From: a virus
Taxonomy: Duplodnaviria; Caudoviricetes
Direction: 5' to 3' (one strand)
IMG/VR virus record: IMGVR_UViG_3300024046_000019
Span: 1-60,555 of that record
Length of the DNA: 60,555 bases
The position numbers and the translations under genes are program-made. Below the pieces are notes generated by a model, which was not told the DNA's origin, searched no databases, and was given only the letters and a program-made list of their open reading frames with translations. Below, one piece after another: positions 1 through 60,555 of this stretch (position 1 is its first letter; each line of letters begins with the position of its first letter).

Positions 1-1146
1 CTATTCCGACTTCCTCTTTTTTCTCAAAGAGTTAAGACGGTACTCGATCTCATCTGCGGGGATCGAGGCGGGACTTGTTGCATCCATGGCAGCGCGTATG
101 TCCTCCACCAGAGCATGCGCATATTTTGCGGTGGTGGCGGGGTCTGAGTGGCCAAGAAGGTTTTGGACCACTCTGAGGTTTGACTTTCGCAACGTCCGGG
201 TCGCGGCTGTGTGCCGAAGGTCGTGGAAGCGCAGATTTTCTACGCCGGCCCATTCGACCGCGCGCCTCGCGGCCGTTTTTAGTCCTGCATCGGTGATGGG
301 GTAGCGGACGCCGCGGATAAGGTCTTTCCGCCGATCTGTCCGGGCAGCGACGTAGGTGAATACCCATTCCGGGTCATAATCTTTGATGGACCAGAGCAGA
401 TCAAAGACCGCGGCGCTCATGGGCACCACTCGTTCCTTTTTGCCTTTGCCGATGACCGTGAAAACCCGGTTGAAGAAATCGACGCGCTGCCAGGTCAGCC
501 CCACGATTTCCATGCGACGGCAGCCCGTCAGCACCGCAAAAATCACCGCATCATCATAGCCACGGTCAAGCTGGTCCAGAACCAGTTCTTCTTCGCCGAT
601 GCTGGCCTCGCGGACGCGTTCCTTCGGCTCCGGAAGCATATGGCCGGCCCAATCGATCGGCTGAACGAGGCACCCCCACTTCTTCTCGGCCCGTAAAAGG
701 ACTTTGCGCAGCGGCTCGGTGCATGTCCGGTTTACCGTGGCATTGCTGACGCGCTTGGGCGGCGTTTTGGCATTTCCGACCTTGCGGTTCTCCAGGCGGC
801 GTTTGGCGACAGCAAAGGCTATGCGTTCTTCGCCTATGGCCGACACAAGAGTTTTCTTACCAAGAGCCGCCTCAAGCCAGAGCAGGCTTTTGAGCGTGGT
901 GTCGGTGTTGACGTGGAAGTTTCCTACTTCCTCCATGTACCGGGTGCAGGCCGCGCCGAACGTCATGTTCGCGCCGGACTTGCCCTTGGCAGCGTCTAGA
1001 CGCGCTTGTTCCTGCCGCCGTATCCGCTCCTGGACTTTTCGCGCTTTGCGTTTGTCCGCTGTGCCAGTATCTCCGACAAATCGATTGCCCCCGAGCTCGA
1101 AATCATATCGGTACGTGTCTGAGCCCTTGCGCTTGTAGACCGACAT
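1..1146 (-). CDS. int: Tyrosine recombinase phage integrase
   Basis: Catalytic motifs TGCRRMEI (R), FHDLRH (HxxR), LLGH and TAKYAH (Y). Confidence 0.96.
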   Translation of the reverse strand: MSVYKRKGSDTYRYDFELGGNRFVGDTGTADKRKARKVQERIRRQEQARLDAAKGKSGANMTFGAACTRYMEEVGNFHVNTDTTLKSLLWLEAALGKKTLVSAIGEERIAFAVAKRRLENRKVGNAKTPPKRVSNATVNRTCTEPLRKVLLRAEKKWGCLVQPIDWAGHMLPEPKERVREASIGEEELVLDQLDRGYDDAVIFAVLTGCRRMEIVGLTWQRVDFFNRVFTVIGKGKKERVVPMSAAVFDLLWSIKDYDPEWVFTYVAARTDRRKDLIRGVRYPITDAGLKTAARRAVEWAGVENLRFHDLRHTAATRTLRKSNLRVVQNLLGHSDPATTAKYAHALVEDIRAAMDATSPASIPADEIEYRLNSLRKKRKSE

Positions 1147-1331
1147 TCGATCCTCCTTCGTGCGGCCTTGAACGCCTCAATGTCTGCCGGATCGTAGCGG
1201 CGGAAAAGTCGTTTTTCGCCGCGCCCCACATTGATGAAGGGCAGGGCGCCATCGTCGGTCAACTCTCGGAGTTGGCGGTTGGAGATGCCCAGGGCTTTGC
1301 AAGCCTGGGCCGGTGTGAGTAGGCCTACCAT
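996..1331 (-). CDS. xis: Excisionase-like helix-turn-helix protein overlapping the int 5' end
   Basis: LLTPAQACKALGISNRQLRELTDDGALP is a MerR/Xis-type HTH; lies directly upstream of int. Confidence 0.8.
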   Translation of the reverse strand: MVGLLTPAQACKALGISNRQLRELTDDGALPFINVGRGEKRLFRRYDPADIEAFKAARRRIECRSTSARAQTRTDMISSSGAIDLSEILAQRTNAKREKSRSGYGGRNKRV

Positions 1332-1360
1332 CCCACCCTCCAATCTGCCACATTGGCCTC

Positions 1361-1594
1361 ATGACCGCCGAAGAAGCAGATCAGCGCATTATCCTGAGCC
1401 GCCAGACCTTGCACCGTTACAAGGCGATGGTCGATGCCGGCCAGTTGCCGGTGATGGACATGGGGCTGATGAACGACGAGCTTGAATTGCTCGAAAGCAT
1501 TGCAGATCGCCATCCCGAGAAAGAGGCCAAAATCGTCAAACTGGGTGAGGACTGGCTGGAGATGATGGCGCGGATACGGGCGAAGCTGAATTAG
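1361..1594 (+). CDS. Hypothetical protein (77 aa), opposite strand to neighbours
   Basis: Fills the gap between xis and the next gene; protein-like helical composition. Confidence 0.6.
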   Translation: MTAEEADQRIILSRQTLHRYKAMVDAGQLPVMDMGLMNDELELLESIADRHPEKEAKIVKLGEDWLEMMARIRAKLN

Positions 1595-1923
1595 GTGCAT
1601 GGCCTATCCCCAAGCTGGCGGATGGCGGCGGCAATGCTGTCGGAATGCTTCGCGATGTCGCTTTCGTCTGACACGTTTCCCTGCCAGCCATCCGCCTTCT
1701 TCCAGAAGGGCCACGTCCGATACCTCTCCTTATAAATCTCGCCACTGGCTACCTTCGCCGATCTCTCGATCCCTCTCCGCTCGGCAGCGACAAGGGCAGT
1801 CTCGATCTCTTTCGCTAGAGCGTCTATTTCACGGACGGTGTTAAGTTCGACAGCTCCATTTGCAATCTTTTCTGCTGTCTCTCGTGCCCACGCTGGCACC
1901 CGGTCTTTCGCTTCATTCGTCAT
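1591..1923 (-). CDS. Phage hypothetical protein
   Basis: Part of a chain of overlapping leftward ORFs. Confidence 0.7.
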   Translation of the reverse strand: MTNEAKDRVPAWARETAEKIANGAVELNTVREIDALAKEIETALVAAERRGIERSAKVASGEIYKERYRTWPFWKKADGWQGNVSDESDIAKHSDSIAAAIRQLGDRPCT

Positions 1924-2191
1924 GGGGCTTCTCCGGTGGAACGGGGAGGGGCATCCAGTGGGTTGGGGTCACCTCGGGTCCAAGGGGATATCCTAGCCCA
2001 CCAAGAGGATACCAATTTGCGGAGTTCGGGCCGCGCTTCTCCCACACCCAATCAGTCGACCGACCTTGGAGTTTGCTAGCGGTTGGAGAATAGAAATCGA
2101 TGTCGCATGTTTCGTTTGAAACAAGCCACAAATCGACCGGCGTTCCATCCTTCGGCGCCGTCTCTATCGGTTGCCATTCAGGCTTCATCAC
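1913..2191 (-). CDS. DUF551-like phage protein
   Basis: Signature WQPIETAPKDGT...PTHWMPLPVPP. Confidence 0.85.
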   Translation of the reverse strand: MMKPEWQPIETAPKDGTPVDLWLVSNETCDIDFYSPTASKLQGRSTDWVWEKRGPNSANWYPLGGLGYPLGPEVTPTHWMPLPVPPEKPHDE

Positions 2192-2514
2192 CTCTCTCCT
2201 TCCTGGGTGAGAGCGGAGCGGCCGGCCGGTTTGCTTCCCACGTTGACTTTGCCGTCATGCTTAACCAGCAGCGACTTTAGGCCTGTCGGCGGATAGTCTT
2301 TTGCCACGTCCGTCAATTCAAATTCACCGCGCAAACCGCCGTCTATGGGTGCGATAAACTTCAACAGCTCGCGTCGGGTCAGGCTGCTGGCAGCGTTTAG
2401 GGCTCTTCCGCTGCACACGATGCTATCAGCGCTCCAAGCTGTCAAAAGCACGCGCAATTGCCCGGGCGGAAGGCGTAGCCATTCAATATTCGGCGTTTCT
2501 TTCGTCAGCTTCAT
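2188..2514 (-). CDS. Phage hypothetical protein
   Basis: 4-bp start/stop overlaps with neighbours; GGAGG RBS. Confidence 0.7.
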   Translation of the reverse strand: MKLTKETPNIEWLRLPPGQLRVLLTAWSADSIVCSGRALNAASSLTRRELLKFIAPIDGGLRGEFELTDVAKDYPPTGLKSLLVKHDGKVNVGSKPAGRSALTQEGER

Positions 2515-3299
2515 TTCCCGCCCTCCTGTGTTTCGAGGGCGGAGCGGGCGAACTCGAAAGCAGGGCCGAGGGTTACCCCCACAAGCAAAGCAACGTCTTC
2601 GACTGTTTGCGGGTTTTTCATACCACCAACGGCCTTAACCAGCCCGCGCAGCGCGGCAGTGATCTTCTGCACCTGCTGTTCGGCGGCTTCGAAATCATCC
2701 GCCCATGCATCGAGAACATTGCCCAGCCTGCATAGAAAACTATACAGATCAGTCATATCCTGTTTGGGATCGGGCACGGTCTCCCCGGCAACGAACGCGG
2801 AGGCCGACCACATTCGGGTTTCCTCCAGATATTTCAGGATCGACCTGGATTTTAGGTCTATACGCGCCGCAGGCTTGTTGCGGATCGTCTCACCGTGCCT
2901 GATTTGCTCGATGCGAAGTGCGGCCTTGGCGTCATCCCTCTCCAGCGTCAGCCGCTTGATCTGTTCGTCTTTGGATTGGAGGGCGGCGCGAGCCATCATC
3001 CGAAACCATTCTCGGTCTTCGGTACCGTCGTTCTCTGCTGCCTCGGGAAGATCACCCCAATCCAGTCCTGTCGCCAAGCATATGCGTTCGGCCGCGATCT
3101 CCACCAGCCCATCATCAGGGGCGGGGAGGGCGGAGAGATAGGCGCGAACGGTGGCGCTGGCTGCTACGGCTGAGTCTTGCCGGCGCTGGTGGAATATCTG
3201 CACCTCGCTCCGCGTTAGGCCTGGGCCATCCATTGCCCAAATTTCTGGGTCGAGAGCTGCTGCCGCCGCTTCCACGGCCTTCCCGTTCAACTCAGCCAT
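2511..3299 (-). CDS. Phage hypothetical coiled-coil protein
   Basis: Start re-placed at MAELNGK (ATG 3299) after a GGAG RBS. Confidence 0.7.
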   Translation of the reverse strand: MAELNGKAVEAAAAALDPEIWAMDGPGLTRSEVQIFHQRRQDSAVAASATVRAYLSALPAPDDGLVEIAAERICLATGLDWGDLPEAAENDGTEDREWFRMMARAALQSKDEQIKRLTLERDDAKAALRIEQIRHGETIRNKPAARIDLKSRSILKYLEETRMWSASAFVAGETVPDPKQDMTDLYSFLCRLGNVLDAWADDFEAAEQQVQKITAALRGLVKAVGGMKNPQTVEDVALLVGVTLGPAFEFARSALETQEGGK

Positions 3300-3549
3300 T
3301 GTGTGGCTCCTGCTTGAGCGCGCAGCGCAAATGGTGGGCATACGCCCCGACCGCCTTCCAATAGACAGCCATAGGCCCCTTGTTCTTCGCCCAGGAAGAT
3401 TGGGCGCGGGCGCGAGCGTCCGTTGCCAGGTCTCCGAGTAAATCACGGATCGCCTCGCGGCTTTCTGGCGGAAGTTTCTGGAGGCGGCGGATCGATGGAA
3501 GGGCCAGGACGGGGTTACGCACCTCTCGGCGGTTGGAGCGCTCAACCAT
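3292..3549 (-). CDS. Phage hypothetical protein
   Basis: MVERSNRREVRNPVLALP...KGPMAVYWKAVGAYAHH; coupled to neighbours. Confidence 0.7.
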   Translation of the reverse strand: MVERSNRREVRNPVLALPSIRRLQKLPPESREAIRDLLGDLATDARARAQSSWAKNKGPMAVYWKAVGAYAHHLRCALKQEPHNG

Positions 3550-4408
3550 TGTGGGCCTCGCTGGAAAGGGCCTCGAAGCGCCCGTCCTCGAATTCCTCGC
3601 GGGGTCGGACCCAGAACGAGCCATCATCGACGCTGCGATAGATGGCGACCTCGCGCATATCCACCGTGGCATCCCCATCCTCATTGAGGCCGTCCATCCA
3701 AAATTCGGCCTGCATCTTTCCGATGCCAATCAGCACGTATTCGGTGCCGCGCTTCTTGTGGCGATGGGTTGGACGAGCCTCGCTGGAAAGGGCGGCGGTG
3801 AGGACGGCGTCGACATGCGTAAGCATCAGGTTATTGATGGGCATGTCTTCAAGCTCTGCGAGGGCCTGCGCGCCACGCATCCGCATCTCATCCGTGATTG
3901 TCACGGCCTTGGGTGGAGAGGCGACGGGCAGGGCCGATCCGGTCGGCTTCTCGGCTTGTTTCGCTCGGATTTTCAGAACGTTCTCGGGCTGAGTGATCCG
4001 GTCAACTTCCCGCTTTGCTTCGGCATCTATATCGACGTCGAAGACATTGCAGAGCGCCGCAAGTGTCACCATGACGCCGCCGACTTCCTGACTGATCTCG
4101 CCAACGGGGCGACCAAACACATAGTCCACAAGCGCATGGGCGCGGTCTGCTGCCCATCCGGTAGCCTGGGCCAGCTCAAGCGCTTCCTCGATGAAACGGT
4201 CTGCGCGCTCGACCTTGTCCATGGCGATCTGCAGACCGAAGCATTCGAGCATCCATGCTGCAACGCGCTTCTGGTGGCGGAGCAATTCAGCCGCTCGACG
4301 TTCGGTTGCGATGACGTGAGGATTTCCGCCCTCGGCTTCATCGATCATGGCGAATTCTTCGAGCGCTTCGGCTACTGTCAGCCTCTCGCTGATGGGGTCA
4401 GTGGACAT
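3542..4408 (-). CDS. MazG-like NTP pyrophosphatase domain fused to a DUF1653-like C-terminal domain
   Basis: RFIEEALELAQA...QEVGGVMVTLAAL (MazG-like acidic helices); HRHKKRGTEY...VAIYRS...WVRPREEFEDGRF (DUF1653-like). Confidence 0.6.
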   Translation of the reverse strand: MSTDPISERLTVAEALEEFAMIDEAEGGNPHVIATERRAAELLRHQKRVAAWMLECFGLQIAMDKVERADRFIEEALELAQATGWAADRAHALVDYVFGRPVGEISQEVGGVMVTLAALCNVFDVDIDAEAKREVDRITQPENVLKIRAKQAEKPTGSALPVASPPKAVTITDEMRMRGAQALAELEDMPINNLMLTHVDAVLTAALSSEARPTHRHKKRGTEYVLIGIGKMQAEFWMDGLNEDGDATVDMREVAIYRSVDDGSFWVRPREEFEDGRFEALSSEAHNG

Positions 4409-4799
4409 GGCTTGCCTCATCGGGCTGAGAGATGAATTCTGGGTGCTGACCGGCCATGTGGCGCGCTAGGTCGGAGAAGGTGCGGTTGCAGCACGGGCAT
4501 ACGCCGGCAGCGGCGCGCTTCTTGAGCTTTGTCACCTGACCACGGGCGGCGGCAGCCCGGCGGCGCTCAAGGTTTGCGATTTCGCGCTGCTCGCTGGCTG
4601 CATCGAGCAGCCGGGAGGCTTGCTGCTTTAGCCGGTCGCGCTCGCGGCGCAGCTTGTCCGCTTCGCTTTCTCCGAAAGAGAGGGAGTGCCCATTCGGGCA
4701 GTAGAAATCCTTGCCGCTTCTTCGCAAGATCGCCTCGTAACTGGGGCTGATCCCGAAAACGATACCGCAGGCGGCACAGGTGCATGGGTTGAAGCTCAT
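4398..4799 (-). CDS. Zinc-finger / coiled-coil phage protein
   Basis: CAAC, FYCPNGH, and CPCCNRTF...HMAGQH (C2H2-like). Confidence 0.75.
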   Translation of the reverse strand: MSFNPCTCAACGIVFGISPSYEAILRRSGKDFYCPNGHSLSFGESEADKLRRERDRLKQQASRLLDAASEQREIANLERRRAAAARGQVTKLKKRAAAGVCPCCNRTFSDLARHMAGQHPEFISQPDEASHVH

Positions 4800-5212
4800 T
4801 GTTGTTCTGGCTCCTGGAAATAAGCGAGCCCGACGCCCTTTGAGAGGGGCCTTGTCGCTGTTCGCTGGGGAATGGTTGGGCCGCCGATCTTCGCCTTGCG
4901 CTGGCGAAGTGCGGTGAAAGCCTTGGCCTTGTGCTGGCGCTCTTTTCCGCGAGCGACGTTTTCACCAGCGGTCTTTGTCCGATGGTGAGCCCGGAACATG
5001 AGCTGCAAATTGCTCTCGCGGTTCTCGCCGCCATCCCGGAGCGGGATCTTGTGGTCGCAGTCGATCTCATCGCGGTCGAGGTTCATCACCAGCCCGCATT
5101 CGTCCGGGCAGGCGCAAATGCCCTTCTGATTGGCATAGAGGCGCAGCAGGACGTGAATGCCCGGCATGGCGTCATCGCTGCATCCGATCCATTCTGGGCG
5201 CGATCTAGCCAT
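4796..5212 (-). CDS. HNH endonuclease
   Basis: DCDHKIPLRDGGENRESNLQ...HHRTKT; start at MARSRPEW. Confidence 0.85.
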   Translation of the reverse strand: MARSRPEWIGCSDDAMPGIHVLLRLYANQKGICACPDECGLVMNLDRDEIDCDHKIPLRDGGENRESNLQLMFRAHHRTKTAGENVARGKERQHKAKAFTALRQRKAKIGGPTIPQRTATRPLSKGVGLAYFQEPEQQ

Positions 5213-5492
5213 TGGCGATCTCCAGCAGCACGTCCGCATGACACGGACCATCCATAGGGCACCAGCAGGCGAGGTTCTTGCCGCGAAGATTGGTTCTGAT
5301 GTCGGTGACGAGGGCCGCCTGTTCGGGCCGGGCGAGATAGTCGCGGAATAGCTGCACCAGGTAGGCACGGCTTCCGTCGCCATCCTGTCCAGCTTGATAA
5401 GGATTGCCCCACGGCGTCGATCGATCCACCTTCACGGTGTTCTCGGGCATACGCCAGCCCTTGCGGCGGGAGAGTTGAACGCGCCTAGCCAT
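5205..5492 (-). CDS. DUF4326 family protein
   Basis: VDRSTPWGNPY...LRGKNLACWC...CHADVLLEIAN signature. Confidence 0.9.
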   Translation of the reverse strand: MARRVQLSRRKGWRMPENTVKVDRSTPWGNPYQAGQDGDGSRAYLVQLFRDYLARPEQAALVTDIRTNLRGKNLACWCPMDGPCHADVLLEIANG

Positions 5493-5679
5493 GGTGGATC
5501 AACGTGAAGCGCGGGCCATCGTCGGTGGCTTCGACCGACAGCACGCCATGCCGGTTCAAACGGCGCAGGAGCCGGTTAACCTCAGACGTGACCTGGGCGT
5601 CCATGCCGGGGCAGTAGCTACCACCCGGCATGGCAGAGATAAGCTCAACAAGACGGGTTTCGGACGGGGTGAGCTTCAT
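5485..5679 (-). CDS. Small hypothetical protein
   Basis: Coupled by overlaps on both sides. Confidence 0.65.
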   Translation of the reverse strand: MKLTPSETRLVELISAMPGGSYCPGMDAQVTSEVNRLLRRLNRHGVLSVEATDDGPRFTLIHHG

Positions 5680-6161
5680 GCCGCCGCCCTCTGGTCTGCA
5701 CGACGACTGCCGGATTTATCGGGATCGTAGGCATACCGATCCGGCGGGATGGTCAGCACGATCCCGAACTCGGAATGCCGGCGGAACATCAGGTCCAGAT
5801 ATTCGGTCATCTGCTTGATTTTCATCAGGCTGGTGACCGGCATTTCGGTGTCGCGGATCAGCTCGAGTTTGTCGGCGTGGGGTAGGGGCCGCACCAGGCG
5901 GTCATAGGTCTCCCGGAATTTGTCCGATCCCCGGCGCATGATCGGCACGCCGATTTCCAGCTTGCACCGCGCCCGCACGTCCTCGACGTCCTCGCCGGTC
6001 TGCTCGGAGATTTCGCCGTACCATTTGAAGGCAAGTTTGTTCTGCTCCTTTGAACGGTCGCGGCCTTCGGTGATTTCCACCGATAGGGGCAGCGGGCGGC
6101 CGTCGAGGAATGCCTTGAGCATATCCAGATCGGCAGGTGTCCGGATGACGCGGTGAACCAT
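5676..6161 (-). CDS. NinB/Orf-like recombination protein
   Basis: RSKEQN...WYGEISEQ...TSLMKIKQMTEYLD motif series. Confidence 0.7.
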   Translation of the reverse strand: MVHRVIRTPADLDMLKAFLDGRPLPLSVEITEGRDRSKEQNKLAFKWYGEISEQTGEDVEDVRARCKLEIGVPIMRRGSDKFRETYDRLVRPLPHADKLELIRDTEMPVTSLMKIKQMTEYLDLMFRRHSEFGIVLTIPPDRYAYDPDKSGSRRADQRAAA

Positions 6162-6164
6162 GGT

Positions 6165-6470
6165 TCAGTCCACCTGTGGGCTGAAAGGGATTTCGTCGTC
6201 AAAATTGGGCTGCTGGCGGCCACCACCGCCGTAGCCGCCGCTCTGCTGGGGCTGCCCACGGCCATTCCCGCGGTTGTCATCCTTCGGCTTCGGCGGGAAC
6301 AGCAGGATTGAATATTCGCCATCCACCGGTGCCGGCAGGCAATGCAGTCGCAGCGAATAGCCGTCTCGGTCGCGCATCTTGAAGGCAACGCCGATATTCG
6401 TGAACGCGGTCTTTTCCTCACCGTTTTGCTCGTACTTGCGCACGGCAACGGCTTCGTATCGGTCAGCCAT
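6165..6470 (-). CDS. SSB-like single-stranded DNA-binding protein
   Basis: Short beta-rich core, Gly/Gln linker and FDDEIPF acidic tail. Confidence 0.75.
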   Translation of the reverse strand: MADRYEAVAVRKYEQNGEEKTAFTNIGVAFKMRDRDGYSLRLHCLPAPVDGEYSILLFPPKPKDDNRGNGRGQPQQSGGYGGGGRQQPNFDDEIPFSPQVD

Positions 6471-7210
6471 TATGCAGCATCTCTCTGGTTGTCGTGGTCT
6501 CCGGGGAAGTCGTCGGCCGCCATCGCTGCCCGCTCTGACAACTCCGCCGCCTTGTCGTCCTTCTCGGCCTTGAGTTCGCGCTTCCAGTCGGCAGGCAGGG
6601 ACTTGGCTGCGTCCTGCACGCTCGCGGTGGACCAGAATTTGTTGAACTCGGCCTCACTGGTCAGGGCGCGATTGGCCTTGGAAAGCCGATCGTACGTGTC
6701 ACGACTGGCCGCCTTGCTCGCTGGCTTGGACTTCTCAGCTGGCCGATCTGCTTTTTCGGCTTCCTGTTTGAGGTCGTGGACATATTTGCTGTCGTCGTAG
6801 CGGCCCATGAAAATGTCGCCGGCAAAGCCGATTATGGACAGCGCCTTCACCAAGGCATCGGTGACGGACTTCTTCGGCGCATCCTCGTCGGTAAAGGGCT
6901 TGCCGCTCGACCGGGTGCCGCTGAATTGCGTGCCGCCGATATGCTCGACCTCGCCACGCTTGCCGTCCCACTCGAACCAGACCTTGACGCGGGCGATGTG
7001 TATCCTTTCGCCGCTGGCGCCTTCCTCGATCCGTTCATCGACGATGGTGAAACCCCAGCCGATGCCTATGGGCCCGAAGGTTTCGGTGGCCCTGCGCACC
7101 AGATAATGCGGCCTCGGTGAGGTGCCCTGATACGGCTTCCCAGTGATTGGCTTGACGTGACCGGGGTCGGTCTTTTCGACTATGTTCCATAGCGCGAGAT
7201 TGTCAGACAT
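6470..7210 (-). CDS. Rad52/Sak-like single-strand annealing protein
   Basis: ATETFGPIGIGWGF...KKSVTDALVKALS..GFAGDIFMG. Confidence 0.75.
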   Translation of the reverse strand: MSDNLALWNIVEKTDPGHVKPITGKPYQGTSPRPHYLVRRATETFGPIGIGWGFTIVDERIEEGASGERIHIARVKVWFEWDGKRGEVEHIGGTQFSGTRSSGKPFTDEDAPKKSVTDALVKALSIIGFAGDIFMGRYDDSKYVHDLKQEAEKADRPAEKSKPASKAASRDTYDRLSKANRALTSEAEFNKFWSTASVQDAAKSLPADWKRELKAEKDDKAAELSERAAMAADDFPGDHDNQRDAA

Positions 7211-7212
7211 GG

Positions 7213-7932
7213 CTAAAACGCCTTCTGTTCGGCAATAACTTTGACCCCCGGCATGTCTGCCTTGACGATGCGGGCCTGCTCGTTGGCGATCTGGAAAACC
7301 AGATCCTCGAAGCGGTGGTGGTGTGGCTGCCAGAAGAAGCGGGCAGCGGCAGCGAAATCGGTAATCTCGGCCCGATAGGCGGTGCGCAGCCCAAGCCCGG
7401 TGCTGGCGGCTTTCTCGGCAGCCTTGGCGGCCTTGCTGGCCTGCTTCACGGATGCCTCGAGCTGGTCGATCTGCTCGGCATCGGCCAGCGATCCGTCAGA
7501 CTGCTCACGGGCTGCGCGCAGGGCCTCGATTTCAGCCTGCCGTTCCGCCTCGATCCGGGCGGCTTCCGCTGCCTTGCGCTCGGCCTCCTTGACGTTCCAT
7601 GGCGTCAGCGCCTTCTTGCAACCGGCGACGATCCGATCCGCCGTATCGATGAGCTTCTTCCACTCGGCATTGATCGCGGTTACCTGGTCGCGGAGAGGTT
7701 TGGTTTCGGCCAGCTTCTGCTTTTCAGCAGCGCCGGCGGCCTTCCTCGCCATATCGAGCAGGATATTGAGCCCTTCGGCTTCTTCGGCGCTGGTCACGGC
7801 CTTGCCGTCGAGCCAGGCTCCCGCCTCGGTGCGCAGGTCCTCGATGTTGATCCGGTGCGCTTCGAATGCGGGAGGATTGTTCCCGCCATCCTTGATGCGT
7901 TCGTTGTCCGTCACGGAAAGGGTGGTGCTCAT
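7213..7932 (-). CDS. Coiled-coil phage protein of the recombination module
   Basis: GGNNPP start, long Ala/Glu-rich coil, MPGVKV end; sits upstream of the annealing protein. Confidence 0.7.
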   Translation of the reverse strand: MSTTLSVTDNERIKDGGNNPPAFEAHRINIEDLRTEAGAWLDGKAVTSAEEAEGLNILLDMARKAAGAAEKQKLAETKPLRDQVTAINAEWKKLIDTADRIVAGCKKALTPWNVKEAERKAAEAARIEAERQAEIEALRAAREQSDGSLADAEQIDQLEASVKQASKAAKAAEKAASTGLGLRTAYRAEITDFAAAARFFWQPHHHRFEDLVFQIANEQARIVKADMPGVKVIAEQKAF

Positions 7933-8120
7933 GCGGATTGCTCCATGCGGGCGCGCTGGAAATGCCAGCGGGCGTCACGGGCGAGGCGGTTGGCCTCGGC
8001 GGTATTGCGGCGATAGGCGCTCAACTTGCCGGCAAGCTCGTCCTGCCGGGCCCATGCCCGGTACTGGTGGGAAAGGCGGCGCTGAGTTTTGGCGAGGCTG
8101 AAAAGGCCTGATCGGCTCAT
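7929..8120 (-). CDS. Small basic hypothetical protein
   Basis: 4-bp overlaps on both sides. Confidence 0.6.
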   Translation of the reverse strand: MSRSGLFSLAKTQRRLSHQYRAWARQDELAGKLSAYRRNTAEANRLARDARWHFQRARMEQSA

Positions 8121-8533
8121 TCGGCCGCGCTCCTGATTTCATGACCCTCAACCGCTGCCATGGCGGCGTGATCGTCGAGGTAGGTTTCGTGGATGGGCGA
8201 GGGGTCGGCATCGGCCAGTACGAACCCAAGCACCGCCGCGAAAGCATGGAGCGAGGTCAGAAGGGATGCCTCGCTGCCGATATGGGCGAAGCTGCCGGAA
8301 CGGAATTCGTCGGCATGGACGGCGGCGCTGTGCAAATCCACCAGGTTCAGATGGACCCGCTGCCAGTCGGTCGGCTTGAACCGGGAGGCGGTCTTGCCAA
8401 GGGTGGCGCACATCGCCTCGAATTCACCGAGGATGGCGTCGCGGTGGTCGTCGCGATTGGTGGAGATGGCGGCGCGCTTGATCAGCGTATAGAGCCGTTC
8501 GGTGCTCTGGATGATGCGGGCGGTGTTCATCAC
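8117..8533 (-). CDS. Phage hypothetical protein
   Basis: Coupled ORF in the leftward operon. Confidence 0.65.
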   Translation of the reverse strand: MMNTARIIQSTERLYTLIKRAAISTNRDDHRDAILGEFEAMCATLGKTASRFKPTDWQRVHLNLVDLHSAAVHADEFRSGSFAHIGSEASLLTSLHAFAAVLGFVLADADPSPIHETYLDDHAAMAAVEGHEIRSAAE

Positions 8534-8967
8534 GCCAGCTCGACTTCGAGAGCAGCAGCAACGGCCGCAACAAGCGGTCGCTCATCGATGGGCCGGCACC
8601 GATAGCCGGAAACCTGATTGATCTGGCCAATAGCCCGGTCGGTGGAGGCGGAGAGGGCATCGCCTTTCGCCTGCCATTCCTCCGCGGTCACATCGTCCTT
8701 GAGACGCATGAACGGGGGCAGGCCGCGACCGGCAAACGCCACCTTTTCGCCCGGATCGACGAAGAACCGAACCGCTTCATCGCCAGTCCATTCGACTGAG
8801 CCGTCGCTTTCGATGAACAGCGCATCAACGACATAGAAGCCGTCCGGGTCGAACTCGACCGAGACAACCTCGGCAGCACCGCCGAACGGGCCGAAATCTC
8901 CACCCTTGCGGAATATCGCAACGCCAGAGGCCAAGCGTTCAATCGGGATCATGGTGGGCTGGGACAT
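8530..8967 (-). CDS. First gene of the leftward early operon, hypothetical
   Basis: ATG at 8967 preceded by GATGGAG RBS. Confidence 0.7.
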   Translation of the reverse strand: MSQPTMIPIERLASGVAIFRKGGDFGPFGGAAEVVSVEFDPDGFYVVDALFIESDGSVEWTGDEAVRFFVDPGEKVAFAGRGLPPFMRLKDDVTAEEWQAKGDALSASTDRAIGQINQVSGYRCRPIDERPLVAAVAAALEVELA

Positions 8968-9032
8968 AACCGTCTCCATCTTGTTGCCCGGTGAGATCGG
9001 CGAAGCGCTTCTTCGTCACCGGTTGATGGAGG

Positions 9033-9105
9033 GAATATGCACGAACGCATATGCATATGCAATAAGAAAATGCATGAACGCATAATTGAATATGCGCCTG
9101 TGCAA
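9033..9105 (-). promoter_or_regulatory. PL-like promoter with OL-like operators
   Basis: Minus strand TTGCAT-N17-CATATT; operators ATGCACGAACGCAT (9037-9050), ATGCATGAACGCAT (9070-9083), ATGCGCCTGTGCAA (9092-9105). Confidence 0.75.
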
Positions 9106-9266
9106 CTGCTGCGCTATGAAGGGAACGAAAAAGCCCTGCCGGTTAGGGCAGGGTGCATCAATAGGGCCGTGCGAGCGAGAAGGGTGGATCGATCTAGCGC
9201 TGGACTCGTTGGTGTGCGAGAATCGATGTAACTTCAGGGGACGATGCCGTAGCCGAAGGCACCAGA

Positions 9267-10025
9267 ATGTTCATGACCAGCAGTAAGGCACAGCGCCAAG
9301 ATGACGCCCCTGCCGTTCGCAGGATCAAGTATCGGCCGCCAAATTCGCCGCAGACCGTCGGGCTCACTAATCTTCTGGAGTATTGTGGGCGCCCCATAGA
9401 GGATGCACGTGCTGATCTGTTCAGAAAGGACGGCGAGGCGGAGCCGATTATATACTGGGCCGGAAATCTGGAGTTGCTACGCAAGCCGTCTGTCTCCGTC
9501 ATTGGCGCCAGATCAGTATCCGACGATGGACTTCGTAGGGCAGGAAAGATTGCTCGGGAACTCGCCTCTGCCGGCATCGTTGTCACAAGTGGGTTGGCGA
9601 AAGGCGTGGACGGAGCGGCGCATCGGGGCGCATTGGCCGTCGGCGGAGACACCATTGCCGTCATCGGCACGCCCCTGAACAAGGCATATCCAGCCGAACA
9701 TGCCGAGCTTCAAGAGGAAATCTGGCTGGAGCATCTATTAATCTCACAGTTCGCTCCGGGACAGAAAACGTGGCCTTCGGATTTTCCGAAGCGTAACCGA
9801 CTGATGGCTCAGCTTACCGATGCGAGCGTGATCGTTGAGGCGTCCGACTCGTCGGGGACACTCCATCAAGCTGCCGAGTGCCTGCGGTTAGGGCGCTGGC
9901 TATTCATCATGCGGTCGGTGGTTGAAGATACACGGTTGTCCTGGCCCGCGAAATTTGTTGGTCACCCAAAGGTTGTGGTGTTGACCGCTTCCACCGATAT
10001 CGTCGACCGGGTTACTCGTAACTAG
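9267..10025 (+). CDS. DprA/SMF (SLOG) family protein
   Basis: VSVIGAR, VVTSGLAKGVDGAAHRGAL, TIAVIGTPL, FPKRNRLMA, VEASDSSGT. Confidence 0.92.
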   Translation: MFMTSSKAQRQDDAPAVRRIKYRPPNSPQTVGLTNLLEYCGRPIEDARADLFRKDGEAEPIIYWAGNLELLRKPSVSVIGARSVSDDGLRRAGKIARELASAGIVVTSGLAKGVDGAAHRGALAVGGDTIAVIGTPLNKAYPAEHAELQEEIWLEHLLISQFAPGQKTWPSDFPKRNRLMAQLTDASVIVEASDSSGTLHQAAECLRLGRWLFIMRSVVEDTRLSWPAKFVGHPKVVVLTASTDIVDRVTRN

Positions 10026-10578
10026 TTTGCCCCATTGCCAAACATATAACCTTCTCGACCCCTGCATGCAGCAGAAGTTGCCTAGATGCTGCCAGTGAAT
10101 TTCCTGTTGTCATTATGTCGTCCAGTATGATGACTACGTGGCCGTTGATACGTTCAATCTTGTGGACAGCAAGACTGTCAAGGTGGACTTGCATCGCCCT
10201 GTTTCCACCTGAAGCCAACTTCTGGATGGATTTTGTTCGCCTGAGCAAGTCATAAGCATCCAGCGCCCCACACGCCGAGGCATACCGAGACGCTAACTGT
10301 TGCACTCCAGACCGAATTTTGGTGGCGTCGCTCGACGGTACAGCGGCGATGGCTAGCAATGTATTGGTCTTAATATTTTCGATCAGCAGTCTTTGGCAGT
10401 AGGACAGGCCTCGCTCCTTGCCTTCCTTCAAATCCAACAACTTTCCACTATGCGTTGGATAGGTCCAACTTGGCTCTCCCATCACGTGCTTGTGGTAGTT
10501 GTATGGGCGATATTTCCCGAGCGCGTGGATCACGTCTGGAGCGGGAATCGCGGGATGTGGAATGCTGATCGTTGGCAT
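10012..10578 (-). CDS. Type I phosphoribosyltransferase (ComF/ShosT-like)
   Basis: PRPP-binding motif VIILDDIMTTGNSL; AAVPSS. Confidence 0.88.
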   Translation of the reverse strand: MPTISIPHPAIPAPDVIHALGKYRPYNYHKHVMGEPSWTYPTHSGKLLDLKEGKERGLSYCQRLLIENIKTNTLLAIAAVPSSDATKIRSGVQQLASRYASACGALDAYDLLRRTKSIQKLASGGNRAMQVHLDSLAVHKIERINGHVVIILDDIMTTGNSLAASRQLLLHAGVEKVICLAMGQTSYE

Positions 10579-10632
10579 GGGTTATCTTGATAGCGCGCCG
10601 ACCAAAAAGAGTCTCGTCTAGGAAGCGGAGTG

Positions 10633-10881
10633 TCACCGCCTCAAATGCTGCTCGATCAATTCCCGCGCCATGTCCATAACCTCGCCATAGCCCGGCACCC
10701 GGTCGGCCGATGCCTGCTGCATCTCGAGCAGCAATAGTGCCTGCTCATAGACCTCTACGGTTTCTTCTCCGGACAGCAGGCCCTTGTCGTGTAGGGATTG
10801 GACCAAGGCAGCAAGAATAGCCGCACTAGACAGCGTGACCGCCGCGACCGTGGGGGAGGGACCTTCGTTGTCACCGGCCAT
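10633..10881 (-). CDS. Small hypothetical protein
   Basis: AGGA RBS; helical composition. Confidence 0.65.
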   Translation of the reverse strand: MAGDNEGPSPTVAAVTLSSAAILAALVQSLHDKGLLSGEETVEVYEQALLLLEMQQASADRVPGYGEVMDMARELIEQHLRR

Positions 10882-10926
10882 TCCTACTCAACTCCTCCCC
10901 ATTCAACCCGTTTCTACCCTCCGCAA

Positions 10927-11442
10927 CTATTGCGCGCGAAGCTGCGTGTTCTCCTGTGCGATAGAGAAAAGCCCCATCGTCTCAAGTGGCAACACAATAT
11001 CCGCCATGATCGACATGCCCCGTTCTGACTGCCTACGGAGCACTGCACTGCATCTCTCCAATTCAGAGCGCAGCTGCGCTTTCTCATCTTCCGGTAGATC
11101 AGCGAGTCCTGGCTGGCTGCTGATTTCCTCAATCCGGGCACCACACTTGTCAGACTCTGGGCTTCTGATTTCGACTTCGGGGCTGAACGTTCCGTCGTCG
11201 TTGACCTTGAAATTGCAGAAGCTCTGCCGAGGCTTGGGTTCGACGTTCAGAACCTCATAGGTGTAATCGATCGTCACCTGTAAACCTGAGACGGCCGCGC
11301 CTGTCCGCTGATAGTGCTCGGGCGCGGGCTTGCCTCCAAGTAGGATGAATTCGCACACTGCTACTGCAGGGTCATCGTACGGCTGGGCTGCAACCGGCAA
11401 CGCCAGCATCATCACCAGCCCTATCCCCGCCAGAGCCCTCAT
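10927..11442 (-). CDS. Exported protein downstream of cI (possible superinfection-exclusion role)
   Basis: Signal peptide MRALAGIGLVMMLALPVAA; four Cys; same strand as cI. Function is inference. Confidence 0.65.
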   Translation of the reverse strand: MRALAGIGLVMMLALPVAAQPYDDPAVAVCEFILLGGKPAPEHYQRTGAAVSGLQVTIDYTYEVLNVEPKPRQSFCNFKVNDDGTFSPEVEIRSPESDKCGARIEEISSQPGLADLPEDEKAQLRSELERCSAVLRRQSERGMSIMADIVLPLETMGLFSIAQENTQLRAQ

Positions 11443-11467
11443 TGCCTTTGCCCCCAATTATTCGCCT

Positions 11468-12208
11468 TCACGGCCGGCTGATGCGCCCAACTACGCGCCC
11501 AACGATCCTGAAATCATCCGGTTTCAGGCGCACTTCATCGTCCGGAAAGGCTTCAGAGATGATGCGGAACGTTTTCGTTTCCGCAGTGCGATCCACCTTG
11601 ACCGTCTTCACCTGGAAATTTTCATCATCGAAGGCGATGGCGTAGATGGCGTCTGCCACCCAGGTGTTTTGCGCAACATCCACGATTACGCGGTCACCCT
11701 CGTAAAGCCGAGGCTCCATGCTGTGCCCGATAACGGGCACGATGATGGTTGTGTCCGGACGCCCGCCAAGGCCATGGCGCAGAAATGTGGGGGGAATGAC
11801 CCATTCGGCGGCCACGGAGTGGCCTGAAGCCACACCCTTGGTTTGGACGTGCGCCACCATCCCATCCATCTTGCCATTTCCAAGGCCGCCAGCGGCTATT
11901 GTCTCGGGCGCGCTGCCAGGCAGCCGCCCCTTGAAGACGACCTTGCCGTCAACAAGCGCGACGCCGTTGTCATCGAATCGAACCTCTGGCACGTCCGGAA
12001 CGTCCGGGTCAAAAGTGCTGTACGGTTTGGCGGGTTTGCCAATGACCCGCTCGTAAAGCTCTGCCAGCTTATCCCGGCTGGGACCCTCGGGGTCTGTGCC
12101 CTTTTCCCAGCGCCCTACGGTCGTTTGAGAAACGCCGCAGAAGTCACCGATTTGAGACTGGGTCCAGCCGGCGGCTCGGATTTCAGCGGTCATTTTCGCA
12201 GTATTCAT
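11468..12208 (-). CDS. cI: CI-like repressor (HTH-XRE plus S24 autopeptidase)
   Basis: WTQSQIGDFCGVSQTTVGRWE HTH; GHSMEP (Ser) and QVKTV (Lys); IVGRVV end. The longer N-terminus in the ORF track is spurious. Confidence 0.92.
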   Translation of the reverse strand: MNTAKMTAEIRAAGWTQSQIGDFCGVSQTTVGRWEKGTDPEGPSRDKLAELYERVIGKPAKPYSTFDPDVPDVPEVRFDDNGVALVDGKVVFKGRLPGSAPETIAAGGLGNGKMDGMVAHVQTKGVASGHSVAAEWVIPPTFLRHGLGGRPDTTIIVPVIGHSMEPRLYEGDRVIVDVAQNTWVADAIYAIAFDDENFQVKTVKVDRTAETKTFRIISEAFPDDEVRLKPDDFRIVGRVVGRISRP

Positions 12209-12223
12209 GGCGCTGGACGCTAT

Positions 12224-12295
12224 ATCCGCATTTGCATAAGACAAAATGCGTTCACGCATAATTCCTCTTGCATGGTTAATGCATTCGTGCATAAT
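12224..12295. promoter_or_regulatory. OR-like operators and PR-like promoter
   Basis: ATCCGCATTTGCAT (12224-12237), ATGCGTTCACGCAT (12246-12259), ATGCATTCGTGCAT (12279-12292); TTGCAT-N16-CATAAT ends 6 nt before the cro ATG. Confidence 0.78.
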
Positions 12296-12301
12296 GGCCG
12301 C

Positions 12302-12523
12302 ATGAACGCGATCCGACACATCCGAACCGAGGTCTTCAATCTCAAGCAAGCGGAGTTTGCCGCTGTCGCTGGAGTGAAGCAGTCGACGGTTTCCCGGTGG
12401 GAAAACGGTGGCGAACCTTCGCTTGAGGAAATGCGCGCTATTCGCCGCGCCGCGATCGCTCGGGGCATTCAGTGGAACGACGAGTGGTTTTTCCGCGCCC
12501 CTGCATCGGAGACCGCCGCATGA
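12302..12523 (+). CDS. cro: Cro-like HTH regulator
   Basis: LKQAEFAAVAGVKQSTVSRWENG; divergent from cI. Confidence 0.88.
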   Translation: MNAIRHIRTEVFNLKQAEFAAVAGVKQSTVSRWENGGEPSLEEMRAIRRAAIARGIQWNDEWFFRAPASETAA

Positions 12524-12643
12524 TGCCTCGCCTCGCGTCCATCGGCCCGCCTTAGCGCCAGCCACAACCCCCTGAATTCCAACCCCAGCAGCTTTTCTGC
12601 GCCTTGAGCGCCATCGGCTGCGCTTTGCCTGGAGAAACCAGCA

Positions 12644-13021
12644 ATGGATCAGAGACCATCCTCCACCCGCAATAAGGCAGAAGCTCCTGCCGTTACCGAG
12701 GCGAAGAAGCGGGCCACCATCCCGACCCGACCGGTTATCCAGCATACCAGTCTGTTCCGGGCCGAACTGCAGGCCGCGCTCCGCCGGGCGAACGGTGCGC
12801 TGCTCAATGCGGACAACGCCTTGTCCGTGGCCGCCGATGATCGGGACGCCGATATGGCGCTGGTCAGTCAGCGGTTTGATGCCATCCGGGCCCAGATCGA
12901 TGCCGAGCGCGACGATATCCTGCGCAACATCGCCGGCATTGAGGCAGCGCTTGCCGCGACCGGCCCCAAGGAAACCGAGGGCAAGGTCGTGCCTCTCCAC
13001 AATGGCGGAGAGGCGGCATGA
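12644..13021 (+). CDS. Coiled-coil hypothetical protein
   Basis: GGAG RBS; ATGA overlap with the next gene. Confidence 0.65.
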   Translation: MDQRPSSTRNKAEAPAVTEAKKRATIPTRPVIQHTSLFRAELQAALRRANGALLNADNALSVAADDRDADMALVSQRFDAIRAQIDAERDDILRNIAGIEAALAATGPKETEGKVVPLHNGGEAA

Positions 13022-13404
13022 TCACGATTGCCCTGCCTTTTCCGGTCAAGCTGCTCTGGCCGAATGGTCGCCCGCCGCATTGGGCTGCAAAGCATCGTGC
13101 GATCAAGGCGGCGCGGAAGCTGGCCTGGCAGGAAACCCGCGTCGCTCTCGGCCCGCATGAGCCGGACTGGCAGAAGGTCAATCTGGCCTGGGTCGTTCAC
13201 CCCAAGACCGCGCACCATATTGATGATGATGCACCGCCCGCTGCGCTCAAGGCCTTTCGAGACGGAATTGCCGATGCTCTCGGCATAGACGACGCCCATT
13301 TCACCGCGACCTACACCATCGGCGCACCGGTCAGGGGCGGGGCCATCGAGGTCTCGCTGTCGGAAGCGGTCCAACCCTCCCAAATCGATGGAGCCCAGCC
13401 ATGA
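13018..13404 (+). CDS. RusA-like Holliday junction resolvase (divergent)
   Basis: LPFP..LWPN, DDD...KAFRDGIADALGIDDAHF. Confidence 0.75.
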   Translation: MITIALPFPVKLLWPNGRPPHWAAKHRAIKAARKLAWQETRVALGPHEPDWQKVNLAWVVHPKTAHHIDDDAPPAALKAFRDGIADALGIDDAHFTATYTIGAPVRGGAIEVSLSEAVQPSQIDGAQP

Positions 13405-14564
13405 AGCTCGTCACCACGGCGCAGCAGCTGCGCAGCGCGTTGAATTTGTTCCGTCCGATCATCGAGCAGCGCAACGCCTATCCGGTTCTCGGCACGGTCC
13501 TGTTCGACGGCGCTACGGTTCGCGGAACCAATCTCGACCAGGAGATTGTCGTCACTATGGTGGCGTCAGAAGCCAAGGGCAGGGCGGCGATTGATTATCG
13601 CACGCTACTCCGGCTGGTCGCGCTGATCCCCAGCAGCGACACGGTGACCATCCTCGGTGGCAAGAAGGATAGCGCCTCGATCTCATTCTCGTCGGGCCGC
13701 TATGACCTGCCGTGTGTCGATCCCGACGCCTATCCAGAGCCCGGATGGTCGGGGCAGGGCGCTGTTGAGACCATCCCGGCCACCGGCCTGCGTGATGCCC
13801 TGGCTTTCGTGGCGCCCACCATCTCCAGCGAAGAAACCCGCTATTATCTCTGCGGGGTGTCGTTCCAGCGAAACCACGCTGGCGCATCCGTGCTGGTCAC
13901 CACCGATGGCCATCGCATGTCGGTGACGCCGTTTGCCACAGGCCCGGCCTTTGATGGCCTGATCGTGCCGCGCCGGGCGGTCGATGCCCTGCTCAGGATG
14001 GTCGAGCCGGCGCGTATCGAACGGCTGCCGCGCGAAACCTATCTCCGCTTCGCATGGGCCGGCATGACGCTCACCACGAAGCTGATCCAGGGCACCTATC
14101 CGGATTGGCAGCGCGTCGTCCCTCGCTTCGACGGTGATGATCGCCACCACATCATCTTCGACCGGAAAGAACTGGTAACGGCCCTGTTCCGTGTCAGTGC
14201 CGTTGGGGCGCGACGGTGGCAGGGACCGGCAACCACGCTGGCCTATGACGCGCTCGGTGCGACGATTTCCGCTGTCTCCGCCGATTATGGCACTGGTCGG
14301 GAATTTCTGGCCAAGGCCGTGGTGCAGAATGTCGGTGGCGAGCACGTAACCAGCTTCCGCTCCAACTACATGATTAGCCTGCTCAAGAGCTTTGCCAGCC
14401 ACGATCAGGTGCGGCTCGCCGTCATCGACGGCAACAGCCCGATGCGGCTCTCGGTCGGTGGCGACGCCTTCACCCTTCTCATGCCGATGCGCGGTGCTGA
14501 CGAGAAATTGGCGCTCGAAACCCTGCATGAAGTCACGGCCTCGGTGGGGAGGGCTGCGGCGTGA
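13401..14564 (+). CDS. dnaN: DNA polymerase III beta sliding clamp homologue
   Basis: GTNLDQEI, ISSEETRYYLCGV, TTDGHRM, TKLIQGTYPDWQRVVP, LLMPMR. Confidence 0.92.
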   Translation: MKLVTTAQQLRSALNLFRPIIEQRNAYPVLGTVLFDGATVRGTNLDQEIVVTMVASEAKGRAAIDYRTLLRLVALIPSSDTVTILGGKKDSASISFSSGRYDLPCVDPDAYPEPGWSGQGAVETIPATGLRDALAFVAPTISSEETRYYLCGVSFQRNHAGASVLVTTDGHRMSVTPFATGPAFDGLIVPRRAVDALLRMVEPARIERLPRETYLRFAWAGMTLTTKLIQGTYPDWQRVVPRFDGDDRHHIIFDRKELVTALFRVSAVGARRWQGPATTLAYDALGATISAVSADYGTGREFLAKAVVQNVGGEHVTSFRSNYMISLLKSFASHDQVRLAVIDGNSPMRLSVGGDAFTLLMPMRGADEKLALETLHEVTASVGRAAA

Positions 14565-16729
14565 ACGCAATCCTCCACAATTCCTTCCGCGCCTTTGCCG
14601 AGGCGCACGGCTTCGATCTTGAGCAGGAGCTGGTGATTGATTGTTTCGCCGGAGGCGGCGGGGCGAGCGAGGGCATGGAAATGGCCATGGCCTCGATGAA
14701 GGCGGCCGGCCTGCTCGCGCAGTCCCATCGCTGCGTGGTCGACATCGCGATCAATCACGACCCGAAGGCCATCGCCATGCACATGGCGAACCACCCAAAG
14801 ACGATGCACCTGACGGCCGACATCTGGACCGCCGATCCGCTGACCGTCACTGGCGGCATCGCAGTCGGCGCCCTCTGGGCGTCTCCGGATTGTCGGGGGT
14901 TCTCCAAAGCGAAGGGTGGCGCGCCGGTCAGCAAGTCGGTGCGGTCTCTGGCGTGGGTCGTGGCGCATTGGGCCGAGCAGGTCCGGCCCCGCGAAATCTA
15001 CATGGAGAACGTCGAGGAATTCCAGGACTGGGGCGACCTCGATCCCAAGAGCCGTCCGGACAAATCGCTCAAGGGCAAGGAGTTCAACCGCTGGGTGAAG
15101 CGGTTCCGCCGCATGGGATATCGGGTGGAATGGCGCGTCCTGAGGGCTAACTTCTTCGGCGCGCCGACGATCCGGAAGCGCCTTTACATCATGATGCGCT
15201 GCGACGGCGAGCCGATTATCTGGCCCGAAGAAACGCATGCCGATCCGAAGTCACCCGAGGTCGCCCGCGGCCAGAAACTGGCCTGGCCGGTCGCGGCCGA
15301 CATTCTCGATTTCGACCGGCCGTGCCCGTCGATCCTGATGACGAAAAATGAGGCCAAAGCCTACACCAAGGCCACCGGCGTCAAGATCATCCGGCCGCTG
15401 GCCTACAACAGTGAGGAGCGGATTGCCAAAGGCACGAAGCGCTATGTCATCGACAAGGGCGACGACGCCTTCCTTGCCCTGCTCAACCACGGCGGAGATG
15501 GCTTCCGCGGGCAGGGGGTCGACGAGGGCCTTGATACCGTCACCCGGGCACGCGATGCCCGCGGGCTGGTCGCCCCATATATGGTTCCCCGGTATGGCGA
15601 GCGCGCCGGCCAAGCGCCGCGCAGCCGTCCTGTCGACCAATCGGCACCGACCGTTGTCAAGGGCGGCAATGGCGGAAATCTGGTCGAGGCGCAGATCGCG
15701 CCGTTCCTCTCCCATGGACAGCAAGGCGGCCGCAGTCGCTCGGTGGAAGCCCCGACGCACACTATCGCCGCGTCGATCAAGGATACGAACCAGGTGGTTT
15801 CGGTCTTTGTCTCGAAGCACACAACTGGCGGCGTCGGCTCCGGTGCTGACGAAGGCGTCGGCACCGTCACCGCCAATAGCTTCCACAAGCGCCCCGGCGG
15901 TGCGTCGCCTCTAGGCGCTACGGCCGTGTTTCTGGCCCAAAAGAACACCGATGTTGTGGGGCACGAAGCGGGTGAGAGTGTTTCGACGATAACTCGAAAC
16001 GGGTCCAACCAAAGCGTGGTGGCCGCGTATCTCGGGCGCCAGTTCGGGAACTCGGTTGGCAGCGACGTCAAAAACCCCGTCGGCACGATCATGGCGGACG
16101 TGGAAAAGACCCAGGTCGTTTCCGCACACATAATTTCCATGAAGGGCAGCGATCGCCGCGCCTCGTCGGTAGAGACGCCCGCCAATGCGACGACTGCCCA
16201 AGGCCAGCATACCGGCGTCGTGATGCCGTTCATGACGGCCTACTTCGGCTCGGACGAAGTGGGCGGGGCTCCTGATGCTCCGTTCCGCACCGTCACGGTG
16301 AAGCCGCGCTTCGGCCATGTCGAGGCGGAGGTCGAGGTTCGGCCGCTGACCGACGCGCAATTGAACAGCGCTCGTAAGGTCGCGACTTTCCTTCGCAAAT
16401 ACGGTTGCTGGGATGACCGCGAATTCGTGACGCTGACCATCCGTGGCGTCGAATTCATCATCATCGATATCGGCATGCGAATGCTGACCCCGCGCGAGCT
16501 CGCCCGGGCCCAAGGGTTCCGCGAAACCTACATTCTCGCTGCGCCCTTCAACGGCGGCCTCCTCACCGAGACGGACCAGCGGCACAAGATCGGCAATTCT
16601 GTCTGCCCCGACATGGCCTGCGTGCTGTTCCGCAACAATTACCGGCCGAAGCCGCGCCTCGTCGTCGACAATGACCAGGGCTGGCTTTTTTCGGCCGCTT
16701 CGGAAGATGCGCGGAGGGCAGCGGCATGA
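14561..16729 (+). CDS. C5-cytosine DNA methyltransferase with long internal insertion
   Basis: DCFAGGGGAS (motif I), ASPDC (IV), MENV (VI), RKRL (VIII), RMLTPRELARAQGF (IX), IGNSV (X). Confidence 0.93.
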   Translation: MNAILHNSFRAFAEAHGFDLEQELVIDCFAGGGGASEGMEMAMASMKAAGLLAQSHRCVVDIAINHDPKAIAMHMANHPKTMHLTADIWTADPLTVTGGIAVGALWASPDCRGFSKAKGGAPVSKSVRSLAWVVAHWAEQVRPREIYMENVEEFQDWGDLDPKSRPDKSLKGKEFNRWVKRFRRMGYRVEWRVLRANFFGAPTIRKRLYIMMRCDGEPIIWPEETHADPKSPEVARGQKLAWPVAADILDFDRPCPSILMTKNEAKAYTKATGVKIIRPLAYNSEERIAKGTKRYVIDKGDDAFLALLNHGGDGFRGQGVDEGLDTVTRARDARGLVAPYMVPRYGERAGQAPRSRPVDQSAPTVVKGGNGGNLVEAQIAPFLSHGQQGGRSRSVEAPTHTIAASIKDTNQVVSVFVSKHTTGGVGSGADEGVGTVTANSFHKRPGGASPLGATAVFLAQKNTDVVGHEAGESVSTITRNGSNQSVVAAYLGRQFGNSVGSDVKNPVGTIMADVEKTQVVSAHIISMKGSDRRASSVETPANATTAQGQHTGVVMPFMTAYFGSDEVGGAPDAPFRTVTVKPRFGHVEAEVEVRPLTDAQLNSARKVATFLRKYGCWDDREFVTLTIRGVEFIIIDIGMRMLTPRELARAQGFRETYILAAPFNGGLLTETDQRHKIGNSVCPDMACVLFRNNYRPKPRLVVDNDQGWLFSAASEDARRAAA

Positions 16730-18108
16730 CCCTTCAAGCCAATTCCAACTACGGCGATTTTCTTCGCATGAAGCAGCACGAAGGCGCTGATGGCGGTTTC
16801 GAGCCGACCTTCATGCCGCCAGAGGCCTTCGATTTCCAGCAGTCGATGATCGAGTACAGCGTTCGGAAGGGCAGGGCCGCCCTGTTCGAAGATTGCGGGA
16901 TGGGCAAGACGCTCCAGTTCCTATCCTGGAGCCAGAACGTCATCGAGCACACCAACCGCCCGGTCCTGGTGCTGGCCCCGCTCGCTGTCGCCGGACAGAC
17001 GGTTCGGGAGGCCGAGAAATTCGGCATCGAGGCCTGCCGGTCATCCGATGGCGCGCGCTCGAGCAAACTGGTCGTCACCAATTATGAGCGCCTGGTCCAC
17101 TTCGACCCGAACGACTTCGCCGGCGTCGTCTGCGACGAAAGCTCCATCCTGAAATCCTTCGACGGTGCGCGGAAAGCGGAAATCACCGATTTCATGCGGA
17201 AGGTGGAGTACCGCCTTCTGGCGACGGCGACCGCTGCGCCGAACGACTACATCGAGCTCGGAACGTCCTCCGAGGCCCTTGGCTACATGGGCCACATGGA
17301 CATGCTGAACCGGTTCTTCAAAAACGACCAGAACAACAGCGCGACCCGTCGCATGTACGGCGAGGCGCCGAAGTGGCGGTTCAAAGGTCATGCCGAGCTG
17401 GCGTTCTGGCGCTGGGTCTGCTCATGGGCCCGCGCCATGCGCAAGCCGTCCGACCTGGGCTTCGATGATGGCGCGTTCCAACTGCCGCCGCTGGTCGAAA
17501 ACCTGCATTTGGTCGAGGCTGGCTCGACGCCGGACGGCATGCTTTTCGACATGCCGGCGACCACGCTGCCGGAACAGCGAGAAGAAAAGAAACGCACGAT
17601 CCGGGAGCGCTGCGAGCGCGCCGCCGAACTTGCCTCGCATGGCGAACCGGTTCTGCTCTGGTGCCAGTTCAACGAGGAAGCCGATCTGCTGGAGCAGATG
17701 ATCCCGGGCGCTATGCAGGTGGCGGGATCGCATCGCGATGAGGTCAAAGAGGAACGCTTCATGGCGTTCATAGATGGCGGCATTCGGGCGCTCATCACCA
17801 AGCCCAAAATTGGCGCGCTGGGCCTCAATTTCCAGCACTGCGCCCACATGATCGATTTTCCCTCCCACTCCTTCGAGCAGTACTACCAGGGCGTGCGGCG
17901 CTGCTGGCGGTTTGGCCAGAAGCGAGAGGTCGTGGTCGATACGGTCATGACCGAGGGCGAGCGCAAGATCATCGAAAATCGCCGACGCAAGGCCGGCGCT
18001 GCCGAAGTGATGTTCGCCAACCTAATCGCCGAAATGAACGACGCATTGAGCGTTCACACGGCCAAGCAATTCGACAAAATCATGGAGCTTCCAGCATGGG
18101 CGGCGTGA
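16726..18108 (+). CDS. SNF2-like SF2 helicase
   Basis: DCGMGKT, VCDESS, TATAAPND, QGVRRCWRFGQ. Confidence 0.88.
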   Translation: MTLQANSNYGDFLRMKQHEGADGGFEPTFMPPEAFDFQQSMIEYSVRKGRAALFEDCGMGKTLQFLSWSQNVIEHTNRPVLVLAPLAVAGQTVREAEKFGIEACRSSDGARSSKLVVTNYERLVHFDPNDFAGVVCDESSILKSFDGARKAEITDFMRKVEYRLLATATAAPNDYIELGTSSEALGYMGHMDMLNRFFKNDQNNSATRRMYGEAPKWRFKGHAELAFWRWVCSWARAMRKPSDLGFDDGAFQLPPLVENLHLVEAGSTPDGMLFDMPATTLPEQREEKKRTIRERCERAAELASHGEPVLLWCQFNEEADLLEQMIPGAMQVAGSHRDEVKEERFMAFIDGGIRALITKPKIGALGLNFQHCAHMIDFPSHSFEQYYQGVRRCWRFGQKREVVVDTVMTEGERKIIENRRRKAGAAEVMFANLIAEMNDALSVHTAKQFDKIMELPAWAA

Positions 18109-19085
18109 TCGACCAGCGCATCACCGATGACTTTGCCATCTATAATGGCGATTGCGTCGACGTGATGAAGGGCATTCCGGACGAGACGGTTCATCTGTCG
18201 GTCTACTCGCCGCCGTTCGGCGGGCTCTATCACTATTCGAGCGATGAGCGCGACCTGTCCAACTGCAGGGATTATGACCAGTTCTTTGACCACTACGGTT
18301 TTGTGGTCAGCGAACTGGCCCGCATCACCATGCGCGGCCGCTGCTCGGCCGTGCACTGCATGGACGTGCCGACCGGCAATACGGGGTCGGATGCCTATAT
18401 CGACTTCCCGGGCGATATCATTCGCCTGCATCAGGCCATGGGCTTCCATTTCGTTGCCCGCCATGCCGTCTGGAAAGAGCCGCTTTGGGTCCGTAATCGG
18501 ACCATGCAGAAGAACCTGGCGCACAAGACCGCGGTCGATGACAGCGTTCAGTGTGGTGTCGCCTCGGCCGACTATGTGCTGATCTTCCGCAATAAGGGCG
18601 AGAACCCCGTGCCGGTGGCCCATCCTACCGGCTTCCTCGAATACGCTGGCGACGACAGCAAGATGCCGACCGAGGTCCGCAAATGGCGTGGCTTCGATGG
18701 CGACCAGAAGACCAACAAGTTTTCGCACTGGATCTGGCGCCGCTATGCGTCGTCCATCTGGGATGACATTCGCATGGGCCGGGTTCTCCCCTATCAGGAG
18801 AGCCGGGACGAGGACGACGAAAAGCACGTCCATCCGCTGCAACTGGACGTGATTGATCGCGTGATCCAGATGCGCAGCAACCCGGGCGAAACGGTGTTCA
18901 CGCCGTTCATGGGCGTGGGCAGCGAGGTTTGGTCAGCGGTTACCAAAGGCCGACGTGGCATCGGCGCCGAGTTGAAGCCTAGCTATTACCGCCAGGCTAT
19001 TCGCAATCTTTCCATGGCGGCATTCGGCGAGCGCTTGGAGCCCGACGCGCAGGAAGACATGTTCGTGGAGGCGTTCCATGCCTGA
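18105..19085 (+). CDS. N4-cytosine/N6-adenine DNA methyltransferase (beta class)
   Basis: YSPPF near the N-terminus, PFMGVGS AdoMet motif near the C-terminus; GTG start overlapping the upstream stop. Confidence 0.9.
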   Translation: MIDQRITDDFAIYNGDCVDVMKGIPDETVHLSVYSPPFGGLYHYSSDERDLSNCRDYDQFFDHYGFVVSELARITMRGRCSAVHCMDVPTGNTGSDAYIDFPGDIIRLHQAMGFHFVARHAVWKEPLWVRNRTMQKNLAHKTAVDDSVQCGVASADYVLIFRNKGENPVPVAHPTGFLEYAGDDSKMPTEVRKWRGFDGDQKTNKFSHWIWRRYASSIWDDIRMGRVLPYQESRDEDDEKHVHPLQLDVIDRVIQMRSNPGETVFTPFMGVGSEVWSAVTKGRRGIGAELKPSYYRQAIRNLSMAAFGERLEPDAQEDMFVEAFHA

Positions 19086-19557
19086 CCACGCTTCCAATAC
19101 CGCGACCGGCTGGACCGATGGAGAGGTTGCAATCCTCGAAAAGCTCTGGGTCGAAGGCTTTTCCGCCAGCCATATCGCAGCGGAGCTAGGCCACGGCCTG
19201 ACGCGCAGTGCGGTTATCGGCAAAGCAAACCGCCTCGGCCTTCGCCGGCTGGTCAATGGCAACACGTTGCGGGCAGCCCGGGATGGTGCTCGCCGGGCTC
19301 GAGCCGAAAAGAAAGTGCAGGCCAACCCGGTTAAACAGGGCCGGTCTCGCACCACCAAAACCGACCCGTTCTCGGAAGTGCCATCCGGCAATGATGTGAC
19401 CCGGATTATCGGCATCATGGAAATCGAGCGCCATGACTGCCACTGGATCGAGGGCGACCCCAAAGGCTCCTACACGTTCTGCAGTAGGCCGGTGAAGCAA
19501 GGCACTTCGTGGTGCCCTGAGCACTATGCCCGCGTCTTTCCCGGGAGGACGGCATGA
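19078..19557 (+). CDS. gcrA: GcrA-family cell-cycle regulator homologue
   Basis: WTD..VAILEKLWVEGFSASHIAAELG..TRSAVIGKANRLGL; CHWIEGDP...FC...WCPEH. Confidence 0.9.
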   Translation: MPDHASNTATGWTDGEVAILEKLWVEGFSASHIAAELGHGLTRSAVIGKANRLGLRRLVNGNTLRAARDGARRARAEKKVQANPVKQGRSRTTKTDPFSEVPSGNDVTRIIGIMEIERHDCHWIEGDPKGSYTFCSRPVKQGTSWCPEHYARVFPGRTA

Positions 19558-19937
19558 GCGAGGCCGCGCTACGGGACCGGATTGATATCCTCGAAGCCGA
19601 AAATGCCGAACTCCGGCGGCAACTGCGGCTGGACCCCGACAAGCAATTCATCGCGGCGGCAAGAAGCCGGCTTGGCATTACGTTGATCCCGGCGCGGCTG
19701 TTGTGGGCCTTGTGGGACGGCAGGGTGCATTCGACCGGCGCCATTATGGACGCACTCTATGGCGACAGCCTCGACCCGCCGGATGCGAAAATCGTCAACG
19801 CCTGGATATGCAGGCTGCGGAAGGCGCTGAAATCCGCTGACGCCAGGATACGGCTCCATTGGGGCTTTGGCTATCAGCTGATGCCGGAGGATCGCGTCCG
19901 GATCGCCGCTTACATCGGCGTCGAGGTGCGGCCATGA
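19554..19937 (+). CDS. Stand-alone OmpR/CtrA-type winged-helix protein (no receiver domain)
   Basis: MDALYG...PDAKIVNAWICRLRKAL...WGFGYQL resembles the CtrA DNA-binding domain. Confidence 0.8.
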   Translation: MSEAALRDRIDILEAENAELRRQLRLDPDKQFIAAARSRLGITLIPARLLWALWDGRVHSTGAIMDALYGDSLDPPDAKIVNAWICRLRKALKSADARIRLHWGFGYQLMPEDRVRIAAYIGVEVRP

Positions 19938-20812
19938 GCGCGCTGACCGTCAATGAGCGGGCTCGGCTGGAAGCCTGCGAAAAATCCATCGAGCAAGGCA
20001 TCGCTGTCTTTGTCGAAGTCGGCCGCGCGCTGACCGAAATCCGCGACAGCAAACTCTATCGGGTCAGCCACAAGACATTCGAAGCGTACTGCAAGGATCG
20101 GTGGGAAATTGGCCGCTCGCGCGCCTATGATCTTATCGACCAGGCCAAGGTTACGGAAACCCTGTCGGCGGCCGGCATCGATTTGTCCGACGCGTCGGAC
20201 ATTTCTGTTCGGGATGCGCGTGCGCTGAAAGACGATCCTTCGGCGGCCATAGCCGTTAAATCCCGCGTGGAGGCGGGCGAAAGGCCAGCAGAAGCCATCA
20301 AGGCCGTCGCGACCGAGAAGACGGCGGCTAAGAAAGAGCAGCAGGCCAAGATCGATCGCGGCCGCGAAGAAACTGCCGCGCAATTTGCTCCAGAAGTGCA
20401 GGAGCATCGCGCCCGCACCGATGAATTCCGGGCCCAAGCCAAGGCGGCGAAGTCGAAGACATCTGGCGATGTGGACGCGCTCAGGGCCGAGATTGAAGAG
20501 AAAAACGAATACATCGCCTCCCTTGAGGCCGAGGTGGCCGATCTCAAGCGCCAGGTCGCCCGGTACGACGAAATGGCCGTCCAGTATGAGCAGGGCGGCT
20601 TCGACAAAGTCATCGCCGGCAAGGACGAGGTGATCCGGGGACTGGAAACAAGGCTCTATTCCGAGAGCGCCGACAAAGCTTCGTGGATGCATCTGGCGAA
20701 AGCCAAGGACAAGTCCATCGCCTTCTATAAGGCAGAGGCCGAAAAGCGCGGGTATAGCGACGATATCGACCTCGACCGGGTTGACCCGGAGACTGGCGAG
20801 GTCATGCCATGA
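19934..20812 (+). CDS. Phage hypothetical protein (DNA-binding N-terminus plus coiled coil)
   Basis: FVEVGRALTEIRDSKLYR..TFEAYCKDRW...RAYDLI is a recurrent phage domain. Confidence 0.75.
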   Translation: MSALTVNERARLEACEKSIEQGIAVFVEVGRALTEIRDSKLYRVSHKTFEAYCKDRWEIGRSRAYDLIDQAKVTETLSAAGIDLSDASDISVRDARALKDDPSAAIAVKSRVEAGERPAEAIKAVATEKTAAKKEQQAKIDRGREETAAQFAPEVQEHRARTDEFRAQAKAAKSKTSGDVDALRAEIEEKNEYIASLEAEVADLKRQVARYDEMAVQYEQGGFDKVIAGKDEVIRGLETRLYSESADKASWMHLAKAKDKSIAFYKAEAEKRGYSDDIDLDRVDPETGEVMP

Positions 20813-21144
20813 CCGATGTTCCAGCCATTCTCGCACGCGTACGGGCCAAGGGTGCGGATATCCTGCTCGAACGCGGCAAGATGACCGTTACCAACGGGGT
20901 AAAGCTGGGCAATGAGGGCATGGCCTTCTTGCGCCAGCACCAGGACGCCATCGAGCAACACCTCCGGAAGAGTACTGCCGCGAGGGTGTCGGAGGACGAT
21001 ACGCCGCCCCTGACGTGGGGGCAGACGGCGCGCATCCTTTACGCCGAATGCCCGGAAGGCCGGGACAAACTCGACTGGTCCTATTTCGTGACTGAGATGG
21101 GCAAGGTCATGCGCGGCCACTTCGGCATCGGAGTGGAGCCATGA
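20809..21144 (+). CDS. Hypothetical protein
   Basis: ATGA overlaps on both sides. Confidence 0.7.
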   Translation: MTDVPAILARVRAKGADILLERGKMTVTNGVKLGNEGMAFLRQHQDAIEQHLRKSTAARVSEDDTPPLTWGQTARILYAECPEGRDKLDWSYFVTEMGKVMRGHFGIGVEP

Positions 21145-22721
21145 ACCTGTTGTTCTCCGAGCCCCGCGCCCTCGAGCTTCGCCCTTATCAGGACGATGCC
21201 ATTGAAGCCCTTCGTCAAGGTATCCGCGAACACCGGCGACGGCAGGTTCTTGTCGCGCCCACCGGTGCCGGCAAAACCATTGTTGGCCTGAAGCTAATCC
21301 AGGAATCCCAGCGCAAGGGATCGCGGGCTTGGTTCATCGTGGACCGCGTGTCGCTGATCGACCAGACGAGCGCCGTGTTTTCCGACTATGGCATTGACCA
21401 CGGCGTTATTCAGGCTGACCATTTTCTGACCGACTATTCCAAGTCGGTCCAGATCGCCAGCGCGCAGACCCTTGCCCGGCGGCATGTCCGCGACCTGCCG
21501 GACCTGATCCTGTGGGATGAGGCGCATTGCAGCTACAAGTCGATCCTTGACCTTATCGCGCGGGCCGAGGACGCGAAGGTGATTGGCCTGACCGCGACAC
21601 CGTTCACCGCCGGCATGGCCGAGCAGTGGGACGGTTTGGTCAACGTCACCACCGTGAACAAACTCCTGGCGGAAGGCTTCTTGTCGCCGCTACGCATCAA
21701 GGCTTGCGTGTCGCCCGACATGGTTGGGGCGAAGAAGAAGTTCAACGGCGAGTACGAGGAGGAGGATGCTGGATCGCGTGGCATCGTCATCATTGGCGAT
21801 GTGGTCAAGACGTGGATCGAGCAGACCGCCAAGACCTTCGGCGGCCCGGTCAAGACCATTGTGTTTTCGCCCTCGGTCAAGCACGGCGCCGAACTGTGCC
21901 GTCAGTTCGCCGAAGCTGGGTTCAATTTCCAACAGATCAGCTACCTCGACAGCGGTGATGATGATCGCCGCGGCAAGATCGCGGAATTCCGTAAGCCGGA
22001 CAGTGCGATTGATGGGCTGGTGTCTTGCGCGGTCCTGACCAAGGGATTCGATGTCCCGGATGTCATGTGTGGCATTTCCTGCCGGCCGTACCGGAAATCC
22101 TTCTCGAGCCATATCCAGGAGATGGGTCGGGTCATGCGCATCGCGCCTGACAAGGAGTTCGGATTATGGCTCGACCACTCCGGCAATAGCATCGCCTTTG
22201 CAGACGATACGGCCTGGCTGTTCGAATATGGCGTCGAGAACCTGTCGAATGCCGCCAAAAAGGACAGCGAGGTCCGCGAGCCCAAGGAAAAGACACGCAA
22301 GGAGCGGTTCTGCGGTGAGTGCGGAACCCAGATGGAGCCCGGCAATCCATGTTGCCCGGCTTGCGGCTGGGAACGACCCGAGCGTGGTGAAATCCAATTC
22401 GTACAGGGCGAGATAATCGATTTCGATCTCAAGATGAGCGAGCGGTTCGAGCCTCGGAAAGGGCTGCGCGCCGAATGCCTCAAAGACCCTCGCGCCGTAT
22501 TCAATGCAGCGCTCTCCTACACGTCGACCTATTCCAGCAAGGGCGATGAACATGCTCGCCGGTGGGCGGCCGGTATCTGGAAGGGCATCTATGAGCGGTG
22601 GCCGCCTCGTAGCTTTGACGGGCTCCAATGCGACCCCTCGCGGGTGACGCCCGACCAATATTCTCTGGTCGAGAGGGAAGTGCGGCGCTTTCGCAAAAAC
22701 AGCAAGACGAGGGCCGCATGA
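21141..22721 (+). CDS. DEAD/DEAH-box SF2 helicase with zinc ribbon
   Basis: APTGAGKT, DEAH, GLTATP, KGFDVP, QEMGRVMR, CGEC...CPAC. Confidence 0.93.
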   Translation: MNLLFSEPRALELRPYQDDAIEALRQGIREHRRRQVLVAPTGAGKTIVGLKLIQESQRKGSRAWFIVDRVSLIDQTSAVFSDYGIDHGVIQADHFLTDYSKSVQIASAQTLARRHVRDLPDLILWDEAHCSYKSILDLIARAEDAKVIGLTATPFTAGMAEQWDGLVNVTTVNKLLAEGFLSPLRIKACVSPDMVGAKKKFNGEYEEEDAGSRGIVIIGDVVKTWIEQTAKTFGGPVKTIVFSPSVKHGAELCRQFAEAGFNFQQISYLDSGDDDRRGKIAEFRKPDSAIDGLVSCAVLTKGFDVPDVMCGISCRPYRKSFSSHIQEMGRVMRIAPDKEFGLWLDHSGNSIAFADDTAWLFEYGVENLSNAAKKDSEVREPKEKTRKERFCGECGTQMEPGNPCCPACGWERPERGEIQFVQGEIIDFDLKMSERFEPRKGLRAECLKDPRAVFNAALSYTSTYSSKGDEHARRWAAGIWKGIYERWPPRSFDGLQCDPSRVTPDQYSLVEREVRRFRKNSKTRAA

Positions 22722-23647
22722 CCCTCGATCAAGCCATTGCTCAAGTCTGCGCGTCGGTCGGCATTATCCCGCCTGCTGGCCGTATCGACATGGACAAATG
22801 GACCCCATGCGATGTGGCCGGGAAGGGCGCGAGCGGCAAGGGCGATGGCAGGATCATCATCGATCAAGCGCGCGCAACCGCGATGAACTGGACGACCGGT
22901 GAGGTGGCCACCGTTTGGTTGAATGAGGATCGGTCGCCCGAGGATAAGCGCCGCTATGCCGAACAGCGCCGGGAAGCCGACAAGAGCGTCCGAGACAAGG
23001 CCCTCAAGGCGGCTAGGACAGCCGAGGCGATCATTGCGGCGGCGAAGCCCGGCGAGCACCCATACCTCGCCCGGAAGGGCTTTGCCGCCGAGCGCCCGTT
23101 GATTATTGGTGCGGATGAAGTTGCCCGGATTGGGGGTGACTATCTCGTACCCGAAGGTGGCCGGACCGCCATCGTCATTCCGGCGCGCATCGGCCTGCGG
23201 GTCGCCAGCGTCCAGCTGATCTGGGAAGACGGCACCAAGAAATTCCTTTTCGGCGGCGAGATGGGCGGCGCATCGCACCGCATCGCCTCCGGCCGAGAGA
23301 CATGGCTGTGCGAGGGCTATGCCACCGGCCTCTCCCTGCGGGCGGCGCTCAAGGGTCTACACCGGCGCGATACCGTGCTGGTGTGCTTCTCTGCCTCGAA
23401 TATCGCCAAGGTGGCCGAGGCGGTACCGGGCCGGAAATGGGCCTGCGCCGACCACGACGCACCGCCCAAGGCCAAGCCAGATCAGTTCGGCGGCCTGGGG
23501 GCAGGGGAGTTCTACGCCCGCAAGTGCGGGGTGCCCTACCTCATGCCCCCGGTCGTGGGCATGGATATCAACGACATGCACCAAGCCTCCGGGATCTTCG
23601 CAGTCCAGCGACTGATTTCCAATTTGATCCGGGAGGCGCGGACATGA
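22718..23647 (+). CDS. Toprim-domain primase
   Basis: HPYLARKG, LCEGYATGLS, CADHD, DINDM. Confidence 0.88.
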   Translation: MTLDQAIAQVCASVGIIPPAGRIDMDKWTPCDVAGKGASGKGDGRIIIDQARATAMNWTTGEVATVWLNEDRSPEDKRRYAEQRREADKSVRDKALKAARTAEAIIAAAKPGEHPYLARKGFAAERPLIIGADEVARIGGDYLVPEGGRTAIVIPARIGLRVASVQLIWEDGTKKFLFGGEMGGASHRIASGRETWLCEGYATGLSLRAALKGLHRRDTVLVCFSASNIAKVAEAVPGRKWACADHDAPPKAKPDQFGGLGAGEFYARKCGVPYLMPPVVGMDINDMHQASGIFAVQRLISNLIREART

Positions 23648-23865
23648 GGTTGCGGGACCGGCGAGAGAGCCAAGCGCTCAAATTCCTGACCGTGCGTCGT
23701 CTGGCGTCTGCGGTTGAGCTTGCCAAGGCGGCCACCGCGGGCGAGGCGCGCCGGACGAACGCGGACGGCCTGAATGCGCTGGGGTTGGTCCTCGGCAATC
23801 ATTTCATCCGGCGCGGCTTTGCCAAGCTGGATCAGTTCAACCGATACGAATGGGTGCCCAAATGA
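23644..23865 (+). CDS. Small hypothetical protein
   Basis: GGAGG RBS; ATGA overlaps. Confidence 0.65.
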   Translation: MRLRDRRESQALKFLTVRRLASAVELAKAATAGEARRTNADGLNALGLVLGNHFIRRGFAKLDQFNRYEWVPK

Positions 23866-24056
23866 CCGAGCGCTATTTCGATGAACAATTGCAAGTCTGG
23901 GTGACCGTGTGCCGGCCCGGCGCCGCCAAGGGAATTCTGACCGTTGAAGGATTCCGAGGCGTGAAGGCAGCCGGCTATCGGGCCGCGAAAAGCGCCTCGG
24001 CAGCGAAAGCCTGGACGGGCGCCGGAAAGCGGTCCCGCAAGAAGCGTAGCAAGTAA
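23862..24056 (+). CDS. Small basic hypothetical protein
   Basis: ATGA overlap with the upstream gene. Confidence 0.55.
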   Translation: MTERYFDEQLQVWVTVCRPGAAKGILTVEGFRGVKAAGYRAAKSASAAKAWTGAGKRSRKKRSK

Positions 24057-24130
24057 GTCCACCTGCGTATCACATAGCCGCCATAGCCCGTCTGTCGGGG
24101 GTCCGGTCAAGCGAAAGCGGAGACTACGGA

Positions 24131-24430
24131 CGGCACACCAGAACGATGCGGGATACCGCCGTCCACGGAAGGAGGATACTCCTTGCGCGCTTGTCGATTG
24201 GCGGCTTTGCGCGTGAACCGTCTGCTTGAGACGCACTGGTAGCGATGACCGGGCAACCCCATCGCGCTCCTCATAGGAAATCCAGCGGCCAATTCATGCT
24301 TGCCTGTCCATACCCGGCTCCGCCCTGCATGCCTGTCCCCCTCACCGATACCACGGTGGGGGGACGTATGCGCCGAACCTCCCCTCACCATCCTGCATAA
24401 CCCCTCGGTGCTGATCGTTCTGGTGTGCCG
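24131..24430. repeat. 300-bp element bounded by a perfect 17-bp inverted repeat
   Basis: CGGCACACCAGAACGAT (24131-24147) and ATCGTTCTGGTGTGCCG (24414-24430), with several internal hairpins. Confidence 0.85.
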
Positions 24431-24462
24431 ATGGCAACCATTTCGAGCAACGGAGAGACCCA

Positions 24463-24987
24463 GTGTCCAAACCTCGCAAGCAGAAACAGCCAGAGACCAT
24501 GACGAAAATGGATATCCGCCGCGTGACGATGGAGAACCCATATTTCAACGGCAGCCACGAAATCAGCCAGGCCAACCCGAAGGTGATGCAGGTCGTAAAA
24601 AACCTGCGGGAGAGCGCCATCGAAACCCTCTTTGCCCGACACAAGATCGACAGAGCCCAGAAGGAGGCCGCAGACAGGTTTCGCCTTATCTGGGAAATGT
24701 GTGGGGGCGCCGGGTCGGGAGCAATCGACTATACCCGCGAACACGTTGATGGTGGCGGGGCTCGGGACCCTATTGCGCAGCGCCAGGTGGACGCCGGCAA
24801 GGCTCTGTCACAGTGCCGAAACCTCCTCGGAGCCCGCAACTACGCGCTGGTTCGGAAAATCTGCGGCGAAGGCTATGGCCTTCAGCAGGTCGCCACGACG
24901 AAGCGTGGGCATCTGACCGCCGCAGACAATCTGCGAGCCAGTCTCGATGACCTTGCCGAGATGTGGGGATTGAAGCAGAGAGAGTGA
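24463..24987 (+). CDS. Putative late-gene regulator (DUF6456-like, in the Q position)
   Basis: AIDYTREHVDGG...LRASLDDLAEMWG; lies immediately before the late promoter. Confidence 0.65.
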   Translation: MSKPRKQKQPETMTKMDIRRVTMENPYFNGSHEISQANPKVMQVVKNLRESAIETLFARHKIDRAQKEAADRFRLIWEMCGGAGSGAIDYTREHVDGGGARDPIAQRQVDAGKALSQCRNLLGARNYALVRKICGEGYGLQQVATTKRGHLTAADNLRASLDDLAEMWGLKQRE

Positions 24988-25015
24988 ACAAAGTTAATAC
25001 ATTGTTCTTTAGAGA

Positions 25016-25044
25016 TTGACGTTGGTAACCGAACAGGGTATCGA
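25016..25044 (+). promoter_or_regulatory. Putative late (PR'-like) promoter
   Basis: TTGACG-N17-TATCGA followed closely by a terminator. Confidence 0.55.
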
Positions 25045-25075
25045 TTTAGTAGTCTCCGAAATTGCGAGGCGAGAC

Positions 25076-25098
25076 AGGTCCGCTCCGGCGGACCTTTT
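25076..25098 (+). terminator. Intrinsic terminator (tR'-like)
   Basis: AGGTCCGC-TCCG-GCGGACCT-TTT. Confidence 0.65.
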
Positions 25099-25125
25099 CA
25101 TTTCCCACATCGAAAGGACTGCCCC

Positions 25126-25383
25126 ATGCGCATTTTCCCGCGCCTGTTCGGCCTCGTCCTTGCGGCCCTGTTCTGGCCCGTCACTGCCGCCATCGCGGTA
25201 GTGGAGCGCCACGTCTGGCCCAAGCTCGAAGCCCGCGACATTCTCGACCTGACCCATGCTGTCCACGCCGCCTGCGCCACCCATGAACCGGAGCGAAGTC
25301 GGTTCTCCGCCTTCATTAAGCGGCTGCTCGATCACGACCTCTACGTCGCCGGCCACTTCGATCCCGGGCGAACGCCGGCGTAG
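25126..25383 (+). CDS. Small protein with hydrophobic N-terminus
   Basis: AAGGA RBS; LFGLVLAALFWPVTAAIAVV. Confidence 0.55.
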   Translation: MRIFPRLFGLVLAALFWPVTAAIAVVERHVWPKLEARDILDLTHAVHAACATHEPERSRFSAFIKRLLDHDLYVAGHFDPGRTPA

Positions 25384-25517
25384 CCATTGTTGATTGAATT
25401 CTGGTCGGGCGCTTCGGCGCTCGGCCTGTTCACCCAGTTGTTTGCATAATGCGCAAAGAACTCGATGAGCAGGCATCCGAGCCCAGCGGTTCTGGGCATT
25501 GCAGAAGGAGAAGACCC

Positions 25518-25769
25518 ATGACGGTCCAGGCAATGTTCTACGTGAAGGAAATCAACCACCGCGCCACCCAGCAGCCGTGCGATGTGAATGTCGAGGTCAA
25601 GATGGGCGCGGCATTCGGCACCTATCTCAACGGCCTGCCAGAAGGCAATGGCGACTGGTCGAAGTGGACGCCGACCGGCGAGATGTCCATCACCATCACC
25701 AATCCGGCCGCAATCGAGCAGTTCGAGATCGGCGGCGTTTACTCGCTGACGTTCGAGAAGGCTGCATAA
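25518..25769 (+). CDS. Conserved small phage protein
   Basis: AAGGAG RBS; WSKWTPTGEMSITITNPAAIEQF motif. Confidence 0.75.
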   Translation: MTVQAMFYVKEINHRATQQPCDVNVEVKMGAAFGTYLNGLPEGNGDWSKWTPTGEMSITITNPAAIEQFEIGGVYSLTFEKAA

Positions 25770-25782
25770 CCAGTTTCAAGAT

Positions 25783-25987
25783 GGGGGCCTCTAGACCTCG
25801 CCCGATGGAGGGCAGGGTTGATGATGAGGCCCCCTAACCCAGCGCCGGTACTCACCCCGGCTAGACCCGCTATGTCTTCCGGTATGGTAGCGGTGATTGA
25901 AAATTGAGGACCGGCGCGCACGGCGCTCCCACAGGAGGCTAGAAGCGCGATAATTCGCCCGAATGGGCAAGTAGTTTGAGGCGTTTC
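25783..25987 (+). ncRNA. Putative structured RNA leader (three hairpins) preceding the tRNA array
   Basis: GGGGGCCTC/GAGGCCCCC, GCGCCGGT/ACCGGCGC and GAAGCGC/GCGTTTC stems, each with a CTAGA on the 5' side. Confidence 0.45.
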
Positions 25988-26063
25988 GCCGGATTAGCTC
26001 AGTGGCAGAGCAGCCCTCCTGTAAAGGGCAGGTCGCGGGTTCGATCCCATGCATCCGGCACCA
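25988..26063 (+). tRNA. tRNA-Thr(UGU), atypical C33
   Basis: Acceptor GCCGGAT/ATCCGGC, anticodon arm GCCCT-CCTGTAA-AGGGC, TTCGA loop, encoded CCA. Confidence 0.85.
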
Positions 26064-26065
26064 AT

Positions 26066-26141
26066 GGGGAAATAGCTCAGTTGGGAGAGCACCTGCCCTG
26101 CAAGCAGGTTGTCGCCGGTTCGATTCCGGCTTTCTCCACCA
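26066..26141 (+). tRNA. tRNA-Ala(UGC), atypical C33
   Basis: GGGGAAA/TTTCTCC with G3:U70, arm CCTGC-CCTGCAA-GCAGG, encoded CCA. Confidence 0.9.
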
Positions 26142-26145
26142 GTTT

Positions 26146-26221
26146 CTGGGTGTAGCTCAAGCGGAAGAGCGGCGCGTTTGGGGCGCGCATGTTGTCGGTT
26201 CGAGTCCGGCCGCCTAGACCA
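26146..26221 (+). tRNA. tRNA-Pro(UGG)
   Basis: C1-G72 acceptor, arm GCGCG-TTTGGGG-CGCGC, encoded CCA. Confidence 0.88.
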
Positions 26222-26228
26222 ATTTTTT

Positions 26229-26303
26229 AGCGGGTAGGAACGCCAGTGCGTTCGCCGGTTTCATACGCCGGATCAGCCGGTGCAACTCCGAGGCCCGCAA
26301 CCA
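26229..26303 (+). tRNA. Atypical tRNA with CAU anticodon (Met/fMet-like)
   Basis: AGCGGGT/GCCCGCA with 1:72 mismatch, arm CCGGT-TTCATAC-GCCGG, 6-bp D stem, TGCAACT T-loop, encoded CCA. Confidence 0.7.
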
Positions 26304-26305
26304 GT

Positions 26306-26391
26306 TCGAAGCGGTCAACACGGTGAATTCTGCCAGCCGTAGCCGGAGCAATCCGAGCGTAGGAGGGAACGGCAGTCCTCCACCGTTTCGA
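26306..26391 (+). ncRNA. Unclassified tRNA-sized four-way-junction RNA
   Basis: 10-bp closing stem, three internal hairpins, GCAA tetraloop, complementary loops CTGCC/GGCAG. Confidence 0.65.
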
Positions 26392-26396
26392 TCTCA

Positions 26397-26470
26397 ATCG
26401 GTCTAGCTCATTGGTAGAGCGGTGGTCTCCAAAACCATGCGACGGGGTTCGATTCCCTGGACCGGTGTCA
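26397..26470 (+). tRNA. tRNA-Trp(CCA); 3' end encoded as TCA
   Basis: ATCGGTC/GACCGGT acceptor, arm GTGGT-CTCCAAA-ACCAT, G73. Confidence 0.85.
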
Positions 26471-26474
26471 GTTT

Positions 26475-26562
26475 GGAGCAGTGGCCGAGTGGTCTATGGC
26501 AGCGGTCTTGAAAACCGAAGTGTCGCAAGGCACCGTGGGTTCGAATCCTACCTGCTCCGCCA
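26475..26562 (+). tRNA. tRNA-Ser(UGA)
   Basis: GGAGCAG/CTGCTCC acceptor, loop CTTGAAA, long variable arm, G73-CCA. Confidence 0.92.
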
Positions 26563-26634
26563 AAATTGAGGCTTCGGTTCGGACGCTGCCATGGAATGGC
26601 GTCCATCAGTGGACCAGATAACGCCTCAATCCCA

Positions 26635-26919
26635 TTACCGCTTCGAGCCTATCAGCCGAGCCCCGGCGCGCGATCCCTTTCGCCAGATCAATTCACACGC
26701 ATGGCGATACTCACCAATGACAAGGGTGAATAGGGCGGGGATGGTCGCGGCCTCGGGTATCTTCAGCATGATCCCGGAAGGCGATACGTTCACCACGGAG
26801 ACCTCGACCGTATCGGTGCCGGACGAAATTTCAGCCGGCCCCACCAGCACTGGCGGCTCCCGTAGTTCTTCTCGTCTTTCCGTCAGTGCTTCCATGAGCG
26901 CCGTGTATCGCGCCGTCAT
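26635..26919 (-). CDS. Single-domain PilZ protein (start may be 26895)
   Basis: RxxxR (RREELR) and NxSxxG (NVSPSG) motifs; CELIWR. Confidence 0.8.
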   Translation of the reverse strand: MTARYTALMEALTERREELREPPVLVGPAEISSGTDTVEVSVVNVSPSGIMLKIPEAATIPALFTLVIGEYRHACELIWRKGSRAGARLIGSKR

Positions 26920-27024
26920 TAACGCGCGTTGAAGCCAAAGGCTAAAATGCAGGTAGGACCGCGAAATTGCCCCTCCGCAGCGCGGCGCAACCCGCGTCGA
27001 GCCCGGTGGGAGCCGTGCAGTCGT

Positions 27025-27264
27025 TCAATCTGGCGCAGAATTCATGATCTCGTTGATGCGGTTCTGTTTTGCGCGCTTGATTAGTGCGGGGGAAATGTCT
27101 CGCTCGTAAAGGAACCGCTGTCTGTCTGAGAGGCTGTCATAGCCTTGGTGGATTACCTGCTGCGCGATCCCGTAAGCTGGCGCATCCGGCTGGATGTCGC
27201 CTTCTTCAATCAGTTGCTCGACGGCGTGATAAAGGTCGAAATCAATATGATCGTTGTGGCCCAT
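27025..27264 (-). CDS. Small acidic hypothetical protein
   Basis: GGAG RBS before MGHNDH; AYGIAQQVIHQGYDSLSDRQ. Confidence 0.7.
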   Translation of the reverse strand: MGHNDHIDFDLYHAVEQLIEEGDIQPDAPAYGIAQQVIHQGYDSLSDRQRFLYERDISPALIKRAKQNRINEIMNSAPD

Positions 27265-27650
27265 GTCCGTTCTCCATCCCAACAGTGAGGGAGAGAATGT
27301 TCCGCAAGCCATCATCCCGCAAGCCTGCTGCTGCAACCAAATGCCCCGCCAGTTTCCCGGCGGGGCACGGCCTCTACCACCAGCCCATGATGCGTCCGGT
27401 GGAAGTGGTGGCGAGACAGATCATCACGAGCTCGGCCAGCGATGGCCAGCTAAGGATGTTGTGCATGTGCTCTCCAGAATGAGAGTCTTGAGCGCCCTCT
27501 CTGGGGATTGCTTCTGGTTGTTTGTTGGGCCTGCGGGGCGGCAGGTGGGGCGCCCACAAACCATATGCGAATAGGCCGTCTCTTTTACAATCTTTGGTGT
27601 CAATTTTGACTCATGTCGGCGGGTTTGGCGCGGTCCAGAATGAGATCGCC

Positions 27651-27752
27651 CGCCGTCGTGGCCGCGCTGGTGTTGCCCAGCGTGATCGCCGCCTCCGTCG
27701 CACCAATTATCTGTGCGAGATGTGCCAGGCAGATGGCCGAGTGACCCTGGCC
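27651..27752 (+). pseudogene. N-terminal fragment of a terminase-associated HNH endonuclease
   Basis: RRRGRAGVAQRDRRLRRTNYLCEMCQADGRVTLA, then no HNH motif; no proper start. Confidence 0.6.
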
Positions 27753-27903
27753 AATGCGTGGTCTAACCAGCTAATCTTCAGGCGCATTGCCGAGCTTCGC
27801 TGCCTCTGGGCGGCGCAGCCTGTTGATCCATATCGCTGAGGCGGTGTCGACCAGCAGGCAAACATGCGGCGTTGAAAGTCGCAACGCGAAAAAGAGATTA
27901 CCG

Positions 27904-28635
27904 CTAGAGACCTTTGGTTTCGGGATTCAGGCCTGCTTTGACCAAATAGACCAAGAAATCCTGCCCATACGGCGTAATGGTCAGCATCTTGCCGTTCCAG
28001 GTGACGAGCTCGTAAGCCTCGATGTAGCGAAGCCAATTACTCATCTCCTCTGGCTTGAGTATATTGGGGTAAGCCTTCTGGACAGTTTCATAATGGTGCT
28101 CGACAGTAGCTTCTGGCAGAGTGCCGCCAGACACGTTCAGGTGTTGGAGTAGCTGTACCTGGCTCTTGAAAATTCGATTGAAGATATACTCGTACGCCAG
28201 TTGTGCTCTTATCTCTCCGTGGGCATGCGCAACTATCTCTGGGATTTGCTCTGGGCGCATTGATTGGATGGCTTCCTGGGCTTCAGTCTGAAAGCGTGCG
28301 GCCAAGGGGCCGCTGGGGCTCGGCAGCGGGGTAGAAGGCTGCGAAAGAGGAGGGGATGGAAGGGACGGCGTCGCATCTGCCTTCGTCTCGGTGTCGCTGA
28401 CTAGGCCGCCTGTAAGAATGTCTCTGTCGGTCGCCTGCTGAACTTTCGCTTCGAAGCTGCCGACCTTCAACTGCCAATCACGATCCTTTAGTGTCTGCCC
28501 GAAGGTTTCTGCAGTTCTGAGCAAAAGCGGTCGGGCCCACCACGCAGCAATCAGAATGGCCGCAGGCCAAGCAGCGGCCGAAAGAAAACCCATTAAAGAG
28601 CCCCACATCGCCACAACGAACGACATCCAGTCCAT
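27904..28635 (-). CDS. Membrane-anchored hypothetical protein (moron)
   Basis: N-terminal TM (AAWPAAILIAAWW), Pro-rich linker, C-terminal helical/winged-helix-like domain. Confidence 0.7.
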   Translation of the reverse strand: MDWMSFVVAMWGSLMGFLSAAAWPAAILIAAWWARPLLLRTAETFGQTLKDRDWQLKVGSFEAKVQQATDRDILTGGLVSDTETKADATPSLPSPPLSQPSTPLPSPSGPLAARFQTEAQEAIQSMRPEQIPEIVAHAHGEIRAQLAYEYIFNRIFKSQVQLLQHLNVSGGTLPEATVEHHYETVQKAYPNILKPEEMSNWLRYIEAYELVTWNGKMLTITPYGQDFLVYLVKAGLNPETKGL

Positions 28636-29032
28636 GCCCATCCTTCCAAACCCAAGACATGAGAGCTTCGCGCAGCATCTCGCCAAGGGCAAGACAGCAG
28701 ATGAGGCGTATGTACTGGCAGGCTTCAAAGCCAACCGGGGCAATGCCGCCCGCTTGAAAGCAAATGAAAGCATCGCCGCTCGTGTCGCTGAGCTTCAGAG
28801 TAAGGCGGCTGAAAAGGCCGAATGGACGGCCGCCGACCGGCTCGCATCGCTCAAGACCATCCATGATGCCCAGGCCAAGGCTGACCCTCGTGTCGCCATC
28901 GCTGCCATTGCCGAAGCCAACAAGATGCAGGGCTCGCATGCGCCGGCCAAGACTGAGGTGAGCGAGCCCGGCGGCTGGGAGCAGGCGGAAGACAAGACAT
29001 GGCGTCAACGGCTGCGCGGCGAAAAGAGCTAG
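28634..29032 (+). CDS. terS: Terminase small subunit
   Basis: MPILPNPRHESFAQHLAKG..ADEAY..AGF...AARL; upstream of terL. Confidence 0.88.
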   Translation: MPILPNPRHESFAQHLAKGKTADEAYVLAGFKANRGNAARLKANESIAARVAELQSKAAEKAEWTAADRLASLKTIHDAQAKADPRVAIAAIAEANKMQGSHAPAKTEVSEPGGWEQAEDKTWRQRLRGEKS

Positions 29033-30450
29033 AGGAAAGCATCTACCTCACCAACCCGGCGCTGTTCGACTTCTGGGAGCAGGTATTTCTTGGCGAGGCT
29101 GACATCGCCGTTCTGCACGGCGGCAGGTCCAGCTCTAAGACCAGGGACACAGCCTGCCAGTTGGTCCGCCTAGTCGATCATGTCGGCGTCAAGATGCGCG
29201 TGCTGTGCATCCGGCGCTTTCAGAACCGCATTCAGGAATCGGTCTACACCGAACTGAAATGGGCAATTGCTCACCTGGGGCTGCAAGTCGCGTTCGACGT
29301 CCAGAAGACGACGATCATCCACGAGGCGACCGGCTCGGAGTTCATTTTCTACGGCATCGAGCGCAACCTTGAGGACATCAAGGGCACGTCCGATGTCGAT
29401 ATCTTGTGGGTCGAGGAAGCCGAGAAGCTGACCGAGGATCAATGGACCGTCATCGGCCCGACGATCCGCAAAGAGGACAGCCTAACGATCCTGCTGTTCA
29501 ACCCGAAATATGTCACGGATTACGTCTGGAAGCATTTCGTCATCAACGCGCCGCCGCACTCGGTTGTTCATAAGATCGACTGGACCGACAACCCGTTCCT
29601 TTCACAAAAGGCATTGCGTGACATCGCCGCGATGCAGGAGAGCAACCCAGAGCTATTCGAGCACGTCTATGGCGGCGTGCCCCTGGGGGACAGCGAGCTT
29701 TCGATCTTCAAGCGCCGCTGGCTCGATGCCTGTGTTGATGCGCACAAGGTTCTGAAACTGGACCTGACCGGCCGGAACATCGTCGGTTTCGACCCTGCCG
29801 ATGATGGCGAGGACAAGAGCGCGACGGCGGACAAGATCGACGGTGTTTTTGTCGATGCCGAGGATTGGTCGAGCGGCAAGGACGAACTAGTCCAGAACGC
29901 CAAGAAGGTCTGGGCAAAGGCGAAGCATCTCAACGCCACGGTGTCCTATGACACGATTGGGGTAGGGGCCTTTGTCGGCGGCTATATCGATGAGCAGAAT
30001 GAGGTAGAGGGCGCCAAGGTGCCTCACTTCGCATTCCATGCCGGCGGCGCCGTTATGGATGGTGACAAGCCAAGCGACCCGACCAACAGCAATTCGCCGC
30101 TGAACAAAGACGAGTATCTGAACCTCAAGGCGCAGGCCTGGGCCAATACCGCCCGACGCGCCATGCTGACATTCAATGCGGTGACGCGGGGCCAGGCCAT
30201 CAAGCCTGAGGACGTGCTTTCGTTCTCGTCGGGGATGGGCAGGGAAATGCTGGACGCCCTGTTCACCGAGCTCTGCGTGCCTTGGTGGGTCGAGAGTGAA
30301 GGCAAGAAGCGCGTCGTGCCAAAAGTGAAGCTCAAGAAGGACTTGGGCGTGAAGTCGCACAACCTGGCTGACGCGGTGATCGCCGCGGACAACGCGAACA
30401 TCGCCGTCGCTGCACCCGCTGCCTCAACCGTATTCACGGGGTTCCTATGA
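28999..30450 (+). CDS. terL: Terminase large subunit (PBSX-like)
   Basis: HGGRSSSKT, WVEEAE, LFNP, GFDPAD, SHNLADA. Confidence 0.93.
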   Translation: MASTAARRKELEESIYLTNPALFDFWEQVFLGEADIAVLHGGRSSSKTRDTACQLVRLVDHVGVKMRVLCIRRFQNRIQESVYTELKWAIAHLGLQVAFDVQKTTIIHEATGSEFIFYGIERNLEDIKGTSDVDILWVEEAEKLTEDQWTVIGPTIRKEDSLTILLFNPKYVTDYVWKHFVINAPPHSVVHKIDWTDNPFLSQKALRDIAAMQESNPELFEHVYGGVPLGDSELSIFKRRWLDACVDAHKVLKLDLTGRNIVGFDPADDGEDKSATADKIDGVFVDAEDWSSGKDELVQNAKKVWAKAKHLNATVSYDTIGVGAFVGGYIDEQNEVEGAKVPHFAFHAGGAVMDGDKPSDPTNSNSPLNKDEYLNLKAQAWANTARRAMLTFNAVTRGQAIKPEDVLSFSSGMGREMLDALFTELCVPWWVESEGKKRVVPKVKLKKDLGVKSHNLADAVIAADNANIAVAAPAASTVFTGFL

Positions 30451-31892
30451 CGTTCGACATCACGGTCCGGCACCCCGAATACGACGCTTTTGCGCCCTCA
30501 TGGGAGCTGATGCGCAACGCCTTTGAGGGTGAGGACGACATAAAGCAGGCCGGGCAGAAGTATTTGCCCCTCAAAAATGGCCTTGCGAAGCTCATGGAGA
30601 GCACATCGCATCGAGCCTTAGCCCAGGCTGCTTACGATGCATACAAGGCCCGCGCCGAGTTTCCTGATCTCGTCGCCCTCACTGTCCGGGGTGCGGTTGG
30701 GACGATCCTCGACCAGGCCGCCGAAATCGAACTGCCGGCCGAACTGGAGCCATTGCGCGAGAAGGCCACGCGCGATGGCCTGACGCTCGAGGCGCTGCAT
30801 CGGCGCATCGCTACCGAACTGATGACCACAGGCCGGTATGGCATCCTTCCCGGCATCGATGACGCGGGAAACCCGTATCTTGCCGGTTACGTGTCCGAGG
30901 CCGTCATCAACTGGGACGTCGACGAGCACCAGACTGCTGATTTTGTGGTGCTCGATGAAACTGGCTCGGTGCGCAACCGTGAGACCAACCAGTGGGAAAC
31001 GGTCGAGCAGTACCGCGAATGCTATGTGGAGGGCGGACGATACAAGGCGCGGGTCTGGACCAAGGTAGGCGAAACGCTGGCCCCGGGTGAGGAAACGGAG
31101 GCCCTGGACCGTAAGCGTCGGCCACTCTCATTTCTCCCGATGGTCTTCATCAACACCAATGACCTACGCCCCGACCCGGACGATGTGCCGCTGTATGGCC
31201 TCGCCAAGCTATCGGTACGCATCTATCAGCTCGACGCCGATCTGCGCCAGACATTGCATTACACGTCTGAGCCGACGCCCATGGTCTCGGGCTATGACGA
31301 TCCTCAGGACGCCATCAAAAATGGCCAGGTGCCGCAGGGTATCGGTGGAACCAATATCTGGGTGCTGCCCAAGGACGGCCGCGGCGAATTCCTCGAATTC
31401 TCCGGGGCAGGGGCAGAGGCCCAGCACAACGAAATTCAGAAGGCCTATGATCGGGCCGTGATGTTCGGCGCCCAGATGCTGGCAGAGAAGGGCAATGCGA
31501 ACGAAAGCGGTGAGGCCAAGCGGGTGCGGCTCGATAGCCAGCACAGCACGCTCAAGGGTATCGCCATGACTTCGGCCTCTGGGCTGGAGAAGGCGCTGCG
31601 CAACGTGGCGATCTGGATCGGCGCGGACCCGGAGAAGGTCAAAGTCGCGCCGAACCTTGATTTCTTCGACCACACACTTTCGGCGCAGGAAATCGCCGCC
31701 ATCGTCAAGGCCTGGCAGGACACTGCCATTTCGTGGCGCACCGCGTTCGACCGGCTCAAGGCCGGCGGTGTCGTGCCCGAGGATCGGACTGCCGAGGAAG
31801 AACTGGCGCTGATGGATCAGGACCAGTTCGGCAACGAGGCAGAGCGACGCGATGTGCTGCCTGCGCCCATTTTTGAGCGCCAAGCCGTCTAG
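30447..31892 (+). CDS. Portal protein (DUF4055-like)
   Basis: Follows terL; HPEY...YLP...YDAYKARA, ESGEAKRVR; 481 aa. Confidence 0.88.
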   Translation: MTFDITVRHPEYDAFAPSWELMRNAFEGEDDIKQAGQKYLPLKNGLAKLMESTSHRALAQAAYDAYKARAEFPDLVALTVRGAVGTILDQAAEIELPAELEPLREKATRDGLTLEALHRRIATELMTTGRYGILPGIDDAGNPYLAGYVSEAVINWDVDEHQTADFVVLDETGSVRNRETNQWETVEQYRECYVEGGRYKARVWTKVGETLAPGEETEALDRKRRPLSFLPMVFINTNDLRPDPDDVPLYGLAKLSVRIYQLDADLRQTLHYTSEPTPMVSGYDDPQDAIKNGQVPQGIGGTNIWVLPKDGRGEFLEFSGAGAEAQHNEIQKAYDRAVMFGAQMLAEKGNANESGEAKRVRLDSQHSTLKGIAMTSASGLEKALRNVAIWIGADPEKVKVAPNLDFFDHTLSAQEIAAIVKAWQDTAISWRTAFDRLKAGGVVPEDRTAEEELALMDQDQFGNEAERRDVLPAPIFERQAV

Positions 31893-32752
31893 CCGAGCAA
31901 TGCGGCGAGGGGAGCGATATAGGGTGAGAATACCGTCATGTGGTTGGCGATGCTCGCGATGAAATCACTGTATGCCTTGGCATAAGAAGGCTTATCTCCT
32001 TGTGATTCTCGCATACCCTCGATGGCGGCTATGGCCTTCCCTCGATCAATTCCGTTAGTGATTTCCTCGTTTGCCAGATCAAGTAGGCGGTCGAATAGTT
32101 CCGACGAATTGGTTGACTGTGTACCGTTGATATCACCGGACGAATTTGCGCTTCCCAAAGTGCCAATAAATTGACCAATATTTCCAACGGTGAATGTGGC
32201 CATCGCGGTTTGCGCTTGAGCTTTTTCGTTGGCATTGAACGACAGGCCTATGCCGACAATGCCCTGTTGCTCCATCCGCACTGCCCAGTCTAGGGCCATG
32301 TCCCGCACTGTGTTGATAATTGCCTGAACCTGAGTGACCGCAAGATGGTTGGCCATCTGGCCAAATTCGACGCCCATTTGTTCGTTCATCATTCGGATGA
32401 AACTGGCTGGAAACTGGACTTCGATATGCCCGCCTTTTGACCGTTCAACCAAATCCTCAAGAGACGAAATTGATTGTCGTACCGGCGCCTGTGAAATCAG
32501 TTCCTGATCTCGATCCGATGCCATCATGATTGGTATCCAGCCTTGAAATGGATTGAGCGCCTTTGGCCGCCCAACGAGCTGTCGGTAGCCAGGGAGCTCG
32601 CCTGTGTGCCCTTCAAGCTCCATTTGGACCCAACCCTCTAGGGCCGGAAGTGAAAGTTTCGCTGCGGCTATTTTGACTTTTCGAAGGATAGTTGAGACAG
32701 GAACGCTCGGATCGAGGGCATCTCGCTGTATTTCTTCAATCAATCCGGCCAT
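31889..32752 (-). CDS. AbiTii-domain protein (moron)
   Basis: LIEEIQRDALD...STILRKVKIAAAKL....WVQMELEGH...LPGYR...NPFQGWIP; antisense and lower GC. Confidence 0.8.
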   Translation of the reverse strand: MAGLIEEIQRDALDPSVPVSTILRKVKIAAAKLSLPALEGWVQMELEGHTGELPGYRQLVGRPKALNPFQGWIPIMMASDRDQELISQAPVRQSISSLEDLVERSKGGHIEVQFPASFIRMMNEQMGVEFGQMANHLAVTQVQAIINTVRDMALDWAVRMEQQGIVGIGLSFNANEKAQAQTAMATFTVGNIGQFIGTLGSANSSGDINGTQSTNSSELFDRLLDLANEEITNGIDRGKAIAAIEGMRESQGDKPSYAKAYSDFIASIANHMTVFSPYIAPLAALLG

Positions 32753-32817
32753 GGTCCGCCTCCATTTTCGCCGAGCTTTAGTGATTCACGGGCGGCCATC
32801 AAGTCCCAGGGCAATCT

Positions 32818-32849
32818 AAGCCCGCCCGGCATCCCGAGGCGGGCTTTTT
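32818..32849 (+). terminator. Intrinsic terminator
   Basis: AAGCCCGCC...GGCGGGC-TTTTT. Confidence 0.65.
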
Positions 32850-32850
32850 C

Positions 32851-33057
32851 ATGGAGAAAGCAATGATCCAATCTCAGCGCAAGCGGCTGCCCAAGGTGAA
32901 GCAATTCAGTGTGGAATGGACCCCGCGCCACAGCTACCACGCCAAGTTTCGCCTCGCCAACGCCATGCGGGTGCAGATCGGCCCTCTTTGCCTCGTTTGG
33001 CGCATGCCGTGGCTGGATCGATCGGCCAGAGCCTTGCACCCCGAGCTCTTCGCCTAG
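32851..33057 (+). CDS. Small basic hypothetical protein between two terminators
   Basis: GGAG RBS before the internal ATG. Confidence 0.5.
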   Translation: MEKAMIQSQRKRLPKVKQFSVEWTPRHSYHAKFRLANAMRVQIGPLCLVWRMPWLDRSARALHPELFA

Positions 33058-33063
33058 TTATCC

Positions 33064-33084
33064 GCCGCCTCAGGGCGGCTTTTT
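33064..33084 (+). terminator. Intrinsic terminator
   Basis: GCCGCC-TCAG-GGCGGC-TTTTT. Confidence 0.7.
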
Positions 33085-33123
33085 CATGCCCGCGAGCCGG
33101 GCCTACACCAAGGAGATAGCCCG

Positions 33124-33903
33124 ATGGGCCTCAAAAGCATCTACTCGTCCGAGGATGATATCCCGGCCGAGCACAAGGATTTCTACAAGGAAGACGGCGA
33201 CAAGTTTGTCCTTGATGTGGAGGGGATCGACGATCATCCGAAGGTGCGCGGCGTCATCACCGCCAATCGCGAAAACGTCCGGAAGCGCGACGAGTTCAAG
33301 GCCAAAGTGGCCGAACTCGAAGGCAAACTCGCTGAAATTCCGGAAGGCTTCGACGCCGAGGAATATCTGGAACTCAAGGCCAAGGCCGGCGACCCCGATG
33401 ACCCCGCCAGGAAGAGGGCGGAGGACGAGCATCTTCAGTCGCAGCGCCAACTCTACGAGCAGCGCATCGCCAACCTCACCAAGAAACACGAGACCGACCT
33501 GGCCGCGCTCAACGAGCAGATTTCGGAGCGGGATGGCTTCATTGACCGATCCGTCGCCGAAGCCGGGCTCAAGACCTCCCTACTCGACGTCGGCGTTGAT
33601 CCCGAACTGCTTGACGGCGCTCTCGCCTATCTCAAGCCCTCGGTGAAGGTCCAGCGGGCCGACGACGGCAGCCGGAAGGCCATTGTCGAAACCGATCTGG
33701 GCGAGATCGCAGTGCCCGAGTTCGTCAAGGACTGGGCGCAGTCGAAGGGCAAGGCATTCCTGAGCAAGCCAACCGGACCCAGCCCCGAGGGCAACAATGG
33801 CGGCGGCCGTGGCTCCAAGCTGCCTGCTGGCAATTTCGGCGGCGACAAGAGCGAGCGCGTCGCTGCGCTCAAGGCAAAATTTCCCGAACTGGCTCAGCAG
33901 TAG
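33124..33903 (+). CDS. Capsid scaffolding protein
   Basis: Acidic coiled coil just upstream of the capsid gene; AAGGAG RBS. Confidence 0.8.
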   Translation: MGLKSIYSSEDDIPAEHKDFYKEDGDKFVLDVEGIDDHPKVRGVITANRENVRKRDEFKAKVAELEGKLAEIPEGFDAEEYLELKAKAGDPDDPARKRAEDEHLQSQRQLYEQRIANLTKKHETDLAALNEQISERDGFIDRSVAEAGLKTSLLDVGVDPELLDGALAYLKPSVKVQRADDGSRKAIVETDLGEIAVPEFVKDWAQSKGKAFLSKPTGPSPEGNNGGGRGSKLPAGNFGGDKSERVAALKAKFPELAQQ

Positions 33904-34013
33904 AGCCGGTTCGCATCGGCTGCCCTCGATGGGGTGCGGCCACGGCGCGACGCGCCTCTCAGCCGGTCTGACGGCACCCCAACTCCTTACAACCCGAACA
34001 TTGAGGTTCAGCC

Positions 34014-34985
34014 ATGTCCCTGTCTCAGATGCAGGTCTTCAACCAGTACATTATGCCCGCCACCATCGAAACGCTCGCCCAGATGGTCGAGAAGTTCAAC
34101 GCTGCGTCGGCCGGCTCCATTCGCCTGACCACGGAAGGCTTCGACGGCGATTTCCTCCAGGAATCGTTCTTCGCTGCCATCCATTCGGCCCAGCGCCGCG
34201 TCGACCGCTACAAGTCGAATGATGCGGCCACGCCCACCGACCTGACCCAGCTCAAGCACTCGGCCGTTAAGGTGGCCGGCGGCTTTGGCCCGGTTCGCTT
34301 CGAGCCGTCGCAGATGACCTGGCTCCAGAAGCCGACCGCCGAGGGCATCGAGGTTGCTTCCCGTAACTTCGCCGAGGCGCTGCTGTCGGACCAGCTCAAC
34401 ACGTCCATCGCCGCGCTTGTAGCCGCGATCAGCAATCAGGCTACGGCGACCAATGATGTCTCGGCCACTGCTGGCATCAGCTACAAGACCATCAACGGCG
34501 CCCACGCCAAGTTCGGCGACCACAGCGGCAATCTCGTCGCCCAGGTTATGACCGGTGGGGTCTTCCACAAGCTGATCGGCCAGAACCTGACCAACCTCGA
34601 GCGCCTGTTCGTTTCGACCAGCGTCAACGTGGTCGATATTCTGGGCAAGGTGGTTGTGGTCACCGATGCTCCGGCGCTGTTCCAGTCCGGTTCGCCGGAT
34701 AAGGAAAAGGTGCTGTCGCTCACTGAAGGGGCAGCCACCGTTTCTGACGGCGGCGACGTCATCTCCAACGTCGAAACCTCCAACGGCAAGGAGCGCATCG
34801 AGACCACTTTGCAGGTCGACTACACCTTCGGCCTGTCCCTCAAGGGCTACACCTGGGACGAGTCGAATGGCGGCAAGTCGCCCACCGACGCGGAAATCGC
34901 GACGGGTTCGAACTGGGACAAGGTCGCAACGTCCATCAAGCACACCGCCGGGGTCGTGACGATCGGCGACGCCTCGAAGGACTAA
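34014..34985 (+). CDS. Major capsid protein
   Basis: 323 aa; FNAASAGSIRL...KGYTWD...SPTDAEIATGSNWDKV...KHTAGV; position after scaffold. Confidence 0.9.
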   Translation: MSLSQMQVFNQYIMPATIETLAQMVEKFNAASAGSIRLTTEGFDGDFLQESFFAAIHSAQRRVDRYKSNDAATPTDLTQLKHSAVKVAGGFGPVRFEPSQMTWLQKPTAEGIEVASRNFAEALLSDQLNTSIAALVAAISNQATATNDVSATAGISYKTINGAHAKFGDHSGNLVAQVMTGGVFHKLIGQNLTNLERLFVSTSVNVVDILGKVVVVTDAPALFQSGSPDKEKVLSLTEGAATVSDGGDVISNVETSNGKERIETTLQVDYTFGLSLKGYTWDESNGGKSPTDAEIATGSNWDKVATSIKHTAGVVTIGDASKD

Positions 34986-35039
34986 AGCCCCACAGGCGGT
35001 GGGCTTTGGCTCGCCGCCTCCCTTGTTGGAGACCTTCCC

Positions 35040-35411
35040 ATGAAAAAGATCATCTATTTCACGGCCGGCGCCGTCGTCACTTCTGGAGAGAAGGCCGACA
35101 TCGCCGCGCTGAACGCCTTGGCCGAGCCTACCTATCAGGTGCAGGTCAGCAACGGTTCGGTACTGCCCAATCTCGGCAAGACCGACGAAGGCGGCAACGT
35201 CATCGAGGCCAGTGATTACGTCGCCGGCACCGTTCCCGACGACTACGAGGGGATCGACGTATTCGACCCGGACGCGCCGCCGCCTCCCGATGTCGGCCCG
35301 GATAGGGCCATCGTGGTCGATGCGCAGGTCCTCACCCTTGGCGCGGAGACCTTCACCTTCACCATCGAGGACGGTGAAATCACAGCGATTGCAGTCGGGG
35401 AGGCCGAATGA
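35040..35411 (+). CDS. Head-region hypothetical protein
   Basis: GGAG RBS; acidic; follows the capsid gene. Confidence 0.7.
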   Translation: MKKIIYFTAGAVVTSGEKADIAALNALAEPTYQVQVSNGSVLPNLGKTDEGGNVIEASDYVAGTVPDDYEGIDVFDPDAPPPPDVGPDRAIVVDAQVLTLGAETFTFTIEDGEITAIAVGEAE

Positions 35412-35950
35412 TGGCCAAGAAGATCGACCTCAACAAGATCGCCTATGTGCGCCATCCGGTCCTGCCGGCGGTCAAGCGCCAGTTGAATGGCAAAGGTTTC
35501 AAGATCATCGACGCAGCCTTTGCGCCGGCCGATGCCAACATCCTCGACGGCACCGGACAGGCCTCCGCGGAGCCGCCTGCTCTGCGCGAAGATGGCCCGA
35601 CTGTCGCCGAATATGTGGAGCGTGGCTACCAGGCGGCGAATTACCCGCCCGAAGGTTATGCTTCGCGCAGCACGTCCGAAGAGATTGCCGCTGCGATTGC
35701 TGCGCAGCAGGCACTGGCCGGCGGCGGTAATGATGGCTCCGGCGCCCTAATCTCGGAAACGCCCGATGGCATCCCCACGCCGATTCCCGACGACTGGGAA
35801 ACCATGCATCACACCAAGCAGATCAGTCTGGCCAAGGCCCTGGCCGGCGATTTCACGGCGTCGGAAGGCCAGACCATGACCGAGAAGGCAAAATCCATCA
35901 TCCTTGCGGCGGTGACGGATCGTGCCAATCCGCCGGCGAAGCCCGCCTGA
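35408..35950 (+). CDS. Head-region hypothetical protein
   Basis: YVRHPV...GFKIIDAAFAP; DGPTVAEYVERGY. Confidence 0.7.
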   Translation: MMAKKIDLNKIAYVRHPVLPAVKRQLNGKGFKIIDAAFAPADANILDGTGQASAEPPALREDGPTVAEYVERGYQAANYPPEGYASRSTSEEIAAAIAAQQALAGGGNDGSGALISETPDGIPTPIPDDWETMHHTKQISLAKALAGDFTASEGQTMTEKAKSIILAAVTDRANPPAKPA

Positions 35951-36249
35951 TGGCTGATATCGTCTCATTGGTGCCCCGCCCGGCAAACGATGGGCCGGAC
36001 GGCCCGCACTGGTCCGGTGAGTGCCTGTGCGGCGCCTGCGGCCATCAATGGCAAGGCGTGGCACCGGTGGGTGATGAAGATCATCTCGAATGCCCGAACT
36101 GTCATCGACATTGGGGCGCGGCCAAGCACGCTATCGTGCCGCCCGCCTCGCTCTGGCGCTGCAATTGCGGTGAGACCCTGTTCTGGCTGACCCCGGCGGG
36201 CGCGCTTTGCCGGCGATGCGGCACCTATTCGAACGATTGGGCGGAGTGA
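35950..36249 (+). CDS. Cys-rich zinc-ribbon protein
   Basis: CGAC, CPNC, CNCG, CRRC. Confidence 0.65.
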   Translation: MADIVSLVPRPANDGPDGPHWSGECLCGACGHQWQGVAPVGDEDHLECPNCHRHWGAAKHAIVPPASLWRCNCGETLFWLTPAGALCRRCGTYSNDWAE

Positions 36250-36253
36250 GCAG

Positions 36254-36694
36254 ATGCTGAGCTACACCGATCCGGCCGTCACAGTCTTGGAAGCCGATGC
36301 CTATGCCGCCCTGCGCGGCTGGACCAACTGGACCGGCCTCGGTCCGATCAAGAATGCCGCGATCATGCGCGGGCAGACCTATCTCGCCGGGCTCTACAAT
36401 GACCGTTGGGCCACGGAATGGGACAATGACGACGCCCCGGAAGCGGTGAAGAACGCCATCATCGAGGCCGCGCGCCGCGAGCTTGTCTCGCCCGGTTCGC
36501 TGTCCCCCGATTATGTCGCCTCCCGCGTCGTGACCCGTGAGCGCAAGAAGGTCGGCCCGCTGGAAAAGGAACTGGAATACGCCGAGGCGACCGGCGCGTC
36601 GTCGGTGCGGCCCGACATTGCCATTATCGACCAGCTGCTCGCCGGGCTGCTTGTGCAGTCCTTCGGCGGCTCTGTGCCTGCCCTGCGGTTCTGA
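36254..36694 (+). CDS. Head-tail connector (DnaT-like ssDNA-binding family annotation)
   Basis: EADAY..RG...PEAVKNA..E.A...RKKVGPLEKELEY. Confidence 0.75.
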   Translation: MLSYTDPAVTVLEADAYAALRGWTNWTGLGPIKNAAIMRGQTYLAGLYNDRWATEWDNDDAPEAVKNAIIEAARRELVSPGSLSPDYVASRVVTRERKKVGPLEKELEYAEATGASSVRPDIAIIDQLLAGLLVQSFGGSVPALRF

Positions 36695-36696
36695 CC

Positions 36697-37092
36697 ATGG
36701 CGGACAAATTCGACTATCTCGAAAGCCAGGCTGATGCGGCCGAACTGATCGAGGAATTCGGCCAAACGGGCGCTATCCCGCGCACAGTCGTCACGCCACC
36801 GGCCAACAACTGGGAAGAAGGCACGGAAACCACGACCTATTACGCGGTGACGTTGGTGCCGCTGCCGATCTCGGAAAAGAGGATCGACGGCACGCTCATT
36901 CTGGCTGGCGACAAGCAGGTGCTGATTTCAGCGCAGGGGCTCAGCATCAACATCGTTGCCGGTGACATTGTGATGTTCAACGGCTCGTTCTCGGGCTCGG
37001 TTTACACCGGCGAGGCGTGGACTATCAAAGACCCCGGCAAGCTCGATCCTTCTGGCATGACGGTGGTTTATGACGCGGTAGCGCGCAGATGA
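36697..37092 (+). CDS. Head-tail adaptor/closure protein
   Basis: AAELIEEFGQ...IDGTLILAGDKQV; position. Confidence 0.7.
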   Translation: MADKFDYLESQADAAELIEEFGQTGAIPRTVVTPPANNWEEGTETTTYYAVTLVPLPISEKRIDGTLILAGDKQVLISAQGLSINIVAGDIVMFNGSFSGSVYTGEAWTIKDPGKLDPSGMTVVYDAVARR

Positions 37093-37101
37093 GCCAGAAA
37101 C

Positions 37102-37254
37102 CTACTCCATCTGCCCGGCCATGACTTCCGTCACGAACGGTAGGTGTAGTTCGGGGATCTCGAACTTTGGGGTAAAAACCACGATCCCCAATATTATGAA
37201 GCACCACGCCTTGATGATTTTGGCGCGCCTTCGCTTCTGCGCGATGGTTCGCAT
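37102..37254 (-). CDS. Small (50 aa) single-TM protein, antisense moron
   Basis: GGGGA RBS; MRTIAQKRRRAKIIKAWCFIILGIVVF. Confidence 0.55.
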   Translation of the reverse strand: MRTIAQKRRRAKIIKAWCFIILGIVVFTPKFEIPELHLPFVTEVMAGQME

Positions 37255-37352
37255 GTTGTCCCCGAACGCTTTACGACAAAAGAACAGCAGTGACCAAGGG
37301 CCGGGGCAGACAAACCCTACCGCGCCAAGCAAGTCAATGATCGAGGCGCACT

Positions 37353-38420
37353 ATGCTTAAACGGTTGACCCCGCGTGACATTCTCGTGAACCTGGCGGCA
37401 GAATGGGAAGCCGAGCTCGCCCATGAATGGCTGGAGGCAATCAGGAGCATCACTAGCGCCGTAGTGTTGAAGGCGCTTATCGCAGAGCTAGAGCGCGGCA
37501 ATCTCGACCGGGCAATGGCGCTGCTTAATCTCGATGCTGACCGGTTCGCCCGGTTCGAGGGTGCGATCCTGCAGGCTTACAACGCCGGCGGCCAGGCCGT
37601 GGTGGGCTCGATGCCGATGCTGCGCGACCCATCAGGCAACCGCGTCCATTTTTCGTGGGGCGTCCGCAACACGCCGGCCGAGGCCGCACTGCGCCAGCAT
37701 GCCGCTGCACTTGTTGATGATCTGGTAGGCGAACAGCTTACCGTCGCCCGCCAGGTACTCACAGACGGCCTCTCTCGCGGCCAAAACCCACGCCAGACGG
37801 CCTTGGGATTGGTCGGCAAGATCAACCGCCGCAGCAAGCGCAGGGAAGGGGGAATTCTGGGCCTCACGCCGTCCAGCGTGCAGACGCTCGACAAGATCTA
37901 TGCTGGGCTTCGCAATGGCGATGCTCAGGCCATGCGGGATTATCTGGGCTACGCTCTGCGCGACAAGCGCTTCGACGGCCATGTGCGGCGCGCTCTGGAG
38001 CAGGGCGGCACGGTCCCGGCCGAAGCTGTTGACCGGATCGTCACAGCCTATTCCAACCGGGCCCTGAAATACCGCGCTGACAACTTGGCCCTGACCGAAA
38101 CGAATATCGCGCTGACCAAGGCGCAACGTGACGCTTTTCAGCAGCAGATCGATGCCGGCAAGCTCGAGGCCAGCGACGTGACCAAGACCTGGGGCCGCTC
38201 GATCTCGAAAGAGAAGCGTGCCGATCACCTCGCCATGGTGGGTCAGACGGTGCCGTTCGATCAGCCGTTCGTGCTGCCCGATGGAATTCAGTGCACCGGT
38301 CCGCATGACCCGAACCTGCCGGCACATCACCTGGTGGGCTGCAAATGCCCGAGCCCGGAGATAACCATCTCATTTGCCAAGCGTGCCGCACGTCTGGACC
38401 GCGAGGAAGGCTATGTCTAG
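37353..38420 (+). CDS. Minor head/morphogenesis protein (Mu F/gp7-like)
   Basis: GQNPRQTA, RADNLALTET, KTW...RADH...GQTV...P...CKC. Confidence 0.8.
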   Translation: MLKRLTPRDILVNLAAEWEAELAHEWLEAIRSITSAVVLKALIAELERGNLDRAMALLNLDADRFARFEGAILQAYNAGGQAVVGSMPMLRDPSGNRVHFSWGVRNTPAEAALRQHAAALVDDLVGEQLTVARQVLTDGLSRGQNPRQTALGLVGKINRRSKRREGGILGLTPSSVQTLDKIYAGLRNGDAQAMRDYLGYALRDKRFDGHVRRALEQGGTVPAEAVDRIVTAYSNRALKYRADNLALTETNIALTKAQRDAFQQQIDAGKLEASDVTKTWGRSISKEKRADHLAMVGQTVPFDQPFVLPDGIQCTGPHDPNLPAHHLVGCKCPSPEITISFAKRAARLDREEGYV

Positions 38421-38898
38421 CACCTTCAGCGCGACGGTGGGCGATTGGGTGAATCGGACGAAGCGCGGCATTGAGGCGGTGTTCGAGGAGGCCGCCCAAG
38501 ACTTCGTGAAAGAGTTGAACAGCGAGGTTACGCGGCTCGTCTATGACGCCCCGGTATCGGAGAGTGGCTACAGGCGCACCGGCTTTCTTCGGGCCTCTCT
38601 CGTCGCCTCCACAGAGGGCATGCCGCCGCTCAAGGACGGAGAGGACCGGGATTACGGCAAAGACGAGCACATGGGGCAGATCATCCTTGTCATCAATGAC
38701 ATGGACCCCGGCGCCGTCCTCTATCTCGGCTACACCTCGGCCTACGCGGCGAGAATGCACTTTGGCTACACGGGTCCGGACAGCCTAGGGCGAACATATG
38801 CCCAGACGCCCAAGCCCTGGGTGACGCTCTGCACGCAGCGCTGGCAGGAAATCGTCAATGTGGCCGCGCAGCGGGTAAAGCAGGAATACGGCCTATGA
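38413..38898 (+). CDS. HK97 gp10-like tail completion protein
   Basis: RTGFLRAS...YTSAYAARMHFG. Confidence 0.75.
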   Translation: MSSTFSATVGDWVNRTKRGIEAVFEEAAQDFVKELNSEVTRLVYDAPVSESGYRRTGFLRASLVASTEGMPPLKDGEDRDYGKDEHMGQIILVINDMDPGAVLYLGYTSAYAARMHFGYTGPDSLGRTYAQTPKPWVTLCTQRWQEIVNVAAQRVKQEYGL

Positions 38899-39317
38899 CC
38901 CCCACCATCGAAACCCGCATCCGAAAGGCCATCGAGGCGCGCGTTACCAGCCTGCCCATGGTCTCGACCTATCCAATCAAATGGACCGATGGCCCGGCAT
39001 ATGACCCGCAGGCCACCGACCGATATTTGCGCTGCACCTGGACGCCGAACCAAGCCAGCCGGGAGGGCAGGGTATCGAGCAGCCTGCCGGTTCTGCGCAT
39101 GGGTGTGCTGCAAATCGACGTGTTTTTGCCGAAGGCGCACCCCGTCGCTCTGGCCATCGAAACCGCCGGGCAGGTCGCGGCACATTTCCCGCTCGATCAC
39201 TGCATGCACTTTATGGGTGTTGGCGTCCGCGTGATGGAGCCGGCTTCGGTCGGCCCGACATTCATCGACACGCACATCCAAGTGCCTGTCACCATCCAGA
39301 CCAGCACCTACGCTTAG
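38895..39317 (+). CDS. Tail terminator (DUF4128-like)
   Basis: GVLQIDVFLP...AGQVAAHF; precedes the tail tube gene. Confidence 0.75.
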   Translation: MTPTIETRIRKAIEARVTSLPMVSTYPIKWTDGPAYDPQATDRYLRCTWTPNQASREGRVSSSLPVLRMGVLQIDVFLPKAHPVALAIETAGQVAAHFPLDHCMHFMGVGVRVMEPASVGPTFIDTHIQVPVTIQTSTYA

Positions 39318-39327
39318 GAGCCCCACC

Positions 39328-39519
39328 ATGGCCTGTCCTGATTGCGCCGCGCGCCGCCGCATGGCTCGCGATGCCCTGTTCAATGCCAGCGTGGCGGAAG
39401 CCCTTGGCCATGTCGTAACCGGCGCCGCTGAAGCCGTGGGGCTCAAGGAAAAGACCGGCGTAGCTGACGAGGCCGCCAAGGCCAAGAAACCCGCCCCGGC
39501 GAAGCGCAAAGGCGCCTAG
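39328..39519 (+). CDS. Small hypothetical protein
   Basis: AGGAG RBS; MACPDCAARR. Confidence 0.65.
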   Translation: MACPDCAARRRMARDALFNASVAEALGHVVTGAAEAVGLKEKTGVADEAAKAKKPAPAKRKGA

Positions 39520-39553
39520 CCCCACCATCCATTCCGGCGCTGTCCGGTCATTT

Positions 39554-39574
39554 GCCCGCTTCGGCGGGCTTTTT
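39554..39574 (+). terminator. Intrinsic terminator
   Basis: GCCCGC-TTCG-GCGGGC-TTTTT. Confidence 0.75.
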
Positions 39575-39595
39575 CATGCGCGCAGGAGATCACAC

Positions 39596-40312
39596 ATGGC
39601 GCCTCTACAGACCTATGCCGATACCAAGATGTTCATTGGCAGCAAGGCCCCCGACAAGCTCACCATCACCTCTGCCGACTTTGCCGGCGCTTCCTGGCTC
39701 GAGGTCAAGGGCCTCGCCACGCCGGGCGCCGTGGGCGATACCCAGGCCATCACCGAGCAGGAAGTGGTCAGCGAAAGCCGCATGCTCAAAGCCAAAGGCA
39801 TTCGTAATGCCGGCACGATGGAAAACCAGTTCGTGCCCATGCCGCTCGATCCTGGCCAGATCGCCCTGCAGGCTGCGATTGACGATGATTGCAATGCCTA
39901 CGAGTTCAAGGTCGAGTATGGCGCATCCTGCTCGCCGGAATCCACGGTCACAATCGAGAACGGCGCCGACGCCGATATCACGTGGGCCTCTCATGGCCTT
40001 GAGGCGGGCCAGCCGGTCATTTTCAGCACCACAGGCGAACTGCCGACCGGCCTGACCGCTGGCACGGTCTACTACGTTATCGCGTCGGGCCTCACCACGG
40101 ACACATTCAAGGTCTCGGCCACCAAGGGCGGGTCGGCCATCACCACCTCGTCGGCCGGCACCGGCACCCACACTGCCGACGCCCCTCCGGTTGGCAAGAC
40201 GCGTCTGTTCTACGCGCTGGCGCACAATGCCAATAACCCCGGCGGCGGGGCCTCGGCGGCCTTCCTGTTGAACACGTCCCTAGCCATCACGACGAACATC
40301 ATCACGATCTGA
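39596..40312 (+). CDS. Major tail (tube) protein with inserted beta domain
   Basis: KAKGIRNAG...DPGQIAL; insert HGL..G..V.F..TG.LPTGL.AGTVYYV. Confidence 0.82.
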   Translation: MAPLQTYADTKMFIGSKAPDKLTITSADFAGASWLEVKGLATPGAVGDTQAITEQEVVSESRMLKAKGIRNAGTMENQFVPMPLDPGQIALQAAIDDDCNAYEFKVEYGASCSPESTVTIENGADADITWASHGLEAGQPVIFSTTGELPTGLTAGTVYYVIASGLTTDTFKVSATKGGSAITTSSAGTGTHTADAPPVGKTRLFYALAHNANNPGGGASAAFLLNTSLAITTNIITI

Positions 40313-40393
40313 CGCCAGTACTCCGGCGTCCGATAGGCCGGTGGCAGGAAGTGGTTCGCCTTGCCATCGGCTTTTCTATCCTGAACTAGAACC

Positions 40394-40828
40394 ATGGAGA
40401 ACCAAATGTCCTTTGATCTTGAAAGCGCCTATCTCGACGTCGATGCCATTGATGCGGGCCGCTGGATTCCGCTCGGGGCCGATTTCCCTGGCGTTGAAAT
40501 CCTCGCATGCGGCCTGTCCTCGGAAGGCGCCAAAGAGCTTTACGACCGCCTGAGCCGTGAGGCGCCGCGCGAGGATCGCCATGCCAACGGCCTGCTGACC
40601 GATGATGCTACTGGCCAGATCATCCGCAAGGTCATTCTCGAGAAGTGCCTCAAGGACTGGCGTGGTTTCACCTCGGGCGGCAAGGCCGTGCCCTACGCCA
40701 AAAATACCGCCGAAGGGCTGCTGACCGAGCGCAAGGCCCGACTGATCGCCAACGCCTTCGTAACCGCCATCATGGCGATCGATGGAACGCGCATCACGGT
40801 CGATATCGAGGGCGTGGAAAAAAACTAA
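40394..40828 (+). CDS. Tail assembly chaperone (gpG-like)
   Basis: DWRGF motif; ends VEKN* on slippery A AAA AAC. Confidence 0.85.
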   Translation: MENQMSFDLESAYLDVDAIDAGRWIPLGADFPGVEILACGLSSEGAKELYDRLSREAPREDRHANGLLTDDATGQIIRKVILEKCLKDWRGFTSGGKAVPYAKNTAEGLLTERKARLIANAFVTAIMAIDGTRITVDIEGVEKN

Positions 40829-41148
40829 TCGAAGTCCTCGCGTGGCACCTGGATAATCCCGATGCTGGGGCTGTCCGGGCGCACTACGCGAGGGCGGGGG
40901 TTCAAATTCCAGATGGGCTCATTCCTCCGCCCGTCTGGTCCGGCTTCGAACAGTGGTTCAACGACTTCTGGGAGCTTGGCACCGAGCGTCTGGTGGACGG
41001 TGGGGCAATCCCCAAGAGCGCCATAGAGCGGCACGTTGCGGGATGGCCCAAGGCGGATGCGGCCCTGTTCTGGCGGCTCATTCGGATGCTCGACAACACG
41101 CTTCTTGAGCGCCGCGCGGCAGAGGTCAGGGCCAGAGCCCAACAATGA
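40818..41148 (+). CDS. -1 frameshift extension of the tail chaperone (gpGT-like)
   Basis: A7C slippery site at 40818-40825; the -1 frame is open to 41148 (FWELGTER...IPKSAI...IRMLD). Confidence 0.8.
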
Positions 41149-41159
41149 TGGAGATGTAA

Positions 41160-43601
41160 GTGGATTTTGCTACGCTTGGCGTCTTGGTCAAACGCGACGG
41201 CACAGTCGAGACGGTGCGCGACCTTGAAAAGCTTGTGCCGGCCGCCACCAAGGCTGAAAAGGCCGTCGAAGGGCTGAACCGCACTTCCCGCGACACGGCC
41301 GCCGCTGCCTATGCCAAGACCATTGATAGCGCCTCGAAGTCGCTTCGTGGCTTTGACGCGGTTGCGGCCAAAGCGGCGCAACAGGCCGCCTATGTTGCTG
41401 ACCAGATGTCCACCATCACGATGCATGATCTGCGCAGCGACGACATTGCCGCCTATGGCCGCGAATTGGACCAGCTTCGCGCGAAGTTCAATCCGTTGTT
41501 CGCCGCCAGCAAGCAGTACGAAATGTCGCTGGACGAGATCAACTATGCCCATCGGGTTGGAGCTATTTCAGCGCAGGAGCAGTCAGCAGCCATTGCGCGG
41601 CTCGACGCCCAATATGAAGCGGCGGCGCGGGCCGCGAACACACTCAGCACCGCCAACAGGTCGATGGCGGGCAGCTTCCACACCACGAACCTGATGTTTC
41701 AGGCGCAGGACATCGCCATGATGTCGATGATGGGTCAAGCGCCATTGGCCGTTGCGTTGCAGCAAGGCATGCAGGTCGGCGGCATCTTCCACCAGATCGG
41801 TAACGGCAGGCAGGTTGTCCAGGCGCTGGGCGGTGCGCTGACCGGGCTATTGAACCCGATCAACCTGGTTACCATCGGCGTGATCGCGCTTGGCGCTGCG
41901 GGCGTGCAGGCGTTCATGTCGTGGGTATCCAGCATGGGACCAGTCGAGCGATCCATGGAGGATCACCAGAAATGGCTGGGCGAAATCCTCAAGGGTTATG
42001 ACGACATCAACAAGGCGGTGAACGATTATCTCGACACTGCGACCCGCATGCCGGCATCCCTCCTGCGGATCGACATCGGCGAAGAAATGACCGCGGTGCA
42101 GACGCGGCTCGATGATCTGCGCACTGGCATCGAAAACTTCGGCCTGGCATATGGCTCGGCGCTGCCTTTTGGTCCATTCCAGCAGTTCAATCAAGATATT
42201 CAGATCCTCCAGCAGCTGAGGGACGAATATGTCGGCGGCGCCACGGATGCTGAAGCTTTTGCCCGGTCCCTGCGCTCGATCATGTCGAATAACGGCGTCT
42301 CGCCGTTTGTGCGCGAGCTGGCGCAGAACCTCTATGATATGGTGCGCGACGCAGCTGATGCGGAAGCCCAACTGGGCAGCCTGGAAATTGCCATGGACCG
42401 CGCCGGACAGGCGGCCCAGCTTGCGGCCCAGCGCACGCAAATGCTCAACGACACCTTTGCCCTTCTCGGCAACGGTGCCGGCCAACATGGCGGGTTGCAG
42501 AACGTCATGGACGAAGGCGTGGCGGCGCTCGACAGCTTGCGCCGCATGGTTCCCGAAATCCGCTCGACCAAGGAAATCGCGGGCGACCTGGTGCAGACCG
42601 TGCTCGACACCCTGCCGACCGGTGCGGCGCGTCAAGAAGCGGAAGCCCTGTTCAATACGATCATCGAGAACGAAGCGATCCTTACCGCCCGCCGCGAGGC
42701 GAACCGGTCGGCCGCTCGTGGGGGGCGGGATCGTGACCCATACGGGGACCTGACGCGCGGCGCCCACGAGTTCATCGCGGCCCAGCATATCGAGCAGCAA
42801 GCCCTCGGTATGACCGCCGAAGCTGCGGCCCGCCTCCGGTACGAGCAAGGCCTCCTCAACAAGGCGGCCAACGACAACATCGCGTTGACGCCTGCAATGC
42901 GGAACGAACTCGCCGGCCTTGCTACCCAGATGGCGGCCACGGAAGCTCAGACCAAAATGTTGACCCAGGCTGCCAATGACAACGCGGCGCTATGGTCCTC
43001 GGTGCAGGACGGCGTTTCCGGCGTGCTCAAGACGTGGGCTCGTGGCGGGGATATCCTCGACACGATCAAGAACAAGCTGTTCGATATCGCGGACATGCTC
43101 ATCGATATGGCGGTGCGCAATCTCTTTATGGGCGCATTCGGTGGAATGGGAGGCGGCGGGGGCGGCGGCCTACTCGGCGGCCTGATTATCCCTGGCATCC
43201 TTCACAGTGGCGGTGTTGCCGGGTCAGCCGGCTATGCGCATGACAGAGCCTTTCCATCTTCGCTTTGGAATGGGGCGCCTCGCTACCACAACGGCACCAT
43301 GGGCGCCGGGCTAGGGCCGAACGAAATCCCTGTCGTTCTCGAGCGCGGCGAAATCGTGCTGCCCGCCAATACCAACGTCGCGCGGCAGCGGGTGCAGATC
43401 GATGTATCCATCTCGGTGGACGAGAGCGGCAACATCGTCCCGCTGGTGCGACAGGTGTCCGGCGAGGAAGCAGATATTCGTGTGGCGCAAGCAGCGCCGG
43501 CCATCGCTGGTGCTGCGCGCGCGGGAGCCGCCAAGGACGCGCCGGGCGCGGTGGTGCGCTATCAGCAGCAGCGCGGCGGCTCTGACTATAGGACGATGTG
43601 A
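41160..43601 (+). CDS. Tail tape measure protein
   Basis: 813 aa Ala-rich helical; QAQDI...PL.VALQQG; C-terminal HSGG...PRYHNG...E.P.VLERGE. Confidence 0.92.
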   Translation: MDFATLGVLVKRDGTVETVRDLEKLVPAATKAEKAVEGLNRTSRDTAAAAYAKTIDSASKSLRGFDAVAAKAAQQAAYVADQMSTITMHDLRSDDIAAYGRELDQLRAKFNPLFAASKQYEMSLDEINYAHRVGAISAQEQSAAIARLDAQYEAAARAANTLSTANRSMAGSFHTTNLMFQAQDIAMMSMMGQAPLAVALQQGMQVGGIFHQIGNGRQVVQALGGALTGLLNPINLVTIGVIALGAAGVQAFMSWVSSMGPVERSMEDHQKWLGEILKGYDDINKAVNDYLDTATRMPASLLRIDIGEEMTAVQTRLDDLRTGIENFGLAYGSALPFGPFQQFNQDIQILQQLRDEYVGGATDAEAFARSLRSIMSNNGVSPFVRELAQNLYDMVRDAADAEAQLGSLEIAMDRAGQAAQLAAQRTQMLNDTFALLGNGAGQHGGLQNVMDEGVAALDSLRRMVPEIRSTKEIAGDLVQTVLDTLPTGAARQEAEALFNTIIENEAILTARREANRSAARGGRDRDPYGDLTRGAHEFIAAQHIEQQALGMTAEAAARLRYEQGLLNKAANDNIALTPAMRNELAGLATQMAATEAQTKMLTQAANDNAALWSSVQDGVSGVLKTWARGGDILDTIKNKLFDIADMLIDMAVRNLFMGAFGGMGGGGGGGLLGGLIIPGILHSGGVAGSAGYAHDRAFPSSLWNGAPRYHNGTMGAGLGPNEIPVVLERGEIVLPANTNVARQRVQIDVSISVDESGNIVPLVRQVSGEEADIRVAQAAPAIAGAARAGAAKDAPGAVVRYQQQRGGSDYRTM

Positions 43602-44329
43602 TGGCGGACATTGTTCACTGGCCCTACGACCTGTTGAGGCCCGAAAAGACCCGCATTGCATCGGCGCCATTCTCTCGCGTCGGCGGGCGTAGCCTCGGCG
43701 GCATCCAGCGGGCTGTTCGGACGGATCGGGGCTTCTGGCGCATCGGGCTCGAAAATGTGGGCCTGCGCTCTGCCGATATGCGCAGGACATGGAGCGCCAT
43801 TGATACGGCTCTGGCCGGCATGGCCGGGCTCGTGGCGGTGCCAGCGTGGTCGCACGATGTGGCGCCCTATGCCGATCCTGATTGCGGCCGCGTTGCGCCC
43901 CTGGTCGAGACGTCGCATGATGACGACACGCTATTCGAGGACGATGCGGCCTACGTGCAGGGTCAAATTGCCATGGAAATGGCCACCTTTGCGCCGCTCG
44001 GGGCAACGGTTGTGACCATTCGGATCATTGCCGGGGCGCCCGAGCCCTCCGGCATCCGGTTTTCATACCAGCATGCGCTTTATCGGACGGGTCGGATCAT
44101 CCAGCAGATGAGCGAGAATTCATGGCAGGTTGAGCTCGCCACAGCCGTGCGCATGGCCATTCCAGCGGGTGCATCGCTTGAAGCGGATCGCCCGACATGT
44201 CTGTGCCGCCTCGCGGCTGACGACGGCATGGCGCTAGACTTCTCCGGCTTCCGGCCAGACACAGCGAGCGTCGAGTTTGTCGAGGCTGTGGATTTCTGGA
44301 ACGACTTGGCGTTGGGGCTGGTGAACTGA
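43598..44329 (+). CDS. Distal tail protein-like
   Basis: Position immediately after the tape measure gene. Confidence 0.65.
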   Translation: MMADIVHWPYDLLRPEKTRIASAPFSRVGGRSLGGIQRAVRTDRGFWRIGLENVGLRSADMRRTWSAIDTALAGMAGLVAVPAWSHDVAPYADPDCGRVAPLVETSHDDDTLFEDDAAYVQGQIAMEMATFAPLGATVVTIRIIAGAPEPSGIRFSYQHALYRTGRIIQQMSENSWQVELATAVRMAIPAGASLEADRPTCLCRLAADDGMALDFSGFRPDTASVEFVEAVDFWNDLALGLVN

Positions 44330-44898
44330 TGGCTATCAAATCCATCCGCATCCTGATCCGCATGGGCTTTCCATCGAAGACCATTCGCCTCTGGGATGGC
44401 GCCGGCCCCTACATGGACGCCGATGGCGAAATCTGGTCGGGCTGCGCGCTCAATGAGGGCCTGGACCAGATCGAAAGCGCCATGAACGCCGAGGCGGCCA
44501 CTTTGACCCTGGGGCTATCCGGCATCGATCCTCGCTTCACCGATTTGGCTTATGAGGACATGGACGCGGGCGAAGTGATCGGCAGCAAGGTGCAGTTGCT
44601 CATCCAGCCATGCGACCAGTGGGACCAGCCGGTCGGCCCCGCCGAGGTGCGGTTCACCGGCACCATCGACAACATGCCATCCGACGAGACCGTGGCGGGC
44701 GATCAGATCGTCTCGTCCATCGCGCTCGAAATCACAAACCGGTTTGACCTGCGCACCCTGGTCAATGGCGCGGTGCTGTCGGACGTGGACCAGCGGGCAC
44801 GTTCGGCCATCCTCAACCCCGGCGCACCGAGTGACCGGTTCGCCGAGCGCATTCCGGGCCTCATCGACAAAACCATTGTCTGGCCCCGATACAGCTAG
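44329..44898 (+). CDS. Minor tail protein
   Basis: RLWDG.G...WSG...LSGID...DQ...P.DRF...VWP; position. Confidence 0.7.
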   Translation: MAIKSIRILIRMGFPSKTIRLWDGAGPYMDADGEIWSGCALNEGLDQIESAMNAEAATLTLGLSGIDPRFTDLAYEDMDAGEVIGSKVQLLIQPCDQWDQPVGPAEVRFTGTIDNMPSDETVAGDQIVSSIALEITNRFDLRTLVNGAVLSDVDQRARSAILNPGAPSDRFAERIPGLIDKTIVWPRYS

Positions 44899-44907
44899 GA
44901 CACCTTC

Positions 44908-45063
44908 ATGACCCAATACCAGTTGTGCTGGGCCGTGTTCGTCGCGGTCCTGGTGCCTCTCTTTTTGCGCCAGCCGGCCGATCCGATGTGGATCACTACG
45001 GCGCAGATCTCGCTGTGCTTTGCCATGGTGGCTAGGGCTGACCACAGGGTGCGCCATGGGTAA
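44908..45063 (+). CDS. Possible small hydrophobic protein (51 aa)
   Basis: AGGA RBS; MTQYQLCWAVFVAVLVPLFLR; below the ORF-track cutoff. Confidence 0.4.
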   Translation: MTQYQLCWAVFVAVLVPLFLRQPADPMWITTAQISLCFAMVARADHRVRHG

Positions 45064-45580
45064 CTGGACCCGCCACGACACCCGCGCGCTGATCGAGGCG
45101 GCGGAGGAACGGCCCATCATGGCCAAATGGGTGGTGCAGGCCATCCGGCGTCATCACGGCGAGCCGGGCCTTGTCGAGAAGATGGCGCGGCTGGGGGATT
45201 TTACGCTCACCGCGGCACCGCATGTCTGGGGTCAGTCCGATTGCTCGCTTATCATCGCCGATTGGGCCATGGTCAATGGTTATCCCGATGGTGCGGCCGA
45301 CCTCCGCGGCACCTATTCGACCGAAGCCGAGTGCAGGACGGTTCTGGCGGAGCGTGGCGGGCTTGTTGCCACGGTTGGGGCCTGCGCCTCGTCTATCGGC
45401 CTTACACCCCTCCACGAGCCGGAATTCGGCTGCATCGCGGTGATTGGCTCGGCCCATAACCCCGCCCGGCAATGGGCTGCGATTTGGAGCGGCTTTCGCT
45501 GGCTGGTGAAGTGGGGCGACGAACGCGCCGCTCGCTGGGTGCCCTTCGCCGCACCGGCGCTCACCATTTGGCGCATCTGA
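45056..45580 (+). CDS. NlpC/P60-like tail protein (DUF6950-like)
   Basis: WGQSDC...AD...RGTYST. Confidence 0.7.
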   Translation: MGNWTRHDTRALIEAAEERPIMAKWVVQAIRRHHGEPGLVEKMARLGDFTLTAAPHVWGQSDCSLIIADWAMVNGYPDGAADLRGTYSTEAECRTVLAERGGLVATVGACASSIGLTPLHEPEFGCIAVIGSAHNPARQWAAIWSGFRWLVKWGDERAARWVPFAAPALTIWRI

Positions 45581-45597
45581 CAATTTAGGACATTACC

Positions 45598-47349
45598 ATG
45601 CCTCAGGCCCTTGCCGGGGTAATCCTGCCGTGGGTGATCCAGGGCATGGGTTTCCTCGGGATACCTATTGCCGCTATAGCCGCTTCGGCAACGTTGGTGG
45701 CAACCGGCCTTGCCTATCTGGCGTTTGCGGGTCTTGCGCTGCTGGTTTCCTCGGCCTTCGCGCCGCCGACCCCCGAGGCACCAAAGCCTGAAGATGGCAA
45801 GTACAACCTCAAGCAGAGTGTTCCGCCCCTGGTCTACGTGCTGGGCCGGAACAAGAAGGCGGGCGACTATGTGTTTCTGGAGGAAAGGGGTGGAACCGCT
45901 TACCACGTTACGGTTTGGGCGGCCCACCATATCAAGGGCTACCTGCGCCACTGGTTGCACGACGAAATCACGACCATCGACAGCAGTGGCTATGTGATTA
46001 CGCCCACGCATTTTGATCAGAAGGTGCGGTTCGAGGTTCGTGTGGGCAACGATGCATCGGCCGCCTTTACCAGCCTCGTCGAGACCTTCCCCGAAATCTG
46101 GACCAGCGCGCATCGCGGCGATGGACTGGCGGCAGTAATGATGGCGGTGAAGTCCGTCCCTTCTGAAGACCTGCAAACGGTCTTTCCGAACTTCATGCCG
46201 CAGCATTCAGCCGTGGGGGAAGGACACGACAGGCTGATCGATCCTCGCACCGGAACCCCCGGCTACAGCGAGAACATCGCCATTTTCCGCTATTGGCATC
46301 TGACGCACCCCGTTGGCGGAAAACTCACGCGCGCCGATATGTACGACCCCGATTGGGCTCATGCGGCGGACGTCGGCGACCAGATCGTCAAGATCCGTGG
46401 GGATGAGGATGAGCCGCGATACCACGGCGGACTCTGGTTCCGCGCCAACAACGATCCGGTGCAGGTGGGCCGACTTATGGACCAGGCGGCGGATATGGTC
46501 GTCTATGAGCGCGCGGACGGTCTAGTAGGCGTCCACGCCGGCGAATATGTCGAGCCGGATGTTCGGCTCACCGCCAACGACATCATCAGCCTTGGCTATG
46601 ACCCAAACAAGCGTCGGGCAACCACAGTGCTGGCCGTGCGTGGGCGATACACCGATCCGGCGAAAATCTACAATACGGCTGATGCTGCGATTTATGGCGT
46701 CCCATATCCGACCGACGATGAGCGCACGAAGACGGTCGAGAACCAGGCGGTGCAGCGGCACAATCACATCAGCCGACTGCAAAAGCTGGCTTTCATCCGT
46801 GCCAATGCGCCACGGCTAAAGATCACAGCTCACTACGAGTCGGCGCGGCAGGTGCCTTATCGCCGGTTTGTGCGGGTGCATTACCCGCCACGCCTGACGG
46901 AGGCGGTAGTGGAGATCATTGGCCGCCCAACCCTATCGCTGCGAAACCTTACCTATGAGTTCGAGGGCATCGTGGTGCCGCCGAACATGTACGCGTTCGA
47001 CGCCGCGACCGAGGAAGGCCAGCCCGGCGCCAATGTGGTGCCCATCGAGCGCGAGGACGTACCAGTCCCGGAAAACTTCGACGTCACTATCGAACAAGAC
47101 GACGTTGGGGGCGGCGGAGTTTTCTACGGCCTAGCCACATGGGACCCAGTTGCCGACGACACCTTTACCTATGAACTCGAATGGCAGCCGACTGCTGGAG
47201 GCCCGGTGCAGTCGGTGACTTCGACCCCTGGCGCAACCGAGCTGCGTAGCGCCTATCTGGCCGACGACATTGAAGTCCGCTTCCGGCTCCGGCGCTGGTC
47301 CATCGGCACGAAGTCCGCTTGGACCGCATACGTGATCCGCACGCCGTAG
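45598..47349 (+). CDS. Central tail tip/hub protein
   Basis: 583 aa; QSVPP..YVLGR; FN3-like C-terminus. Confidence 0.75.
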   Translation: MPQALAGVILPWVIQGMGFLGIPIAAIAASATLVATGLAYLAFAGLALLVSSAFAPPTPEAPKPEDGKYNLKQSVPPLVYVLGRNKKAGDYVFLEERGGTAYHVTVWAAHHIKGYLRHWLHDEITTIDSSGYVITPTHFDQKVRFEVRVGNDASAAFTSLVETFPEIWTSAHRGDGLAAVMMAVKSVPSEDLQTVFPNFMPQHSAVGEGHDRLIDPRTGTPGYSENIAIFRYWHLTHPVGGKLTRADMYDPDWAHAADVGDQIVKIRGDEDEPRYHGGLWFRANNDPVQVGRLMDQAADMVVYERADGLVGVHAGEYVEPDVRLTANDIISLGYDPNKRRATTVLAVRGRYTDPAKIYNTADAAIYGVPYPTDDERTKTVENQAVQRHNHISRLQKLAFIRANAPRLKITAHYESARQVPYRRFVRVHYPPRLTEAVVEIIGRPTLSLRNLTYEFEGIVVPPNMYAFDAATEEGQPGANVVPIEREDVPVPENFDVTIEQDDVGGGGVFYGLATWDPVADDTFTYELEWQPTAGGPVQSVTSTPGATELRSAYLADDIEVRFRLRRWSIGTKSAWTAYVIRTP

Positions 47350-47383
47350 CGGCACCAGACCACCAACAAATCACCAGCCTGCC

Positions 47384-47408
47384 AGCCCCTGCATCCGCGG
47401 GGCTTTTT
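47384..47408 (+). terminator. Intrinsic terminator
   Basis: AGCCCC...GGGGC-TTTTT. Confidence 0.6.
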
Positions 47409-47423
47409 CGTATGGAGCAAACC

Positions 47424-49838
47424 ATGGCGCTCACGCCTCGCACCGTCTTTAGGTACTTCGAGACCGATGGCGTTCCGGCATCTGGTCCGCACAAGCCGAT
47501 CAAGGCCGAAATCATCCAATTGTTGGAGCAGCTTTTCGGCACGGTCGGCAGCGGCTGGGTAGTAGAGCAGACGCTGGCAGCGCTCAACGGTGTGACGCCC
47601 GAAAACGAGTCTGATGGTGGCGTCGTCCTCAATGATCCAGATCCCACCAACAACGGCTACTACTCCAGGGACACCGGTACGTGGGTGAAGGGCAGAGGGC
47701 TCCCCGACACTTTTGCCAAGGTGGCGCTATCCGGTTCTGGCACGGCCCAGACTGGCGCTGTGGATGCCGGCGTCAATCCTGCCGATGTCGAGGTGTTTTT
47801 TGCCGTTGTCGGCACGGATAATACAGGGGCAATGACGCTGGCCATTGGCGGAGAGGCGCCCCGTTCGGTCGTCAACCTAGCCGGCAATCCGCTTGCCGCT
47901 GGCGAGTGGACCGGCGTGGTGATGTTCTTCCTCAACGGTGCCGGGCAGTACCAGCTCATTATCGACGCCGGAGCGGCGCAGAGTGCTGCGTTAAGCGCGA
48001 GTTCTGCACAGGCATGGTCGCAATCCGACGATCCAATTCCGCCCGAGTTCGGCGGCGATGGCGTTGATGACCACTCTGCCAAATACTGGGCAGAGCAGGC
48101 AAGCCAAGTCACGGTACCGAATGGCTCGATCACTGATCCAAAGCTTAGCGCTACGCTCAAGCAGGGACTTGTGTTCTACGCCGCCAATATTGCGGCGCTC
48201 GAAGCGATCGACGGCACCGGCTACAAGGCGGCCTATCTGGGCGATGGCGGAAGGGCAGGCTTGTTCCGCTGGGATGGGTTGGACCTTTCATCAAAGGTTG
48301 CGGCGGACACGGAGCAGGGTATCTACGTAGCGCCGGTTGGAGATCCTACGGGTGCCGGCGGTGCCTGGGTGCGCCAGTGGTCCGGCGCTGCTAATATCAT
48401 GTGGTGGGGCGCCAGCCCGGCGAGCGCGGATAATACCGCCGCCTATGCGGCGGCTGTGGCAGTTATGGAGGACGGGAGCGAACTGTTCTGGCCAGCAGGT
48501 ACGTATGTTGGCCATTTCTCGTCGGTTGGGAAGAACATTCGGCTACGTGCAGTTCCGGGAGAGGTCACGCTTAAGGCGCTGGATCCGAACATTGCGATCC
48601 TAAATCTGCGCGGCAGTGCCTACCTGCTAACCACTTTATCACAGAATGCTTCCTACGGCGACAGGACGATAAGCCTCACTTCATCTGCGGACGTGTTGCC
48701 CGGTGACATTCTTTACATGGTCGACGCAAAGTCCCGCCCCGGCGATTCATCTCCCGGCATCAACACCGAAACCATTATCGTCGAGAGAGTTTCAGGAAGT
48801 ACCGTGATTCCGTCAGATATGGTGCGATCGTTCCAAGATTCTGGAACTCGGAATGTCTATAAGGTTAATCCGATAGTTGGTGTTTCGATTGAGGGGTTTA
48901 CGCTCGATCTGGAGGGTAACTACAAAGATGGTGGTGCTGTCGCTGTATATTATGGGCGAGACGTAAGGCTGCGCAAGAACAGGATTGTTAATGGCGATGA
49001 TGGCGTATCAGTAAGCGTCCGGTGGAGTGTAGATGTTGATATTTTCGACACGTACGCGGAAGCTGTTACGCAGGAAGGCTTGTATGGCATAGGTTTGATA
49101 AATTGCCGGAATTTCAGAGTAAACAAAACCTACGGGCGGATGCTGAGGCATCCAATTGACCTGTCTTCTTGCTATAGTGGAATTATATTCGATACTACCG
49201 TTGAGGGTTCGGAGGACTGGTCGCTAGAGCACTTGGAAAGTGCAATAGTTATCGCTCACAACACTTATGGCGGAAACATCGTAGTCGATAAACTGCGCGG
49301 ATCAAATATCAGAAATTTTGGCGTTCTTTGGGCCGGCCAGGGCGTCACTACTCCTGTCAATTACGTTGCGCGCGATGTAACAATTCGTGACATTGAAGTG
49401 GTTGGGGCCGGAACTGCTGCTCAACAAGGGTACGGTGTCTATATCCAGACTTCGTGGAGTAATCTGATCATTGATGGTGTGAGATTTACCACGAAAGGTA
49501 CAGCCGCCCCGACCGATGCGACATGCATCGTGCGCATGAACGGCCAATCTTTTGGCTCGTCTGTAATCAGAAACCTCAGATCCCCTCGCGTGGGCGTTGG
49601 GCTATTCTGCTGGCTCAATGCTACCCCGGCCAGCACTGCTAACCTTGGCCTTATTTCAGTTGAGAACGTCGACGCTGGTGTGTGCTCATATGCTTTGTGG
49701 ATGAGGGGGCAGAAGCATTTTAGTCGAAAGGATATCACAGCCAGGTCTGCTGCAACCGTCTTAGTTCAGGTTGACACAACTGGAGGTGTGGCAAACGTCA
49801 CGAACTCTGCGATTGGTGTGTCGTCAGTGCTTTCCTGA
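47424..49838 (+). CDS. Tailspike/receptor-binding protein with pectate-lyase-like beta-helix (putative depolymerase)
   Basis: N-terminal anchor GPHKPIKAEI; WGA....DNTAA...ELFWPAGTY starts the beta-helix; Ile/Val/Asn-rich repeats; 3' half visibly lower GC. Confidence 0.85.
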   Translation: MALTPRTVFRYFETDGVPASGPHKPIKAEIIQLLEQLFGTVGSGWVVEQTLAALNGVTPENESDGGVVLNDPDPTNNGYYSRDTGTWVKGRGLPDTFAKVALSGSGTAQTGAVDAGVNPADVEVFFAVVGTDNTGAMTLAIGGEAPRSVVNLAGNPLAAGEWTGVVMFFLNGAGQYQLIIDAGAAQSAALSASSAQAWSQSDDPIPPEFGGDGVDDHSAKYWAEQASQVTVPNGSITDPKLSATLKQGLVFYAANIAALEAIDGTGYKAAYLGDGGRAGLFRWDGLDLSSKVAADTEQGIYVAPVGDPTGAGGAWVRQWSGAANIMWWGASPASADNTAAYAAAVAVMEDGSELFWPAGTYVGHFSSVGKNIRLRAVPGEVTLKALDPNIAILNLRGSAYLLTTLSQNASYGDRTISLTSSADVLPGDILYMVDAKSRPGDSSPGINTETIIVERVSGSTVIPSDMVRSFQDSGTRNVYKVNPIVGVSIEGFTLDLEGNYKDGGAVAVYYGRDVRLRKNRIVNGDDGVSVSVRWSVDVDIFDTYAEAVTQEGLYGIGLINCRNFRVNKTYGRMLRHPIDLSSCYSGIIFDTTVEGSEDWSLEHLESAIVIAHNTYGGNIVVDKLRGSNIRNFGVLWAGQGVTTPVNYVARDVTIRDIEVVGAGTAAQQGYGVYIQTSWSNLIIDGVRFTTKGTAAPTDATCIVRMNGQSFGSSVIRNLRSPRVGVGLFCWLNATPASTANLGLISVENVDAGVCSYALWMRGQKHFSRKDITARSAATVLVQVDTTGGVANVTNSAIGVSSVLS

Positions 49839-49840
49839 GG

Positions 49841-49939
49841 CTCGATCGTCACCGGCTAACGGCATCAAAGAATATTACAGAAACCACTCCGGCTAATGTC
49901 ACCAATGTGGACGTTGGCGTGGTAGGGGCGAAGAATTAA
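49841..49939 (+). pseudogene. Relic C-terminus of an alternative tailspike allele
   Basis: LDRHRLTASKNITETTPANVTNVDVGVVGAKN* resembles FSRKDITA...TTGGVANVTNSAIGV at the tailspike end. Confidence 0.5.
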
Positions 49940-49941
49940 CA

Positions 49942-50190
49942 TTATTGCGCCTGCAGTTCTTCAAAATGGCGCACCGTATTCGCTATTAACGAGATGGTGT
50001 CGAAATCCTCTCGTTTGATATCCTGAGGGTTCAGAATTACGCCAAACTCCTCCTCGATTTCAAGAATTATCGATACAATTGAGAAAGATGACAATCTTCC
50101 GGAAGTGATTAGCGGATCGCCGTCACTAGGTCTCTCGCCGGTAATGGCAAATACGATTTTACGAGAGCGCTCAAGATAAGAGTCTTCCAC
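49942..50190 (-). CDS. dltC: DltC-like acyl/aminoacyl carrier protein
   Basis: 82 aa acidic; LITSGRLSSFSIV (Ppant Ser), EIEEEFGV, FDTI. Confidence 0.85.
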   Translation of the reverse strand: MEDSYLERSRKIVFAITGERPSDGDPLITSGRLSSFSIVSIILEIEEEFGVILNPQDIKREDFDTISLIANTVRHFEELQAQ

Positions 50191-50199
50191 GGGCAGTTC

Positions 50200-51771
50200 C
50201 TATTTCGCAGATTTAAAACTCTGGCGGATTGCATTTCTATCAATCTTGCCGTTGACGTTTTTAGGTAGTGTGTTCGACGCCTGAAACTGTGCCGGTATCA
50301 TGTACGAAGGTAGGGTGGCGGCGCAGTGCTCGCGCAGGCTAGATGCAAGGCTGCTTTCGCCGTGCCAAACAACCGCCGCGGCAATGAAGGGCTCTTCGGC
50401 ATCAACTAAAACGACAGCAGCCTCTATGGCGTCGGGGTGGGTGCTGATGGTGTGCTCGATCTCTGATAGCTCGATCCGATAGCCCATGTATTTGATCTGA
50501 GTGTCAGAGCGCCCGAGGCAATAGAAAATGCCATTGGCATCTTGATAGGCTAAGTCACCGGTCTCGTAATATCTGGCGCTCGTCTCCAGCTTTCGAGGAT
50601 CAGGTCTGAACACAGCTTCGGTAAGATCGAGGCGGCGCCAATAGCCCGGCGACAATTGACTGCCTCCAATCATGAGTCTGCCACTTGAACCGGCAGGAAC
50701 TGTTTCTTCGGTATCAAGATCGATTACCGAAAGTGTGACATTAGGGCAGGGCTGCCCAATTGGAATTCTATTGCCAACATCTTTTGAGGTTACCCTGTGC
50801 CATGTACAGGCAATGGCGGCCTCGGTTGGGCCGTATAAATTGAATATTGGGACCTCCGGCATGGCATCAATCCATGCTGCGGCATTGTCTGAGGATAGAG
50901 CCTCGCCGCAAAATAGCGCCAAGCGCAGGCTGTCTCCCATGGCCGCGCGACTTAATTGCTTCATACGACGCAGATGCGTAATGACCGAGGGCACAGAAAA
51001 CCAAACGGTGATGCCACGCGACTTAATGGTACGAGATGCAAGAGTGCGCTCGCCGAACGTGCGTAACGGGCAAATCGTCGCTCCGACAATTAAGGGCGCA
51101 AACAAATCCAGAACCGACAGGTCGAAACTCAGGGAAGAGTGGTTCGACATCCGGTCCGCGGGTGTGAGATTGAAAAAATGCGCGGCCCACCAGACGAAAT
51201 TCATGGCCGCCCTGTGTTGCACCATAACGCCTTTTGGGCGCCCAGTCGTTCCTGAAGTGAACATCAAATAGGCGAGGTCGTCTTCTACCACGCCGCTATG
51301 CACCGGCAGTGTGTTCTGAGCCAGGATCGTGTCGAGACCGAGGTAGTCCTCGTCGGAATCGGTATCCATGACGATGACATGAGGAATGGGGAAGTCTGCC
51401 TCAGTCTGAACTTTTCTTAGAATGTCCAGATTTTCACGTGTCAGGATGATCGCTAAGGGTTCGGCTTCATCAACTATTGCCGCCAAGCGGGAGGAGGGGA
51501 ACTCAGGATTCATGGGCACGTAACAGCTGCCTGATCGAAGTGCGCCAATAATTGCTGCCACGGCGGAGGCCGAGTTCCCTATCATCACGCCAATTCGGAT
51601 GTTGGGGCCTGAGCCGTAAGATGCGAGTAGTTGCGCAAGCCTCGCAGACAAATCGTGAAGTGCACCGAAAGTGAGTTGCTCCCTACCATCGTCCACAGCG
51701 ATGGAGTTGGGGCGCTCAACAATATGCCTGTCCAAGGCCTCGTGCAGGAGGGATATCTTAGGTGTGATCAA
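50200..51771 (-). CDS. dltA: DltA-like stand-alone amino-acid adenylation enzyme
   Basis: YLMFTSGTTGRPKGV, SFDLSV, FCGEAL, NLYGPTEA, YETGD, GYRIEL, NGKIDR. Confidence 0.88.
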   Translation of the reverse strand: MITPKISLLHEALDRHIVERPNSIAVDDGREQLTFGALHDLSARLAQLLASYGSGPNIRIGVMIGNSASAVAAIIGALRSGSCYVPMNPEFPSSRLAAIVDEAEPLAIILTRENLDILRKVQTEADFPIPHVIVMDTDSDEDYLGLDTILAQNTLPVHSGVVEDDLAYLMFTSGTTGRPKGVMVQHRAAMNFVWWAAHFFNLTPADRMSNHSSLSFDLSVLDLFAPLIVGATICPLRTFGERTLASRTIKSRGITVWFSVPSVITHLRRMKQLSRAAMGDSLRLALFCGEALSSDNAAAWIDAMPEVPIFNLYGPTEAAIACTWHRVTSKDVGNRIPIGQPCPNVTLSVIDLDTEETVPAGSSGRLMIGGSQLSPGYWRRLDLTEAVFRPDPRKLETSARYYETGDLAYQDANGIFYCLGRSDTQIKYMGYRIELSEIEHTISTHPDAIEAAVVLVDAEEPFIAAAVVWHGESSLASSLREHCAATLPSYMIPAQFQASNTLPKNVNGKIDRNAIRQSFKSAK

Positions 51772-51776
51772 GTGAA

Positions 51777-52520
51777 TTAGTCCATGAATTCGCCGTGAAC
51801 CGCAACGATGTCCAAGTATGTTTTATGCACCCGCGCCTTCAACTCTTTCGCGTCAAACAAACGGCCCCCGAGATACAGAAATTCCCACGTTGTCCAGAAA
51901 TCCTTACCTGTCTTACCCTTAAGACGTGGGTGCTCGTTTTTCATATAAAGATCTACGAAATGTCTCGCAGCTTGGCTATAGAGCATGTACAGCGGATGAT
52001 GAAAGCTCTCGGGTAACGCTCCAGGTTTTTGCCATTGGGCAAGGTATTGCTTGGCCTTCATGCGCACCCAGCAGGGGGAGCGCTCGCCGATCGCATCGAA
52101 GGTCAGGTCAAAAATGGATAAAGGCAGAACTTCTTCCACAGAGCCGTCGGTGCCAACAACCGGGAGAAACGGATAGAGTTTGCAAACCAGCGGCTTGTCC
52201 AGCTTTCCGTCACATAGGCCCAGATGTCGGCAAGGTACATGTGTGATCGTGAGCGGGCGAGGCCCCCCGAAATTCAGTTCCAGTTTGTGCGGCTTCCCCA
52301 CTTCGCTGACTGGTTGAACCTTCCCGCGCTTTTCGAGGTATTCGTACTCGCGATCCCAATACAGAAGAGTGGTTCCTGTTCCAGTTTTAGGCATCAGTTT
52401 GAAATCAAAATCGGGGTGGTTTTGAGAGCAACAAAAACCGCCGCCACAGCCGTTCCAACAACCGGCTTCGAACAAGAAAACCTCGTTCTTGATAGCCTCC
52501 CAATCAAATGGTTGAAGCAT
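51777..52520 (-). CDS. Cysteine-cluster protein (YkgJ/CxxCxxCC-like)
   Basis: CWNGCGGGFCC...PCRHLGLC...KPLVCKLYPF...SPC. Confidence 0.7.
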   Translation of the reverse strand: MLQPFDWEAIKNEVFLFEAGCWNGCGGGFCCSQNHPDFDFKLMPKTGTGTTLLYWDREYEYLEKRGKVQPVSEVGKPHKLELNFGGPRPLTITHVPCRHLGLCDGKLDKPLVCKLYPFLPVVGTDGSVEEVLPLSIFDLTFDAIGERSPCWVRMKAKQYLAQWQKPGALPESFHHPLYMLYSQAARHFVDLYMKNEHPRLKGKTGKDFWTTWEFLYLGGRLFDAKELKARVHKTYLDIVAVHGEFMD

Positions 52521-52532
52521 TTTTTCCGCCCT

Positions 52533-53708
52533 TCAGTTGCCGACAAGCGACGCAGTATCGCGCGGCACAAGCGTTTTTGGAACATAGCCCGAGAAAATTG
52601 CAAAGCTTATCAGGATCAGATGAAACGTAACTAGCCAGGCAAGCCATTTCTTCGGCCGCCATGTGATCGCGCCCGTTCGATGCCAGTGCTCCCATACCTC
52701 CTGCGCACTCAAAAGCGCTGCATGAAAAAGTCCATAGCTGACATATGGGATAGTCGCACCGTGCCAGAATCCCATTAGACCGAACGAGATGAACAGGCTG
52801 ACGATGGATGCAACTAACGGACTTGAAATGAGCTTGTGACGCCGGATGAAGAGGAGCAGGCGCATAAGCACATAGTCTCGGAACCAGAATGACAGCGTGA
52901 TATGCATCCGGGTCCAAAATTCTCGGATCGATAAGCTGTAAAACGGGGCATTGACGTTTTCAGGAGTTTGGATGCCAACCATGAGGCTGTAGGCAATGGC
53001 AATGGCGGCATAGCCGGCGAAATCGAGTACCAAGTAGAAGCCGTAGATATAAAGATAGGCAAGGTCGTGGGTGATGGGATTTGAGCCTATGTAGGGCTCT
53101 AAGTTTGTATTGAGCGCGAGAGAAAGAATATGAGCCAATACGAACTTGTATAGAAGTCCCAACCATAGATGCCGAAAGGCCAACTCGAACCGAACTAGAA
53201 TTTCCCGGCGTTTGAGTGGGGTGCCCAGGTCGGAGCAGAACCTCTGGAAGCGATCAATGGGACCGGCAAACAATGTCGGGAAGAATGCTAGAAAAAGCAG
53301 ATATTTCCCATGATTTAGGGATTTTACGCGCCCATCGTGAATATCAAAAATGACCTGCAGAGCGCGAAATAGGATGAACGACGCCGCGAGTAAGTGCAAA
53401 AATTGGAATTTTATCGCAACTACCGGTGTGCAGGCTGCAAATACCAATACGCAAGTTAGGTATATCGATTTGCCGAATTTTCTAACCAAACCGAGTTGGA
53501 TGGCTGTTATGGTCCAGAGAAAAGCAACAAAAGATAAAAACCGCAGTACAGTATCCAGTCCCGCCCACAACGGCCAACTAGCCAACATCAGAAGCGTGAA
53601 CACCCCCGCCGCAGGGTAGGGTCGCCTGCTTACAAAGAGGATCGCCATTCCGACCATGGCCGCGCCGGTGATCCAGATGAACCAGTAAAAATCAGCGAAA
53701 GGGGCCAT
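52533..53708 (-). CDS. dltB: DltB-like MBOAT acyltransferase
   Basis: FFPTLFAGPIDR, DFAGY, EFWTRMHITLSFWFRDYV, MGFWHG; multiple TM helices. Confidence 0.92.
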   Translation of the reverse strand: MAPFADFYWFIWITGAAMVGMAILFVSRRPYPAAGVFTLLMLASWPLWAGLDTVLRFLSFVAFLWTITAIQLGLVRKFGKSIYLTCVLVFAACTPVVAIKFQFLHLLAASFILFRALQVIFDIHDGRVKSLNHGKYLLFLAFFPTLFAGPIDRFQRFCSDLGTPLKRREILVRFELAFRHLWLGLLYKFVLAHILSLALNTNLEPYIGSNPITHDLAYLYIYGFYLVLDFAGYAAIAIAYSLMVGIQTPENVNAPFYSLSIREFWTRMHITLSFWFRDYVLMRLLLFIRRHKLISSPLVASIVSLFISFGLMGFWHGATIPYVSYGLFHAALLSAQEVWEHWHRTGAITWRPKKWLAWLVTFHLILISFAIFSGYVPKTLVPRDTASLVGN

Positions 53709-53714
53709 GGCGGG

Positions 53715-53828
53715 TTAGAATTGAATGTAGATGGACTCGGAAACCTCCGGAGCCACGGCGTTTAGGAGAAGGATCGAGGCGAGAAGGCCGCACCAGAGGA
53801 CGACCCACTTTAGAGTGTTCAGGATCAT
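53715..53828 (-). CDS. dltX: DltX-like 37-aa membrane acyl shuttle
   Basis: MILNTLKWVVLWCGLLASILLLNAVAPEVSESIYIQF; single TM; C-terminal IYxxF; ATG overlaps the dltD stop. Confidence 0.82.
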   Translation of the reverse strand: MILNTLKWVVLWCGLLASILLLNAVAPEVSESIYIQF

Positions 53829-55144
53829 TGTTTGGTTTGCCCCAGGCCGAAATGCTCGTACATTATCCGGTAATATTCGATGTTTGAGAGCCATCCGTGG
53901 TGAAACGGATCGCGCAGCCAATAGAGCTCATCCGAATGCGCGCCGAGCGATAGCAGCGGAATTTGATGGTCGGCTGCGATGGCTTCTATCCTGCCGTAGA
54001 ATTCATCCATCATTGAAACGTCGAATCCGAGGTTCTCGTATAAGCGCTTTTGGATGGGAGGGATTACGAAGCGCACATTCAGGTTTTGAGCCTGAATTAT
54101 TTCTGCAAGAAGCTCGTAGTCCGCCCATTCAGAGCTATCCATAGAAACATATGGGCCGCTGGAATTGGGTTCCGGTTTTTTTGCCAGCCATTCCTCGGTG
54201 GGTTTCATGTACTTTTCCCAATAGCCGTTCCCTATGCCGTAATCGTTTCCCGATGTCCTGTTCGCGGCCAGTTCTATGATGTCGTCTCGGGAAGCTTCAA
54301 CTTCGTCAGGTGTGGGTAGCGGCGGCATGCCGTCACGACCGCTATCTTTCTTTGGGTTCACTCCCGCAAATTCGTTTTTTATGAACAGGACGAGTTCACG
54401 ATAATCCTCTCCGAAAACCTTTGCCTGTATAATCGGCCATATCACTGCTGATATTACTTCATTGTCCGGTCCCTTCTTGCCCAGGTGTTGTAAATACCGG
54501 AACAGAACTGGATTGTCTTCCTTGGTCACAAAACGAAGCGCCTGATGAGCGTATTCTTCGGCGACGCGAGCGTGCGGCCATAAGTTGGTGCTTGCGCGTT
54601 CAACGAGCGTGTCGTTGAGGTGCATTTTGAAGCGATCGGCTGTTGTGCCGTCAAATCGCCTATCCTTATATGTCTCCTGAAGAGCCGCCGCGCCGTCGAA
54701 ATGTTGAACGCCAAGGAATATAAAGATGGGCTGATCTTCGCTAGCGATGCCGGCAGCGAGCATGGTGCCGTGGAAAAAGTCATGCGCGTTCGCACTGCCG
54801 AGGACAAGTGGTGTTATCTCTGACGCATGGCGCCCAAAAACCTCTTTGAAATGGTAGGGATCTCCATCCATATCGAATGTGGCCGATAACTCTGATGATC
54901 CCAAAATTATCGGGCGATCTTTTCCATAATGCCTACTATAAAACGCTAATTTTTGGAAATCTTTATAGGTTAGATGAGTTAATCCCATCTGTTTTGATTT
55001 TGCTTCCGGAACAATTTTATTGACGCCAAAAAATGCCAATAGTGTAAGAATTATTGCTACAATAAGGAACGCCACAAAGCCGAACGGTTCACCCGGCTGC
55101 ACACGGTAGATTTTGTGCGAATAGGACATATCTTTCAGCTCCAC
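53825..55144 (-). CDS. dltD: DltD-like SGNH-type transferase
   Basis: N-terminal TM anchor; IILGSSEL (catalytic Ser) and LRDPFHHGW (DxxH). Confidence 0.85.
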   Translation of the reverse strand: MELKDMSYSHKIYRVQPGEPFGFVAFLIVAIILTLLAFFGVNKIVPEAKSKQMGLTHLTYKDFQKLAFYSRHYGKDRPIILGSSELSATFDMDGDPYHFKEVFGRHASEITPLVLGSANAHDFFHGTMLAAGIASEDQPIFIFLGVQHFDGAAALQETYKDRRFDGTTADRFKMHLNDTLVERASTNLWPHARVAEEYAHQALRFVTKEDNPVLFRYLQHLGKKGPDNEVISAVIWPIIQAKVFGEDYRELVLFIKNEFAGVNPKKDSGRDGMPPLPTPDEVEASRDDIIELAANRTSGNDYGIGNGYWEKYMKPTEEWLAKKPEPNSSGPYVSMDSSEWADYELLAEIIQAQNLNVRFVIPPIQKRLYENLGFDVSMMDEFYGRIEAIAADHQIPLLSLGAHSDELYWLRDPFHHGWLSNIEYYRIMYEHFGLGQTKQ

Positions 55145-55285
55145 AATGCGCCCTTAAATAGTTTTTTGATTCAGCGCAATTCGCTGATGCTTCTTTTGGC
55201 GGACGGCCTTTATCGGTAAGCCAAATCGTGGATTATGCAGTCGGACTGTTCATAAATTCAGCGGCTCCAGAGTTCGTCAACCCTT

Positions 55286-55308
55286 CCCCGCTTTCGGTGG
55301 GTTTTTCT
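55286..55308 (+). terminator. Putative intrinsic terminator
   Basis: CCCGC-TTTCG-GTGGG-TTTTTCT. Confidence 0.5.
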
Positions 55309-55474
55309 CTGTGACAAGGATGGCGGGCTAAGTTGGCTCGATCCCCTAGCTTGGCTATTGCCGACTTGCCTCTAAGCTGTGCCGTTCGCAAGGGCACACC
55401 ATCTCAGATGCTATTGATCTAATGGAGCAGATCCCGGACGTCATCAGCGATAATGGCTGTGAGCGGCAAGGTAA

Positions 55475-55595
55475 GGCGCCTGCTGCCTGGATGGAGGGTA
55501 AAACAGCAGGCGCCTGCCTGCCACAAGCCCTCAGAAGAAAATGACAGGCACGGACAGCGTAGACGTGGAGCATCAGTGGGTCCAGCCCTACCGCC
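55475..55595. repeat. Two-hairpin repeat unit, copy 1
   Basis: GGCGCCTGCTG/CAGCAGGCGCC, TGCCTGCCA/TGACAGGCA, then GGGTCCAGCCCTACCGCC. Confidence 0.8.
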
Positions 55596-55791
55596 CAGAT
55601 GCGCTCCGTTCCCGAAATATCTCGGTAAGGCGCAGCAATGCCACTAGATGGGTGTTCTCAGGGGTTTTGGGATCCCGGCACACTACGTCCGTAGAAACGG
55701 TGAATTTCACGCCATTGCGCTCGCCGCTGGCGGTAAACTCCAGTCGCCGGCGTTCGGGCCGATACCGGGCGTAGGTCACCTTGAAATGCAT
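55588..55791 (-). CDS. Small hypothetical protein between the repeat units
   Basis: 67 aa; its stop codon lies inside the 18-bp repeat. Confidence 0.55.
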   Translation of the reverse strand: MHFKVTYARYRPERRRLEFTASGERNGVKFTVSTDVVCRDPKTPENTHLVALLRLTEIFRERSASGR

Positions 55792-55833
55792 GGCGGCGAA
55801 TTTGCCATAAAGGCTCGGAATTACAAGGCGGTG

Positions 55834-55961
55834 GGCGCCTGCTGCCGAAGGATAGGTCTACCACAGCAGCAGGCGCCTGCCTCGCCATTGCGCATGGGGG
55901 CAGGGAGGGCGAGGCTGAAGTAGGGTAGGCCACGTGATGCATAGGGTCCAGCCCTACCGCC
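55834..55961. repeat. Two-hairpin repeat unit, copy 2
   Basis: GGCGCCTGCTGC/GCAGCAGGCGCC, GCCTCGCC/GGCGAGGC, then the identical GGGTCCAGCCCTACCGCC. Confidence 0.8.
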
Positions 55962-56226
55962 GTGACTTCCGCCAACCTGCTGCGCGCGCTTCAGCTTCGC
56001 TGCAAAACCAGCGCTCGCCGTGCGACGCGCTGATGCGGGTGTCGTTGTAATATTTCTGGCCCGGCACATGATAGATGCGCTCGCCCTGCGTGTTGACGTT
56101 GCCCTTGATGTTGCAGTTCTGGGCGGCGACCATGAATTGGGACGTCCCGGTATCGGGCAAGCTGAAAACCGTGACGCCGGCAAAGCCTATTGCCCCGGCG
56201 ATGGCAAGCTGGACTGCTGTGTGCAT
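55954..56226 (-). CDS. ExoI-like exported small protein
   Basis: Hydrophobic N-terminus; CNIKGNVN..GERIYHVPGQKYY...GERWFCSEAEARAAGWR. Confidence 0.8.
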   Translation of the reverse strand: MHTAVQLAIAGAIGFAGVTVFSLPDTGTSQFMVAAQNCNIKGNVNTQGERIYHVPGQKYYNDTRISASHGERWFCSEAEARAAGWRKSRR

Positions 56227-56329
56227 CGCATAATCTCCCAGCAGTATCGCAACACCTTCGGAACCCGCCCGCAAGACTGATCCGCCGCGGCGGTAAACAC
56301 TGACTTTCCAACATCATCAGGAGGCCGTC

Positions 56330-57013
56330 ATGGCTCGATCCGTTAGCGCGGAAACCCTTGCGCTCGTCAAGCAGTGGGAGGGGTTCCGCGCCAATGCCTA
56401 TCCCGACCCGGGGTCGAGGGATGGCACACCATGGACCATCGGCTATGGCCAGACCACCATCAACGGCCGGGCGGTACGCAAGGGCGACACGATCTCCGAG
56501 CCCGAGGCCGCGCGGCTGCTGGTTGCCCGGCTGGCCGATACCGCCGGCAAGGTTGAGCAGTTGGTCAAGGTGCCGCTGACGGACAACCAGTTCGGCGCCC
56601 TCGTGGCCTTTGCCGATAATATCGGCATGGGCAGCCGGACAAAGGTCGGCTTTTCCAGTTCCACGCTGCTGCGCAAGCTCAACAAGGGCGATTACGACGC
56701 GGTGCCGACCGAGCTGGCGAAGTGGAAATACAATGACGGCCAGGTCATGCAGGGGCTGGTCAATCGACGCGCGGCCGAGGCCGGGTTGTGGGCCCGGGGG
56801 TCCTATGTCTCGACCAGCACCGTGGAGGCCAAGCCCGGCAATCCGCTCAAGGACCTGGCCACGGTCGAGAACGTGACCGCCGCCGGCGGCCTGCTGGGTG
56901 GCGCTGCGGCTCTCGCCAGCGGCAATGGCCCGGTCCAGTACGCCATGGCCGCGTTGATGGTCATTGCGGCGCTGGTGGTCGCCTTTCTGATCATCCGGAG
57001 GGCCACGCGATGA
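56330..57013 (+). CDS. Endolysin (GH24 lysozyme) with C-terminal hydrophobic segment
   Basis: WEG.R..AYPD....WTIGYGQT, NQFGALV, GLVNRRAAE. Confidence 0.93.
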   Translation: MARSVSAETLALVKQWEGFRANAYPDPGSRDGTPWTIGYGQTTINGRAVRKGDTISEPEAARLLVARLADTAGKVEQLVKVPLTDNQFGALVAFADNIGMGSRTKVGFSSSTLLRKLNKGDYDAVPTELAKWKYNDGQVMQGLVNRRAAEAGLWARGSYVSTSTVEAKPGNPLKDLATVENVTAAGGLLGGAAALASGNGPVQYAMAALMVIAALVVAFLIIRRATR

Positions 57014-57255
57014 TCGCTCTCTGGAACAAACTCAAGCTGGCCGGGCTCGCTCTTGCGGGCCTTTTTGTTGCGGTGGGCATCGCCTTCCTGCGGGGGCGGC
57101 GCGCCGGGATCGAACGCATCGAGGCGGAGCAAAACCGTCGGCGCATTGAGGCGGTGAAAACACGAAAGGATATCGATGATGACGTGGCCAACCTTGGCAG
57201 CAATGATGTTGATGTTGGCCTCGCTAAGTGGCTGCGCGACCGCCCCAATGAGTGA
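57010..57255 (+). CDS. i-spanin-like (Rz-like) membrane protein
   Basis: N-terminal TM plus short coil; follows the endolysin. Confidence 0.65.
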   Translation: MIALWNKLKLAGLALAGLFVAVGIAFLRGRRAGIERIEAEQNRRRIEAVKTRKDIDDDVANLGSNDVDVGLAKWLRDRPNE

Positions 57256-57373
57256 TTTCTGTCTCGTCGCCAGTCCGATCCGGCCTTCGGTCGAGGACCA
57301 GATGACGGACGGCACCAAGCGGCAAATTCTCGCTCACAACGAATATGGCGCCCGCGCCTGCAACTGGCGCTAG
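57203..57373 (+). CDS. o-spanin-like (Rz1-like) lipoprotein
   Basis: Lipobox LSGC; overlaps the end of the i-spanin gene in another frame. Confidence 0.7.
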   Translation: MMLMLASLSGCATAPMSDFCLVASPIRPSVEDQMTDGTKRQILAHNEYGARACNWR

Positions 57374-57395
57374 CCCGTTATCTGGAGCCCCGCCC

Positions 57396-57785
57396 ATGAG
57401 CGAGAAAGAAGACCTGCTGCTCAAACTGCTCGAGCAGTTGCGCGACGAATTCCACGACGAGCGGGAAGCGTCACGAGACAGTCGCAAGAAGCTGCACGAG
57501 CGGGTCGACGCGCTCGCAGAGGACGTGGGAGCCATCCGCGGCGATATCCGCATCCTCGGGGCCGCTGACGGTCAAATCCGGGCCGAGGTGAAGGCTCTCA
57601 AGCAGACGGTGGCGGATAACCAGGCCGCCACCCAACCCACGATAGACGAATGGCGCCGCATCAGGGCCATCGGCATCGGGATCGTCGGGCTGCTGGCGCT
57701 CGGCGGCATGTCGGTCGGTGCGGCGTTCGCTTGGGCGGGTGAGGCAATGGTGGGTGCGGTGCGTCACTGGCTGAGGCTGCCGTAA
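57396..57785 (+). CDS. DUF1515-like membrane protein (possible holin-associated)
   Basis: Coiled coil plus C-terminal TM within the lysis cassette. Confidence 0.6.
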   Translation: MSEKEDLLLKLLEQLRDEFHDEREASRDSRKKLHERVDALAEDVGAIRGDIRILGAADGQIRAEVKALKQTVADNQAATQPTIDEWRRIRAIGIGIVGLLALGGMSVGAAFAWAGEAMVGAVRHWLRLP

Positions 57786-57787
57786 GG

Positions 57788-59197
57788 TCAGTTTTTGGAT
57801 GCACGGCTTTCGGATCGCAGCAGATGGCGGATTTGCCAAACGCGTTGGGCCGTTATTCCAAAATCGGCGCCAATTTCGCTATCCGGGCGGTCCATGGCCA
57901 GAATGGTGCTTGACACAATTGGCGATCGCCACCATCCGGCCGTGCGCTTGGTTTCGGTGATCTGACCACTGAGTGGAGCAGATAGGATGGCGCCGCCGGC
58001 CCGCAACCTGACTTCCATCCTCTCCTCCCGCAAATCTACGCGTTCCACGAGCCTGCGAACTGTCCCAATTAGCTCGGCGTCCGTTCGGGCTATTTTCGCG
58101 GCCATGCTGGTGTTCGCCACCCTCCGTTCGATCTGCCCGCGAAGGCCCTCTGTGCCCAATACTCGCTCGATGATGGCCAGTACCGACGCCTCTAGTTCTG
58201 CGGCACGAAATCGCCGTTGAGGCGATGCGCTCGGGCCATATCGGGCGATGAGCGTGCTGAGGTAGTAGCGATATTCGTTGCCTCTTGAGCGCACGACCAC
58301 GTGGATCATTGCGTGACCAGTCGGCCCGAAAAGCATACCTTTGAGCATAGCGTCACGAGGCGGGCGTTTCTCAGCATTTCGGCGGCGCCCGCTATTGGCG
58401 ATCAATTGTTGCGTCCGGCGCCATTGGGCTGGCGGGACAATCGCGTCATGCGTAGGGTTGTCTGGAGAGTCCAGGTTGGGATGATAGCCGGCATAGAGCC
58501 GATTGCTGAGCATTTCCGTAATCGTTCTCTTGCTCCACGGTCGGCCGTGCCGATTAAGCGAGCCTGATCCGTTAAGCGCATCAGCAACAAGGCGTGCTGA
58601 ACCATATTTGCGATAAAGGTGATGGGCGGATCGCACGATGGCGGCCTCGCTCGCATCGACGCATAGTCTGCCCTCAATGACCTGGTATCCAAACGGCCGG
58701 GGGCTGGTCCATAGACCTCGATGCCTGGCACCAGAAAACCAGTGACGCAGGCGCTCGCTGGTTAACTCCCGCTCGAATTGCGCAAAGCTCAGTAATACGT
58801 TGAGGGTTAGTCGCCCCATGCTGGTCGACGTATCCATTGCCTGCGTCACCGACACAAAATTGACGCCGCGGGCTTCGAACTCGTTTACGAGGTTCGCAAA
58901 GTCGCGCAGCGAGCGCGAGAGCCGGTCGATCTTGTAGACCACCACCATATCCACAGCGCCTGCAGCGATGTCGTTGCGTAGCCGCGCCAGCGCGGGGCGC
59001 TTAAGGTTGCCGCCCGAAAATCCGCCGTCGTCATATTGCTCGGGCAGCGCAACCCATCCCTGACCGCCCTGGCTGGCGATGTAGGCCGTGCAGTAGGCCC
59101 GCTGATTGTCGAGCGAGCTATATTCTGCGTCCAGCCGCTCATCGCTGGATTTGCGCGTGTAGATTGCGCAACGTATCGGATCACGCGCGATGGACAT
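57788..59197 (-). CDS. Large serine recombinase
   Basis: CAIYTRKSS (catalytic Ser), DDGGFSG..LKRPAL, YKIDRLSRS, FAQFERE, PFGY, recombinase domain. Confidence 0.92.
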   Translation of the reverse strand: MSIARDPIRCAIYTRKSSDERLDAEYSSLDNQRAYCTAYIASQGGQGWVALPEQYDDGGFSGGNLKRPALARLRNDIAAGAVDMVVVYKIDRLSRSLRDFANLVNEFEARGVNFVSVTQAMDTSTSMGRLTLNVLLSFAQFERELTSERLRHWFSGARHRGLWTSPRPFGYQVIEGRLCVDASEAAIVRSAHHLYRKYGSARLVADALNGSGSLNRHGRPWSKRTITEMLSNRLYAGYHPNLDSPDNPTHDAIVPPAQWRRTQQLIANSGRRRNAEKRPPRDAMLKGMLFGPTGHAMIHVVVRSRGNEYRYYLSTLIARYGPSASPQRRFRAAELEASVLAIIERVLGTEGLRGQIERRVANTSMAAKIARTDAELIGTVRRLVERVDLREERMEVRLRAGGAILSAPLSGQITETKRTAGWWRSPIVSSTILAMDRPDSEIGADFGITAQRVWQIRHLLRSESRASKN

Positions 59198-59198
59198 G

Positions 59199-59272
59199 TG
59201 GAGCGGGCAGCGGGAATCGAACCCGCGTCGTAAGCGTGGAAGGCTTCTGCTCTACCATTGAGCTATGCCCGC
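59199..59272 (-). tRNA. tRNA-Gly(UCC)
   Basis: GCGGGCA/TGCCCGC acceptor, U73-CCA, loop CTTCCAC, TTCGATT T-loop. Confidence 0.92.
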
Positions 59273-59712
59273 GATTGCGCATCGATTAGCGACATAAGCC
59301 GGCGGATAGATGCGTCGAGTGCCGCCGGCCGCCCGGCGCACCATCCGTCATATGTCGACCGCGGGGCGCGCAACTCTGCCGCGGCTTGGTCCCGTGTCCA
59401 TCCATGCTGTCCGTGCCATTCTTTGAGACATTCGCCGAGGGGGCGAGGGTCGATTTCCCAGCCTGCCACGCCCTGGTCATTTCCGAGGCTCTCGTTTTGC
59501 AAAAGAGCCAAGGCGCTGCGGGCACGGCCCGGGTGATCAGTTTCCAGCCAAGCGCCGCGCGCGTCCCGCAACATACGGAAGGTAGCGCCGTCGAGCATAT
59601 CCTTGCTGTTACGATAGAGCAGTACCCCGCTGCCATAGGACGATGCGGGGTGGCTGGTGGTCCAGCGGAGAGTCCGCGAGGGCTCCCCGGGAATATGCAA
59701 GCGGTAGGGCAT
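59263..59712 (-). CDS. Protein with C-terminal XRE-type HTH
   Basis: WTRDQAAAELRAPRSTYDGWCAGR; its stop lies within the tRNA 5' end. Confidence 0.7.
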   Translation of the reverse strand: MPYRLHIPGEPSRTLRWTTSHPASSYGSGVLLYRNSKDMLDGATFRMLRDARGAWLETDHPGRARSALALLQNESLGNDQGVAGWEIDPRPLGECLKEWHGQHGWTRDQAAAELRAPRSTYDGWCAGRPAALDASIRRLMSLIDAQSRA

Positions 59713-60032
59713 TACCAGACATCCTTACCGGAAAGGGCGAACCGATAGTCGCTGTCCATGTAGGTGGCGCTGAGGAAGTCTTCGATCTGGCCCTTTTCGA
59801 TCAGTGCGACACTATCCGACATGGTGGCGGTCGCCTCGGTCACGTCGATCTCAGCACCATCCTCAAGAGCGGCGGCAAGAGAGTGATGGCCGTCGAGCAA
59901 GACGCGGTACGTTTCCCCCTCGTAGTCAAACTCGGGCGAGACGAGGATAGAATAATCTCCGGCAGCGCGCTTGGCGGCGACGATCTCGTCGTTGATGTAG
60001 CTCTGCGAGGTGATGAGGTTGGAGAGGTTCAT
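59712..60032 (-). CDS. ParB/Srx-like small protein
   Basis: ITSQSYI...RVLLDGHHSLAAA. Confidence 0.7.
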   Translation of the reverse strand: MNLSNLITSQSYINDEIVAAKRAAGDYSILVSPEFDYEGETYRVLLDGHHSLAAALEDGAEIDVTEATATMSDSVALIEKGQIEDFLSATYMDSDYRFALSGKDVW

Positions 60033-60094
60033 TTTCAGTTCCCAGCCTCTGATCTCCGCGAGGCGCCGGCGTCAGCTCATTGCTGACAATTTGG

Positions 60095-60123
60095 ATATAG
60101 CAAGTTGCTATATTCTTTGCAAG
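60095..60123 (-). promoter_or_regulatory. Sigma70-type promoter overlapped by a 19-bp palindrome
   Basis: Minus strand CTTGCA-N17-CTATAT; ATATAGCAA-G-TTGCTATAT at 60095-60113. Confidence 0.7.
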
Positions 60124-60156
60124 CCCGAAGGGGCGAAGATATGAAAAAAGATTGTC

Positions 60157-60555
60157 CTAGTCGGGCGGCCCATAAGGCACGGCGTCGTCCCAGTCTTCAG
60201 GAAAGTCCGTCTCGGACATCAGGGGCGGCACTGCCTCGCCGGGATAGCGCGAGATTATCTCCAGTTGCGCCGGCATCAAGTCTATCCCGTCCCAATCCGG
60301 AACCTTGGTCCAGTCCATCATGTAGGCCATTTCGGTGGCGATCCGGATAGCCTTGTCTTCGGCGCAGAGCAGCACGACGAGGGTTTCGCCGCTGTTTTCC
60401 AGTGCCACCACCCAGTAATTGGGGTCAAAGGTGGCCTCGACGAGATCGGGGACCTGGCACAGGTGCAGGCCCATGAACTCGCGTACTCTCACACCCAGCC
60501 CATCGACCAAGTCGGGGACCGGCGCTCTCCACAACTCTTTGATGTGATCGTTCAT
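60157..60555 (-). CDS. Acidic hypothetical protein
   Basis: 132-aa ORF starting at the window edge. Confidence 0.65.
   Translation of the reverse strand: MNDHIKELWRAPVPDLVDGLGVRVREFMGLHLCQVPDLVEATFDPNYWVVALENSGETLVVLLCAEDKAIRIATEMAYMMDWTKVPDWDGIDLMPAQLEIISRYPGEAVPPLMSETDFPEDWDDAVPYGPPD

Follow-up and report, generated by a model that had tools for sequence, protein, structure and literature searches.

Related RNA and toxin systems

The kissing-loop RNA described here is closest in kind to the RNA antitoxins of type III toxin-antitoxin systems. ToxIN, CptIN, TenpIN and AvcID couple a noncoding RNA to a toxin gene (excerpts of PMC5772629, PMC8860590, PMC10511110 and PMC5449768). The same coupling is seen in the kissing-loop RNA family, for which neutralisation by binding is only proposed here. 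The family differs in RNA architecture, orientation, toxin fold and a link to virion proteins. Type III antitoxins form tandem repeats upstream of the toxin gene on the same strand, whereas the kissing-loop RNA is single and convergent to its partner gene, so that a type III arrangement was not found. It forms a four-way junction, the partner fold resembles BECR/PBECR (Barnase-EndoU-ColicinE5/D-RelE) and not ToxN, and the partner is often the C-terminal domain of a virion protein. A phage with a lone RNA would escape the toxin, as with type III antitoxin mimics. Pseudo-ToxI of phage PhiTE is such a phage-borne antitoxin mimic and a close analogue of the lone RNA.

MuF polymorphic toxins combine Phage_Mu_F with a predicted C-terminal RNase in the packaging/head module, and a protective gene is expected directly downstream. 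MuF-PBECR fusions have been predicted to act as packaged and injected RNases (Iyer et al., 2017, PMC5512222, in excerpt). A small putative immunity ORF follows 89.4% of 191 MuF toxin genes (Jamet et al., 2017, PMC5576092, in excerpt). The excerpts of PMC5576092 and PMC5512222 mention no RNA partner for MuF toxins. The kissing-loop RNA family shows the layout of Phage_Mu_F, C-terminal domain and a gene directly downstream, but what lies downstream is an RNA gene on the other strand and not a small ORF. The layout is not found in the window, where the toxin is absent.

Colicin D is a BECR-fold tRNase blocked by a tRNA-imitating macromolecule, the logic proposed here for the kissing-loop RNA. Its inhibitor ImmD is a tRNA mimic. 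ImmD is a protein, whereas the candidate inhibitor is an RNA.

The pRNA of phage phi29 builds a ring by loop pairing between molecules. Both RNAs are small phage RNAs tied to head genes and carry two covarying complementary loop words. In pRNA the loops pair between molecules and the secondary structure differs; the kissing-loop RNA, in contrast, is also found outside head operons, beside free-standing RNase genes. The Rfam pRNA family matched neither the element of the window nor the chromosomal copies, and a permissive scan of 25900-26700 (E ≤ 10) likewise gave no match. The tRNA cluster of phage T4 contains stable RNAs named species 1 and 2 (rnaC, rnaD). These are non-tRNA small RNAs among phage tRNA genes as well, presumably with the same processing. 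They have no known toxin partner, and the likeness drawn here is one of setting.

In common with tRNA, the kissing-loop RNA has a length of 75-100 nt, four helices around one junction, and arms 2 and 4 whose loops touch each other. The last arm joins the closing helix without a linker, a single nucleotide lies between arms 2 and 3, and the copy in the window is located in a tRNA array. Unlike tRNA, it has no 7-nt anticodon loop and no CCA, its third arm ranges from about 3 bp to more than 20 bp, and J1/2 comprises 4 nt. A Watson-Crick kissing helix of 5-6 bp takes the place of the D/T tertiary pairs.

The tRNA array and its cassette

The window, the whole stretch of DNA analysed, is one IMG/VR provirus record of 60,555 bases. 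Its tRNA array contains the following features.

25988-26562, plus strand: tRNA array hosting the element, in the order Thr, Ala, Pro, CAU-like, element, Trp, Ser
25988-26063, plus strand: tRNA-Thr (ARAGORN, Rfam)
26066-26141, plus strand: tRNA-Ala (ARAGORN, Rfam)
26146-26221, plus strand: tRNA-Pro (ARAGORN, Rfam)
26230-26303, plus strand: tRNA-like sequence with CAU anticodon, aberrant D arm and weak T arm, called by neither ARAGORN nor Rfam
26302-26468, plus strand: cassette of 167 nt (element and tRNA-Trp), with the 5-nt direct repeat CAGTT at 26302-26306 and 26469-26473
26397-26467, plus strand: tRNA-Trp with CCA anticodon, A1-U72, 3' TCA and no encoded CCA (ARAGORN, Rfam)
26475-26562, plus strand: tRNA-Ser (ARAGORN, Rfam)

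ARAGORN and Rfam made no call between 26222 and 26396. An earlier note on this DNA, made from the letters alone, had placed an RNA in a slot between a CAU tRNA and tRNA-Trp, and both neighbours are present, at 26230-26303 upstream and at 26397-26467 downstream. The CAU-like sequence scored 34.1 bits against the Rfam family Tymo_tRNA-like, under the cutoff of 40. It can be aligned to the single initiator-like tRNA-Met upstream of the terminase in related phages, of which it is, judged by this alignment, a diverged homologue.

A joint from 26301 to 26469 occurs in one contig each of the metagenome runs X3, X12 and X4, which belong to two studies. The contigs were matched to the window at a likeness of 85%, and for one joint the shorter side measures 23. 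Since these contigs join 26301 to 26469, related arrays are without the 167-nt unit of element and tRNA-Trp. No contig covering 26310-26357 was found in four metagenome runs, which has no bearing on expression. A simple promoter and terminator scan of 25600-26800 found neither. The 3' end of the element would be set by 5' processing of tRNA-Trp.

Fold of the element

The element was scored with model R2, a covariance model built from 16 relatives with the window left out. Its parts are listed below.

26306-26391, plus strand: kissing-loop RNA, orphan member of the family (MFE fold; 44.6 bits against model R2)
26309-26388, plus strand: core of the kissing-loop RNA family with a 7-bp P1 (model R2)
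26306-26315, plus strand: P1 5' strand, paired with 26382-26391, 10 bp including one G-U
26382-26391, plus strand: P1 3' strand (sequence, MFE fold)
26316-26319, plus strand: J1/2, CAAC; the family consensus is YGAC, and CAAC also occurs in locus L101
26320-26340, plus strand: P2 hairpin, ACGGT / loop GAATTCTGCCA / GCCGT, strands 26320-26324 and 26336-26340
26330-26334, plus strand: L2 kissing word CTGCC, partner of 26371-26375
26342-26358, plus strand: P3 hairpin with GCAA loop at 26348-26351 and bulged A26356; the arm is variable across the family
26362-26381, plus strand: P4 hairpin, GGAGGG / loop AACGGCAG / TCCTCC, strands 26362-26367 and 26376-26381; short-loop subfamily
26371-26375, plus strand: L4 kissing word GGCAG, partner of the L2 word

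The minimum free energy fold of the 86-nt element (26306-26391) is a four-way junction exactly as first drawn (-34.9 kcal/mol); four helices and both loops lie in sequence and fold where the earlier note had put them. The z-score is -3.04, and the energy was equalled by 2 of 200 shuffles. Judged from this one sequence alone, the fold is only moderately above chance. That the element is more than a chance fold follows from the family, namely from the match to a model that had not seen the window, from stem covariation and from loop-loop covariation. The element is a real folded RNA and an orphan of a structured-RNA family.

Two details of the first drawing hold for the window and not for the family. 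The 10-bp P1 is present in the window, whereas P1 has 7 bp in the family; the inner seven pairs (26309-26315/26382-26388) correspond to the family helix, and three further pairs are the window's own. All seven family pairs show changes on both sides in the alignment. A GNRA tetraloop does occupy the place of an anticodon arm in the window (GCAA, 26348-26351), but P3 is variable in the family and its loop is not conserved; GCAA, which locus L038 also carries, is no family feature. The window copy further has one extra A between P4 and P1, which pairs with T26315, whereas the family has no linker there.

Rfam 15 contains no family at its gathering threshold over 26306-26391, and a permissive scan of 25900-26700 (E ≤ 10) likewise gave none. 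The tRNA family RF00005 (cutoff 29 bits) did not match the element even at E ≤ 10, and ARAGORN made no call. The tRNA hallmarks are missing: P3 ends in a tetraloop, L4 is AACGGCAG, and the 3' flank is TCTCA. The statement of the earlier note that the RNA belongs to no recognised family was thus upheld by the Rfam check, and the RNA is not a tRNA. A tmRNA or two-piece tmRNA was ruled out by the lack of an ARAGORN or Rfam call, and a riboswitch by the next gene, which is convergent or unrelated. The G-U at the third pair of the 7-bp P1 had prompted the idea of an alanine-acceptor mimic. This candidate was rejected as well, because family members differ freely at that pair (columns 6/195) and none of the copies ends in CCA.

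Census of the RNA family

The kissing-loop RNA family assembled here comprises 89 copies (87 distinct) from phage contigs and mostly alphaproteobacterial chromosomes, with one match at each of the 89 loci. Near-exact words from the element had no match in viral contigs or genome contigs. Comparison by blastn with 80 terminase-related loci (64-89% identity) gave nothing significant; these loci have no tRNA array, and 30 of the 80 have one or two tRNAs. In INPHARED phages, blastn matched only the tRNAs and not the element. Two search keys were discarded. A pattern of the two loops alone yielded five chance matches in which the fold was absent, and a word from tRNA-Trp reached only unrelated large arrays.

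A covariance model of the single sequence gave a weak match of 17 bits in locus L055, where compensatory changes are present. A degenerate pattern derived from the window and L055 retrieved four more viral contigs and 15 stretches in contigs representing one genome per species. The whole motif is present in 13 of these 15 chromosomal stretches, mostly from Alphaproteobacteria; in the remaining two, L103 and L105, it is absent and the model gives no score. With a looser pattern, at least 120 stretches were found in viral contigs, from which 80 loci were kept; 64 of the 80 match the model. Model R2 scores the window at 44.6 bits (E 1.2e-8), with three matches in 1.23 Mb (L055, the window and L038). 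A class-wide model search detected the RNA in at least 3 of 151 genomes, a rough lower bound; one of these is the centre genome G003. Most loci were retrieved by patterns that fix P2 and part of L2, and the invariance of P2 and the census are therefore biased.

Rfam 15 contains no family for the chromosomal copies either. No published description of the kissing-loop RNA family was found in the literature; supplements, which lay outside the search, may list such motifs. No Rfam 15 scan recovered the family, and no paper on it was found.

Structure and covariation in the family

P1 closes a four-way junction in the family; P2 and P4 are short and of fixed length (5 and 6 bp), and P3 is variable. 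The window has the same layout, with P1, a 5-bp P2 (ACGGU/GCCGU), the variable P3 and a 6-bp P4 around one junction. Already in the alignment of 16 relatives without the window, compensatory changes support P1, P3 and P4. Among the 87 distinct sequences, 97.1% of the stem cells are paired, compared with 75.8% in shuffles and 33-54% in slid registers. Across the 89 model matches, of which 87 are distinct, 19 of 24 stem pairs have changed on both sides. P2 shows no covariation; three of its pairs are invariant and two change on one side only. ACGGU/GCCGU is kept also in copies found by the model or by the protein. About 45 nucleotides of the RNA are near-invariant.

The contact between the loops of P2 and P4 was proposed in the earlier note together with a check for covariation, and the check came out in its favour. 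With loops read from their 3' ends, all five inner pairs are standard in 84 of the 87 distinct sequences, against 25% (1873/7482) of the non-cognate loop combinations. The contact lies outside the covariance model, and the test is therefore independent of it. In the window, CUGCC/GGCAG gives five standard pairs between the 3' parts of L2 and L4, in the family register. The helix has 5-6 base pairs in the family, and about 20 variants of the word pair occur, among them CUGCC/GGCAG, CUCCC/GGGAG, CUGCA/UGCAG, CUACC/GGUAG, CUCGC/GCGAG, CCCCC/GGGGG and CUGUG/CACAG; L038 has GCCAA/UUGGC. Fold and family covariation point to a discrete, tRNA-sized structured noncoding RNA with a Watson-Crick loop-loop contact, as had been suggested for the window.

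The family stems contain 70 G-U pairs versus 16 A-C pairs, and GC-rich hairpins with U-runs lie 3' of several chromosomal copies. The strand of the RNA is settled by this G-U excess, by the trailing hairpins and by the window copy, which has the orientation of the tRNAs. A short-loop subfamily, in which L2 has 10-11 nt and L4 has 9-11 nt and ends in AGU, includes the window copy, and L162 is the relative closest to that copy in the alignment.

The partner gene

The partner of the RNA, ORF-X, is either a free-standing protein of about 137 aa or the C-terminal domain of MuF head proteins of about 400 aa. In 10 of the 13 chromosomal loci, a homologous ORF of about 137 aa is located directly downstream on the other strand, convergent to the RNA; beyond it, no conserved neighbour was found at these loci. 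An ORF with the partner domain lies within 400 nt of 48 of the 64 viral copies, on the opposite strand in all 48, and the 3' ends of RNA and ORF abut or overlap. Phage_Mu_F as N-terminal domain was combined with the ORF-X domain in 9 of 12 neighbours tested. At L130, a portal-sized ORF is followed by the MuF fusion, the RNA (antisense, gap of about 115 nt) and the next structural gene.

Searches starting from the protein led back to the RNA. The domain occurs in 10 of 401 alphaproteobacterial genomes, and the RNA adjoins it convergently in six of the ten. With one C-terminal domain as query, three viral loci were found, among them the contig of the query itself, and all three have the RNA next to the domain. 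The partner was not detected at 16 of the 64 viral and 3 of the 13 chromosomal copies, nor the RNA in 4 of the 10 protein-bearing genomes. A conserved protein antitoxin upstream of the free-standing RNase was considered and rejected, since no conserved protein ORF was found there.

ORF-X as a putative RNase

No library names ORF-X at threshold, and its family comprises 976 representatives at E ≤ 1e-3. An AlphaFold2 model (pLDDT 88.9, pTM 0.82) has BrnT as its best structural match (Z 7.0; Foldseek probability 0.99, E 0.03). Further matches are a Salmonella TA toxin (Z 6.4), three CdiA-CT toxins (Z 5.4-6.0), colicin D, to which the fold similarity is modest (Z 5.3 and 4.7), and RelE (Z 5.2); PDB 1tfk and 5znm, entries for colicin D and ImmD, are among the matches, and 7vd7 is among the best. 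Almost all of the best structural matches are RNase toxins of the BECR/RelE kind. The Z values are middling (≤7), and their weight lies in their consistency.

Matches to Pfam PBECR3 (PF18812, cutoff 30 bits) all stay below the cutoff, with 17-21 bits in 4 of 33 representatives and 28.3 bits for the L163 MuF fusion. Among ESM Atlas clusters, those nearest to ORF-X carry PBECR2, PBECR3 or MuF_C (score 0.93). In ORF-X, H53 is invariant and follows K52, and the last strand carries an S-T-x-H-R motif. A colicin-like BECR active site has been described (excerpts of 10.64898/2026.08.28.747851 and PMC5512222), and these residues fit such a site. The predicted fold and the sub-threshold Pfam matches place ORF-X among putative RNases of the PBECR/colicin-D/BrnT type, with an RNase activity that is a prediction from these data.

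Lone copies of the RNA

ORF-X has no match anywhere in the window; the linkage of RNA and partner is not found there, and the window RNA is therefore an orphan. ORF-X is also absent from five viral records with orphan copies (L038, L055/L091, L092, L095). The orphan of L092/L102 directly follows a tRNA-Met, that of L038 directly precedes a tRNA-like gene, and that of L055 lies about 350 nt past a tRNA. Lone copies thus tend to sit near tRNAs, and the window copy sits inside an array. The embedding in a tRNA array, as first noticed, applies to the window and is not a family trait: none of the 64 pattern-found viral copies has a tRNA within 300 nt.

At two loci with a lone RNA, L055 and L136, the RNA faces a gene whose product has a BrnA-antitoxin domain; BrnA neutralises BrnT, the toxin that matches ORF-X best in structure.

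Alternative explanations

The RNA might instead be a working partner of the MuF-PBECR protein, either an assembly or packaging RNA or a co-packaged cofactor, with loops that may pair between molecules into a ring. Its location within head-morphogenesis operons beside portal and MuF genes is consistent with such a role, and covarying complementary loop words are a hallmark of pRNA too. Moreover, Mu gpF has been described with an inactive, possibly RNA-binding PBECR domain (Iyer et al., PMC5512222, in excerpt). This explanation is nevertheless unlikely. Free-standing chromosomal pairs occur outside any head operon, orphan RNAs occur in phages without the protein, and the pRNA family of Rfam gives no match. 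The fixed and matched lengths of P2 and P4 beside a variable P3 are expected of a contact within one molecule, and the invariant H53 and S-T-x-H-R suggest an active enzyme.

Less probable still is a cis-antisense regulator (type I-like) or a transcription barrier at the 3' end of the toxin/MuF mRNA, acting without protein binding. The orientation is always convergent, and in several phage copies the RNA overlaps the end of the ORF by 12-25 nt. Phage copies abut or overlap the stop codon of the toxin gene and leave no room for a terminator, so that antisense action may also occur. Antisense pairing, however, needs neither some 45 near-invariant nucleotides nor a tertiary contact nor compensatory changes. 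The overlap is short or absent, hairpins lie between the two genes in chromosomal copies, and a target gene in cis is missing for the orphans of the window, L038, L055 and L092.

At a similarly low probability, the window copy could be a functionless, decaying relic carried into the array with tRNA-Trp. It deviates from the consensus and is among the lower-scoring copies, with 44.6 bits compared with 60-100 for most. The UUC of the common L4 is missing, J3/4 and L4 are shorter, the neighbouring CAU tRNA is degenerate, and the cassette is missing from related arrays. On the other hand, all four helices and the 5-bp Watson-Crick loop-loop helix are intact, P1 is lengthened to 10 bp, and at least 12 further copies have the short-loop layout as well, several of them beside MuF-PBECR genes (L163, L164, L165, L185).

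That the element is a degenerate tRNA gene, or a spacer folding this way by chance, as suggested by the tRNA size, the site in a tRNA array, the cloverleaf topology and a single-sequence z of only -3.0, is highly improbable given the lack of a tRNA model match at E ≤ 10 and of an ARAGORN call, and given 88 relatives outside tRNA arrays with the same, covarying fold.

Proposed function and significance

The kissing-loop RNA is, on balance, rather probably an RNA immunity factor or antitoxin against these putative RNases, kept by the phage of the window as a counter-defence. The lone copy in the window is probably an antidote to RNA-cutting toxins of phages. The earlier note had considered a decoy for tRNA-targeting defences; the constant neighbour in the family, a predicted PBECR/colicin-D/BrnT-like RNase, fits this idea, and the window has the RNA without the gene.

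As an immunity factor, the RNA would bind and block a PBECR-type RNase. Colicin D and its immunity protein offer an analogy, in that the RNA may serve as a pseudo-substrate with the shape of a tRNA but no scissile anticodon loop. The tRNA mimicry is a resemblance and not a demonstrated property, because P3 varies freely and J1/2 and J3/4 are longer than in tRNA. The RNA sits immediately behind the toxin gene, a position that a small immunity ORF usually fills in the case of MuF toxins. From a convergent promoter of its own, it could be made in the lysogen while the late operon is silent. The window RNA would be co-transcribed with the tRNAs and freed by tRNA processing. An orphan RNA may then shield the phage or the lysogen from PBECR RNases that belong to host modules or are injected by rival phages.

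A fuller account can be put forward tentatively. The RNA would be the immunity factor of a virion-delivered BECR-fold RNase, with an elbow locked by the kissing helix of 5-6 bp and without the loop that such an enzyme would cut. Temperate phages and bacteria would exchange RNase and RNA as a pair, and some phages, that of the window included, would keep the RNA alone, moved along with a tRNA gene as a small cassette in tRNA arrays, and so disarm RNases of host modules or of rival phages.

An odd slot in a phage tRNA array has led to a well-supported new RNA family with an unusually clear tertiary contact. Its constant partner is assigned to a known conflict class, the PBECR RNases on MuF head proteins, predicted in 2017. 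If the RNA is the immunity factor, it would explain how lysogens survive injected RNases, and polymorphic-toxin immunity would have an RNA branch. An RNA would thereby serve for the first time as the immunity component of a polymorphic-toxin system, and phage counter-defence RNAs would gain a new class. The proposed compact natural RNA inhibitor and its protein would also form a tractable RNA-protein pair for structural study. For phages, the finding points to a possible role of non-tRNA genes in tRNA arrays as anti-toxin decoys.

The tRNA-Trp unit and its neighbors in the array

The 86-nt kissing-loop RNA (26306-26391, + strand) forms a unit of 167 nt together with the adjacent tRNA-Trp. Contigs of three other metagenome runs join position 26301 to 26469 and therefore lack this unit.

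26302-26468: unit of the kissing-loop RNA and tRNA-Trp, 167 nt, with the direct repeat CAGTT on both flanks
26230-26303: tRNA-like sequence with CAU anticodon, aligning to the initiator-like tRNA-Met that related phages carry
26635-26919 (-): small ORF, weakly matching PilZ (E 4e-5)
31889-32752 (-): AbiTii-domain ORF (E 7e-43) inside the morphogenesis region

The tRNA-Trp (26397-26467) starts with an A1-U72 pair and is followed by TCA. It has no encoded CCA, unlike the Thr, Ala, Pro and Ser tRNAs and the CAU element of the array. The CAU sequence, alignable to the phage tRNA-Met, was called neither by ARAGORN nor by the Rfam tRNA model, and its Tymo_tRNA-like score of 34.1 bits was below the cutoff of 40. 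It comprises a D stem of 6 bp, a D loop of 4 nt and a T stem with only three good pairs. An sX4 match spanning tRNA-Ser and the hairpin 3′ of it (26461-26618) remained sub-threshold, with 36 bits versus a cutoff of 70. The small ORF at 26635-26919 converges on the end of the array. The AbiTii-domain ORF directly follows a portal-like DUF4055 gene on the opposite strand.

Among 80 terminase-related phage loci (L002-L081), 30 contain a tRNA, one each and two in L017, mostly tRNA-Met(CAU) located 1-3 kb upstream of the terminase. A tRNA array was found in none of the 80.

Other copies of the RNA family

Phage loci with a lone RNA copy, i.e. without the partner gene for a predicted RNase, carry the following features.

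L055, 829-915: conserved extension of ~90 nt with a further hairpin, 3′ of the RNA; equivalent stretches in L092, L093 and L094
L055, 917-1576 (-): BrnA-antitoxin-domain gene facing the RNA
L136, 497-946 (+): BrnA-antitoxin-domain gene facing the RNA
L038, 6103-6177: tRNA-like gene, anticodon undetermined by ARAGORN

The extension, absent from the window copy, is followed in L055-type loci by a terminator-like hairpin with a U-run. The L055 gene product has the BrnA-antitoxin domain fused to a T5orf172/MUG113 domain. In L038, the RNA is followed, across a gap of 17 nt, by the tRNA-like gene.

The family alignment A7 contains a subfamily with a small additional hairpin inserted in L4, 5′ of the kissing word. 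This hairpin occurs in many MuF-linked copies, e.g. L135, L178, L200 and L209, and its loop is frequently of the GNRA or UUCG-like type.

The chromosomal loci L096, L099, L101, L107 and, partly, L104 share a motif with three GANTC sites, GGGGATTC-N7-GAATC ... TTATGATTCG, ~60-100 nt upstream of the RNA. This motif is a possible promoter or regulator-binding site of the chromosomal RNA genes.
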